Source: Mobula birostris (Eukaryota). From it: a stretch of 64,000 bases of DNA. The stretch spans positions 5,027,079-5,091,078 of the forward strand of contig NC_092377.1 of NCBI RefSeq assembly GCF_030028105.1. Direction: 5' to 3'. Shown here in pieces: positions 1 through 64,000 of the stretch (position 1 is its first letter; the number at the start of each line of letters is the position of its first letter). The translations under genes and the position numbers were made by a program. The notes under the pieces were generated by a model, which saw only the letters and a program-made list of their open reading frames with translations, was not told the DNA's origin and ran no database searches.

Positions 1-570
1 GATCGATCATGCTTTGGGCTTGTGTTGCAGCCAGTGGCACAGGGAACATTTACTGGTAGAGGGAAGAATGAATTCTATTAATTTTCAGCAAATTCTGGAA
101 GCAAATATCACACCGTCTGTAAAAAAGCCAAAGATGAAAAGAGGATGGCTTCTACAACAAGATAATCATCCTAAACACACCTCAAAATCCACAATAGACT
201 ACCTCAAGAGGCGCAAGCTGAAGGTTTTTCCATGGCCCTCACAGTCCCCTGAACTAAACATCATCGAAAATCTGTGGATAGACCACAAAAAGAGCAGTGC
301 ATGCAAGACGGCCCAAGAATCTCACAGAACAAGAAACCTTTTGCAAGGAAGAATGGGCGAAAATCCCCCAAACAAGAATTGAAAGACTCTTAGCTGGCCA
401 CAGAAAGAGTTTACAAGCTGTGATACTTGCCAAAGGGGGTATTACTAAGTACTGACTATGCAGGGTGCCCTAACTTTAGCTTCGGGCCCTTTTCCTTTTT
501 TGTTATTTTGAAACTGTAAAAGATGGAAATAAAGAAGCTTTCTTGCTTAAGCTATTAAAGAAATGTGTCA
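1..570 (+). mobile_element. Tc1/mariner transposon, 3' part
   Basis: ORF 14-382 has LQQDNHPKHTSK and WPSQSPELNIIENLW (DD34E region). It is followed by inverted-repeat sequence matching the element at 23326-27088. Confidence 0.9.
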
Positions 571-1764
571 AGTGTCTTTTAAAAGTTGTCATTGTACCTG
601 TCTCAACCACTTTGTCTGGCAGCTCTTTCCACATAGATACCATCATATTTTGTAAGGAAGTTGCAACACAAATTTTAATCAAATCTCTCCTCCCTGCCAG
701 TTCATAATTGCACAATTCTGGGAAAAAGACTGAGTGACTGAGGCTTTATAAGGCTTTGGCCAGACCACACTTGGAGCATTGCAAGCAGTTCTGGGTCCCT
801 CATCTTAGAAAGGATGTGTTGGAATTGGAAGGGTCCGGAGGAGATTCACAAGAATGATTCCGGGAGTGCTTGATGGCTGTGGGTCTATAGCCACTGGAGT
901 TCAGAAGAATGAGCAGGGATCTCATTGAAACTTATCGAATATTGAAAGGCCGAGATACAGTCGGCGTGGAGAGGATGTTTCCAATAATGTGCGAGTATTG
1001 GAGGAGAGAGCACAGCCTTAGAATAGTTTTATCCCTTTAGAACAAAAATGACAAGAAGTTTCTTCAGCCAATGAATGGCAAAACTGTGGAATTCATTGGC
1101 ATAGACGGTTGTGACTCTAAGCCATTGGGTATATTTATAGTGGAGGTTGATAAGTTTTGATTAGTTTGGATGTTAAACATTACACAGAGAAGGGAGAAGA
1201 ATAGGGCTGAATGGGATTGTAAATCAGTCGTAATGAAAAAGCATATCTGACTCAATAGGCCAAGTGGCCCAATTCTGCTCCTGTGGTTTTCTGTACCTAC
1301 CCGATCCATGCTTCTCTTTCAGATCACTCTTCAGTTTCCTGCGATTTAATGAATAATGTCCAACTTCTCTCTATACCTCAGTCCCTCAAGTATTGTCAGC
1401 CGTCTCCCATGGTTCCAATGTGACAAAAATGCCTGAAGAATGTGCTCCCAGATTTTGGTGAGAGCAGAGCTCAGGAGATTAATCTTAATTTCCCCAAGAA
1501 TTCTGCAACATCCAGACTTTGTTACACTGCTCAAAAAGTTGCAGGTTCTTGCTACTGTCTCTCTCACTCATTTCTAGGTGTATGGCACACTTTGCACTGA
1601 ATATCTAGTAGATCTGGAATTTCTAGACCTGATCCTGGAGAAGTTCAAAGTTCAAAGTTCGAAGTTCTCCGTTCAGATGGAGAGTAGCAGATATCCCAAA
1701 ACTGCTGCACATTCCATTTTCCCAATTTCACCTGATTTTTCCCCATTCTCCTCCACCACTGCAT

Positions 1765-1894
1765 GTCAAAGAAGATTGGAAGTACGTTGCCATGGTGATT
1801 GACCGGATCTTTCTCATCACTGCTTGCCTGTTGTTAGCCATTGGACTCTTCCTGTGGACTCTTCCTGCCCCCATGGCTGGCTGGAATTATCTGA
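1765..1894 (+). pseudogene. CHRNA2/CHRNA4: Decayed last exon (M4 helix and C-terminus) of a neuronal nicotinic acetylcholine receptor alpha subunit
   Basis: Reads VKEDWKYVAMVIDRIFL...GLFL and, in the next frame, LFLPPWLAGII-TGA, matching the CHRNA4/CHRNA2 C-terminus. Lesions: acceptor tgcat rather than tgcag, apparent loss of 3 codons after IFL, and a 13-nt tandem duplication (1842-1854/1855-1867) causing a frameshift. Confidence 0.88.
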
Positions 1895-2057
1895 AGGTGG
1901 GAGGACAGTGGAGCCAGGATCACACACTCCAACTGACCCTGACTACCGTGACCCAGTTCTCCGAGGCAGGGGTACCTGTGCTCCCACGCACTGAACACCA
2001 GGATCACTCTCTACACCCAGCTGTTACCAATGCTGAATTTTAATGAAAATAGATATT

Positions 2058-2063
2058 AATAAA
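2058..2063 (+). terminator. Polyadenylation signal of the CHRNA-like last exon
   Basis: AATAAA about 165 nt after the TGA at 1892-1894. Confidence 0.5.
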
Positions 2064-2149
2064 AATATTTTTTAATATTTTGGATTTGTGGTGGCTCGGT
2101 AAAATTTTCATCATTGGGTTGATGTTTCTTCAATGAAATGGAATATTCC

Positions 2150-4410
2150 AGAAGATATTTGCATCTATTGGTCTTCATTAGTCCAAGGATTGAGTTCAAA
2201 GTTGCAAGATGATATGGCAGCTCTATAAAACTCTGGTTGGACCACACTTGGAGTATCGTGTTCAGTTGGTCACACCATTACAGGAAGGTTGTGGAAGCTT
2301 TCGAGAGGAGCAGAGGAGGTTTACCAGGATGCTGCCTAGATTAGAGAGAATGTCTTATAAGGATAGGTTGAGTGAACCTGGGCTTTTCCCTCTGGAGAGA
2401 AGGAGGATGAGAGGTGTCTTGATAGAGGAGTACAAGGTGATAGGTCATATATCCGGTAGATGACCAGAGACTTCTTCCCAGGGTGAAAATGGCTAATACA
2501 AGGGGCATAATTTCGGGTTGATTGGTGGAATGTATTGAGGGGTGGTGTGTCAGAGGTAGGTTTTTACTCAGGGAGTGGTAGGTGTGTGTAACACTTTGCC
2601 GGGGTGGTGGTAGAGGCAGAAACACTAGGGACCTTTAAGAGGCATATATATGATAGAACAATGGAGGGTAATGTGAGAGAAAAGGTTCAGACTGATCTTT
2701 ATGTATTTAGAGATACAGAGTGGCTTTCTGTTGCCATCCCCCTCAACAACAGGTTATCACTCTGCCTGCTGTTGGAGGGAGCGACGCAGCAGAGGAAAAT
2801 CACACTGCGTCTGGCTCTGTGACTCAAAAGAGAAGTGATGAGAAGAGACAAGCTGTGGCAAGAGGACAATGGGAAGGAGGTTCCGTGGGTGAGAATGAGA
2901 TTCCTGGATGATATGTTTCCTCCTGGGTACCAGGGTCCAGCACACCTTGGATTGAGTCCTCAGCATTCTGGGCGAACGGTCAGAGGTCATGGGTGAGAAT
3001 GAGATTCCCGGATGATATGTTTCCTCCCGGGTACCAGGGTCCAGCACACCTCGGATTGAGTCCTCAGCATTCTGAGGTGGCAGGGCGAATGGTCAGAGGT
3101 CATGGTCCATATAGATATCAATGAGATGGGAAGGACGAGAGATGAGCTTCTGCGAAGGGAGTTCAGGGAGTTAGGTGCGAAGTTACAGGGCAGGGCCACC
3201 CCGGCTGTGATCTCAGGATTGTTACCTGTGCTGAGTGCAAGTGGGCCAGAACTAGGAAGATTATACAGTTTAACATGTGGCCAAGGAGTTGATGTAGGAG
3301 AGAGGGTATAACATTTTTGGATCACTGGGTTCTCCTGCAGGGAAGCGGGGTCCTGTACAGTAGAGACGATTGCACCTGAATTGAACGGGACCAATAGCCT
3401 AGCGGGAAGGTTTGCCAATGCTGCTCGGTGAGGTTTAGCTAGAATTGCATGGGTAACCAGACGGCCGGAAGGGTTAGTGGAGAGTTTGTGGAGACAGATA
3501 TAAGGAAGGCCTCAGTCAAAGTCAGGAATCAAAAGATTTAGCATGGTGAGACTAGTGTCCTGAGCTGCGTTTATTTCGAAGTGAGAAGTATTGTATGGAA
3601 GGTCGATCATGGATGAACACCTGGAATTATGACATTGTAGCCATTAGTGAGACTTGGTTGCAGGAGGGGCAGGACTGGCAGTTCAATATTCTGGGGCTCC
3701 GTAGTTTTAAACGTGACAGAATGGGAGGGACTGAAGGACGGTGGCGTTACTAGCCAGGGAAAACGTTTCAGCAGTGCACAGTCAGGACAGATGGGAGAGC
3801 TCATTTAGTGAGGCATTATGGCTGGAACTGAGAAATAAAAGAGCTATGACGTTATTAATGGGGCTATATTATAGACCACCCAACAGTCAGAGGGATTTAC
3901 AGGAACAAATTTGTAGAGTTTGCAGACTGTTTCAAAAAACATAACTTTGTTATAGTAGGTGATTTTAACATTCCTCATATTGGGACTCCCATGCTGTAAA
4001 AGGATCAGATGCTGTAGAGTTTGTCAAGTGTGTTCAGGAAAGTTTCCTGAATCAGCACGTAGGGTGGAGGGAAAGAGCCAGGGGTTGTGATGCATATTGA
4101 TTCAATGACGGGCAGAAAAAGGGAAGAGATCCAACACAGTGAGTATACAGAGCTGGGAAAGAGGCTGAAGACAAGGACCTCCGAGGTTGTAATCTCTGGA
4201 TTACTCCCTGTGCCACGGGCTAGTGCGGGTAGGAATGGGTGGTAGCACAGATGATCGAGTGGCTGCGGAGATGGTGCGGGGGACAGAGTTTCAAATTTTT
4301 GGATCATTGGAATCTTTTCTGGGGAAGGGGTGACCTGTACAAAAGGGATGGGTTTCACCTGAGCTGTAGGGGAACAAATATCCTGGCTGCGAAGTTTGCT
4401 AATGCTACCC
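2150..4410 (+). mobile_element. Cluster of degraded CR1 LINE fragments (RT 3' end, ORF1 esterase, endonuclease)
   Basis: LYKTLVGPHLEYRVQ and [10 protein letters not shown] motifs; ORF1 motif VVHIDINEMGR; an approximately 105-bp tandem duplication at about 2887-3104. Confidence 0.8.
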
Positions 4411-4937
4411 TGGAGAGTCGTACAGTCCGTTCAAAAGCTCAACTCCAGCAGGGGAGTGACTGTCTATTGTTTGTCGTAATCGCTTACCAGAAAAAGTGTG
4501 ATTTATAAAGTATTTTGTTGCATTTTTTTTGTTTTATTTGCCACCAGCGAGTCATCACTGAGCTGCACCAGCGCCATCTTAAACCAGAAAATAAACCTTG
4601 AATAAACTTTTGCATCTGTATTTAGACAAGAGCCGGACGCAGCCTCTATAGAAGTGAGGCAAAGCAGCATCAACTTCATAGACTCTTACAGATTACAGAG
4701 GAGATGGTGTTTCCTAGCCTGAGCCGAAAAGCTGGTAATTTCTGGTTTATTACCTGAGCCACATGCAAATTGGCACAGAGTGAAGAAGATTAGAGAGTTA
4801 AATGCGTGACTTTAGGATTGGTGTAGGAAAGTGGGTTTGAATTCATGGAGAACTGGCACCAGTACTGGGGAAGGAGGGAGCTGTTCCATTGGGACGGGCT
4901 CCACCTGAACCATAAAACAGTGAAAACCTGCAGATGC

Positions 4938-5354
4938 TGTCACCCGGTTCAGACAGGGCCCAAGTGCGGAGTGAGAGACACTGAAGCAGGTCAATAGTTC
5001 ACAGACTTTATTGCGAACAGTGTTAAAGGGAAAGAAAACAGTCAACACTAGGCCAAACAGAGCCATTAACTAAAACGCTCAAATCGAAAACGAAGTCTAC
5101 ACTGTGGCTGAAAAGAACAACTAAGAGTTAAACGAATATCGCTGGTCTTCAGAGACAGTTGACTCGATGGTCCAATTTCTCAGGCAAGGTGGAATGCAGA
5201 TAACGAAGCGTAACTATGTTCAAATCTCGACAAAAACTGCGACGGAATGAATGGAGTTAAATACTATCACAATGAAATGATAACAAGCTGACACGTGCGT
5301 ATTGACGAGCGCAATTGCTGAATCTGCTGCGCTGCCGAATCCGTGGTTGTGACA
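4938..5354 (-). mobile_element. Solo LTR
   Basis: TGTCA...TGACA termini with a perfect 5-bp target-site duplication GATGC (4933-4937, 5355-5359). Orientation inferred from tttatt near 5006. Confidence 0.85.
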
Positions 5355-5504
5355 GATGCTGGAAATCCGAGCCCGAAACATTGACTGTGTTTTTATCCAC
5401 AGATGCTGCCTGGCCTGCTGAGTTCCTCCACCTGAACCGTGATGGGACCTGGATCTGGTGAATTGCATATCTCGGGTTTGTTAGAAGTTTGTTTGTTTAT
5501 TTAC

Positions 5505-5768
5505 GGATAGAGTGTGGAGTCGGCCCTTCCGGCCCATTGACCCGTGTAGACCAGCAACCACCAACAGACCTGATGTAACCCGAACCCAATCACCAATTAA
5601 CCTCTCTGATACATCTTTAGACTGTGGGAGGAAACCGAGGCACCCAGGGAAAACCCACACATTCCACAGGGTGGACGTACAAAATCCTCAGAGAGGATGC
5701 CGGGATTGAACTCTGAACTCCGACGTCACGAGCCGAAATAGCATCGCGCTGACCGCTACCCAACCGTG
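5505..5768 (-). mobile_element. tRNA-derived SINE (V-SINE/HE1-like)
   Basis: Core tgtgggaggaaaccgaggcacccagggaaaacccac, with a tRNA-like head (B-box-like gagttcaatccc) on the minus strand. Confidence 0.7.
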
Positions 5769-6513
5769 GTGCCCAAATATATTAATGTATATAATATTAT
5801 GTGGGGCACAGATAGATACCAGTGTCTTTTCTCCACCGGTGAAATGTCTCGTCCCAGAGGACAGGCATTGAAAGTGAGAGAGGGTAATTTCAAAGGAGAT
5901 ATGAGGGGCAAGTTTCTGAAACAGAGAGGGGGAGAGTCTGGAATTCACTGCCGGGGTGGCGCTGCAGACAAATGTGACAGAGACGTTCAAGAGGTCCTTG
6001 GATAGACACATGAATTGGCAGGAAGTGGAGGGATATGGACATTGAGTGGGCAGAAATGATTAGTTTCACTGGGCATTTGATTGTGAATTTTAATTATTTC
6101 GACACATCACGTCCAAAGGGTCTGTTCCAGTGCAGTATTGTTCTGTGTCCGATGTTCGAAATGACATTGAAGGGAACGGAGGGATATGGATGATACACAG
6201 GAGGAGGACATTTAGTACAAATTGTCACCAAGATCAGCACAGCTTTGTGGGCGGAATGGCCAGTCCAGTGCTGTACTGTTCTATGTTCTAATAACTGGGC
6301 TCTGATCGCATTTCACCCCCTCAATCTCAACCTCCCACCCGGGTCAGTTTCCCCTGATAGAAACATCCCAAATGTTGCCTCTGGTAAAATTCTTGTCTTG
6401 CACATCAAATGAGTAGAATGTCTGGGCCTTAAACTCTTCCATGTCTGATGAGTGTGTCTGTGCAGAAATCCATCCGGGGTTCCTCCCCCAGCCGAGGTCA
6501 TACCCGCTGTGGC

Positions 6514-6542
6514 TCAGCTGCGAGACGGTGGTTTATTGTCAG
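6514..6542 (-). CDS. Probable terminal coding exon
   Basis: Strong acceptor ctcattttttttgtttcag; phase 1 gives (A)[12 protein letters not shown] weaker alternative acceptor exists at 8980. Confidence 0.6.
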
Positions 6543-9500
6543 CTGAAACAAAAAAATGAGTTGTGTGAGGTGAGCCGGTGAAGAATGGGAGAGTTAAACT
6601 ATGTGGCAGGCACTGTCTGAGTGGTTTTCCCGAGTCTCTGACTATCAGAGTTTTGGGACTCAGGAATAAGTCACCTCTGCTGGCCCTGAGAATGGACCTG
6701 TGGCCAGGGATAATGATATGGACAACATGGATGTTTCTCACTACCATGCCAGGCTACTGCTGGATGCAGGGTGCTGATGGGGGACTCTATCAGCAACACA
6801 ATGCTGCTGTCCTGATGCTGGACTCATATCAGGGGCCCTGAACAGACTATGCAAAGTGGATGTGGAGAAAAGACCACTCAGTCCCTCTAATCCGTTCTGT
6901 CACTTGATCAGATACTGGCCGATGTGTTTCAGCTCTGACCAACCTTCACAGTACAAAACCAGCAAATTCCAGCCGGTTCCAACCGAGAATTCCCACCTGT
7001 GTTGGAGAGGGTTGCATATCTCCTTGGCAACACCAGTGTTTCCAGAGCAGCTGGGCTATGGTGATATTGTACAGTTGCCCCATGTTCTAGATTCCCCACG
7101 AGAACAAATGGTTTCTCTACATCCATCAGAATGGACTCCATTAATATTGGCAGCTCCTCTCGTATCACGTTCTGGTGTGGTATCTCCAGTGTACAGGAAC
7201 ACAAGGGAATCAGGCAGATCACACCTAGTTGTACCACATTCTGGTGTGGGATCTCCAGTGTACAGGAACACAAGGGAATCAGTGATATCACACCTAGTTG
7301 TACCATGTTCTGGTGTGGATCTCCAGTGTACAGGAACACACGGGGATAGTGTGATCACACCTAGTTGTACCATGTTCAGGTGTGGGAGCTCCAGTGTTCA
7401 GGAACACAAGAGGCCACAGAGAGTCCAGGACTGAACCAGTTCCATCATGAGTACAACTCTTCCCACCATTGAGAACATCCACAAGGGATGATGTCTCAGG
7501 AAGGTGCCATCCATCAGAGAACCCCACCATCCGGGCCGTATCAGCTACTTAATGCCGTCTTCAGGCAGCAGGTACAGGAGCCTGAAGTTACACACATCGA
7601 GGTGCAACAGCAGCTTATTCCCCACTGCCTTCGGGGTCTTGAACACACCTGGTTGTGGTTCCTCTCTATGCCTTGTGGGCACCTAGCCATTTTGTTAAAA
7701 TATATCTGTTTTCATGAGGTTGAGTTGACAGCTAATGGCATGCTGGCCTTCATAACAAGGGGAATTGAGTATAGGAGCAAAGAGGTCCTTCTGCAGCTGT
7801 ACAGGGCCCTGGTGAGAACACACCTGGAGTATTGTGTGCAGTTTTGGTCTCCAAATTTGAGGAAGGACATTCTTGCTATTGAGGGAGTGCAGCGTAGGTT
7901 CACAAGGTTAATTCCCGGGATGGCGGGATTGTCATATATTGAAAGATTGGAGTGACAGGGCTTGTGTACTCTGGAATTTAGAAGGCTGAGAGGGGATCTT
8001 ATTGAAACATATAAGATTATTAAGGGATTGGACACGCTGGAGGCAGGAAACATGTTCCCGCTGATGGGTGAGTCCAGAACCAGAGGCCACAGTTTAAGAA
8101 TAAGGGGTAGGCCATTTAGAATGGAATTGAGGAAAAACTTTTTCACCCAGAAAGTGGTGGATATGTGGAATGCTCTGCCCCAGAAGGCTGTGGAGGCCAA
8201 GTCTCTGGATGCTTTCAAGAAAGAGATGGATAGAGCTCTTAAAGATAGCGGAATCAAAGGTTATGGGGATAAGGCAGGAACTGGATACTGATTGTGGATG
8301 ATCAGCTATGATCACAGTGAATGGCGGTGCTGGCTCAAAGGGCTGAATGGCCTGCTCCTGCATCTATTGTCTGTTGTCTATTGTCCACTTATTACAGACA
8401 GGAAGTGTGCCAGGTACCGGACAGGTTCAAACCTGGGACCGGATTGAAGTCCGGTGCTGTCGCCATGACACCATAGACTGGCTTGAAGAAACTTGAACAT
8501 GAAAATGAACTCTTCTAAACTGAGAGCACCGCAATCCAATTCTGCAAATGGCCGGGAACGTTGAACACTGCCTCATCTTGCCAGTAGATCTGGTTCAGAT
8601 GACACTGTGAGCTTGCTCAGGGATGGATGTCCTTTCCCTAACGTAATTCCCTGAGGAATTACTGATGGGTCCAGAAGAGGACGGGGTATGTGAGTGGGAA
8701 TTTTGCCTTGGGCATCACCTTCCAAATTCCAGCAACTCATGTAACAGATCCTGCTGGAAAAATCAGGGACAACACTTGCTCAGCCTTGAAACCAATGGAG
8801 GTGATGAACAGCACTGGGTCTTTTAGACACTCAGCTTTACCAGGACTGTGAGGATGTCTGTGCATGGCTGAGTGACCTGATTCAGTAAAAGGTGTGAATT
8901 CACACCCTGGTCCAATTGGTGATCAGACTGAGCTGCCGCTGATCCATCACCACACGGGGCTCATTGCTCACTGGCTGTTCCTGTATAAAGACTTCTCCAG
9001 TCTCACCACTTCCACAGCAGTTGATATGGTTTAGCCGGCCTGTCCAAAGATGTTGTAACATACCTTGGAGATGACCGTAGATGGACTGAGCGGGATGTTG
9101 CAGAGCCTAGTACAGAACACAGAAATGGTGTGAACAACAGCTTGACAGCTCGTGCTGTGCCTAAAGCTTCAATGTTCCAGAGGTGACCTTCCTTACCATG
9201 TAGGTGTTGTTTGAATCGACCTGGTGACCTCTTGAACCCTACAAGAGAACACAACTGAATCATTACAAACAAGAGAAAAATCTGAAGATACTGGAAATCC
9301 AAGTAACAGACACAAAATGCTGGAGGAACTCAGCAGACCAGGCAGCATCTATGTAAAAAAATACAGTTGACATTTCGGGCTGAGATCCTTCATCAGGCCT
9401 GGAGAAAAAAAGATGAGGAGTGGTAGGGGGTGGGGGAGAGGATGAAGACACACTGGGTGACAGAAGAAACTAGGAGGGGTGGTGGGGCGAAAGAGCTACA

Positions 9501-12500
9501 GGTCTGGAGAAGGGGGAATCTGATAGGAAAGGACATTCCCATTCCGACTTGTTAGTCCGAAGTTTCCTCCACTGTCACGATGAGACCACACTCAGGTTGA
9601 AGGATCAACACCTTATATTCCAGTTGGGTAGCCTCCAACCTGGTGGCATGAACATTGATTTCTTGAACTTACTGCAAGGCCCCACTCATTCACCATTCCC
9701 CATTCCTATTTCCCATGTTACCTCCTTACCTGCCCATCACCTCCCTCTGGTGATCCTCCCATGTTCCTTTCTTCCATTGCCTTCTGTCTTCTCGTTTTTC
9801 ATTCCAATCCCCATTCCAATTCCAACATGTTGATCCATGGCCGTCTTTACTACAATGATGAGGCTACTCTCAGGTTGAAGGAGAAACACCTCATATTCCA
9901 TCTGGGCAGACTCCAAACTGATAGCTAGAACAGTGATTTCTCTATATTCCAGTAAATTCTCACATCCCCCTTTCCTTTTCCTCCATTCCCCACTCTGGCT
10001 CTCTTCTTACCTCCTTATTTGACTATCACCTTTTCCTGTGTGTCTTCAGTTTTTAGCTTTTCCACTGACACCACTCAGCTACTCACTGCATCCTCCTCCC
10101 CCACTCACTTGTCTTCACCTATCACCTTCTAGCTTATGCCCCCTCTCCTCCCCATATCTTCCCATTCTGCTTTCTTCCCCCTTTCAAGGCCTGATGAAGG
10201 GCCTCAGCCTGAAGCTCCTACCTTTCCATAGATACTGCCTGACCTGCAGAGCTTCTCCAGCATTTCATGTGTTGCTCGGGATTAGTTTCATGTAGCATTC
10301 AGGTTGGCACAGCCATGATGGGCAGAAGGACCTGTTCCTGTGCTGTACTGCTGTATGGTCTGTGGTCAATATCCAGGAACAGTTACACCACATACAGTTG
10401 CAAATCATTCAGACATTGCAGAAATATTCAATGAACCACAATGTCACTGGGGAATATCCCTGATGTAAGAAGCCAAGAACATACCAGAGCGATCCCCACA
10501 CAATTCTACTTATCTGAGAAAAGCATCAGAACTCACCGGGACAGCCCTGGCCACGGAAACATTTTCATAATCTGCCCCTGGGTTCTGGTGATCAGTGGCT
10601 GTGGCTGGGTCTGTGAAATAGAGTATAAAGTGTCAGTAACACCCATCTCCGAGCTGTGAGTCCCACATTGCTGTCACAACACGACGACGGGCTCTTTCAC
10701 AATCAGTCCCTGACCTTCACATTTTAATAACCTCACACAACAATCGGATCAGAATGAACCATTTAGTCACACGTACGGGACGGGTGGTTTCTAAACGCTC
10801 TGCGTCTGATGAGGAAAATGCCTCCAGTGACAGCAAGAACTCCCAGCACGACAGCCAGAATGAGCCAGGCCAGGTACGATGGGGCTCGGCACATCTCTGT
10901 TTGAGGAATGGAAAGGAAATCACATCAGTGGGTAAACATCTAGGAAGCTCACTGTCAGTGTAGAAGGAATCCATTCGGCCCATCCTCCTGTGCCAGCTCT
11001 TTGAAAAGGGTGCTCACTGATCCCAGTCCCCTCATTCCCCAGAGTCCTGTGAAAAGTTCTTTCCAAGTATTTACCCAATCCCTGAAGGAATGATGCTGTT
11101 CCACCTGCTGTACCAACTGACTCCACTATCCTCGTCACCTCCTCAGAAACGCAATTAAGCAGATGAGACATGACTTTCGCCACACAACGTCGTGCTTACT
11201 ATATCTAATAAATCCATTCAGGAAGACACTGCTGAATAAATAGAAGCAACACTCACAACACGCTGGAGGAACTCAGCAGGTCGGGCAGCATCTGTGGAAA
11301 CGATGAGTCAACGTTTCAGGCCGGAACCCTTCGTCAGGACTGTAGAGGGAAGAGGCAGGGGCCCTATAAAGAAGGTAGGGGGAGGGTGGGAAGGACAAGG
11401 CTGGTAGGTTCCAGGTGAAAAACCGGTAAGGGGAAAGATAAAGGGGTGGGGATAGGCAGGAAATGTGAAGGATGCTTCCACGGTTGCTGCTTGACCTGCT
11501 GAGTTCCTCCAGCGTGTTGTGAGAGTCGCTTTAACCTCAGCATCTGCAGATTATTTTGTGAATAAATAGAACTTGTACTCATTGGTTACGATGAGCTGGG
11601 TGCCGTTCCCGTTGATGTCTCCCCACACGCTGCAGTAATAGACGGCAGAATCACTGTGCACCACGTCTGTGAGCACCAGGGTGAAGCTGCTGTTGGACGT
11701 GTCTCTGTAGAGCAGAAACCTCCGAGTGAAACCCCGTTCCCACTCTGATCTGCCTCCTGCCCAGTGTGTTAAAACCCACTCCATGTCCTGCCCAGGTGGT
11801 TTCCGATACCAGTGGACATCGGTGTCTTCCAGACTGACTTTGCTCATGGTACACCATAACCACGCCGTGTGACCCTCAGTGACACGCTGTATGCTCGGGG
11901 ACTGGATAAGGACAGGAACGTCTGCACCTGTAAGGGAGAATATCGTCACTTCAACCCCAGCTTGAGGAGTGGTTGGACGGAGTTGCTGTGTGGGGAACGT
12001 GGTCTTGAACAGTGTTACTGAGACACAGAGGTGGAGAGAACAAGCCCTGTCTACAGAATTCCTCTGAAAGCCTGAATCTCCACTGTGTGTGATAAATGTT
12101 TTGTGTGTGCACTGTGGTCTGGAGGAACGTTGTGTTGTGTGGTTGTATGCAGTACATGTTTACAGTCAAATCACAATAAACTTAAACTTGAACTTAAACT
12201 AAAGCAAAGGTGCTTACGGCACTGGAAGGTATGAAAGTAGATAAGTCACCTGGACTAGATGGTCAATGCCCGAGGGTTCTGAAAGTGGTGGCTGAAGAGA
12301 TTGCAGAGGAATTATTAATGATCTTTCAGGATTCATTCGATTGTGAAATGGTTCTGGAAGACTGTAAAATTGTAAATGTCACTCCATTTATTCCCACTCT
12401 TTGCCTCCTGCCAATCAGTCAATTCTTACTCCATGCTAGTATCTTCTCTGTCATATCATGGCTCTTATCTTGTTAAACAGCCTCATGTGGACCTTGTCAA

Positions 12501-15500
12501 AGGTCTTCTGAAAATCTGAGGGCTCGATATAGACCGACTCTCCTTTCTCTACCCTGCCTGTTATTTCCTCAAAGAATTCCTCAGATCTGTCAAGCAGGAT
12601 ATCCCCTCAAGGGAACCGTGCACACTTTGGCCTGTTTTATCATGTGTCTCCAAGTACCCTGAAACCTCGTCCTTAATAATGGACTCCAACATTTTCCCAA
12701 CCACTGAAGTCAGGCTAACTAGCCTATAATTTCCTTTCATTTGCTTCCATCCCTTCTTAAAGAGTGGAGTGACATTTTTGGGCCACTTATCCAAGAAAGA
12801 ATGTCGTGTCATTGGAGAGGGTCGAGAGGAGATTCCTGTGAAGACATAGATCATTAAATAAACTACAGTGCACAGTGTGAGAAGTAACCAGTTTCTGAAA
12901 TAGAAATGGCCATTTTAGGATTGTGTGACTCTGAGAGTTGGTGTATCACAGTGAATTGATCGGTGATGTCAGTGAGGGGACTGTGTGATGGATAAAGTTA
13001 CTGATTGGCAGTGTAGCTATGAGGAGAATGTGGAGAGATTTCAGACAGACATAACAGGTAAGTGAATTGTCAGATGGGAAGAATGAGATTGAAAAGTGTT
13101 GGTGTCCAAAGGAACCTGGATGTCCTGCTTGTGTAATGAAGGTGATATGTAGGTATGGTGAGTAAATATGTGATAATCTTCATGGCAAAAGGTTTCAACT
13201 ACATATTTCTGTCGTGATGTGATATCCTGGTGACTGTGGATCTGGAATATTGTGTAATGGTTTCTAAGGTGATGTTCCTTCAGCAGCGTTTCCGTGTGTT
13301 CCCAATGCATGGCCTCAAAGTTCTCGATACCATCCTGAATATCGCTTCCTGGGTCATGGGCCAGTAATTCCCAGGAGTCAGTGGGAAGTTGCATTTCTTC
13401 ACAGAAACTTGCATCCTATATCCTTCTCAAGGAAAAACACTGCCTTTACTATCTCTTTAATATTTGGCCACAGCCCATGAAATCACTCTCTCCTTTAACG
13501 TACGAGGAAATTGTGATTATACAAAGAATTAATTCCTTCTCAAATTCAGATCAGGATTACCTAACAACCAGACTGCGCTCAAAAAACAAAGAGCTGATCA
13601 TGGTGGGAAAGAGGCTGTGGATGTTGGAATCTGTCACAAAAAGCAAACTTGGAAGAAGAAAGCATGCCAAAGGTTTGTCAGGAACATCTGAGGGGAAGGA
13701 AGGAATTGGTGACATTTCAATCTGGGATCTTGTGTCAGGACTGAGAGTGCAGAGGGAAGACGGCCAGAATAAAGGGATGGAGGGAAGGGTGAGATAGAGG
13801 TTAGAAGGTGATAGGAGTCACTACTGGAAATCTAAAGCAAAAGCCACATTCATTAGTGCTGCACGGAGGTCAGGGGTGGAGTGGTTAAACTAGAGTTTCA
13901 GGGAATGGGAATAAGAATACCTGATCAGACAGTGGAGAGATTGTGGAGACAAATGTTGTTAAGACAGCAGACAAAGTTAGAAATCAATAGGTTGTGCACA
14001 GGATGACTAATGTCCAGCTGCATGGATTCCAATGCAAGTAGTATTGGAGGAAATGCAGGTGAGCTCGGGATGTGGATCAGCAGCTGGAATTATCTTGTCG
14101 TTGATGAGATTTGGTTGCAGGAGGAGCAGGAGTGGCAGCTCAGTAGTCTGGGGTTCTGTTGTTCCACATGTGACAGAGCAGGAGACAGTAAAGGAGGTGG
14201 GGGCAACAATACCAGTCAGGCACATTGTCACCGCAGTGCTCAGTCAGGACAGATTGGAGAACTCGTGTGGTGAGGCATTGGGGTGGAATTGAGAAATAAG
14301 AAAGGATTGACCACGTTAGAGGGGTTATTTTACAGACCACCTAACAGTCTGCGGGATTTAGAGGAGCACATTTGCAGAGAGATCGCAGACTGTTTCAAGA
14401 CACATAAGGTTTATAGTAGCTGATTTTAACTTTCCATATTTTGACTAGGACTTCCATGCTGTAAAAGGACTAGATGGGACAGAGTTTGTCAAATGTGTTT
14501 AGGGAAGTTTCCCCAATCAGAAGTCCCAAAGACAGAGTGTACAAAACTTGATCTGTTATTAAAGAATGAGGCAAAAGTTTGTGTAGGGGAACACTTTGCA
14601 TCTAATGATCATAATGCCATTAGTTTCAAAGTATGAATGGAAAAGGGTAGGTCTGGTCCATAGGCTGAGATTCTAAATTGGAGAAAGATCAATTTTGATG
14701 AATCACAAGGGATCTAGCAAGTGTACATTGGAACAGATTGTTTACTGGCAAAGGTGTACTTGGTAAGTGGGAGGCCTTCAAAAGTGAAATTTTGAGAGTA
14801 TAAAGCTTGTATACGTTTGTCAGAATGAAAGGTAAAGGTAACAGGTTAGGGAACCTGTTAATTCAAGAGATATTGAAGCCCTGTTTAATAAAAAAAAAAA
14901 GATGCATAGCCGGTACAGGCAAGTAGGAACAAATGAGGTACTTATGGAGTATAAAAAATGCAAGAGAAAAAGCAATCAGGAAGGTGAGAGGGAGGCATGA
15001 TCTCAACCTAGCAGACAAGCTGAAGGAGAATCCTAAGTGATTCTACAGACATATTAAGAGCAAATGTATTGCAAGGGACAAAATTGGTCCTCTGGAAGCC
15101 CAGAATGGTGATCTATGTGTGGAGCTAAAAGAGATGGGGGAGATTAACATTTTTTTTTGCATCTGTATTTACTCAGAAGCAGCCACAGAGTCTATAGCAG
15201 TGAGGCAAAGCAGCATCAACGTCATGGACCCTATACAGATTACAGAGGAGGAGGTGGTGTTTGCTGTCTTGAGGCAAATTAGGGTGGATAGATCCCCAGG
15301 GCCTGACAAGGTGTTCCCTCAGACCCTGTGAGAGGCAAGTGCAGAAATTGCTACAGATATCAGAGATATTTAAATCACCCTTTGAGAAGTACTGGAGGAT
15401 TGGAGGATAGCTAATGTTGTTCCACTGTTTCAGAAAGGCTGTGATGTCAGGCTCACCAGTCTATAATTTCCTGGCTTATTTTCATAGTCATAGTCATAGT

Positions 15501-18500
15501 TATTTCCCCCGGGATCAATAAAGTATAACTATGACTATGAAAATAAACCAGGAAATTATAGGCTGGTGAGCCTGACATCAGAAGTGGGAAAGTTATTGGA
15601 AGGTACTGTACAATAGAAGACCGCTTCGACAAACACCGATGCTCCGCCTGCCAGAATAAGTGGGACCTCCCAGTGGCCACCCATTTTACTACCACTTCCC
15701 ATTCCCAATCTGATATGTCCATCCATGGCCTCTTCCACTGTTGTGATGAGGCCACACTTAGGTTGTAGGAACAACACCTTATATTCTGTTTGGGTAGCCT
15801 CCAACCTGATGGCATGAATATTGATTCCTGAAACGTCTGGTAATGCTCCCCACCCACCCACCTCCTTCACCATTTCCCACCTCTTTCATCTCGCTCATCT
15901 TATCTCCTTGCCCACCCATTGCCTCCCTCTGGTGCTCCTCCCCTCTTTTCTTTCTTGCACGGCCTTCTGTCTCTTTCACCAAACAACTTCCCACCACTTT
16001 AACCCATCCTTCCCCGTTCAGGTTTCACCTATCAGCTTGTGCTTTTCTCTCTCCCCTCCTCCCAGTTTTCGAATCGGCTTTTTTCCTCCAGACCTGTAGA
16101 AGGGTTTCAGCCCAAAACTTTGACTGTACTCTTCTCCACAGATGCTGCCTGGCCTGCTGAGTTCCTCCAGCATTTTGTGAATGTTCATTTTGATTTCCTG
16201 CATTTGAAATTGGATTCGACCTAGGCTTTGTGGGAGAAGACAGAGGGTGGCAGTAGCTGGTTGCCTCTCTGACTGCAGGCCTGTGACTCGTGGAGTGCCG
16301 CAGGGATTGGTGCAGGGTCTGTTGTTGATCTTCCTCAATATAAATAATTTGGATGATAATGTGATTAACTGGATCGGCAGATTAACAGATGACACCAAGA
16401 TTAGGGGTGCAGAGAAGAATGAGGAATTCTATCAAAATTTGCAGTGGGATCTGGAGCAGCTGGAAAAATGGGCTGAAACATGGCAGATGATATTTAATGC
16501 AGACAAGTGCAAGGTGTTACACTTCAGTCGGACCAAACAGGGTAGATTGTGAACTTTAGGACACTGAGGTGTGTGGTAGAACAAAGGGATCTGGGAGTAC
16601 AGGTCTATAATTCATTGGAAGTTATCACAGGTAGATTGGGTCATAAAGAAAACTTTTGGCACAGTGGTATTCGTAAATCAAAGTATTAAGTACAGGAGAT
16701 GGGATGTTATGTTGAATTTGTATAAGATGTCAGTGAGGTGTAATTTGGAGTATTGTATGCAATTTCGGTTGCTTGCCTGTAGAAAAGATGTAAATAAATT
16801 TGAAAGAGTACAGAGAAGATCTTCAAGGATGTCACCAGGTCTTGAAGACCTGAACTCTGAGGAAAGATTTAATGGGTTTGGTCTTCATTCCATAGAACGT
16901 AAAAGATTGAGGGGAGATTTGATAGAGGTATACATAATTGTGGGGGGTATAGACAGGATAAATGCAAACAGGCTTTTTCCACTGAGGTCGGGTGGGACAG
17001 CCACTGGATGACATGGACTGAGGGTGAAAGGTGAAATGTTTAAGGAGAACATGAGGGAAATGTCCTTCACTCAGAGGGTGGTGACAGTGTAGAATGAGTT
17101 GCCAGTGCAAGTGGCGTATGCGAGCTCGATGTCAACGTTTGAGAGAAGTTTGGATGATTGGGGTATGCAGAGACAAATGCGCTGAAGGCCTGTTTCAGTG
17201 CTACATTTTCTATGACTCAATGACTCTATTAATGTTGCTTCTGCCATTAATCGTATTCTCTTACTTTGAATTTAATGGTCAGTCTATTTCTTTTACACAC
17301 ACCATTTTATTCTCTTCTCCCTTCAACTTGTTCTGTTTTTTCCGATTGGTCTGACAACTCACACCCACAAGGTGAGCTCTCAGTAAATTGGTTTATTATT
17401 GTGTTGGTCAGAAGAAACTTCAGTCTAATCAAGGACATGGGGAGCAGACAAGCCAGTTATCTTTGTTTCCCCCCATTTTGTGGACTCTGAACAGTTTCTT
17501 GCTTTTGGATAATCTAATCAGAACAACTGAATGTGGACACAGGAAGTTTCAGGTAATGATCTGCTAAACCTGAGACCATTCTCAAACAAGTTTTCAGAGG
17601 TTTTCAGAGCCTGCAGAGGGACTTGGACCAGCTGGAAAAATGGGCTCAAAAATGGCAGATGGAGTTTAATACAGACAAGTGTGAGGTATTGCACGTTGGA
17701 AGGACAAACCAAGGTAGAACATACATGTAACATTCCGTTATATTAGCTTGTGTATGCCTAGGGGAAATCCCACCCAGCACCTGCCTCAACACTCCCCTTA
17801 GGGTCAGTCGCCGCCCGGATCAATCACAAACATCAATCATCAGCCAGCACACCCAGTAAATTTTAACAAGTACACTTTATAGATATTACTAATTCTATGA
17901 CATTAATATGCATTTGATACAGATAGGAAAGTAATGAAAAAAAAAGGCGCCAACACTTATCAAAGTCCAAGTTCTTCGCGCACTACCGTTGGAGCTCAAT
18001 TCGATTCCTGACAACCCCCCGAATCCTGTCGACTCACGGCTCGGGACCACCCTGAGTGATCGACCGGAGCCTCTCCGCACGTCCACCGTCCTCCCTGTCT
18101 CTCCTCCGACTCCCCGTCTCTCCTCCGACTCCCCGTCTCTCCACCATCCTCCCCGTCCCGTCTCTCCTCCGACTCCCCGTCTCTCCTCCGACTCCCCGTC
18201 TCTCCTCCGACACCCTGTCTCTCCTCCGACTCCCCGTCACTCCTCCGACTCCCCGTCTCCCCTCCGAACCCCCGTCTCCCCTCCGAACCCCCGTCTCTCC
18301 TCCGACTCCCTGTCTCTCCTCCGACCCCCCGTCTCTCCTCTGACCCCGTCTCTCCTCCGACTCCCTGTCTCTCCACCGTCCTCCACGTCTCTCCACCGTC
18401 CTCCCCATCTCTCCACCATCCTCCCCGTCTCTCCTCCGACTCCCCATCTCCCCACCGTCCGTCCCGTCTCTCCTCCGACTCCCCGTCTCTCTCCCAAATC

Positions 18501-21500
18501 CCCGTCTCTCCTCCGACTCCCCCGTCTCTCCTCCGACTCCCCGTCTCTCCTCCGTCCTCTCCGTCTCTCCTCTGACTCCCCGTCTCTCCACCGTCCTCCC
18601 AGTCTCTCCTCCGACTCCCCGCCTCGCCTCCAACTCCCCATCTCTCCTCCGACTCCCCGTCTCCTCTCCGACTCCCCGTCTCTCCTCCGACTCCCCGTCT
18701 CTCCACCGACTCCCCATCCCTCCACCATCCTCCACGTCTCTCCTCTGACTCCCCGTCTCTCTCCCGACTACCCGTCTCTCCACCGACTCTCTGTCTCTCC
18801 ACCGTCCTCCCCGTCTCTCCTCCGACTCCCCGTCTCTCCGCCAACTCCCCGTCTCTCTACCATCCTCCCATCTCTCCTCCGACTCCCTGTCTCTCCTCTG
18901 ATTCCCCACCAAAACTCAGTCCACAGTCATACCATACAGCATGGTATCCGAAAACAAAACGATACATAACCACCCATTGGCTAATAGAAGGCGGTTATCT
19001 ACTTTAAAGTAAAACAAGCTGTTAGTGCAAACTCTCTTCAGCGTTAAAACACAACAAAGCCGCATTCCCCAGACTAACATAACAAAGACGCCATTTTAAA
19101 TTTAACAAAAAGAAAGACCCCTTACACACTCTCCCCCCACCACAAAAAGTCATGCCCTCATGACGTTAACAGAGTTCACCAGTGCTCCTTGTAAACACAA
19201 AACCCAACCCAGGTGCATAAAGCAGTGACATAACTTTGCAGGGCAGTAGAGATCACACCCTGCTCTCCCGGCGCTACATAAGTGAGTCTTTCCGGGGGAA
19301 GCCTACTCCTCTGAGACCTCTGGACTTCCTCTGCTGACTCTCCCTGTTCAGACACCCCAGTTGACCCCTCGGGCCTATCTGTCGGACCTTCCCCTTCACC
19401 GGGATCCCTCTGCCCCGGTGAGCCCTCTGGCTCGGGCTCTGCCTCCACCCTCTCCTCCCCCAATGCCGGCTGTAATACAGGCGGCTCTGCAACACCCTCC
19501 CTCGGTTCCCCTGACTCAGTGATGGAAGGGCCAGGAATCTCTTCTCCCGGCACCGGGGAATCAGCGAACGGAAGCAGGTACCACACATCCGAATCATCAT
19601 CTTCCGATGACATATCCCTTCTCGAGGTGGGGACCGGCCTCGGTTTCTACGCAGCGGGCTCTTCCCTCGCCCCATGCCTTCTCATAGTCCTCGTACTAGG
19701 CGTAAACTCCCATTCGGGCTCTGGGTCTACCTTCACCTCTCGACCCAGAGGCAACAGGTGGTTCCGATGGAGTACCTTGACAGGCCCCTGCCCGCCCTCA
19801 GGTCTCACCTGGTAAACCCGGAGATTCGGCATCTGACTCTCCACCACATAGGGGGTGGCTGCTCAACGGTCCGCCAACTTGTGCTTACCCTGTAGTCCTA
19901 AATTCCGGGTAAGGACTCGGTCTCCCGGCAATAGCTGGACGAACTTTACCTTCTGATCATACCTCCTTTTATTCCGCTGGTTCTGCTTGGTGGCTGCCGC
20001 CTCAGCCAACTCATACGCCCTTTTCAACTCTCTCCTCATATCGGTCATGTACTTATCTGGTCTCACCCCGGCTACCACCTCCTGAACCGCTGAGAACCGT
20101 CCCTGAGGGTCCGAGCCCCCTGGTCGGCCCAAAGCACATTCCTCGGCCCGTACCTCTCGGATCAGCTGTCCGAATGATGGAGGGGGGCTCCGCTTAAATA
20201 ACTGCTGTACACTCCAAGCCACCCTGTCATCCTCCCGGGAACCGCTACATATCTGGCTCATCCTTAACTTAGCCACTTCATCCTCCCTCACTACCCCTCG
20301 TCGCCGCAACCCCGTAAGCTTTCCTTCCAGCCTGAAAGCATAGTCTGAGAGCTTTACCCCTCTTCTCTGCCCCATCCGTTGAAAATCCGCTAAATGCCGC
20401 CAGGGATCCCCTGACAGTCCAAACACTTCCTCCAAAGCGTCCAAACACTCCGATAGGGAAGCCAAGGGGCGTGCCGCTCTCAGATCGCGGACCACCCGGG
20501 CTGCATCGTCCCTTAAGCTTTCCACCAATCGCTGTCTCTTTTCCTCATCCGAAACTGGCCACACCTCTAACAATTGGGATGTATCTTCAACCCAGGTCTC
20601 ACAGTCATCCTCCCCTTCCGGGGTGGGCTTGGCTCCCGAGAAAATTCTCAGCTTCGGGCGGTGCACCTCAACCCTTCTCGCCAGGGAGGTAATGGCAGCC
20701 GTTAACTCGGCAGTCTCCTCAAGCCCATGGGGGCGAGGCCTGGCCAAACCTTCCCACTCCACACCTCTACCTCTTGCTACGGGCACCCGGCCGGGGGCCT
20801 CATCTAGCTCCTCCTCCTCCGGCACCTCCTCACTTGCGTCCTCGGGGAGAGTGTGGAGACCCCACGGCCCCGCCTCCCCCTGGACCTGGACTGTCGCTGG
20901 TAGTTCCAACGTCATGACGTCGGCACTCGTCCGCACCAACATCCAGCTGGAATCCAGTTCTTTCCCACCCCTTCTAGCTACAAGTTCTACCTGCCCGATA
21001 CCTTTAATCAGACTCAACCCTCGCACCAGTACCTCTGCCAGAATGCGATAATCGACCCCGCTTACCACACACGCATGATTCACCGGTACCTCATCCAATT
21101 CACACCAACTGACAATCTTGTCTCAATCCATCTTCACACCACTTACCGCAACGACAAGTACAACTTTCCCGAAAAAAAAATCCAAATCCCTGACGGTAGC
21201 CCCCACTTGTAACGTTCCGTTATATTGGCTCGTGTATGTCTAGGGGAAATCCCGCCCAGCACCTGCTTAAACACTCCCCTCAGGGTCAGTCGCCGCCCGA
21301 ATCAATCACAAACATCAATCATCAGCCAGCACACCCAGTAAATTTTAACACATACACTTTATAGATATTACTAATTCTATGACATTAATATGCATTTGAT
21401 ACAGATAGGAAAGTAATGGAAAAAAATGGCGCCAACATTTATCAAAGTCCAAGTTCTTTGCGCGCTACCGTTGGAGCTCAATCGATTCCTGACAACCCCC

Positions 21501-24500
21501 CCGAATCCTGTCAACTCACGGCTTGGGACCACCCTAAGTGATTGACCGGAGCCATCCTCCTCATCTTTCCTCCAACTCCCCATCTCTCCTCCGACTCCCC
21601 GTCTCTCCTCCAACTCCACGTCCCTCCACCGTCCTCCCCGTCTCTCCTCCAACTCCCCATCTCTCCACCGTCCTCCCCGTCTCTCCCCCGACTCCCCGTC
21701 TCTCCCCCGACTCCCCGTCTCTCCTCCGACTCCCTGCCAAAACTCAGTCCACAGTCATATCATACAGCATGGTATCCGAAAACAAAGCGATACATAACCA
21801 CCCATTGGCTAATAGAAGGCGGTTATCTACTTTAAAAGTAAAACAAGCTGTTAGCGCAAACTCTCTTCAGCGTTAAAGCACAACAAAGCCGCATTCCCCA
21901 GACTAACATAACAAAGACGCCATTTTAAATTTAACAAAAAGAAAGACCCCGTACATACAAGGTTAATGGTAAGGCACTGAGGAGTGCAGTAGAACAGAGG
22001 GATCTGGGAATACAGATACAAAATTCCCTAAAAGTGGCGTCACAGGTAGATAGGGTCATAAAGAGAGCTTTTGGTACATTGGCCTTTATTAATCAAAGTA
22101 TTGAGTATAAGAGCTGGAATGTTACGATGAGGTTGTATAAGGCATTGGTGAGGCCGAATCTGGAGTATTGTGTTCAGTTTTGGTCACCAAGTTACAGGAA
22201 GGATATAAATAAGGTTGGAAGAGTGCAGAGAAGGTTTACAAGGATGTTGCCAGGACTTGAGAAACTCAGTTACAGGGAAAGGTTGAATAGGTTAGGACTT
22301 CATTCCCTGGAGCGTAGAAGAATGAGGGGAGATTTGATAGAGGTATATAAAATTATGATGGGTATAGATAGAGTGAATGCAAGCAGGCTTTTTCCACTGA
22401 GGCAAGGGGAGAAAAAAACCAGAGGGCATGGGTTAAGGGTGAGGGGGGAAAAGTTTAAAGGGAACATTAGGGGGGCTTCTTCACACAGAGAGTGGTGGGA
22501 GTATGAAATGAGCTGCCAGATGTGGTGGTAAATGCGGGTTCTTTATTAACATTTAGGAATAAATTGGACAGATACATGGATGGGAGGTGTATGGAGGGAT
22601 ATGGTCCATGTGCAGGTCAGTGGGACTAGGCAGAAAATGGTTCGGCACAGCCAAGAAGGGCCAAAAGGCCTGTTTCTGTGCTGTAGTTTCTATGGTTTCT
22701 AAGGTTTCTAAGTAGTCATTTGTTCTATAAAGGATGTGGACTCTGAACTGGTTCTTGATTCTGGGACAATCAAATCAGAACAATAAACCTGGGACCATTC
22801 TCAGAGGAGTAGCTACTTGTTATGTAAAATGCCAGACCTACCAAAGAAGCAATCTGTAACCTCATTAGGCTCTCTCTATGTTGCCTCATTTAACTTGTTT
22901 GGATCAATCAGAGTGTAAAGGCACAAATACAGAAGGCTGAAGTGGCCAGTGCCATGAAACAATGTTGGTTGTAGCTCTATACAATGACCAGTAAGAAAGT
23001 GACCCAGCTAGGTTACGTGACCTTGAGCCAATGGGATGGAGGTCCAATGATTCAATTGATAAAGAACAGTATAAGACTCAGGAGCTGCAAATACGCAGGG
23101 GGTGATAACTCTCCAGCAGCCAGCAAGCAACCATCTCAGATAAGGAGGACGCCACGGACAGTTGGAGATCGGGACCACGAGGAACTCCAGGTCAGCGGAG
23201 ACTTCTTTCCCGGGTAATACCTTTCCTCTTCATGACTGTTCATGGAGGGTCAGGGGTTCTAGTAGGGAGCACACAGGTAGATAAAAGTGTGAACCCATGT
23301 GCTTTGTAGTTGAAACAATAAGCTACAGTGGTATGCAAAATTCTGGGCACCCCTGGTCAAAACTGCTGTTCCTATGAATAGCTAAGTGAGTAAAAGATGA
23401 CTTGATTTCCAAAAAGCATCAAGTTAAAGATGACACATTTCTTTAATATTTTAAGCAAGATTACTTTTTGATTTCCATCTTTTCTAGTTTCAAAATAACA
23501 GAAAAGGAAAAGGCCCCCAAAGCAAAAGTTTGGGCACCCTGCATGGTCAGTACTTAGTAACACCCCCTTTGGCAAGTATCACAGCTTGTAAACACTTTCT
23601 GTAACCAGCTAAGAATCTTTCAATTCTTGTTTGGGGGATTTTCACCTACTCTTCCTTGCAAAAGGCTTCTAGTTCTGTGAGATTCTTGGGCCGTCTTGCA
23701 TGCACTGCTCTTTTCGAGGACTATACACAGATTTTCGATGATGTTTAGGTCAGGGGACTGTGAGGGCCATGGCAAAACCTTCAGCTTGCGCCTCTTGAGA
23801 TAGTCCATTGTGGATTTTGAGGTGTGTTTAGGGTCATTATCCTATCCAAACTTCTCTTTTCACCTTCAGCTTTTTTACAGACGGTGTGATGTTTTCTTCC
23901 AGAATTTTCTGGTATTTAATTAAATTCATTCTACCCTCTACCAGTGAAATGTCCCCCGTGCCACTGGCTGCAACACAAGCCCAAAGCATGATCGATCCAT
24001 CCCTGTGCTTAACAGTCGGAGAGGTGTTCTTTTCATGAAATTCTGCACCCTTTTTTCTCCAAACATACCTTTGTTCATTGCGGCCAAAAAGTTTTATTTT
24101 AACTTCATCAGTCCACAGGACTTGTTTCCAAAATGCATCAGGCTTGTTTAGATGTTCCTTTACAAACTTCTGATGCTGAATTTTGTGGTGAGGATGCAGG
24201 AAAGGTTTTCTTCTGATGACTCTTCCATGAAGGTCATATTTGTGCAGGTATCGCTGCACAATAGAACAGTGCACCACCACTCCAGAGTCTGCTAAATCTT
24301 CCAGAAGGTCTTCTGCAGTTAAACGGGGGTTTTGATTTGCCTTTCTAGCAATCCTACAAGTAGTTCTCTCAAAGCTTTCTTGGTCTTCCAGACCTCAACT
24401 TGACCTCCACTGTTCCTGTTAACTGCCATTTCTTAAATATATTACGAACTGAGGAAACGGCTTCCCGAAAACACTTTGCTATCTTCGTATAGCCTTCTCC

Positions 24501-27500
24501 TGCTTTGTGGGCATCATTTATTTTAATTTTCAGAGAGCTAGGCAGCTGCTTAGAAGAGCCCATGGCTGCTGATTGTTGGGACAAGGCTTGAGGAGTCAGT
24601 GTATTTATAAAGCTTTGAAATTTGCATGACCTGGCCTTTCATAGAACATAGAACAGAGAACATAGAATAGTACAGAACAGTACAGGCCCTTCGGCCCACA
24701 ATGTTGTGCCGACCCTCAAACCCTGCCTCCCAAATAAGCCCCCACCTTAGATTCCTCCAGATACCTGTCTAGTAGTCTATTAAACTTCACTAGTGTATCT
24801 GCCTCCACCACTGACTCAGGCAGTGCATTCCACGCACCAACCACTCCCTGCGTAAAAAACCTTCCTCTAATATCCCCCTTGAACTTCCCACCCCTTACGT
24901 TAAAGCCATGTCCTCTTGTATTGAGCAGTGGTGCCCTGGGGGAAGAGGCGCTGGCTATCCACTCTATCTATTCCTCTTATTATCCTTTACACCTCTATCA
25001 TGTCTCCTCTCATCCTCCTTCTCTCCAAAGAGTAAAGCCCTAGCTCCCTTAATCTCTGATCATAATGCATACTTTCTAAACCAGGCAGCATCCTGGTAAA
25101 TCTCCTCTGTACCCTTTCCAATGCTTCCACATCCTTCCTATAGTGAGGTGACCAGAACTGGACACAATACTCCAAGTGTGGCCTAACCAGAGTTTTATAG
25201 AGCTGCATCATTACATCGCAACTCTTAAACTCTATCCCTCGACTTATGAAAGCTAACACCCCATAAGCTTTCTTAACTACCCTATCCACCTGTGAGGCAA
25301 CTTTCAGGGATCTGTGGACATGTACCCCGAGATCCCTCTGCTCCTCCACACTACCAAGTATCCTGCCATTTACTTTGTACTCTGCCTTGGAGTTTGTCCT
25401 TCCAAAGTGTACCACCTCACACTTCTCTGGGTTGAACTCCATCTGCCACTTCTCAGCCCACTTCTGCATCCTATCAATGTCTCTCTGCAATCTTTGACAA
25501 TCCTCTACACTATCTACAACACCACCAACCTTTGTGGCATCTGCAAACTTGCCAACCCACCCTTCTACCCCCACATCCAGGTCGTTAATGAAAATCACAA
25601 AAAGTAGAGGTCCCAGAACAGATCCTTGTGGGACACCACTAGTCACAATCCTCCAATCTGAATGTACTCCCTCCACCACCACCCTCTGCCTTCTGCAGGC
25701 AAGCCAATTCTGAATCCATCTGGCCAAACTTCCCTGGATCCCATGCCTTCTAACTTTCTGAATAAGCCTATCGTTTGGAACCTTGTCAAATGCCTTACTA
25801 AAATCCATATAGATCACATCCACTGCACTACCCTCATCTATATGCCTGGTCACCTCCTCAAAGAACTCTTTCAGGCTTGTTAGACACGATCTGCCCTTCA
25901 CAAAGCCATGCTGACTGTCCCTGATCAGACCATGATTCTCTAAATGCCTATAGATCCTATCTCTAAGAATCTTTTCCAACAGCTTTCCCACCACAGACAT
26001 AAGGCTCACTGGTCTATAATTACCTGGACTATCCCTACTACCTTTTTTGAACAAGGGAACAACATTCGCCCCCCTCCAGTCCTCCGGTACTATTCCTGTG
26101 GACAACGAGGACATAAAGATTCTAGCCAGAGGCTCAGCAATCTCTTCTCTCACCTCGTGGAGCAGCCTGGGGAATATTCCGTCAGGCCCCGGGGACTTAT
26201 CTGTCCTAATGTATTTTAACAACTCCAACACCTCCTCTCCCTTAATATCAGCATGCTCCAGAACATCAACCTCACTCATATTGTCCGCACTGTCATCAAG
26301 TTCCCTCTCATTGGTGAATACCGAAGAGAAGTATTCATTGAGGACCTCGCTCACTTCCACAGCCTCCAGGCACATCTTCCCACCTTTATCTCTAATCGGT
26401 CCTACCTTCACTCCTGTCATCCTTGTTTTCTTCACATAATTGAAGAATGCCTTGAGGTTTTCCTTTACCCTACTCGCCAAGGCCTTCTCATGCCCCCTTC
26501 TTGCTCTTCTCAGCCCCTTCTTAAGTTCCTTTCTTGCTTCCCTATATTCCTCAATAGATCCATCTGATCCGTGCTTCCTAAACCTCATGTATGCTGCCTT
26601 CTTCCTCCTGACTAGATTTTCCACCTCACTTGTCACTCATGGTTCCTTCACCCTACCATTCTTTATCTTCCTCACCGGGACAAATTTATCCCTTACATCC
26701 CGCAAGAGATCTCTAAACATCGACCACATGGCTAACAATGACTGTGACTAGGCCATAGCCCTAACAAGCTAATTAAGGTCTGAGACCTTGGTAAAAGTTA
26801 TCTGAGAGCTCAAATATCTTGGGGTGCCCAAACTTTTGCATGGTACTCCTTTCCTTTTTTTCACTCTAAAATTGTACAAAACAAAAACTATACACTAATC
26901 TTGCTTAAAATTGTATGCATTTCTAAATGACAATAAAAGAGGACTGAGTGTTCTCATCATATAAAATGTTGAAAAGAATGTTTTATCTTTAACTTTATGA
27001 CCTTTGGAGATCAGTTTATCTTCTACTCACTTAACTATTCACAGTAACAGAAATTTTGACCAGGGTGCCCAAACTTTGCATGCCACTGTACTTGTTAATG
27101 ACTACAGATTCTCTGTTCCTCACCGATCATTATTACAAATGCTGATTCTTGTAACAGAATTGGCGTCCCTAGGTGGGCTGGACGATAAATCATTTTGTTC
27201 AGCAGGAGACTCGAGTCAGAGTCGGACCACCTGGGTGTGTTATAGTGATCTGGGGCTTGGTAGTTAGTGTTTACTAACCTAGGATGATGAATTCAGGAAA
27301 TTCTGCAAGTCCACAGGTCTTGGATTGTTTCGTTTGGAGGGGAGACCACCAGAAATACGTGTTGGAGAAGTGGCCACAGTACGAGGAGTTTGTGAGTCAC
27401 CCTGGCTGTGAAGGGAAAACTGCTGGTGATGATCTGTGGAAAATCGCCCAAGGGAAGCTGTCGAGCAGGAAGTTTAAACAATTACGAAAGAACAGTAGCA

Positions 27501-30500
27501 GCTGGGTGTTTAATTGAGGATTTGATGGAATTACGACAAAATGCTAAAGCGGAACGGCACAGATTGGAACTAGAAAACAAATATCGGCAAAAAGCAGAAG
27601 CTCAGCGAGAGAGGTTACAGAAGGAAATCCTAGAATATCGGTAAAAAGCAGAAGCTGAGTGAGATAGGTTACAACAGGAAATAATAGAAAAATGGCTAAA
27701 AGCTGAGACCGAGCGGGAGAGGTTAGTAGGAGAACACAAGAGGCTCCAAAAGGAGGTAGAAACCTATCGAGAAAGAGTTACTGATTTACAGGGTCAGAGA
27801 GGTATGGGCTTGATGCACACGAACCATTTCAGTTGAAGTGTGAGAAATTACTTACAGACAAGAGTAAACTGGAGGAAGCAGCCGAACAAGTGAAGGATGA
27901 AGTGGAAGGATTAAGGAAACAGTGCAGTGATTTAAAGACGGCTTTGAATGTGATTCAGAAATCAGCACAGGAAAGGAAGAGTAACAGTGGTGATCATGCA
28001 AAGTGTTTAAAGCACATTCAAAAGCTGCAGAACCAACTTGCTGCACAGTGAGGAATAATATGTGCTTTTGGAATTGAAAAAGGGGAGGAAGGTGAATATA
28101 GAGACATTGATTGGCATGATTTAGCAGATGAAGATATGGTTAAAATAATTATGAAACACCATTTCCCGAGGAGCTCCCACCGACGCCCTACCAACGAGAG
28201 CCGGTGCTACCGTCTGCACGATTGGCACCCCCTAGTTACTATCAGAGAGGGGGGAGCAGGGGAAGCAAATCAAAATCAGAATCACCTTAGAGATATTGCT
28301 AAAGATATCAGGACTTGTGTGCTCGGAGACGATCCTCGAGAGCTTTTTCAAGCAACTAGTCATCAGAGAATAATACATGGCCTAGACAACTCTGAGTAAA
28401 GGAAATTGATTATAATGTGTTTACACCCAAATATACACTCAGCTTTGCCAGATATTCAATGACATGGTGGGGGAACAAGTGAGGAACTGAAAAACGCAGT
28501 AATGACTGTTATGGGTGTTAACAGAGGAGACCCGGTAGACGCGCTAGTCAGATGTTATCAAAGGAGAGGTGAACATCCCACTGCATTCACATCCCGTTTA
28601 TGGACTGTGTCCCAAGGGATTTATGGGACAGCATTAGAGCTGGACCATTTAGGACCAGAGGCATCAAATAGTTGGTTGAGGACACTCGAGACTCACTGCA
28701 CTGATGAATCTAAAAGTGCACTGGAAACGTTTGATCCTTCTGTACACACATACTGAGGCAAGGGTACTGAGGAAAATGTGTAGAGTGCGGGAAAAGGAGA
28801 TACAAAGACCAACTAAACTCTCTAATGGGAAGGTGATGCCTGTCGAAGGTCAGGCATCTGCCTGGAGGAATAATGAGGGTAGGGGACCCACCCGAGGGTC
28901 TCCCTGCCACACCATCAAGGAGCAAGGAAGGGCAGAGGAAATGGAACAGGGCCAGGAACAGGGAGAACAGAAGCTGTAGTAATTTAATGCTATAACTGTG
29001 GTCAAAATGGGCACATTAAGAGAGAATGTCCAAACCTGAGATGAGAAAGAGCAGAGCAATGGGGTTTGTCCTCGGAGGGGCCAGGAAGACTGAGCCCACA
29101 AAATAACATGGTGGAGACACCACCATCCAGGGAATTGTACCCTGAGCTTCAGTGACGATGTCAGGACTCACCAACATGGATGTGTGACACAAGGTGGGAT
29201 TTTACCTCTAGTGAATGGCAGGATCAGAGGCAGCCCTGTTTACCTTTTTATGGGACACTGGAGAATCCCGAGCCACCATCAACACCACTAATATGAATAA
29301 TGCAAATTGGGAGATACAAGGAAAAAATTATTCTAAGTGGATTCACAGGACATTCGCAAGTGGGACATGTGAGTGTACCATTGGAAATAAGGTTAGGAGA
29401 CATAGCATTGGAACATTCAGTAGTGATGATGAAATTACCCAGGGAGCAGGAACATGTACTGGGGAGTGATTATATGGACAAAGCGGGGCTTTGTTTTGAC
29501 CCAGTTAATTGTATGATTTGGCAGATGCCAACTGGCATGAATAGCATGCACCACATGCAGATCCCAGCAGGAGAACATCAGGACAACGTGTGAAATGTGG
29601 ATAAAACCGGAGGAGATAGCAATAATCAGACGGTGCAGCAAATTATTGCACAGAACTCGGAGGCATCTGCAAGGCACAAGCTTGACTGAGGAAAGATGTC
29701 TGACAGTGTGTGCATACAAGGTCCAGACCACAAACCTCAAAAGCAATATGGGTTTCCCAAAAAAAGCAGAGGAAGATGTAGGAAAGGTAATACAGCGTCA
29801 AGGGGTAGAAAGGCCAGTAGCCTCCACTAACAACTCACCCATGTGACCAGTGAGGAAACCAGATGGTAGTTAGAGACTGACAATAGACTATCGAGAGCTG
29901 AATGAAGTAACTGCATTAACAGCCCCAACTGTAGCAACTTGCCGGGAGACGGTGGTCAAACAGAATGAAAGAGCACAATAGAAACATAGAAACATAGAAA
30001 ATAGGTGCAGGAGTAGGCCATTCGGCCCTTCGAGCCTGCACCGCCATTTATTATGATCATGGCTGATCATCCAACTCAGAACACCGCCCCAGCCTTCCCT
30101 CCATACCCCCTGACCCCCGTAGCCACAAGGGCCATATCTAACTCCCTCTTAAATATAGCCAATGAACTGGCCTCAACTGTTTCCTGTGGCAGAGAATTCC
30201 ACAGATTCACCACTCTCTGTGTGAAGAAGTTTTTCCTAATCTCAGTCCTAAAAGGCTTCCCCTCTATCCTCAAACTGTGACCCCTCGTTCTGGACTTCCC
30301 CAACATTGGGAACAATCTTCCCGCATCTAGCCTGTCCAATCCCTTTAGGATCTTATACGTTTCAATCAGATCCCCCCTCAATCTTCTAAATTCCAACGAG
30401 TACAAGCCCAGTTCATCCATTCTTTCTTCATATGAAAGTCCTGCCATCCCAGGAATCAATCTGGTGAACCTTCTCTGTACTCCCTCTATGGCAAGGATGT

Positions 30501-33500
30501 CTTTCCTCAGATTAGGTTCACAGTTTAAGACGTAAATAATGGACTTTGGTCTATCCCACTAGAACGAGAGTGTCAATACAAGTTCGCATTTACCTTTCAG
30601 GAGCAGCAGTATACATGGACTGCCCTGCCACAGGGGTTCCATATTTCCCAATCTATATTTCACCAACACTTAGGTGAAGGGTTAAAATGGTTTTCAAAAC
30701 CCAAGTGCTTGGTACAATATGTAGATCTACTCCTGCAGACTGAAACCAAGCAGGAACATTATCAGCTATTGACAGAACTGTTGCAATCATTGGAAGTTGT
30801 CACAGGTAGATAGGGTCAGAAAGAAAACTTTTGGCTCATTGGTATTCATAAATCAAAGTACTGAGTACAGGAGATGGAATGTTACGTTGAAGTTGTATAA
30901 GATGTTGGTGAGGTGTAATTTGGAGTATTTATGCAGATTTGGAAAGATGTAAATAAGGTTGAAAGAGGACAGAGAAGATTTTCAAGGATGTCATCAGGAC
31001 TAGAGGACTTGAGCTCTCAGGAAAGATTTAACAGGTTAGGTCTTCATTCCTTAGAATGTAGAAAATTGAGAGCAGATTTGATAGAAGGATACAAAGTTGT
31101 CGGGGTACAGATAGGGTAAATGCAAGGAGGCTTTTTCCACTGTGGTTCAGTGGGACTATCACTGGATGACAGGGATTGAGGGTGAAGGTGAAAAGTTTAA
31201 AGGGAACATGAGGGGAATCTTCACTCAGAGGGTGGTGAGAGTGTGGAACGAGCTGCCAGCACAAGTGGTGCATGCAAGGTCGATTTGAAAGTTTATGAGA
31301 AGTTTGGATAGGTACATGGATGATCAGGATACGGAAGTCTCAGTGCAGGTCGATGGGTGTAAGCAGTTTAAATGGTTCAGCACAGACTAGATGGACTGAA
31401 AGGCCTACTGTACTTTTCTCTGACTCAATGACTCTAATAATATTCCTTCTGCCATTAATTGTATTCTCTTATTTACTTTGAATTTAATGGCCAGTCTGTT
31501 TCTTTTACACGCATCATTTTATCCTCTTCTCCTGTCCACTTGCTCTGACTGTTTTTCCGATTGGTAACATTGTCCAGTTCTGACAACTCACACCCACAGG
31601 GCAAGCTCTTAGTAAATTGGTTTATTATTGTCACACGTACTGAGGTATAGAGTAAAACCTGTTCATCCACAAAATGACTTGCCAAGATTTTCTATATTAT
31701 CCCAGAGTACTTGTCCTTTCCCACTTTTCCATTTCCCAACTGTTACCAGTTTACACTCCAGGGAAAACCATCCAACTCTCTGTTCTACTGGGGACATTAC
31801 AGAACCCCCTGTGTCTGACAGTCATCGTGTGAAGGTTGAATACTGAGATGCTGTTATTGTCAGTGTGAACTGACATTGACTTACCAGTTACATTGAGCTG
31901 TGTTCCTCCTCCGTAGATGTAACTCCACACTCTGCAGTTGTACGCTGCAGTGTCACTAATAGATGAGTGGCTGATGGTCAGAATGTAACTGTTACTCACG
32001 ACATTCCTGTAAGACTGAAAACGGTCAGAGATATACCCAGACCTGCTCACAGAGTCATTCACAAAGTGACTCAACACCCACTCGATATTGTTCCCAGGCT
32101 GCTGGTGGTACCAGTGGACATCGGTGACAGTCACACTGGCATTATATAAGGCACAGTGGAGCTGAACAGTTACACCCTCCGGCACCTTGCTGATTGGTGG
32201 ATCCTGCACAAGGACGGGATCATCCGCTGGATCTGTGTGTTGGATATGTAGACATTAATGTATATTTATGGAGCTCAATACAAGGCAGAATATTTCCCCA
32301 GAATTCAAGAATTTCTAAAATTTAATTAAATGTCAACCACAAAAATAATTTACAGCCTCTTTACTGCTCAACTCTATCTGGCTGGTTCTGACGTTTTGGC
32401 TGCCCTACAGTCATGGGGTCTGTTATCATTTGGAGAGAGTTCTGAAGACCATGTGGCATCGGCTGATAATATTTCTCCCTTTATCCCTGATCGGTCCACC
32501 TCTCAGTCTAGCCATTCTCCTGTTCCTCAGGTATGCGTAGAATGTCTTGAGGGTTTCCTTATTCCTACTCCCCAAGGCTCCTTCCAGCTCTCCCAGATCC
32601 CAAATGAAGATTCTTCCTTATAACCCTCAAGTGCCCCGTCTGATGTTTTACTTCATAAACTTGAAGTGTACTTCCTTCTTCCTCTTGACCAGATGTTCCA
32701 CTTCTCTTGTCAACCATGGTTCCTTCACCCTCCCTTCCTTTCCCTGACTCAATGGGGCAGAGCTATCTCTAACCCCATGGAAGTGGTCACAAACAACTTC
32801 CAGATTTCTGTTCAGTGAGTGGTTGAATTATCAATGCTTGAATGAGGAGGGAGAGTTGACACAAAACAAGAAAAAAAAGGAGCAGGAGTTGGCCATTTGT
32901 CCCACCGAACCTGTCTGCCATTCAATAAGATCATGGCTGATCTGGCCATGGACTCAAGTCCACGTACCTGCCTTTACCCCATAACCCTTAATTCCCCGAC
33001 TATGCAAAAATCTATTCAACCTTGTCTTAAATTGAGTTGGTTCATTGAAATCTATCACCAGCCAAGGCTTTTAGTCAGGCACTTTTGTACAGTGCTGAGC
33101 TGTAATAATAATAATAACTTATTCAAAGAGCACTCTTCATACAGACGGTGTAGTTCAATGTACTTTAAAAAGAGTGAAAGGGCAAACATGACAATAAAAT
33201 GAAAAAAAAGAAGGAAACATTATAATTAAAGACAAAAAGCTGCATGCAGCCCGGAGAACGTTGTCGTGACTCGCCGACACCATCTTGCATCCAAGAGCAA
33301 GTTGGTGCAGTCTATCATTGATTCTACAATGGTGATTATTCTGTTGTAGATTTGTTGAGTATGCCCGCAAGAAAATGAATCACAGGGTTGAATATGGTGA
33401 CATATATTGTCTTTGATAACAAATTTACTTTGAACTTTGAAAAGATGTTAATTGTTAAATAAATAGTTTTTTGAGTTGGCGATTAAAAGTGTAAACTGAG

Positions 33501-34223
33501 TCTACATCCCTTATAGTTTTAGGTTTTGAATTCAGCAGCTTTGCAGCTTTTGGAAGAGGTGGTTTAGATTTAAGAGACCCTAATCTATGACTCTGAACAC
33601 TGAACCGTTTCTCCTTTTCTCTCCTGTGATAACACACTCCACGTTGAAATTTATTTTCAAATATCCAACTGGACACACAGAGCAGACGGTCAGTCACCAC
33701 GTTGGTGCTCCCCACCCATGAGTTAGGGGCCACAGTGCTCTGGATCGTGTCCCAGTGATGGGGCTCCAGTATTACACTGTGTTCTTCAGTACAATGTGCC
33801 CAGCCACGGGAAGTGAGTGGTGGTGGAATAACTCCCAATGCAGGAACACACTGCTGAATAAATAGAACTTGTACTCACTGGTTACGATGAGCTGAGTGCC
33901 TTTCCCCTCGATGTATGTCCACACTCTGCAGTAATAGACGGCAGAATCACTGTGCACCACGTCTGTGACTGTCAGGGTGAAGCTGCTGTTCGACGTGTCT
34001 CTGTAGGGCAGGAACCTCTCAGTGAAACCCTGTCCCCTCTCTGTGCTGCCTCCTAATCTGTGTACTAAAACCCACTCCATGTCCTGCCCAGGTAGTTTCC
34101 GATACCAGTGGACGTCAGTGTCTTCCAGCCTGGCTTTGCTCATGGTACACCATAACCACGCCGTGTGACCCTCAGTGACACGCTGTATGCTCGGGGACTG
34201 GATAAGGACAGGAACGTCTGCAC
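6514..34223 (-). CDS. Spliced model: germline-joined VJ-type Ig-superfamily receptor (V-V-TM-cytoplasmic tail with YENV and ITAM); leader for the distal V not found in window
   Basis: Exons 34223-33879, 32232-31885, 10896-10777, 10610-10537, 9238-9197, 9106-9064 and 6542-6514 all have canonical AG/GT boundaries with matching phases (1-1, 1-1, 1-1, 1-0, 0-0, 0-1, 1-stop). They join into one open frame. The V2-to-TM junction across about 21 kb is inferred, not observed. Confidence 0.7.
7170..7410. repeat. 69-bp minisatellite, about 3.5 copies
   Basis: Unit starts at 7170, 7239, 7308 and about 7375 (ttctggtgtgg.atctccagtgtacaggaacacaagggaatc...acacctagttgtacca). Confidence 0.9.
7715..8385 (+). 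mobile_element. 5'-truncated CR1 LINE (RT C-terminus and 3' tail)
   Basis: [19 protein letters not shown] and [12 protein letters not shown] motifs; ends in a ctattgt microsatellite tail. Confidence 0.92.
9064..9106 (-). CDS. Cytoplasmic exon 3 (completes ITAM)
   Basis: 43 nt, phase 0-1; acceptor ttctgtgttctgtactag, donor gtatgt. Encodes [14 protein letters not shown]; joined to the previous exon it reads [15 protein letters not shown]. Confidence 0.87.
9197..9238 (-). CDS. Cytoplasmic exon 2 (first ITAM tyrosine)
   Basis: 42 nt, phase 0-0; acceptor gtgttctcttgtag, donor gtaagg. Encodes [14 protein letters not shown]. Confidence 0.85.
9270..10280. mobile_element. Penelope-like derived elements with inverted terminal sequences
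   Basis: Repeated caaaatgctggaggaactcagcag termini in both orientations. Internal GIY-YIG tail sequence (EEQHLIFRLGSLQPxGMNI-like, e.g. [20 protein letters not shown]). Confidence 0.7.
10537..10610 (-). CDS. Cytoplasmic exon 1 (DYENV tyrosine motif)
   Basis: 74 nt, phase 1-0; acceptor tctatttcacag, donor gtgagt. Encodes (H)[24 protein letters not shown]. Confidence 0.82.
10777..10896 (-). CDS. Transmembrane exon
   Basis: 120 nt, phase 1-1; acceptor tttccattcctcaaacag, donor gtacgt. Encodes [39 protein letters not shown]: an uncharged hydrophobic helix followed by an RRR stop-transfer. This frame is not in the ORF track. Confidence 0.9.
11246..11558. mobile_element. Non-autonomous inverted-repeat (Penelope-derived) insertion next to the V1 donor
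   Basis: Flanked by a 13-bp TSD tgaataaatagaa (11233-11245, 11559-11571). Internal inverted repeat cacaacacgctggaggaactcagcaggtc / gacctgctgagttcctccagcgtgttgtg. The equivalent site after V3 is empty. Confidence 0.88.
11583..11927 (-). pseudogene. Ig VJ-type exon V1, paralog of V3, with a dead splice donor (ATGAGT instead of GTGAGT)
   Basis: 345 nt open frame ending [19 protein letters not shown], about 90% identical to V3 by manual count. Position 11582 reads t where the equivalent V3 base 33878 reads c, so the donor +1 G is A. Confidence 0.8.
13561..13601 (-). pseudogene. Signal-peptide (leader) exon of the V1 cassette with a +1 frameshift
   Basis: Kozak context cccaccATGA and donor gtaatc. 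The exon is 41 nt. Removing one base from the A6 run at 13581-13586 gives [13 protein letters not shown]+G in phase 1, which fits the V1 acceptor ([20 protein letters not shown]). As given, the spliced frame stops early in V1. Confidence 0.72.
13870..17220 (+). mobile_element. Degraded CR1 ORF2 fragments with a nested Penelope-like piece (about 15630-16200)
   Basis: Endonuclease and RT motifs ([25 protein letters not shown]) with many stops and frameshifts. Confidence 0.75.
17726..21955 (-). mobile_element. Internally deleted Gypsy/Ty3 LTR retrotransposon (PNMA/Ma-type gag)
   Basis: Two LTRs (17726-19126 and 21208-21955) with TG...CA ends and a 4-bp TSD TACA (17722-17725, 21956-21959). PPT lies next to 19127 and a TGGGGGCT PBS at 21205-21198. 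ORF 21098-19863 has gag (LRIFSG...DDCETW...[11 protein letters not shown]) joined to the post-integrase tail; PR/RT/RNaseH are absent. Confidence 0.92.
18071..18905. repeat. Expanded C-rich minisatellite inside the 3' LTR
   Basis: About 17-19-bp units (ctctcctccgactccccgt); the same array is only about 190 bp in the other LTR (about 21545-21735). Confidence 0.9.
23326..27088 (-). mobile_element. Tc1 transposon with both ends present (IR/DR type), interrupted by CR1
   Basis: TA-flanked TIRs cagtggtatgcaaaattctgggcacccctggtcaaaa / ttttgaccagggtgcccaaactttgcatgccactg. Transposase fragments in ORFs 24369-24584, 23837-24280 and 23620-23808 ([24 protein letters not shown]). Confidence 0.93.
24641..26730 (-). 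mobile_element. Relatively young 5'-truncated CR1 with a 549-aa uninterrupted RT frame
   Basis: ORF 24987-26636 ([39 protein letters not shown]); the 3' microsatellite tail lies at 24641. Confidence 0.95.
27161..27179 (+). promoter_or_regulatory. Primer-binding site complementary to tRNA-Asn
   Basis: TGGCGTCCCTAGGTGGGCT versus the complement of the vertebrate tRNA-Asn(GUU) 3' end, TGGCGTCCCTGGGTGGGCT (one mismatch), 4 nt after the LTR end. Confidence 0.8.
29978..30514 (-). mobile_element. 5'-truncated CR1 inserted in the ERV RT
   Basis: ORF 30076-30459 ([12 protein letters not shown]) with an atagaaac tail; ERV RT motifs resume in register on both sides. Confidence 0.9.
31885..32232 (-). 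CDS. Ig V-set exon (V2, probable domain 2) with J-like G strand
   Basis: 348 nt, phase 1-1; acceptor caacacacag, donor gtaagt. [12 protein letters not shown]...LHC...VHWYHQQPG...[23 protein letters not shown]. The linker-like N-terminus and three N-x-S/T sequons (NAS, NDS, NVT) fit a membrane-proximal domain. Confidence 0.95.
33879..34223 (-). CDS. Ig V-set exon (V3, probable domain 1) with J-like G strand encoded in the same exon
   Basis: 345 nt, phase 1-1; acceptor ctcccttacag, donor gtgagt. Translation [26 protein letters not shown]...VHWYRK...[23 protein letters not shown] has B-strand Cys, C-strand Trp, DxAxYYC and GxGTQL. No stop and no RSS. Confidence 0.95.
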
Positions 34224-34625
34224 CTGTAAGGGAGAATATCGTCACTTCAACCCCAGCTTGAAGCAGACATCTTTTGTTACATGACCTCTAGTGAAAGTAC
34301 AAACACTTTATTGCTTCTGATATTAATATAATGTTCCAGCTGTTCCTGAGTTTACAGAGTTCGGGTGAGACCAAGGTTGGGTGATAAATATGTGCTTCAA
34401 GTAATCACCACCCACTTCGAATTGAACGTGGAACATTACAGAACTGGACAGGACATCTGGCCTTGATGTTGTGCCAATCTTGATGCTCATTTATGTTAAA
34501 TATCCTCCTGCTATGTATCATTCATATCCCTCCATTCCCTTTGTATTCACGTGTCCATCTAAAATCCTCTTCAAGTCAACAAACTCCCTGCTCCACTACT
34601 ACCCCAGTAACCTATTCCAGGCAGA

Positions 34626-34970
34626 TACAGTAGATTCCGGTTCATTGGGCCATCGGTTAATCGGGCAGCTGCTCATTTGGGACATCTCTTAAATAACAAA
34701 AACTAATTGAGAAAATATTCAACATTCACTTTATTTATTTGGGACACTATGTCGCTTAATTGGGACAAGAGGTTGTTACTGCACAGTTTGTAACGAGTGT
34801 CAGCAGCGTGCACTTGTAAGGTCGTTACACAACACTGCTTCGAACGAATAGTTTTTAAATAGCATCAAAGCATGTGCTTTTGTTCACAAAGCAGTGTTTT
34901 GTCACTGATAGTTGATGAGAAATAAGCGGTAAGACAATTCAGAACTGTTTTGCTCACTACAGAAGTACAT
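34626..34970. mobile_element. Probable Tigger/pogo-like non-autonomous DNA element fragment
   Basis: tacagtagattccggtt...ttaattgggaca type terminal sequence; recognised by pattern only. Confidence 0.4.
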
Positions 34971-35329
34971 ATAAACTCTACATACGTACATGACCTTTAA
35001 ACTGTCCCCTGCTCTAAACGTAAAATTGTGTCTGGTGTTTGATATTTCTACCAAAAGGGAAATCAACCCGAGATTGACCAAGCTTTCCTTGTATTTCATT
35101 CCCTCTAATCCAGGCAGCATCCCAGTGAAGCTCGTCTGCAGGCTTTCCACAGTCTCCACATCCTCACTACACCAGGGCAATGGGAACTGTATACAATATG
35201 CCAGGTGGATCTGACTATACATCAGCAACCTGACTTAGAGTCATGGAGCACAACAGCACAGAAGCAGCCAACCTATTCAACCTTTCCCTATACTTTAGTC
35301 CTCAAGTATTTTTTTTCTTCGGCAGTTGA

Positions 35330-38300
35330 ACGGGGCACGACTGCACAAGCACCTGAAAGTCAGACTGTGAGGTAGCGGGAGAGTTTAAAAGTGAGCAGAT
35401 TAACAGAGCAGACAATGTTGTAGTGGGCAACGGAGTAGTGGGAGACAGGGTAGGAAGGCTTTGTCTCAAGAGGCTTCGGCGAGCAGAGGCTGAAAGACGA
35501 GCTTCACTCCAAGTGAGGTAAGGCCAGGTAAGTTCCTTTAATTAATTTAGTTACCTCAGGAGTAGGTACTGGAGGCAGCAGTTAGGGCAGTTGAGTGCTC
35601 CGTTTGCAGTGTGTGGGAAGTCAGGGCAAGCACAATCGTCCCTGATGACTATACCTGTGAAAGGTGCATCCAGCTGCAGCTCCTGACAAACCGAGTTAGG
35701 GAACTGGAGCTGGAACTGGATGAACTTTGGATCATTCATGAGGCAGAGGCAGAAATAAACAGGAGTTACAAGGAGATAGTCACCCCTAAGATTCAGGAGA
35801 CAGGTAGCTGGGTGACTGTCAGGAGAGGGAAGGGAAATAGACAGAATGAGCAGAGCACCCCTGTGGCTGTTCCCACCAATAATAAGTATATCATTTTGGA
35901 TACTGTTGGTGGGGACGACCTACCAGGGACAATTTGCAGTGGTTGCGTCTCTGGCACCGAGACGGGACCCTCAGCTCGGAAGAGAAGAAGGGAAAAGAGG
36001 AGAGCAGTAGTGATAGGGGATTCAATAGTTAGGGGGACAGATAAGAGGTTCTGTGGAAGAGAACGAGAATCCCTGATGGTCTGTTGCCTCCCTGGTGCCA
36101 AGGTCCGCGATATCTCGGATCGAGTTTTCAGTATTCTCAAGAGGGAGGGTGAGCAGCCGGATGTCGTGGTCCATGTAGGGAACAATGACGTGGGTAGGAA
36201 GAGTGAGGAGGTCCTGAAAGGTGAATTTAGGGAGTTAGGCGCCAAGTTAAAGGACAGGATTTCCAGGATAGCAATCTCAGGATTGCTACAAGTGCCACGT
36301 GCAGGTGGGTTTAGAAATAGTAGGATAGCGCAGATCAACACGTGGCTGAAGACATGGTGCAGGAGAGAGGGCTTCAGATTTATAGATAATTGGGCAGTTT
36401 TCCAGTTCCGGCGGGACAGTTTACATCTGAACTGAAGGGGGACAAATATTCTTGCAGGTAGGTTTGCTAGAGAGGTTCCAGTGGATTTAAACTGGATACA
36501 AGGGGGGAGGGGAACCAGAGTGTAGGAAGAGATGTACGGGAGAAGGAAGGAAAAGAAAATAGAAAAGCTGTTTGCACAGTTAGTGATAAACAGAGAGTAA
36601 GAGGTGGAAAATTTCTTAAATGCATTTATTTTAATGCTAGGACCATTATAAGAAAGGTGGATGAGCTTAAAGCATGGATTGATACCTGGAAGTATGATGT
36701 CATAGCTATTAGTGAAACATGGTTACAGGAGGGGTGTGATTGGCAACTAAATATTCCTGGATTTTGTTGCTTCAGGAGTGATAGAATTGGGGGGACAAGA
36801 GGGGGTGGTGTTGCATTGCTTGTCAGACACAATATTACAGCGGTGCTCTGGCAGGATAGATTAGAGGGCTCATCTAGGGAGGCTATTTGGGTGGAATTGA
36901 GGAATGGGAAAGGTGTAGTAACTCACTTATAGGGGTGTATTATAGACCACCTAATGGGGAGTGAGAATTGGAGGAGCAAATTTGTAAGGAGATAGCAGAT
37001 ATTTGTAGTAAGCACAAGGTTGTGATTGTGGGAGATTTTAATTTTCCACACATAGACTGGGAAAGTCATACTGTAAAAGGGCTGGATGGTTTGGAGATGG
37101 TCAAATCTGTGCAAGATAGTTTTTTGCTGCAATATACAGAGCTACCAACTAGAGAGGGGGCAGTGTTGGATCTCCTGTTAGGGAATGAGGTAGGTCAGGT
37201 GATGGAGGTATGTGTTGTGGAGCACTTCGGGTCCAGTGATCACAATGCCATTAGTTTCAATATGATTATGGAGAAGATTAGGTCTGGACCCAGGGTTGAG
37301 ATTTTTCATTGGAGAAAGGCTAACTTTGAGGAGATGCAAAAGGATTTAGAAGGAATGGATTGGGACAATTTGTTTTATGGGAAGGACATAATAGAGAAAT
37401 GGAGGTCATTTAAAGGTGAAATTTTGAGGGTACTGAATCTTTATGTTCCTGTTAGGTTGAAAGGAAAGATTAAAAGTTTGAAAGAGCCATGGTTTTCAAG
37501 GGATATTGGAAACTTGATTCGGAAAAAGAGAGATAGCTACAATAAATATAGGCAGTATGGAGTAAATGAGGTGCTTGAGGAATATAAAGAATGTAAATAG
37601 AATCTTAAGAAAGAAATTAGAAAAGCTAAAAGAAGATACGAGGTTGCTTTGGCAAGTAAGGTGAAAATAAATCCAAAGGGTTTCTACAGTTATATTAATA
37701 GCAAAAGGATAGTGAGGGATAAAATTGGTCCCTTAGAGAATCAGAGTGGACAGCTATATGTGGAACCAAAAGAGATGGGGGAGATTTTGAACAATTTCTT
37801 TTCTTCGGTATTCACTAAGGATAAAGGATATTGAATTGTGTAATGTAATGGAAACATTTAGGGAAGTTATGCAAACTATAATGATTAAAGAAAAGGAAGT
37901 ACTGGCACTTTTAAGGAATATAAAAGTGGATAAGTCTCCGGGTCCTGTCAGGATATTCCTTAGGACCTTGAGGGAAGTTAGTGTAGAAATAGCAGGGGCT
38001 CTGACAGAAATATTTCAAATGTCATTAGAAACGGAGATGGTGCTGGAGGATTGGCGTATTTCTTATGTTGTTCAAAAATGTTTCTAAAAGTAAACCTAAC
38101 AATTATCGGCCTGTGAGTTTGACGTCAGTGGTGGGTAAATTGATGGAAAGTATTCTTAGGGATGGTATATATAATTATCTGGATAGACAGGGTTTGATTA
38201 GGAACAGTCAACATGGATTTGTGAGTGGAAGGTCATGTTTGACAAATCTTATTGAATTTTTTGAAGAGTTTACCAGGAAAGTTGACAAGGGTAAAGCAGT

Positions 38301-39475
38301 GGATGTTGTCTATATGGACTTCAGTAAGGCCTTTGACAAGGTTCCACACGGAAGGGTAGTTAGGGAGGTTCAATCGTTAGGTAATAATATTGAAGTAGTA
38401 AAATGGGTTCAGCAGTGGCTGGATGGGAGATGCCAGAGAGTAATGGTGGATAACTGTTTGTCAGATTGGGGGCTGGTGACTAGTGGTGTGCCTCTAATAT
38501 TGTTGTTTGTTTGTCATATACATTAATGATCTGGATTATCGGGTGGTAATTTGGATTAGTAAGTATGCAGATGATACTAAGATAGGTGGCGTTGTGGATA
38601 ATTAAGTAGGTTTTCAAAGCTTACAGAGAGATTTAAGTCAGTAAGAAGAATAGGCTGAAAGATGGCAGGTGGAGTTTAATACTGATAAATGTGAGGTGCT
38701 ACATTTTGGGAGGACTAATCAAAATAGGACATACATGGTAAATGGTAGGGCATTGAAGAATGCAGTAGAACAGAGGGATCTAGGAATAATGGTGCATAGT
38801 TCCCTGAAGGTGGAATCTCATGTGGATAGGGTGGTGAAGAAAGCTTTTGGTATGTTGTCCTTTATAAATCAGAGCATTGAGTATAGGAGCTGGGATGTAA
38901 TGTTAAAATTGTACAAGGCATTGGTAAGGCCAAATTTGGAGTATTGTGTACAGTTCTGGTCACCAAATTATAGAGAGAGTACAGAGAAGATTTACTAGAA
39001 TGTTACCTGGATTTCAGCACCCAAGTTACAGAGAAAGGTTGAACAAGTTGGTTCTTTATTCTTTGGAGCGTAGAAAGTTGAGTGGGGACTTAATAGAGAT
39101 ATTTAAAATTATGAGGGGGATTGATAGAGTTGACGTGGATCAGCTTTTTCCATTGAGAATGGGGGAGATTCAAACAAGAGGACATGAGTTGAGAATTAGG
39201 GGACAGAAGATTAGGGGTAACATGAGGGGGTACTTCTTTACTCAGAGACTGGTAGCTGTGTGGAACAAGCTTCCAGCAAAAGTGGTAGAGGCAGTTTTGA
39301 CACTGTCATTTAAAGTAAAATTTAATAGCTATATGGACAGGAAAGGAATGGAGGGTTATGGGCTGAATGCAGGTCGCTGGGACTAGGTGAGAGTAAGCAT
39401 TCGGCACGGACTATGAGCGCTGAGATGGCCTGTTTCCATGCTGTAATTGTTATATAGTTATATGGTTTATATAAG
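35330..39475 (+). mobile_element. Near-full-length degraded CR1 LINE (ORF1 and ORF2)
   Basis: ORF1 35611-36435 has a CxxC zinc finger and an SGNH esterase (GDSIVRG, VVVHVGNND). ORF2 endonuclease and RT pieces run 36657-39386 with stops; microsatellite tail at about 39460. Confidence 0.93.
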
Positions 39476-39659
39476 TACTTGCAACATGCGTGTAAATTTT
39501 CTCTGCATCCTTTCAGCCTTGTTATCTTTCCTTTGGGTAGGTAACCAGAACTGCACACAATATTCTGTCAAAGGATGCAATACTGAGGCTGTATAGGACA
39601 TTGGTCGAACTGCTCTCAGATCTTACTTCAGTGGTTGGTACGTTTATGGAGAAGATCCT

Positions 39660-40980
39660 GAGAGGCAGGATTTATGTACATTTGGAGAGGTGTAATATGA
39701 TTAGAAATAGCATGGCTTTGTCAAGGGCAGGTCGTGCCTTATGAGTCTGTTTGAATTTTTTGAGGATGTGACTCAACACATTGATGAAGGAAGAGCAGTA
39801 GATGCAGTGTATATGGATTTCAGCAAAGCATTTGATAAGGTACCCCATGTAAGGCTTATTGAGAAAGTAAAGAGGCATGGGATCCAAGGGGACATTGGTT
39901 TGTGGATCCAGAACTGGCTGGCCCACAGAAGGCAAAGAGTGGTTGTAGATGGGTCGTATTCTGCATGGAGGTCGGTGATCAGCGGAGTGCCTCAGAGGTA
40001 TGTTCTGGGACCCCTTCTCTTTGTGATTTTTATAAATGACCTGGATAAGGAAGTGGAGGGATGCGTTAATAAGTTTGCTGATGACACAAAGTTTGGGAGT
40101 GTTGTGGATAGTGTGGAGGGCTGTCAGAGGTTACAGGGGAACAATGATAGGATGCAAAACTGGGCTGAGAAGTGGCAGATGGAGTTCAACCCAGATAAGT
40201 GTGAAATGGTTCATTTTGGTAGGTCAAATATGGTGGCAGAATATAGCATTAATGGTAAGACTCTTGGCAGTCTGGAGGATCAGAGGGATCTTGGGGTCCA
40301 ATTTCATAGGATGCTCAAAGCAGCTGCGCAGGTTGACTCTGTAGTTAAGAAGGCATATGGTGTATTGGCCTTCAGCAATCATGGAATTGAATTTAGGAGC
40401 CGAGAGGTAATGTTACATCTATATGGGACCCTGTTCAGACCCCACTTGGAGTATTGTGCTCATTTCTGGTCGCCTCACTACAGGAAGAATGTGGAAACCA
40501 TAGAAAGGGTGCAGAGGAGGTTTATAAGGATGTTACCTGGATTGGGGAGCATGCCTTATGAAAACAGGTTGAGTGAACACGGCCTTTTCTCCTTGGAGCG
40601 ACAGAGGATGAGAAGTGACCTGATAGACGTCTATAAGATGATGAGAGGCATTGATCATGTTGATAGTCAGAGGCTTTTTCCCAGTGCTGAAATGGCTGTC
40701 TCAAGAGGGCACAGGTTTAAGGTGCTGGGTAGTAGGTACAGAGGAGATGTCAGGGGTAAGTTTTTTACCCAGAGAGTGGTGAGTGCGTGGAATGGGCTGC
40801 CGGCAACGGTGGTGGAGGCGGATACGATAGGGTCTTTTAAGAGACTTTTGGATAGGTTCATGGAGCTTAGAAAAATAGAGGGCTATGGGTAACCCTAGTA
40901 ATTTCTGAGGTGGGGACATGTTCGGCACAACTTTGTGGGCCGAAGGGCCTGTACTGTGCTGTAGGTTTTCTATGTTTCTG
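39660..40980 (+). mobile_element. 5'-truncated CR1 (RT)
   Basis: ORF 39741-40892 with [17 protein letters not shown] and PHLEYCAHFWSP. Confidence 0.93.
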
Positions 40981-43139
40981 TGTTTCCAATATGGTGAGCA
41001 ATTGACGGCCCTTATTTGTGAAAGGATGTGCTGGTTCATGAAAATTATTCCAGGAATGAACGGGTTAAAATGTGAAGAACATTTCATGGGTCTGGGCATG
41101 TACTCACAGGAACTTTGATGAAGGAAGGGGAATCACATTGTAACCCATCAAATATATGAGGCCCTTATAGAGATATTTGCATTATTGTTAGCTACTGGTG
41201 AAGATCCATAAGACCGGAGGGTGGCTGGTGTTGTTCTAATGTTCAAGAAGGCTAGTGAGGTAGTCCAGGGAACTACAGGCTGGAGAGGCTGAATTCTGTG
41301 ATAGGGAAGTTACAGAATGCAGTTCTGAGGGTCAACACGCACAGTGGCGGAGGAACTCAGCAGGTCAGAGAACATCTATAGAGGAATAAACGGTCAGCAT
41401 TTCAGTCTGAGACCCTTCAGCGAGACTGGGAAAGAAGGGGGAAGAAGCCAGAATAGGAAGGTGGAAGGGGAAAGAATACAAGCTGGCAGGTGACACGTGA
41501 GGCCAGGCGAGAGGGACGTTGGGGGTGATATGAGAATCTGGGAGCTGATGGGAAGAAGAGCTAGAGAGCTGAGGAAGAAGGGTCTGATTGAAGAGGAGAG
41601 TAAGGCACAATATCACTTGGATAGAACCATATAATAGAACATAACAGCACAGAAAACAGGCCATTTGTCCCTTGTAGTCTGTGCCGAGACATTATTCTGC
41701 TCCCAGTGACCTGCATTGACCTGCTCCCAGTCCATAACCCTCCAGACCTCTCCCATCCATGTACCTATGCAATTTATTCTTGAAACTTAAGAGTGAGCCC
41801 ATATTTACCACGTCAGATGGCAGCTCGGTCCACACTCCCACCACTCTCTGAGTGAAGAAGTTCCCCCTAAACCTTTCCCCTTTCACCCTAAAGCCATGTC
41901 CTCTCATATTTATCTCTCCTAATCTAAGTGGAAAGTGTCTATTCACATTTACTCCATCCACACCCCTCATAATTTTGTAAACCTCTATCAAATCTCCTAT
42001 CGAGGCCAGATCAGGAAATGGATCAGCTATGAGCAGACTTGATGGGCTCTGAGTCCAAATTCTGCCACAATGTTTCATGGTCTTATGGTCTGATCAGAAA
42101 TGGTCAGCATGATTTTTGTGCCTGGGAGGTCATGTTTTAACAAAATTTTTGCTTTTTCTCAAAGAAGTAACTAAAGGGGTAGATGTTATCTATGCGGACT
42201 TTCGTAAGGCCTTTGACAAACTCCTGCAAATCAGGATGGCCTGCAAGGTAGGGCTGCATGGGATTCAGGGGGAGCTAGAGAGGTGGATTCCGAATTGGCG
42301 CAATGATAGGAAGCAGAGGGTGATGGTTGCAGGTCGATTCTCCGACTGAATTCTAATTAATAAAGTTACTGATGATACTAAATTAAGGGAATTTGTTGAT
42401 GGTGAAGCAGATTACAATGAATTACTGTTAGAGAGTTTAGGACTGATCAAACACAGAGTAGGCAAAGACCTCAAAACTAGTCATTGCCTATAATTCATAA
42501 ATTTAAAGAGAGCCGTTCCTTACAATGTCTCCACCAACGTAAGGTTACAATTCAAATTTATACAGTAAATCTAATCACACTTGGCCAGCCGGTCTCCAGT
42601 CACCGTTTCTACAATTTACACAACATTAGCACCTATACAATCGGTTCCTCATTGATTGCAAGGAGATCCGGATCATCAGCGATGGGTTGAGGAATGGTGA
42701 TAAACCCGATGTTTTTAAAGCACTGGGCTGAATCAGAAAGGTTGGGTACAGGCCGAATCAAGATATCATGGTCCAAGTACTGGAGCATACAGAAATGACT
42801 GAAACTGATGTTTGGATGATGATTTCATTGCTGGGCCACATTGAAAGGGTCAGGCTGTCGGTGCCCGAGGTGAGGGTCCGGCAGGTTCAGTTCGTTGCCC
42901 TGCTCTGTGCTGTACCAAGGGTCCATGAACAAACTCTCTCTGTGGACCATCAGCACACTGTTTGTTTGCATTTATTGTTTGCATGATATCTTTTGTTTTC
43001 TCTGCACTTTGGGTGTTTGACAGTCTTTTTTTTAATTGTTTCTTTTGGGTTTCTTTGTTTCGTGGCTGCCTGTTAGGAGACGAATCTCAAGGTTGTATAA
43101 TGTATACATACTTTGATAATAAAAGTACTTGAATTTGAA

Positions 43140-46100
43140 CCTATGATTTCAGCCTAGATAAGAGTGAAGTGATGTAATTTGGAAAGTGAGAGGATTGTTC
43201 TATGAATGGTAGAGAACCAAGGAGAGTAATGGAACAGAGGGATCTCGGAGTACAAGTGTATAGTTTGTTGAAAGTGCCATCACAGGTAGACAGCTTGGTA
43301 AAGAAATCATTTAACCGTCAGCCAGGACATTGAGAGTAAGACTTGACAGAGTATGGTCCATTTGTGTAAATTATTGGTGAGACTTGGAGTATTATGTACA
43401 GTTTTGGTCATTCTGTTAGCAGAAGGACATTGTCAAACTGGAAGCAGTGCTGAAGAGATTTATGGAGATGCTGCCTGGATGAGAGAGCCTGAGTTATAGG
43501 GAGAGATTGGTCACACTCGATCATTATTCTATGGAAAACTGGAGAACGAGAGGTGACCTTAGAGCAGTTAGTAAAATCAGGAGGAGTATGGATAATGTGG
43601 ACAGTCACAGTCCTTTCCCCAGAGTTGGAAAGTCCAAACCTTGAAGAGACAGGTACAAGATAAGAGGCATTAAAAGAGACCTGAGGGGTAACTTCTTTAC
43701 AGTGGGGGTACTTAGTATCTGGAACGAGATGTCAGAGAAAGAGGTCAAGCTGGATCCAATTGCAACCTCTGAGTAACTTCAATAGGTGCTTGGAGGTTTA
43801 TGTTCCAAACACAGGTAACTAGGACCAGCAGGGAGGATGCTGTAGTCAGCAATGTCCAGTCAGGCTGAAGGGCCTTTGTTTGTGCTGTAATACTCTGTGA
43901 CTAACACCACAGACCCTAGTGAATGAAACCTTGCTTTTCAAGAGGTATTGAGGCCCTGGTTCAGAGAAAAAGGGTGTATAGCAGGCATAAAAAAATGAGG
44001 TGTTTATGAAGTATAAGAAATGCAAGAGAACACTGAAGAAAGAAATCAGGAAGGCTAAAAGAAAGCGTGAGGTTGCAGGCAAGGTGAAGGAGAATCATAA
44101 AGGATTCTACAGGTATGTTAAGAGAAAAATGGATTCCAAGTGACAAAACTGGTCCTTTGGAAGTCCAGAATGTTAATCCATATGGGAGATCTTAAATGTA
44201 TTCTTGGCATTTGTATTTACTTGGGAGACAGACACAGAGAAGTGAAGTAAAGCGGCATCAACTTCATGGAACCTCTACATATTACAGAGGAGGAGGTGCT
44301 TGCTACCCTTAAGAAAATGAGGGTGGATAAATCCCCAGGGCCTGACGAGGAGTTTCCTTGGACCCTATGGGAGGCAACTGCAGAAATTGCAGGGGCCCGA
44401 GTAGAGATATTTGAAACATTCTTAGTGACAGAAGAGCTACTAGAGGATTGGAGGACAGCAAATGTTGTTCTGCTGGTTAAAAAAGGCTGTAAACAGAAAC
44501 AGGAAATTATTGGCTGGTGAATCTGACGTCAGTGGGGGAAAGTTATTGGAAGGTATTCTCAGGGACCGGATATACAGTGCCTATAAAAATTATTCACCCT
44601 CTGCCCTGCCTTGGAACTTTTCATGTTTTAAGCATTAAATCACAGATGATTTAATTTGGCTCCTTTGACACTGATCAACAGAAAACACTTTTTTGGTGTC
44701 GAAATGCAAACAAATTTCTGCAAATTGGTCTAAATTTATTACAGTTATTAAACACAAAATAAATGATTACATAATTACTCATCCCTTCAAGTTAGTATTT
44801 AGAAAATTGTGAGTGGACATCTCTTTTCCTTAACCTTCAGGGTGTTCTGCACAAGGACACCCAAGTCCCTTTGCATCTTAGATTGTAATATCTTAGGTTT
44901 TTAAAAGAACATTTCCATTTCGCCACCACAGTCACTAACGCTACCTCTTTCAGAACCCTAGCGTGCAGTTTATCTGGTCCGGGTGACTTATGTACCTTCA
45001 TGTCTTTCAGCTTTTTGAGCACCTTCTCTCTTGTAACAGTAGCCGAATCCACTTCTCTTCCCTCACACCCTTCAACATCTGGCACACTGCTAGCATCTTC
45101 CACAGTGCAGACTGATGCAACATACTCACTTAGTTCAGCAGCCATCTCCTTATCCCCATTATTATTTCTCTGGCCTCATTTCTAGCGGTCCTATATCCAC
45201 TCTCATTTTTCTTTTATTTTTAACATATTTGAAAAAAACTTTTACTATCCACTTTGATATTATTTCCTAGCTTGCTTTCATATTTCATCTTTTCCTTTCT
45301 AATGATTTTTTTACTTGCTCTCTGTAGGTTTTTAAAAACTTCCCAATCCTCTATCTTCCCACTAATTTTTGCTCTGTTGTATGTCCTTTCTTTTGCTTTT
45401 ACAATAGGCTTGACTTTCCTTGTCAACCATGGTTGTACTATTTACCATTTGAGTATTTCTTCATTTTGGGAATACACCTTCCTCATTTTCCCCAAAACAC
45501 ACACCATTACTGCTCTGTTGACATCCCTGCCAGCAGCTCCTTCCAATTTACTTTAGCCAACTCCTCTCTCATACCACTGTAATTTCCCTTACTCCACTGA
45601 AATACTGCTCCATCAGGCTTTACTTTCTCCCTATTGAAGTTCAAGTTGAACACAGTCATATTGTGATCACTGGTTCCTAATGGTTCTTTTGCCTTAAGCT
45701 CCAGTTCATTACATAACACCCAATCTAGTATAGTTGATACCCTAGTAGGCTCAACGACAAACTGCTCTCAAAAGCTATCTCTTAGGCATTCAACAAGCTC
45801 ACTCTTTTGAGATCCATTACCAACCTGATTTTCCCAATCGGCCTGCATGTTAAAATCTTCCATGACTACCATAACATTGCCCTTTTGACTCACTTTTTCT
45901 ATTTCCTGTTGTAACCTGTGGTCCACCTCCCAGCCACTGTTGGGAGGCCTGTATATAACTGTCATCAACGTCCTTTTACCCTTGTAGTTTCTTAACTCAA
46001 TCCACAAGGATTCAACATCTTCTGACCCAATGTCACATCTTTCTACTGATTTGATGCCATTCATTACCAGTAGAGCCACACCACTCCCTCTGCCTACCTT

Positions 46101-47100
46101 CCTATCCCTCTGATATAACGTGTAACCTTGGACATTCAGCTCTCAACTACAACCATCCTTCAGCCACGATTCAGTGATGGCCACAACATCATACCTGGCA
46201 ATCTGTAATACTGCAGCAAGATCATCCTCCATATTTCTTATACTACGCGCATTTAGATACAAGGTAATCAAAGCTTGCAGAGAGATCCACGTCAGGTAGA
46301 AAAATGGGCTAGAAAATGGCCAATGAAATTTACTGCAGACATGTGTGAGGTTTTGCACTTCAGTAGGACCGTCCAGGGTAGAACTTACACAGTGAACGGT
46401 AGGGCACTGAGGAGTGTTGTGGAAGAAAGTGACCTGGGAATACAGGTCCATAATTCATTGAGAGTGGCATCACAGGTTGATATGGTTGTAAAGAAAGCTT
46501 TCGGCACATTAGCCTTCATTAATGTATTGAATACAGGCGATGGGATGTTATGTTGAAGCTGTATAAGATGTTAGTGAGGCCTAATTTGGTGTATCGTGTG
46601 CAGGTTTGGTCACGTACCTGCAGGAAAGATGTACGTAAATAAGTTTGAAAGAGTACAGAGAAACTTTACAAAGATGTTGCCAGGTCTGGAGGACCTGAGT
46701 TACAAGGAAAGATTGAATAGGTTTGGACTGCGTCTTTAGAACGTAGAAGATTGAGAGGAGATTTGTCAAAGGCATACAAAATTATGAAGGGTATAGAGAG
46801 GGTAAATCAAAGCAGGCTTTTTCTATGAGATGGGGTGGAACTACAACCAGAGATCATGGATTAAGGGTGATAGGTGAAAAATTTAAGGGGAACATGAGGG
46901 GAAACTTCTTCCCTCAGAAGTTCATGAGTGTGTGGAGTGAGCTGGAAGCACACATGGTGCTTTCAAGCTAGACTTCAAGGTTTAAGAGAAGTTTGGATAG
47001 GTACCTGGATAGTACGGATATGGAGGCCTATGATCCCAGTGCAGGTCGTCAAGAATTAGCAGTATAAATGGTTTTGGCATAGACTAGATGAGCCAAATGG
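43140..47100. mobile_element. Stack of old CR1 fragments in both orientations with a Tc1 end (about 44575-44800)
   Basis: RT and endonuclease motifs in ORFs 44266-44520, 45768-46079 and 46275-46556; tacagtgcctataaaaattattcaccc Tc1-type terminus. Confidence 0.7.
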
Positions 47101-50100
47101 CCGCCTTCTTTTCGGTACTTCTCTATGATTGTATGAGTCTAGTTGGATATAGAGCCTCAGTGTAATCTGTTGGCTGTTTCGACCTGAGGTTAAGTTAACT
47201 ATTTTTCATAAGGACTAGTGAATGTGGCATTCTCTACCTCCGAGTCAGTGGGATCAGGAAAGGGTGTGCTGATTGAGGGCAGGGATTCCCAACCTTTTCC
47301 ATGCCATAGAGCCTTTCATTAACCAAGAGTTCTTGGACCCCAGTTGGGAACCCATGATTTAAGTCATATTGATATTAAGGAGGAAGAGATGTCAGGTCTG
47401 TTGAGGAACATTAAGCTGGGTAAGTTCCCAGGGCCTGATGGGATCTGTCTCAGGTTATTGAGAGAGACAAAAGAGGAAATCTTTGTGTCCTCTTTAGCCA
47501 CAAGTGAGATCCCATGTAAGAGAAGAGAGGACAATTTGTTCCTCTGTTTATGAAGGGGATCAGAGGAAAACCTGGAAATTATGGGCTGGTGAGCCTTACA
47601 TTTGTGGTAGAGAAATGACTGAAGAAGATTCTTCGCAATGGGATCTTACATAGGTTTAATAGGAACAGTCAGCATTGTTTTACATAAGAACATAGAAATA
47701 GGAGCAAGAGTCGGCCTCCTGGCCTGTCGAGCCGGCTCCGCCATTCAATAAGATTATGGCTGATCTGACCATGGACTTATCTCCACCTACCTGCCTTTTC
47801 CCCATAACCCTTACTTCTTCTACTATCCAAAAATCTATCCAACCTTGTCCTTAAATATATTTACTTAGATAGCCTCCACTGCTTCATTGGCCAGAGGATT
47901 CCACAGATCTTATGTGGCTGAAGTCATGTGTCATAAATTGAGGCATTTTCCAAGAACGCCTTTACCAGGAAATAATTTGCCCCTTCCACACTTGCCGTAT
48001 CCTTTATGACACCACTAAAATTGGCCTTTCTCCAATTTAGAATCTCAACCCATGGACCAGACTTACCCTTCTCCATAATTATCTTGAAACTAATGTAAAT
48101 ATAATCACTAGATCCAAAGTGATTCCCACACACACCTCTTTCACCTGCCCTGTCTCGTCCCCATCCAGACCATGCTCTTTCCTCACTGCTGCTATCGAGC
48201 AGGAGGTACAAGAGCCTCAGGACCCACACCACCAGATTTAGGAACAGTTATCACCACAACCATCAGACTCTTGAACCAGAGGGGATAACTTCAGTCAACT
48301 TCACTCACCCCATCTCTGAACTGTTCCCACAACTTTCAGACTCTTCATCTCATGTTCTTGATATTTGTTGTTTTCTTTTTTGTTTTTTTATCTTTTTGTA
48401 TTTGCACAGTTTGTTGTATTTTGTTCGTCTTGTGTGTGATTTTTCAGTGACTGTATTGTGTTTCTTTGTACTTACTGTGTATACGCACAGGAAAATGAAT
48501 CCCAAGGTCATATATGGTGACATATATGTACTGTGATAAGAAATTTACTTTGAACTTTAATAAGAGATGCAGTATCACTCTCTCTCAGTGGAACCTCTAT
48601 ACATTGATGAAGGAAAGTTTCCAGAACACATTTGACAAACTCTTTCCCATCCAACCCTTTTACAGTATGGGATTCCAAACCAATATGTGGAAAGTTAAAA
48701 TCATCTACTATCACAAACTTATGTTTCTTGCAATAGTCTGGAATCTCAGTTAGAAGCAATAGAACCTCAGAACATTGAGCTGCCAGTCCTGCCCCTCCTG
48801 CAACAATCTCACTAATGACCACAATATCACAATTCTACACACTGATCCAAGCCCTCAGCTCATCTGCCGTTCCTACAATACTCCCTGTATTGGAATATGT
48901 GCAGCTCAGAACATTAGTCCCACCATGCTTGAAAATTTGATTCCTTACTTTGTAGGTAGGCTTCAGGATATCATTCTCCACAATAACTCCACCAGCTGTC
49001 CTGCAATTCTAGATTGGATTCAAAACTGGCCAGAGAAGACATAGGAATGGTGAAGGGCTGTTACTCTGCTAGTTACTGTGACTAGTGGTTTCCAAGAGGA
49101 ACCATATTGCAGCCTTTGCTTTTTCGTGATATTAGTTGAGATTTATGTGGGCTAATATGTTAGTTTGCTGATGACACAAAAATGGAAATGTGTGGCATTG
49201 TGGATTGTTTAAAAGAGTGTCAGTGGGTACTGAGGGATCCATGTTGCAGATTTGGGCTGAAGATTGGGAAAGAAAAATTAATCTTGATTAGTGTATGGTG
49301 CTACAATTTGGGAGGTTAAATGTACATGACAGTATACAATAACTGGATGGACTACTTGGAGCATTGGTGTACAGGAGGATCTTGTGGTACAAATCAATTT
49401 TTAACTGAAAGTGGCAATGCAGCGCTGAAGAAGGATCTCAGCTAGAAGCATTGACTCTTTATTCCTCTCCACAGATGCTGCCTGACCTGCCGAGTCCCTC
49501 CAGCATTGTCTGTGTGTGTTGCTCTGCATTTCCATTAGCTGCAGAATCTCTTGTGTTTATGATTGCAGGTACAGAATGCATATGCACAAGGAGTCATGCA
49601 GCAGCTGTGTGAAGTTCTGTTTGGGGAACATTTCCTGTGCAGTTCTGGTTACCCCGTTACAGGAAGGCTGTGGAGAATTTGGAGAGGATGCAGAAGAGGT
49701 TCACCAGGATGTGGCCTGCATTGCAGAACTTTAGTTAGAAGGGGAGTTTGGACAAACTTGGTTTGTTTTCTCCAGAAAATCGGCGGCTGAGCTGCGACCC
49801 TAAAGTCAGATAAAACAGAAAGAATCGATAGGGAAACACAAGGGAATCTGCAGACCAAAAACACGAGTAAGTCTGCAGATGCTGGAAATTTAGAGTAACA
49901 TACAAAATGCTGAAGGAACTCAGCAGGTCTGGCAGCATCTATGGAAATGATTAAACATTTGATGTTTCGGGCAGACACCCTTCATCAGGACTGGCAAGGA
50001 AGGAGGAAGATGCCAGAATAAAAATGTTGGGGGAGGGAAAGGAAAATGTAGAATATGAGAGATGAAGCCAAGTGGGCGTGAAAGATAAAGGTCTGGTGAA

Positions 50101-51553
50101 GAAAGAATCTGATATAACAGAAGAGTGGACCATAGAGTGTAATTCAGAAGACTGAGCGGTGACTTCATTGAAACCTATTGGATATTGAAAAGCCTCAAAA
50201 GGGTAGATGTGGAGAGGATGTTTCGTATAGTGGGAGAGTCTCAGACCAGAATAAAGGGGTATCCTTTTAGAATGGAGGTGTGGAGGAATTTCTTTAGTCA
50301 GAGAAAGGTGAATCTGTGGAATTCGTTGCCACGAGCAGATATGGAGGCCGTCTTTTCGTGTATTTATAGCAGAGGTGGATATATTCTTGATTAGTCAGGG
50401 CATGAAGTGATATGGGGAGAAAGCAGAGGATTTGGGCTGAGAGGGAAATAGATCAGCCATGTTTATATGCTGGATCAGATCGAATGGACAAATGGCCTAG
50501 TTCTGCTCCTATATCAAATGGTCTGATGGTCTTAATTCTGCACAAGATACATTACAGTAAATCAGAATCAGAATCAGAAGCAAGTTTATTATTACTGACG
50601 TAAGTTGTGAAATTTGTTATGTGGCAGCAGTACATTGTAATATATAATTATAAAAACTATAAATTACTGTAAAAAGTATATATATTTTAAAAATTAAGTT
50701 TAGTGCAAAAGGAGAAAGAAACAGTAGTGAGGTATTGTTCGTGGGTTCAATGTCCATCAGAAATCAGATGGCAGAGAGGAAGAAGCAGTTTCTCAATCAC
50801 TGAGTGTGTGCATTCAGGCTCCTGAACCCATCCTTGATAAGAACAATGAGAAGAGGGCTTGTCCTAGGAGACGGGGGACCTTAATGATGGATTCCACCTT
50901 GTTGTGACATCGCTCATTGAAGATATCCTGGATGCCACAGAGGCTAGTGCCCAGCATCCGGGACAAAGCTTTGCTCTGCATATCTTGCAGAGAGATCTTT
51001 CCAAACACAGCCACATCAAGAAAATGCAACAACTGATGGCAGAAAATAGCATCAAAGTTATAGAGAAAGTTCAAGTTTCAAAGTTCAAATTGAGGTTTAT
51101 TATCAGCGTGCATAGATGTCAGCACATACAACCCTGAGATTCTTCTTCTGTGGATGTACTCAGCAAATCTATAGAACATTTACTGTACCACACATCAAAG
51201 TTGCTGGTGAACGCAGCAGGCCAGGCAGCATCTGTAGGAAGAGGTACAGTCGACGTTTCAGGCCGAGACCCTTTGTCAGGACTAACTGAAGAAAGAGCTA
51301 GTAAGAGATTTGAAAGTGAGAGGGGGAGGGGGAGATCCAAAATGATAGGAGAAGACAGGAGGGGGAGGGATGGAGCCAAGACAAAATGATAGGAGAAGAC
51401 AGGAGGGGGAGAGATGGAGCCAAGACAAAATGAAAGGAGAAAACAGGCATTTACTGTAAACAGGATCAACGGATAGCAAACAGTGCAGATGCAAATATAA
51501 ATAAATAGCAATAAATAATGAGGATGAAATAACAAATAAAGAGTCCTTAAATG

Positions 51554-52099
51554 TGTAACTCTCGCTTTGGCTAGCGGCTTAATATAGGGGGTGATAGCCC
51601 CCGGTCTGGCTAAACTTAAGAAATCTTGTTTGGGTGGATGCTGCACGATGTGTCCCCTGTTACTAATCATTACCCCAAAATTACAAACAATACACAATAA
51701 ATGTTGAAGCTTTATAATTCTTACTTTGACCATTTGGTTAGTAAAGAAACAAAAAAAGAAAAAAAGAAAAAAAAGGGCCCTATCTTATTAAACAGTCTGT
51801 TGCACAATGTTGGAGCTCACAGATATGGCCATTCGTCCACCATCGACCCCCTCCAATCATTGCTGCCCTTTGGACCCTCGCTCCAAGTCCACCCCGTCCG
51901 CTGTTCTACCAACTCTCCCCATTTGCGTCTTCTCTCCTCATCTATCCCCGGCAAAAGACCACTAAAATCTCTCTCCCAGCTCACAAGAAAGAACAACAGC
52001 ATTCCTAACCCTGTTATCTCTAGTCATAACCCAAACATTGCTACTAAAGAGAAACCTTACAGCATGTTACACAGCAGTGATACCCTACAGCATGTTACA
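51554..52099. mobile_element. Solo LTR (Gypsy-type)
   Basis: TGTAAC...GTTACA termini with a 4-bp TSD AATG (51550-51553, 52100-52103). Confidence 0.82.
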
Positions 52100-52509
52100 A
52101 ATGTTTGTAGTTATCCCCTGAGGAAGTAGACGTGCTGGTGTGCTTTCTTCGCAACTATATTCATATGATTGGTTCAGGACAGGTCCTCTGAGATAGTGAC
52201 ACCCAGGTGTTTAAATTTACTGACACACACCACCTCTGTTCCCCAGCTGTTTACTGGCTTATGGACCTCTGGTTTCCCTCGCCAGAAGTCTACAATCAGT
52301 TCCTTGGTGTTACCGACATTGAGTGAGAAGTGCAGGGTAGGTAGACATTAATGTGACATTAGAGTGAGAGATCAAGAGTTCATCTTTATTACACAAGAAG
52401 TCCATTCAAGAATTTTATCATAGAATAGAAATTGTGCTGCATATTTTTATGCCTAATATCTTTTTTCCAATCGGAATTGGGGAGAACATAAGTACATCCA
52501 GGGTATGAA

Positions 52510-52980
52510 TGTCATGGTCTTGACCGTTAATCCCCTATCTTGCTCCTAATCTCCTTTGATTATGCCTTGACTCTGATAGTTAATTTCCCATTTACTGCTA
52601 ATTCGCTTTGATGACAGCACACCTGGTCTCCAACACGAACTGCAGTATAAGAACCCCGGCGTCACAACCACTAGTCGCCAGTTTATTGGTCATTTTTCCT
52701 GTGAGATAACTATGCTCCCCGACTGCTTACAACCATTTCTTCTAAGTCTAGTTCCTGTTTCAAGGTTTACCTATGAGACTCCATTTCTCTGAGTCAAGGC
52801 TCCGCATCAAGACTTCGTGTCAAGGCTCCGCATCAAGACTTCGTGTCAAGGCTCCATATCAGAGCTCCATGACAAGATTTCTCCTGTTAGCTGTTCCGTG
52901 TTTACACCCGTGTAAGCATCTGGACTCAATCTCCATGCCGGTGTCCTGCACTTGGGTTCACTTCCTACACTCTTGTAACA
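52510..52980 (+). mobile_element. Probable solo LTR with an internal 26-bp tandem repeat
   Basis: TGTCA...TGTAACA ends; possible 5-bp TSD atgaa/aggaa with one mismatch; gtcaaggctccgcatcaagacttcgt repeated at about 52793-52855. Confidence 0.5.
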
Positions 52981-53869
52981 AGGAAGGGTTTTTGATTATG
53001 TTGTCTGCTTTCCCAAGGCATTGAGAAGTGTATGGAGGGAGGGTGGATTTTGCTATGGACTGGGTTGTGTTCACAACTCTGCAATTTTAATGCAGTCTTG
53101 GGCAGAGCAGTTGCTATATGAGTCTGTGATGCATTGAGATGGACTGCTCTCTGTATAAAAATTAGTGAAGGTCTTTGGGAATATGCCAGATTTCCCTAGA
53201 CTCCCTGAGGAAGAAGACATGATGCTGTACCTTGTTCAACATAACATCGACATGGTTGGTTCAGGCAGGCCTCTCGGAACTTGGAGCCAACCACCATCTC
53301 CACCTCGGCATCATTGATTCTTGTGGGGACGTGCACTCCTCCTGCTTCCTCGATCACTAGCTCTTTTGTTTTACTGACACTGAGTAAAGGTTCAGTGTTC
53401 AGTAAATTTTTAAATTTTCCAGGTTGGCTTCAGAGCAAGATATTATGTCAAAAGAATACATTAATATGCGTATAATGAAAGTGTTTATTGCCTTTGTTAT
53501 ATTTTAACTGTTGAACTCTGTTCGGCAGATTTTCTTAAACCTTGAAGTAAATTTTGTCGAAAGTTTTCCCTTTAACAGAGTTTGATCTTTTTTCTTTTCT
53601 TGTTGATATTCCAGATCATTATAGTATATTCATCCATCAGTGTATTGTATCCTTCTAGTTCGATTCTACGGGCTTGATTACACCCTCTTTATGTTTAATG
53701 TTCCGTACTTATCTAGTCCAAAGTTCATGTTTATATCTTTAAAAATTATTATGATTTTTTTTCTTTTGTATTTACGCAGTTGTTGTCTTTTACACTTTGG
53801 TTGTCTACCCTGTTGGTATGGTTATTCATTGATCCTATTATGGTTATTGGATTTATTGAGTATGCCCAT

Positions 53870-54570
53870 GAGAAGATGAATCTCTGCTACAGTGACAACT
53901 GCATTGGTGCTGCTTCATGCACCTATGCTGAGCTCATGAATTTCATCAATTTAGCCTCAAATTTCCACCCTGCCTTAAATTCACCACCCATCTCTGACAT
54001 CTTCTTCCTCTTTCTCAATATCTCTGTCTCCATCTTTGGAGACAAACTGTCAACTGACACCTTTTATAAACCTTCCGATTCCATTGGTTATCTTGACTGT
54101 GTTATCTCCTGTAAAAATACAATTCTCTTTTCTCTGTTCCTTCACCTCTGCCACATCTGTTCCCAAGACTCAACTTACCATTCCAGGACATCAGAGATGT
54201 CTTCCTTCTTCGAAGAATGGGGTTTTCTTCCTCTACTATTGATGTTGCCCTCACACGCGTCTCCTCCGTTTCACGAAAATCCATGCTTTTCCCATCTTCC
54301 CACCACCTTAACAGTGATAGAGTTCCTCTTGTCTTTGCCTACCACCCCATCGGTCTTCACATCCAACAGATCACCCTCTGCAACTACTGCCAAATCCAAA
54401 GGGATCCTTCCACTAAACCTATCTTTACCTCCTCCCAGACCCCTACCTGCCACAAGGATCACACCCTCCAGGATTCCCTTGTCCATTTGTCCCACCTCAC
54501 TAATCTCCCTCCCTCCAAGCAATTATCTCTTCAAGCAGCCTAAGTGATACATCTACCCATTCACCTCCTC
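53870..54570 (+). mobile_element. Penelope-like element fragment (RT C-terminus and thumb)
   Basis: ORF 53780-54547: DNCIGAASCTYAELMNFINLASNFHPAL...LSTDTFYKPSDS...SEMSSFF. Confidence 0.8.
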
Positions 54571-57500
54571 CCTCTGTCACCAGCAGATTGTCGATAAGAA
54601 TGCAGGCAATTGCTACTCTGATGGTAATTATGTCAGCAGTTCCCAATATATCCATTAAATGCTTGCTAACTGCTGAGAGATTTAGGCAGCTCCAATTTAT
54701 TATCTCACATTTACTACTGAGCAACAGGAAAAGGTTTCATCTACATTTATCCTAATTCACCTCTTCCCACCAAAAGGAGACTCATTGGGTATAAATAGAG
54801 TTGTAAAAGTAGCACAATTTGGTCTCGGCAGAACAAGGCCGTTCTCATTACACCTGCCAACAAGGCTCTCTCGGACCTGTTACTCATACTCATCCATTAC
54901 TGACGGTTTATTCAAGCCGTCAGGAACACCATTTTAAACTGGTTTGAAAATGAGAGAGAGAGAGGCCCTCGTCATCAGGGATGACCATGGCTGCTGTGCA
55001 CTAGCTGTCAAAGTCAATACACAAGCCAAGGCAGTATAATATGGAGAGCAAGCTGTTGTCCATGCAGCAGGCTCCCCCTCTCCATGCATCTGACGTACTC
55101 AAAGGAAGAGCAGAGACCGATACAGATTGACACCAGCATCGTTGCAGGAGTTGCCAGTCAGTGTTGAACTCAACATAGAACTGCCTTTGGGAATCCAGCT
55201 CCATATTTTTCCTTCAAGGTTTACTCCCAGCGTCAACCACGGCTGACGAGCCCCATTTGCTCAAAGCAACTGGTTTTAGGGTGCTAGTAACCCACCTGTG
55301 CCCCTTCTCCTGTCAGTAGAAATGGTTCCTCCATGCTCAGTAGTTAAGCCACACATGAAGGACAGGAGCTAGACTTGGTAGCTAGAGGTATTTGAGGCAC
55401 ACGCCATTGGGAGCATTTAACAGGTAGTGGGAGTTTGTCCCTGTTATAACCCTCGGCTATAGCAACCACAAGGAAATATAGATTGCAAAAGTGAACTTTC
55501 TGGATTTATGTAATGGGAGAAATGCACTTTTCAGTATTGTTGGAGAGGCAGATGAAATTCTGGTAGAATATTGACGATCAGACTCAATGCTGGAAGAATT
55601 CAGCAAGTCACGCAGCATCTCTGAAGGGGAATAAACAGTTAATATTTTGGGTAGAGACCCTTCAACAGGCCTGGAAAGAGGCTAAAATAAGATGGTGAGT
55701 AGGGAGGAAGGACTACGAGCTGGCAGGTGATAGGTGCTCCCAGGTGAGGAGGAAAGTAGATGAGTGGCAAAAGGAGATGAGGCAAGTAGCTGGGAAGGGA
55801 GATGTAGCGGAGGTAAAATACACAGGATCTGATCAGAAAGGGCAGGGGAACCATGGAAGAAAGAGAAGGAGCGGGGGCTCATTGGGAGGTGAAAATAGGC
55901 TGAAAAATGGCAGACAAGTATGTGATGCTGCACTTTGAGAGGCCAAACTAGGGTAGGACTAATACCATGAACAGTAGAGCACAGAGGGATGTGGTAGAAC
56001 AGAGGGATATGGGAATACAAGTCCATAAATCATTGAAAGTGCATTCTCAGACAGTATCATAAAGAGAGCTTTTAGTAAATTGTCTTTCATAAATCAGAGT
56101 ATTGGGTACAATAGTTGGGATATTGAAATTTTGTAAGGCATTGTGGAGGCTGAATTTGGAGAATTAAGCGCAAAGCCTACCTACTCTGGTTACCTACCAG
56201 CAGGAAAGATATCAATAAGATTGAAAGGCTGCAGTGAATATTTACAAGGATACTTGAGGATCTGAGTTATAGTGGAAGATTGAATCGTTTCAGACGTTTT
56301 TTTCACTGGAGTGTAGGAGAATGAGAGGAGATTGGATAGAGGTATACAGACTTATGAGGTAGGGTGAATGCATACAGGCCTCTTCACTTCAGGTTGACTG
56401 TGTCTGGAACTAGAGGTCACAGGTTCAGACTGAAAGGTGAAATATTCAAGGGGAACTTGAGGGGGAGGTTTTTCACTGAGAGGGTGGTGACTGTTTGGAA
56501 CGATCTGTCAGTGGAAGTGGTGGATATAGGTTCAATTGTAACATTTAAGGGAAGTTTGAATATGTACATGGATCACAGGGTTATGGAGGGATATGGTCCA
56601 GGTGCAGGTAAATGGGACTAGGTAGAAGATCAGGTTGGCATGGAATAGATGGGCAGAACAGCCTGTTTCTCTGCTGTAGTACTCTGTGATTCTATGACCC
56701 TTGAACATAAGATGCTCAAGATGTGACTATACTGGATATTTTGAGATTTTTTTTCAACCATTTCCATCTTCCGCAGTTTTGGCCACTTGATTCATCATTG
56801 TAACTTGCACTGCCAATGTTCTCTCCTTACTCAGTAGTATCGGCAAACCTGGGTGAGCATCATCAGGTTTTCTGTGTAAACCATGAACTCAGTTTCTTTC
56901 TAAAGTATGACTATGACTACGCTCTGTTGCCTGGCATGTTTTGGCTTTTCTTTCACGCTTGCAGCAGCTGCAGTATTTTACTTTTATATGCAACTCCTCA
57001 TTCCTGCCTCTGGTCACTAACATACATGTGAGAAGTTGAGGCCCCTGAGGTTTACCTCCTGACACACATTGCTGATATCAGACCCCCTCTCTCTCTTTTG
57101 TTTCTTTACCCACCTTTCAAATTTACCTCAGGTTTTGTATGCTCACATCTGTGGAACCTGGTGAAATCTTTCCAAAGTTCAAAGTAAAATTTATTACCAG
57201 AGTGCAAACATATCACCACATACAACCCTAAGATTCTTTTTCCTGTGCACACTCAGCAAATCTATGGAAAAGTAACTGTGAACAGGATCAATGAAAGAGC
57301 AAGAGTACAGAAGACAACAATCTGTGAAAATGCAAGTATAAATAACTAGCAAGAAATATCAAGGTAAAGAGTCCTCAAAGTGAAATCATTGGTTGTGAGA
57401 TCACTGGAAACAGAATGAGTGTAGTTATCATTTGTTCAAGAGCCTGATGGTCGAGGGGTAGGAGCTGTTCTTGACTCTGTTGGTGTGAGTCCTGAGACAA

Positions 57501-57729
57501 TTGTACCTTCTTGTACCTTTTATCTGACGGCAGCAGCGTGAGAAGAGCATGGCCTGGGTGGTGAGGATCTTTGATGATGGATTCTGCTTTTCTACGCCAA
57601 CATTTCATGTAGTTGTTCTCAATGGTTGGTAGGGTTTACACCTGATGTACTGGATCACACCCACTAACTTGGTAGTATTTTCCACTAAAGGCATCGGTGT
57701 TCACATATCAGACCTTAAAACAACCGGTC

Positions 57730-60700
57730 AGAACACTTTCCACCTCATTAAGACCATAAGACCATAAGATATAGAAGCAGAGGTAGGCCATTCAGCCCAT
57801 CGTCTGCTCCACCATTCAATCATGGGCTGATCCAATTCTTCCAGTTTTTCCCACTCCCCTGCCTTCTCCCTAAACCCTTTGAAGTCCTGGCTGATCAAGG
57901 ACCTATCTATCCCTGCCTTAAGTGAACCTATTGACTTGGCCTCCACAGCTGCTCATGGCAACAAATGCCAAAGATTTACCACCCTCTGACTAAAGAAATT
58001 TCTCCATATCTCTGTTCTAAATGGACGTCCTGGATTCCATGTCTCCTTACTTGCTCAATAAGCCTTGCATGAGGTACCTTATCAAATGCCTTGCTGAAAT
58101 CCATATACACTACATCTACTGCTCTTCCTTCAACAATGTGTTTAGTCACATCCACAAAAAATTCAATCAGGCTCGTAAGGCATGACCTGACCTTTACAAA
58201 GCCATGCTGACTATTCCTAATCATATTACACCCCCTCTCCAAATGTTCATAAATCCTGCCTCTCAGGATCTTCTCCATCAATTTACCAACCACTGAGTTA
58301 AGACTCACTGGTCTGTAATTTCCTGGGTTATCTCTACTCCCTCTCATGAATAAAGAAACAACGTCCGCAACCCTCCAATCCTCCGGAACCTCTCCTGTCC
58401 CAACTAATGATGCAAGCATCATTGCCAGAGGCTCAGCAATCTCCTCCTTCAGCTCCCACAGTAGCCTAGGGTACACCTCATCCGGTCCCGGCGAATTTCC
58501 AAAAGCTCCAGCACATCCTCTTTCTTAATATCTACATGCTGAAGCTTTTCAATCTGCTGCAAGTCATCACTACAATCATCAAGATCCTTTTCCATAGTGA
58601 ATACTGAAGTAAAGTATTCATTAAGTACCTCTGCTATTTCCTCCAGTTCCATACACACTTTCCCACTGTCACACTTGATAGGTCCTATTCTTTCACGTCT
58701 TATCCTCCTGCTCTTCACATAGTTGTAGAGTGCCTTGGGGTTTTCCTTAATCATGCCTGCCAAGGCCTTCTCATGGCCCCATCTCGCACTGCTAATTTCC
58801 TTCTTCAGCTCCTTCCTGTTAGCCTTCTAGATCTCTAACATTTCCTAGCTCTTTGAACCTTCTGTAAGCTTTTCTTTTTTTCTTGACTAGATTTAGACAA
58901 TAGACAATAGACAATAGACAATAGGTGTAGGAGTAGGCCATTCGGCCCTTTGAGCCAGCACCACCATTCACTGTGATCATGGCTGATCATCCACAATCAG
59001 TACCCTGTTCCTGCCTTTTCCCCATATCCCTTGACTCCGCTATCATTAAGAGCTCTATCTATCTCTTATTTGAAAGCATCCAGAGAATTGGCCTCCACTG
59101 CCTTCTGAGGCAGAGTCTTCCACAGATCCACAACTCTCTGGGTGAAAAAGTTTTTCCTCAACTCCGTTCTAAATGGCCTACCCCTTATTCTCAAATTCTG
59201 GGCTCTGTTCTGGACTCCCCCAACATCAGTAACATGTTTCCTGCCTCCAACATGTCCAATCTCTTAATAAACCTATGCAGAATTCCACACAATTTTTTTT
59301 ATAGGCATCCGTTAGTCTCATGAGACCATGGATTTGTGCCTTGGAAAGTTTCCAGGGCGCAGGCCTGGGCAAGGTTGTATGGAAGACCGGCAGTTGCCCA
59401 TATTGCAAGTCTCCCCTCTCCACACCACCAATGTTGTCCAAGGGAAGGGCATTAGGACCCATACAGCTTGGCACCGGTGTCATTGCAGAGCAATGTGTGG
59501 TTAAGTGCCTTGCTCAAGGACACAACACGCTGCCTCAGCCAAGGCTCGAACTAGTGACCTTCAAATCACTAGACAAACACCTTAACCACTTGGCCATGCA
59601 CCAACACACCCACACAAATAACCCCTGAACATTTGCCATATTTCTTCCGTACCTTTCCCTGAGAACATCTGTTCCCAATTTAAGCTTCCAAGTTCCTGCC
59701 TGATAGCCTCATAATTCCCTTTGCTCCAATTAAATGCTTTTCTAACTTGTCTGTTCCTATCTCTCTCCAATGCTATTGTAAAGGAGATAGAATTATGATC
59801 ACTATCTCCAAAATGCTCTCCCACTGAGAGATCTGGCAGCTGACCAGATTCATTTCCCAATATCAAATCAAGTACAGTCTCTCCTCTTGTAGGCTTATCC
59901 ACATATTGTGTCAAGGAACGTTCCTGAACACACCTAACAAACTCTACCCCACCTAAACCCCTTGCTCTAGGGAGATACCATTGATATTTGGGAAATTAAA
60001 ATCTCCCACCATGACAACTCTGTTATTATTACACCTTTCCAGGATCTGTTTCCCTATCTGCTCCTCGATATCCCTGTTACTATTGGGTGGCTTATAAAAA
60101 ACACCCAGTAGAGTTATTGACCCCTTCCTGTTCCTAATCTCCACCCACAGAGACTCCGTAGACAATCCCTCCATGGCATCCACCTTTTCTGCAGCCGTGA
60201 CACTATCTCTGATCAACAGAACCACGCCCCCACCTCTTTTGCCTTTAGTCTCACAGCCCGAGGGAAGAAGCTGTTCCCCAGTCTGAAACATCTAAAACCC
60301 GGCACTTGAAGTAACCATTCCTGTCCCTGAGCTATCTAAGTCTCTGTAATGGTCACCACATCATAGCTCCAAGTACTGATCCATGCTCTAAGCTCATCCG
60401 CTTTGTTTACAATACTCCTTGCATTAAAATAGACACATCTCAAACCATCAGTCTGAGCGCGTCCCTTCTCTATCACCTGCCTATCCTCCCTCACACACTG
60501 TCTCCCAGCTTTCTCTATTTGTGAGCCAACAGCCTCTTCCCCAGTCTCTTCAGTTCAGTTCCCACCCCCCAACAATTCTAGTTTAAACTCTTCCCAGTAG
60601 CCTAAGCAAACCTCCCTGTCAGGATATTGGTCCCCCAGGGATTCAATTGCACCCCATCCTTTTTGTACAGATCACACCTGCTGCAAAAGAGTTCCCAATG
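57730..60700 (-). mobile_element. Degraded CR1 ORF2 with nested younger insertions (about 58900-59620)
   Basis: ORFs 59953-60291, 59582-59914, 58449-58763 and 57976-58476 carry endonuclease and RT motifs ([20 protein letters not shown]). Confidence 0.85.
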
Positions 60701-60959
60701 ATCCAGAAACCTACCTCGCCTCGTCCCGTTACAGCCTAATCCCATTGAGCCAAAGCCCTATCACTCTGCTACACTCTCATTCCGCTGCCCGCTGGTTATG
60801 GCCATCTTCTTTGTAAACTTTTCCTGCTCTACTGGCTGACGTCACTCACCTGCACAGTCTTGCCTCTCTTTACCCTGAGTAGTAAAATGCCTTCGCTCCG
60901 GAAATCCTGAGCCGTTCCACTCGCAGCCTTCTTGCTTCGAATCTTACTTCTTGCTTAAA

Positions 60960-63700
60960 AGTTAAGTTGTACCACAGAGGCAAAATTCAAAAGGGCAAGG
61001 AATGCAAGACTGAAGGTGCTGTATTTAAATGTGCCTAGCATTCGGAATACAGTGAATGAACTCGTGGTACAATTAGAGATTGTTTGGTATGACATTCTGG
61101 GCATCATTGAGTCGTGGCTGAAAGAAGGCCATAGTTGGGAGCTTAACATCAAAGGATGTACTTTGTCTCGAAAGGATGGGCAGATGGTGGTGTGGCTCTG
61201 TTGGTAAGAGATGGAATTACATCTTTAGAAACAGGTGACATTGCCTCAAAAAATACTGAATCTTTGTGGGTGCAGTTAAGAAACTGCAAGTTAGGAAAAA
61301 ACATTATAGGAATAATATATAGTCATCCAGATAGTAGACAAGATATGGGGGTGATATTGCAAAGGGAGCTGGAAAAAGCATGTAATAAGGGTAATGATAC
61401 AACTGTAATAAAGGACTTCAAACTTCAATATGCAAGTAGATTGGGAAAATCAGGCTGGCGTCAGAATTCAAGAGAGGGAATTTGTTGAATGCTGACGAGA
61501 TGGCTTTTTAGAGAATCTTGTGGTTGAGCCTACTCTAGCAAAGGCTATCATAGATTGGAAGTTGTGTAATAACCCAAATCTTATTAGGGAGTTTAATGTA
61601 AAGGCAGGCTTAGGAGGTGGTAATCATAATATGATTGAATTCATACTGTAGTTTAAGAGGGAGAAGCATAAGTCATATGTATCGGCATCTCAATGGAGTA
61701 AAGGGAATTACCGAGGCATGAGAGGGGAGCTTGCCCAGGTGGATTGGAGGAGATACTGGTGGGCATGATGGCAGAGCAGAGGTGGCTGAGGTTTCTGGGG
61801 ATAGTTCACAAGGCGCAGGATAGATATGTTCTTCAGAGAAAGAAGTTCCAAATGGCAGGGGTAGGCAACTGTGACTGGTAAGGGAGGTTAATTACTGCAT
61901 AAAAGCCAAGGAAACAGCATATAAGTAACAAACATGAGTGGGAAGTTGGATCATTGGCAAGCTTTTGAAAGTCCAACAAAAGGCATCTAAAAAAGCTATA
62001 AGAAGAGAAAAGATAAAATATGAGGGCAAACTAGCCAATAATATAAATAAGGACACTAAAAGCTTTTTCAGTTATATAAAGAATAAAAGGGAGGTGAGAC
62101 TTGACATTGGACCACTGGAAAATGATGTTGGTGAGGTACTAATGGGGGACAAAGAAATGGGAGATGAACTTAATGGGTATGTTGCATCTGCCTTCACTGT
62201 GGAAGACACTAGCATTGTGCCAGAAGTCCGTGACTGTCAAGGAGCAGGAGTAAGTGCTATTGCGATTAGAAAGGAAATAGTGCCAGGCAAACTCAAAGGT
62301 CTTAAGGTGGATAAGTCACCGGGACCAGGTGGACTACATTCCAGAGTCCTGAAACAGGTTGCTGAAGAGATAACAGATGCATTGCACATGATCTTTTAAG
62401 AATAACTTGATTCTGACATGGTCCGGCAGACTGGAAGATTGCAAATGCCATTCCACTCTTTTGGAAGGGAGGAAGGCAAAAGAAAGGAAATTATAGACCA
62501 AAGACCAATAAGCCTAACTTCAGTGGTTCAGAAAGAGTTGTAGTCCATTATGAAGGATAAAGCTTCAGGGTATTTGGAGACTAAGAATGAAATAAGTCAA
62601 AGTCCGCATGGTTTCAGTGAAGGGAAATCTGTTAGAGTCCTTCAAGGAAGTAACAAGCAGGGTGGACAAAGAAGAGGCAGTTGATGTCATTTGCTTGGAT
62701 TTTCAGAAGGCATTTGATAAGGTGCCACACATGAGGCTGCTTAACAAGATAAAATCCTATGGCATTACAAGAAAGCTGTTGGCATGGATAGAAGAATGGC
62801 TGACAGGCAGGAGGCAGCGAGTGGGAATAAAATGTGCCTTTTCTAGTTGGCTGCCAGTGTCTAGTGGTGTTCCTCAGGGGTCAATATTGGGACTGCTACT
62901 TCTCACATTGTCTGTCAATGATTTAGATAATGGAATTGATAGCTTTGTGGAAAGTTTGCAGATGATACAAAGATAGGTGGTGCTGAGGAAGCAATGCAAT
63001 TACAGCAGGACTTGGACAAATTGGAAGAATGAGCAAGGAAGTGTCAGATGGAATAGAGTGTTGGGAAATGTATGATAATGTAATTTGGTAAAAAGAGCAA
63101 TAGTGCAGAATATTGTCTAAATGAGGGGAAGGTTCAAACATCAGAGGTGCAGAGGGACTGAGGAGTCCTCGTGCAAGACTCCTAGAAGGTGAATTTACAG
63201 GTTGAGTCTGGGGTAAAAAAAGCAAATGCAATGTTGGCATTTATTTCAAGGGGAATAGAATATAAAAACAAGGTAATAATGCTGAGCCTTTATAGGACAT
63301 TAGTCAGGCCATACTTGGAGTATTGTCAACAGTTTTTGGCCCCACATCTCAGAAAGGATGTGTTGCCATTGGAGAGAGTCCAGAGGAGGTTCACGAGGAT
63401 GATTCCGGGAATGAAAGGGTTCAGATATGAGGAGCATTTAGCAGCTTTGGGTCTGTACTCACTGGAATTTAGAAGAGCGCATGGCAATCTCATTGAAACT
63501 TACTGAATTTTGAAAGGACTAGATTGGGTGGATGTGGAGATGATGTTTCCTTTGGTGGGGGTATCCAGAACTAGAGGTCACAAACTCAAAATTGAGTAGT
63601 GACCTTTTAGAGCACAGATAAGGAGGAATATTTTTAGCCAGAGAGTAGTGAATCTATCACAGACTGCGGTGGAGTCCAAGTCCATGGGTATATTTAAGAC
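60960..63700 (+). mobile_element. Degraded CR1 ORF2
   Basis: LYLNVPSIRN, VDKSPGPGGLHSRVLK, LDFQKAFDKVPH and RPYLEYCQQFLAP motifs across broken ORFs. Confidence 0.88.
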
Positions 63701-64000
63701 GGAAGTTCCTAGTGTATGCAATTAGAATTGAATTGAATTGGCTTTATTACTTACATCCTTCATATACATAAGAAGTAAAAATCTTTACATTACATCTTTC
63801 TAAATGTGCAATGTGCAATTTATAGTAATCTGTAATAAATAGTATGTACAACAGGATGGTTAATATAACATAGAAATACAATTGTATCAGCGTGAATTAA
63901 TCAGTCTGATGGCCTGGTAGAAGAAGATGTCCCGGAGACTGTTGGTCCTGGTGGTATCGTTTCCCGGATGGTAGAAGTTGGAACAGTTTGAGGTTGTGGT

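Follow-up and report, generated by a model that had tools for sequence, protein, structure and literature searches.

The window analysed here, the whole stretch of 64,000 nucleotides from the manta Mobula birostris, contains a minus-strand copy of a family of elasmobranch type-I receptors with 2-4 tandem germline-joined VJ domains, an uncharged transmembrane (TM) helix, and a signalling tail of their own. In RefSeq, the members of this family are labelled “uncharacterized protein” or “immunoglobulin kappa light chain-like”, and a Pfam search of the full-length members gave no significant match to a C1-set domain. Seven tail exon sets of the ITAM type and six of the ITIM/ITSM type are located on C9 at 3.6-5.1 Mb, and no published name was found for this paired elasmobranch receptor cluster. 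The features at the locus, in the 5' to 3' order of the minus strand, are the following:

34223-33879, minus strand, VJ exon V-a, intact, V2 type, donor A/GTGAGT
32232-31885, minus strand, VJ exon V-b, intact, V3 type, donor G/GTAAGT
20261-19890, minus strand, first coding exon of both RefSeq models, donor G/GTAAGC spliced to the TM exon
11927-11583, minus strand, VJ exon V-c, germline-joined with an open frame, donor AT instead of GT (11582-11581)
10896-10777, minus strand, TM exon, 120 nt, phase 1/1, uncharged helix followed by an RRR stop-transfer
10610-10537, minus strand, cytoplasmic exon 1, 74 nt, phase 1/0, with a YENV motif (YxN, Grb2-type)
9238-9197, minus strand, ITAM exon 1, 42 nt, phase 0/0, ending after the Y-x of the first YxxL (...DSNNTYM)
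9196-9107, minus strand, ITAM-splitting intron, exactly 90 nt, phase 0, gtaagg...tactag
9106-9064, minus strand, ITAM exon 2, 43 nt, phase 0/1, 14 residues and the first base of an Ala codon
6542-6514, minus strand, coding part of the last exon, phase 1, (A)DNKPPSRS and the stop codon TGA (6516-6514)

The DNA was read across ITAM exon 1 and the intron that follows it. Exon 1 reads GGT TCA AGA GGT CAC CAG GTC GAT TCA AAC AAC ACC TAC ATG and lies between an acceptor ending in cttgtag and the donor gtaagg, and exon 2 reads GCT CTG CAA CAT CCC GCT CAG TCC ATC TAC GGT CAT CTC CAA G and is followed by the donor gtatgt. The intron cuts the first YxxL as YM/AL (TAC ATG/gtaagg...tactag/GCT CTG), in agreement with the first-pass annotation, which had placed a 90-nt phase-0 intron at this site (TYM/AL), and if it is read through, a stop is reached after 11 codons. 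The spliced exons encode YMAL-x7-YGHL, i.e., a YxxL, a spacer of exactly the seven residues claimed previously, and a second YxxL. An Asp upstream of the motif (DSNNTY) had also been pointed out in the first-pass annotation. This residue is present, but at position -5 from the first Tyr, while position -3 is occupied by an Asn, which fits the published consensus D/E/NxxY (PMC4536121), and the Asp was for this reason rejected as a meaningful feature of the ITAM. The cytoplasmic tail contains the canonical pattern D/E/N-x-x-Y-x-x-L/I-x(6-8)-Y-x-x-L/I. With the phases listed above, the exons join into a single open frame up to the stop codon; the phases of the TM exon and cytoplasmic exon 1 force the reading frame of the ITAM. 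The Y and N of the YENV-type motif are invariant in 14/14 aligned tails, and the 3' UTR of the last exon extends toward an AATAAA at ~6094.

The RefSeq protein XP_072123078.1 (Mobula birostris), which is annotated at the window locus, has a C-terminal tail that is exactly the spliced tail of the window, including window-specific residues, while its isoform X2 (XP_072123079.1) skips ITAM exon 2 and is shifted in frame. Additional transcript evidence was obtained from assembled contigs of runs that were presumed to be RNA, based on empty introns and CT..AC joints. Among the joints listed for these contigs, 9238->10537 is present in four runs and 9064->6542 in runs X2 and X16, both with CT..AC ends. 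The RNA-like contigs stop exactly at both borders of ITAM exon 1, one contig aligns exactly to the TM exon at 10777-10896, and their depth covers positions 6000-6542 but is zero at 6597-7193. A contig of 525 letters is fully accounted for by 366 letters of the last exon and the 43, 42, and 74 letters of the three exons upstream, which leaves no space for the 90-nt intron. Since a contig from run X2 contains window-specific letters, including the Cys in EMCRAPS, the window copy is transcribed and spliced. The use of the 9197/9106 junction in mRNA, for which a check in transcripts had been proposed, fits both the contig arithmetic and the RefSeq model, and we consider the evidence for it strong but indirect.

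The ITAM is conserved well beyond the window. In all paralogous copies on the contig (7/7), both YxxL motifs are retained, with GTAAGG as the donor and TACTAG as the acceptor. The pattern TYMALQxPxQSIYxxL is found in Mobula, Hypanus, Hemitrygon, Heterodontus, Pristiophorus, and Heptranchias, that is, in rays and three shark orders, and related forms are present in the tails of Chiloscyllium and Rhincodon. A tail-based search from Heterodontus retrieved no chimaera member, a result that does not show absence. Among the seven manta copies, pi is 0.033-0.041 in the exons compared to 0.047 in the intron, and the exons are thus no better conserved than the intron; the manta duplicates are too young for paralog diversity to show constraint. 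The constraint on the ITAM exons is seen only between species. The conservation in elasmobranchs and the transcription confirm that the YxxL pair is a genuine canonical ITAM and, as was suggested from the DNA in the first place, not a chance pair. The Pfam ITAM model (PF02189) gave no match at E<=1 to the spliced tails or to the full-length member P0005, but the model has 20 positions and is derived from adaptor sequences, so that a missing match carries little weight. When the same model was searched over the whole genome in six frames, only marginal matches were obtained elsewhere, which fits split ITAMs and is uninformative for membership.

A phase-0 intron after Yx is the rule for ITAM genes (PMC4536121, PMC5112662), and the exon comparison with CD3 and FcR-gamma proposed in the first-pass annotation could be made within the manta genome. 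Here, the ITAMs are split as SAYE/RL, DTYS/KL, and DIYQ/GL in the CD3zeta-like gene, as SEYE/HL and GVYT/GL in the FcRgamma-like gene, and as EYA/PI in the CD3epsilon-like gene, which means that 6/6 of these adaptor ITAMs share the split after Yx in phase 0. The broader claim that the tail is homologous to the ancestral ITAM exon pair draws on the position and phase of the intron and not on sequence matches to the adaptors: a profile of the tail searched against 1.8 billion proteins gave no match to CD3, FcRgamma, DAP12, or CD79, and it is therefore the intron position by itself that points to homology with the adaptors. As the tails of these four show no detectable similarity, the Pfam model has no match, and ITAMs are short enough for an origin de novo, it could be argued that the YxxL-x7-YxxL motif and its intron position arose independently, by convergence or chance, in a tail unrelated to other ITAM exons. 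However, the chance of an intron falling on the ITAM site is only ~2% (4 introns and ~219 phase-specific tail positions), the position is common to all six adaptor ITAMs of the same genome, and the motif has been kept in rays and three shark orders. Further arguments against this explanation come from a comparison with the CEACAM receptors.

The tail of the manta family is a three-exon module that consists of a YxNx exon, a 42-nt exon ending in Yx, and an xL..YxxL exon. Only 16 of the 1.8e9 proteins match the tail profile, including a PSG22-like protein in the horn shark and CEACAM-like proteins in skink and frog, and BLASTP comparisons of the cytoplasmic part only with CEACAM-type tails gave E-values of 3e-9 and 1e-7. 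In horn shark, frog, skink, and manta, the same tail is attached to ectodomains of the CEACAM type. The ectodomains of these tail-sharing proteins match only CEACAM N domains in PDB, whereas V-a matches antibody variable domains. The exon structure of the CEACAM-type tails was read in the manta and skink genes. When the horn-shark CEACAM-like tail was searched against the manta genome, no match was obtained, as the exons are too short, and the manta gene was instead located by a search with the ectodomain. It contains a 42-nt exon ...SSIYM/gtaagg, followed by ELNLGERSVYSDL, and the skink gene contains a 42-nt exon ...NDVYE/gtaagt, followed by TLQHPDQSLYQQL. The same exon sizes and phases, together with the significant similarity, support that exon shuffling has linked the tail module to two types of ectodomain that are not related. 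The first-pass annotation had proposed that the tail was shuffled onto a VJ ectodomain; the recurrence of the module on CEACAM ectodomains is in line with such shuffling, but the tail of the window copy does not itself appear to be joined to a VJ domain, given the AT donor of V-c and the start of the RefSeq models in a PNMA/gag-like ORF. Because the 42-nt phase-0/0 exon and its flanking phases recur in the CEACAM-type genes of manta and skink, and the tail-wide similarity is significant, an origin of the motif by convergence or chance is already strongly disfavoured, and we assign it a very small probability.

The tail in the window is 93-95% like the tails of the full-length family members P0005, P0009, and P0030, and the TM-YENV-ITAM layout is identical. 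As for the splicing of a leader and at least two VJ exons to the TM exon, V-a and V-b are themselves intact, the donor of V-c is dead, and both RefSeq models begin within the PNMA-like ORF. V-c is 92% identical to V-a, which has the donor A/GTGAGT, and it is covered only by contigs with 15-25 mismatches, i.e., from paralogs, and by no low-mismatch contig; it is probably a dead exon. The first exon of the RefSeq models is contained in a PNMA/gag-like retroelement ORF at 19866-21122 (Pfam PNMA, E 2.7e-35), and the annotated RefSeq transcripts start in this retroelement, ~9 kb upstream. A leader exon of the paralog type was not found within the 64-kb window. Based on the annotation and one mutated donor, the window copy appears to be decapitated and probably encodes no VJ-ITAM receptor.

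This raises an alternative with an even chance of being correct, namely that the locus is a dying, 5'-truncated, pseudogene-like duplicate without receptor function, in which the ITAM is left over as a relic and the TM-ITAM exons are transcribed only as a side effect of a retroelement promoter. This alternative concerns the function at the window locus and not the nature of the motif. The change from GT to AT in the V-c donor would be expected of such a relic, as would the ~20 kb of LINE, Tc1, and PNMA/gag-like insertions between V-b and V-c, and the two RefSeq proteins both begin in the PNMA-like ORF and have no signal peptide. While a paralog-type leader exon was not found in the window, the leader may be located outside of it, and while one isoform omits ITAM exon 2 and shifts the frame, the frame from the TM exon to the stop codon is entirely open and every splice site is intact. 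Moreover, the contig with window-specific letters indicates a copy that is transcribed and spliced, and the upstream exons V-a and V-b, which are undamaged and have good splice sites, could still join the TM exon across a 21-kb intron. For the motif itself, we find it highly probable that the mini-exons encode a canonical ITAM in the tail of the tandem-VJ family, that this module is shared by descent with the CEACAM activating tails, and that the window copy is transcribed and apparently decapitated.

For the intact members of the family, we propose that clustering by ligand would lead to phosphorylation of both ITAM tyrosines by Src-family kinases, that Syk/ZAP-70 would then dock via its tandem SH2 domains, and that the phosphorylated YENV site would recruit Grb2. 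Signalling would thereby proceed without an adaptor chain, and the ITIM/ITSM-tailed sibling genes in the same cluster may supply the opposing signal. We regard it as improbable that the motif is instead mainly inhibitory (ITAMi), a hemi-ITAM or endocytosis signal, or a set of single YxxL/YxN docking sites. Such roles could be suspected from the homologous tails of lamniform, carcharhiniform, and orectolobiform sharks, which lack the segment bearing the second YxxL and keep only DYxNI and ...VDSNLIYENV (ITIM-like LxYxxV), but both YxxL motifs and the exact 7-residue spacing are retained in rays and in squalomorph/heterodontiform sharks. Conservation within the tail is highest at the YxN motif and the first Tyr of the ITAM, and one isoform loses the second half of the motif; on the other hand, a separate ITIM/ITSM tail type is present in the same manta cluster, as expected of an activating/inhibitory pair. 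Beyond the activating ITAM that we favour, a more speculative scenario, which we consider unlikely, is that the tandem-VJ receptors originated from an antigen-receptor-like gene that predated the adaptors and signalled by itself, in which a single-exon VJ was wired to the ITAM tail shared with CEACAM, and that the 43-nt exon 2 serves as a splice on/off switch, and perhaps also as the step from an ITAM to an ITIM-like tail in some sharks. Skipping of exon 2 shifts the frame and would delete the ITAM. In CEACAM1, the long and short tails are produced by exon skipping.

That a phase-0 intron follows Yx is textbook knowledge about ITAMs and as such represents no new principle; as a known hallmark, this split confirms a genuine motif that was passed on as an exon module. 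New is the significant sequence similarity of the three-exon tail of the VJ receptors to the activating tails found on CEACAM-type receptors in shark, frog, and skink. The combination of interest is an antigen-receptor-type VJ wired without an adaptor to a CEACAM-type ITAM module that is present from shark to reptile, and this is a concrete instance, which can be dated, of a signalling tail being shuffled between two lineages of IgSF receptors. In addition, a paired ITAM vs ITIM/ITSM receptor cluster is hereby defined in elasmobranchs. VJ domains that never rearrange have been sought as relics of the gene into which the RAG transposon moved (PMC12227049). The window locus calls for caution: the copy is transcribed, but its ectodomain is probably missing.

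The manta family shares features with several known receptor systems. Like the ITAM adaptors (CD3 gamma/delta/epsilon/zeta, FcR gamma, DAP12, and CD79a/b), it has the consensus D/E/NxxYxxL/I-x7-YxxL/I and, as in the CD3zeta-, FcRgamma-, and CD3epsilon-like genes of the same genome, an exon boundary after Yx in phase 0. Unlike these adaptors, which have an acidic TM residue and a minimal ectodomain, its TM helix has no acidic or any other charged residue, the chain carries its own large ligand-binding ectodomain (2-4 VJ domains in the members), and no similarity between the tails is detectable beyond the motif. The NITRs and NILTs of teleosts are likewise clustered multigene families of paired activating/inhibitory IgSF receptors, in which some members have a cytoplasmic ITAM (PMC3022915), and the NITRs also have V domains with a J-like motif. 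However, compared by literature description only, these are bony-fish families, in which the second domain of the NITRs is V/C2-like rather than a second VJ and the domains of the NILTs are NKp44-like. The hagfish NICIR/ALA, likewise an IgSF receptor, has a V domain and carries cytoplasmic ITAMs itself (PMC3634110), but it belongs to a jawless-fish lineage and combines IgV and IgC domains with two ITAMs. UrIg and UrIg2 of sharks and rays share the non-rearranging single-exon VJ domain, but they have C1-type constant domains (3 and 9, respectively), UrIg is a secreted protein, and neither of the two is reported to have an ITAM (PMC12227049). A kinship with UrIg/UrIg2 was rejected on architecture, since the present family consists of VJ domains only, followed by a TM helix and an ITAM/ITIM tail. 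The Atlas look-alikes NCR3-like, JAML, CD226, and CD7 were regarded as generic V-set leads only.

The closest resemblance is to the CEACAM activating tails, as represented by the Xenopus Ceacams (PMC5112662), the horn-shark “PSG22-like” protein (XP_067874551.1), and proteins from skink (KAJ6663888.1) and frog (XP_075047046.1). Both groups have a YxNx motif (Grb2-type) upstream of a canonical ITAM that a phase-0 intron interrupts after Yx, and both have a phase-1/0 exon followed by a 42-nt phase-0/0 exon ending in Yx. The similarity extends over the whole tail, as illustrated by xLQHPxQS(I/L)YxxLQG in manta and skink. The manta VJ family differs in that the N-terminal, IgV-like CEACAM-type N domain is absent and replaced by VJ domains, which have the canonical pair of Cys residues and the J motif G-x-G-T-x-L-x-V, that there is one additional short 3' coding exon, and that the CEACAM-type genes are located in other clusters (C17 and others) than the VJ family on C9. 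As judged from these sequence comparisons, the CEACAM activating tail is the detectable sister of the manta VJ-receptor tail.

The first-pass annotation placed a 90-nt phase-0 intron within the first YxxL of the motif, after Y-x, with a seven-residue spacer before the second, and both statements proved exact when the minus strand was read: the spliced exons give a canonical YxxL-x7-YxxL with the phase-0 intron at that site. The tail of this gene, a member of the elasmobranch tandem-VJ receptor family, is encoded as follows:

10896-10777, minus strand: TM exon, 120 nt, phase 1/1; uncharged 23-residue helix, then RRR
10610-10537, minus strand: cyt1 exon, 74 nt, phase 1/0; contains ADYENV
9238-9197, minus strand: ITAM exon 1, 42 nt, phase 0/0; 14 residues; acceptor ...cttgtag, donor gtaagg
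9196-9107, minus strand: intron splitting the ITAM, 90 nt, phase 0; ends in tactag
9106-9064, minus strand: ITAM exon 2, 43 nt, phase 0/1; 14 residues and one base; donor gtatgt
From 6542, minus strand: last exon, phase 1; encodes (A)DNKPPSRS; stop at 6516-6514, AATAAA near 6094

Every exon phase is compatible, and a single frame is open from the TM exon to the stop. The Asp reported upstream of the motif is present, but at position -5 from the first ITAM tyrosine, while position -3 contains an Asn, which the consensus D/E/NxxY permits (PMC4536121).

The annotation also equated the intron position with that of the classical ITAM genes. CD3zeta-like, FcRgamma-like and CD3epsilon-like genes of the manta were found with the Pfam TCR_zetazeta and CD3 Ig models, and the DNA downstream was read. 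All six adaptor-type ITAMs of the three genes, in the CD3zeta-like (SAYE/RL, DTYS/KL and DIYQ/GL...PPR-stop), FcRgamma-like (SEYE/HL and GVYT/GL...YESL) and CD3epsilon-like gene (EYA/PI...YDKL; slashes mark the junction), are interrupted behind Yx by phase-0 GT..AG introns, and no contiguous ITAM was present at these loci. The literature gives the same rule (PMC4536121, PMC5112662), and the equation holds; the split after Yx is an already well-known ITAM hallmark. The FcRgamma-like gene (L026/L027, C18:98440401-98460400, on another manta contig) apparently contains two split ITAMs, SEYE/HL...YEEL and GVYT/GL...YESL, and a second ITAM is reported in Xenopus laevis FcRgamma (PMC4536121).

The evidence that the 9197/9106 junction is used in mRNA is strong but indirect. 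The RefSeq protein of the locus, XP_072123078.1 (226 aa), has a C-terminal tail identical to the conceptual splice and carries the copy-specific Cys in EMCRAPS, Arg in GSRGHQ and Ala in HPAQS. Four public runs were aligned over 6000-11950 as contigs whose RNA nature is only guessed; their depth over 6597-7193 is zero, as RNA would give. The joint 9238 to 10537 is present in all four runs and 9064 to 6542 in two of the four; both joints are bounded by CT..AC, which reads GT..AG on the strand of the gene. The joint 9106 to 9197 is absent among the 15 joints listed, and its use is read from the RefSeq model and from one contig of run X16, whose 525 letters equal the last exon (366), ITAM exon 2 (43), ITAM exon 1 (42) and cyt1 (74) with nothing between, leaving no space for a retained 90-nt intron. 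Contig alignments also end precisely at 9197 and 9106 (aligned sides of 42 and 43-44 letters). In run X2, one contig bears window-specific letters in the TM exon, which indicates that the window copy itself is transcribed. RefSeq isoform X2 (XP_072123079.1, unrelated to the run) omits the 43-nt ITAM exon 2, which shifts the frame of the last exon (6501-6542) and removes the ITAM, a possible splice switch; the joints listed include no RNA row for this form. A short interspersed repeat (9258-9412, 11238-11346, 16078-16198, 49425-49564 and others) adjoins ITAM exon 1 upstream; RNA-like contigs pile up on its copies to enormous depth, and these copies are the source of most spurious joints.

Could the motif be a chance pair of YxxL? 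Seven copies of both the ITAM exon pair and the TM exon are located at 3.87-5.13 Mb of contig C9, on which the window covers 5027079-5091078 (Mobula birostris), and all seven keep both YxxL, donor and acceptor. However, the intron (pi 0.047) is as conserved as the exons (0.033-0.041) in these young duplicates, which are thus uninformative on selection. Unlike these paralogs, conservation across species does speak on selection. TYMALQxPxQSIYxxL ends RefSeq proteins with tandem VJ domains in the rays Mobula hypostoma, Hypanus sabinus and Hemitrygon akajei, and is placed likewise in the sharks Heterodontus francisci, Pristiophorus japonicus and Heptranchias perlo, while Chiloscyllium and Rhincodon have related ITAMs. 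A tail-based search starting from Heterodontus gave no chimaera member, a negative that does not amount to evidence of absence. With four introns and about 219 phase-specific tail positions, an intron would fall at the ITAM site by chance in about 2% of cases. Retention in rays and sharks, together with this figure, argues against a chance pair, as the annotation had held.

Searched against 1.84 billion proteins, a profile built from 14 tails (alignment A2) matched only 16, and none of the 16 was CD3, FcRgamma, DAP12 or CD79. Notable among the matches, outside the VJ family, were three: the horn-shark "pregnancy-specific glycoprotein 22-like" XP_067874551.1, skink KAJ6663888.1 and frog XP_075047046.1. 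In PDB searches their ectodomains matched CEACAM N domains only, and the manta V-a domain (V-a being one of three germline-joined VJ exons in the window) matched antibody variable domains. BLASTP of the cytoplasmic parts only gave E 3e-9 (36% over 70 residues) between the horn-shark VJ receptor and the horn-shark CEACAM-like protein, and E 1e-7 between manta and skink. In a manta CEACAM-like gene (contig C17), a YENF exon with a phase-0 end is followed by a 42-nt exon, GTSNNAQDESSIYM with donor gtaagg, and then by ELNLGERSVYSDLK; in the skink gene, an 83-nt phase-1/0 YENV exon precedes a 42-nt exon, ARSDSSAHSNDVYE with donor gtaagt, and then TLQHPDQSLYQQLQG..., beside which the second ITAM exon of the manta VJ gene (14 residues, then (G)) can be set. 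YxNx beside the ITAM is conserved in activating Ceacams of Xenopus (PMC5112662). Tail similarity, matching gene structures and YxNx together show that the whole three-exon tail, beyond the motif alone, is common to two receptor families with unrelated ectodomains. Such sharing is what exon shuffling predicts and supports it. The annotation's proposal that an ancestral ITAM exon pair was shuffled onto a VJ ectodomain thus stands as to the shuffled module, but the sister tail that can be detected is that of activating CEACAM receptors, not that of CD3G, FCER1G or TYROBP. CEACAM-type N-domain exons are greatly expanded in the manta genome: of at least 58 matches, most are on C17 (31.8-33.0 Mb), others are at scattered sites, and a second group is located at C9:121.97-122.35 Mb.

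The VJ link in that proposal appears to be broken at this locus, where the following features lie upstream of the tail:

34223-33879, minus strand: V-a, intact, good splice sites
32232-31885, minus strand: V-b, second VJ exon, intact, good splice sites
24990-26636, minus strand: LINE-type reverse transcriptase ORF (RVT_1), in the 20-kb V-b to V-c interval
23623-24394, minus strand: Tc1/mariner-type transposase remnant, same interval
19866-21122, minus strand: PNMA/gag-like ORF (Pfam E 2.7e-35)
11927-11583, minus strand: V-c, third VJ exon, 687 nt from the TM exon, 92% identical to V-a; donor AT, versus GT in V-a

V-c is placed as the membrane-proximal VJ exon is in the one paralog examined, its donor is dead, and it is covered solely by mismatched, paralogous contigs. 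Both RefSeq proteins of the locus start at 20261 within the PNMA/gag-like ORF, whose donor at 19890 is joined to the TM exon in both models, and contain neither a signal peptide nor an Ig domain. The ORF has the appearance of a retroelement insertion into the receptor gene. It is flanked by GC-rich arrays (18037-18915 and 21380-21760) that translate as repeats of an 18-residue unit, with near-identical stretches at 19025-19165 and 21854-22027. No leader exon resembling those of the paralogs was found within the 64-kb window. Given the RefSeq start, the dead donor and this absence, the chances are about even that the locus holds a remnant that has lost its ectodomain and is driven by a retroelement, and not a functional VJ-ITAM receptor gene. 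The putative receptor function is carried by the intact paralogs P0005 and P0030.

Interspersed with the seven ITAM-type tails are six copies of another tail exon (L034-L039, C9:3617496-4983279), with an ITIM-like MFYADI and an ITSM-like TEYAII in one unsplit exon (for example in the family protein P0004), which makes this a paired activating and inhibitory family. Homologous tails in lamniform, carcharhiniform and orectolobiform sharks read ...DYxNI...VDSNLIYENV and lack the second-YxxL segment, leaving an ITIM-like LxYxxV; those of P0014, P0018, P0020 and P0023 in A2 end ...VDSNLIYENVSS-NKDPSQ. To judge from the alignment, this would be an ITAM-to-ITIM-like conversion inside one receptor family.

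The motif, its exon structure, the open frame, transcripts, cross-species conservation, a module common with CEACAM-type tails and paired ITIM-type siblings are all shown. The ITAM is genuine, its split is canonical, and it belongs to a shuffled module; the annotation's observation is confirmed and its interpretation partly supported. By established ITAM biology, clustering would lead Src-family kinases to phosphorylate both ITAM tyrosines, Syk/ZAP-70 would dock by its tandem SH2 domains, and Grb2 would bind pYENV. An adaptor would be unnecessary because the TM helix is uncharged.

No published name for the family was found in the literature, and identity with UrIg or UrIg2 was rejected since their C1 domains set them apart. 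NITR, NILT and hagfish NICIR are analogues. The ITAM split itself was already known; the new part is a receptor family with a CEACAM-type tail, which has YxNx, the 42-nt exon and the split ITAM in common with the activating CEACAM receptors, while the ectodomains are unrelated.
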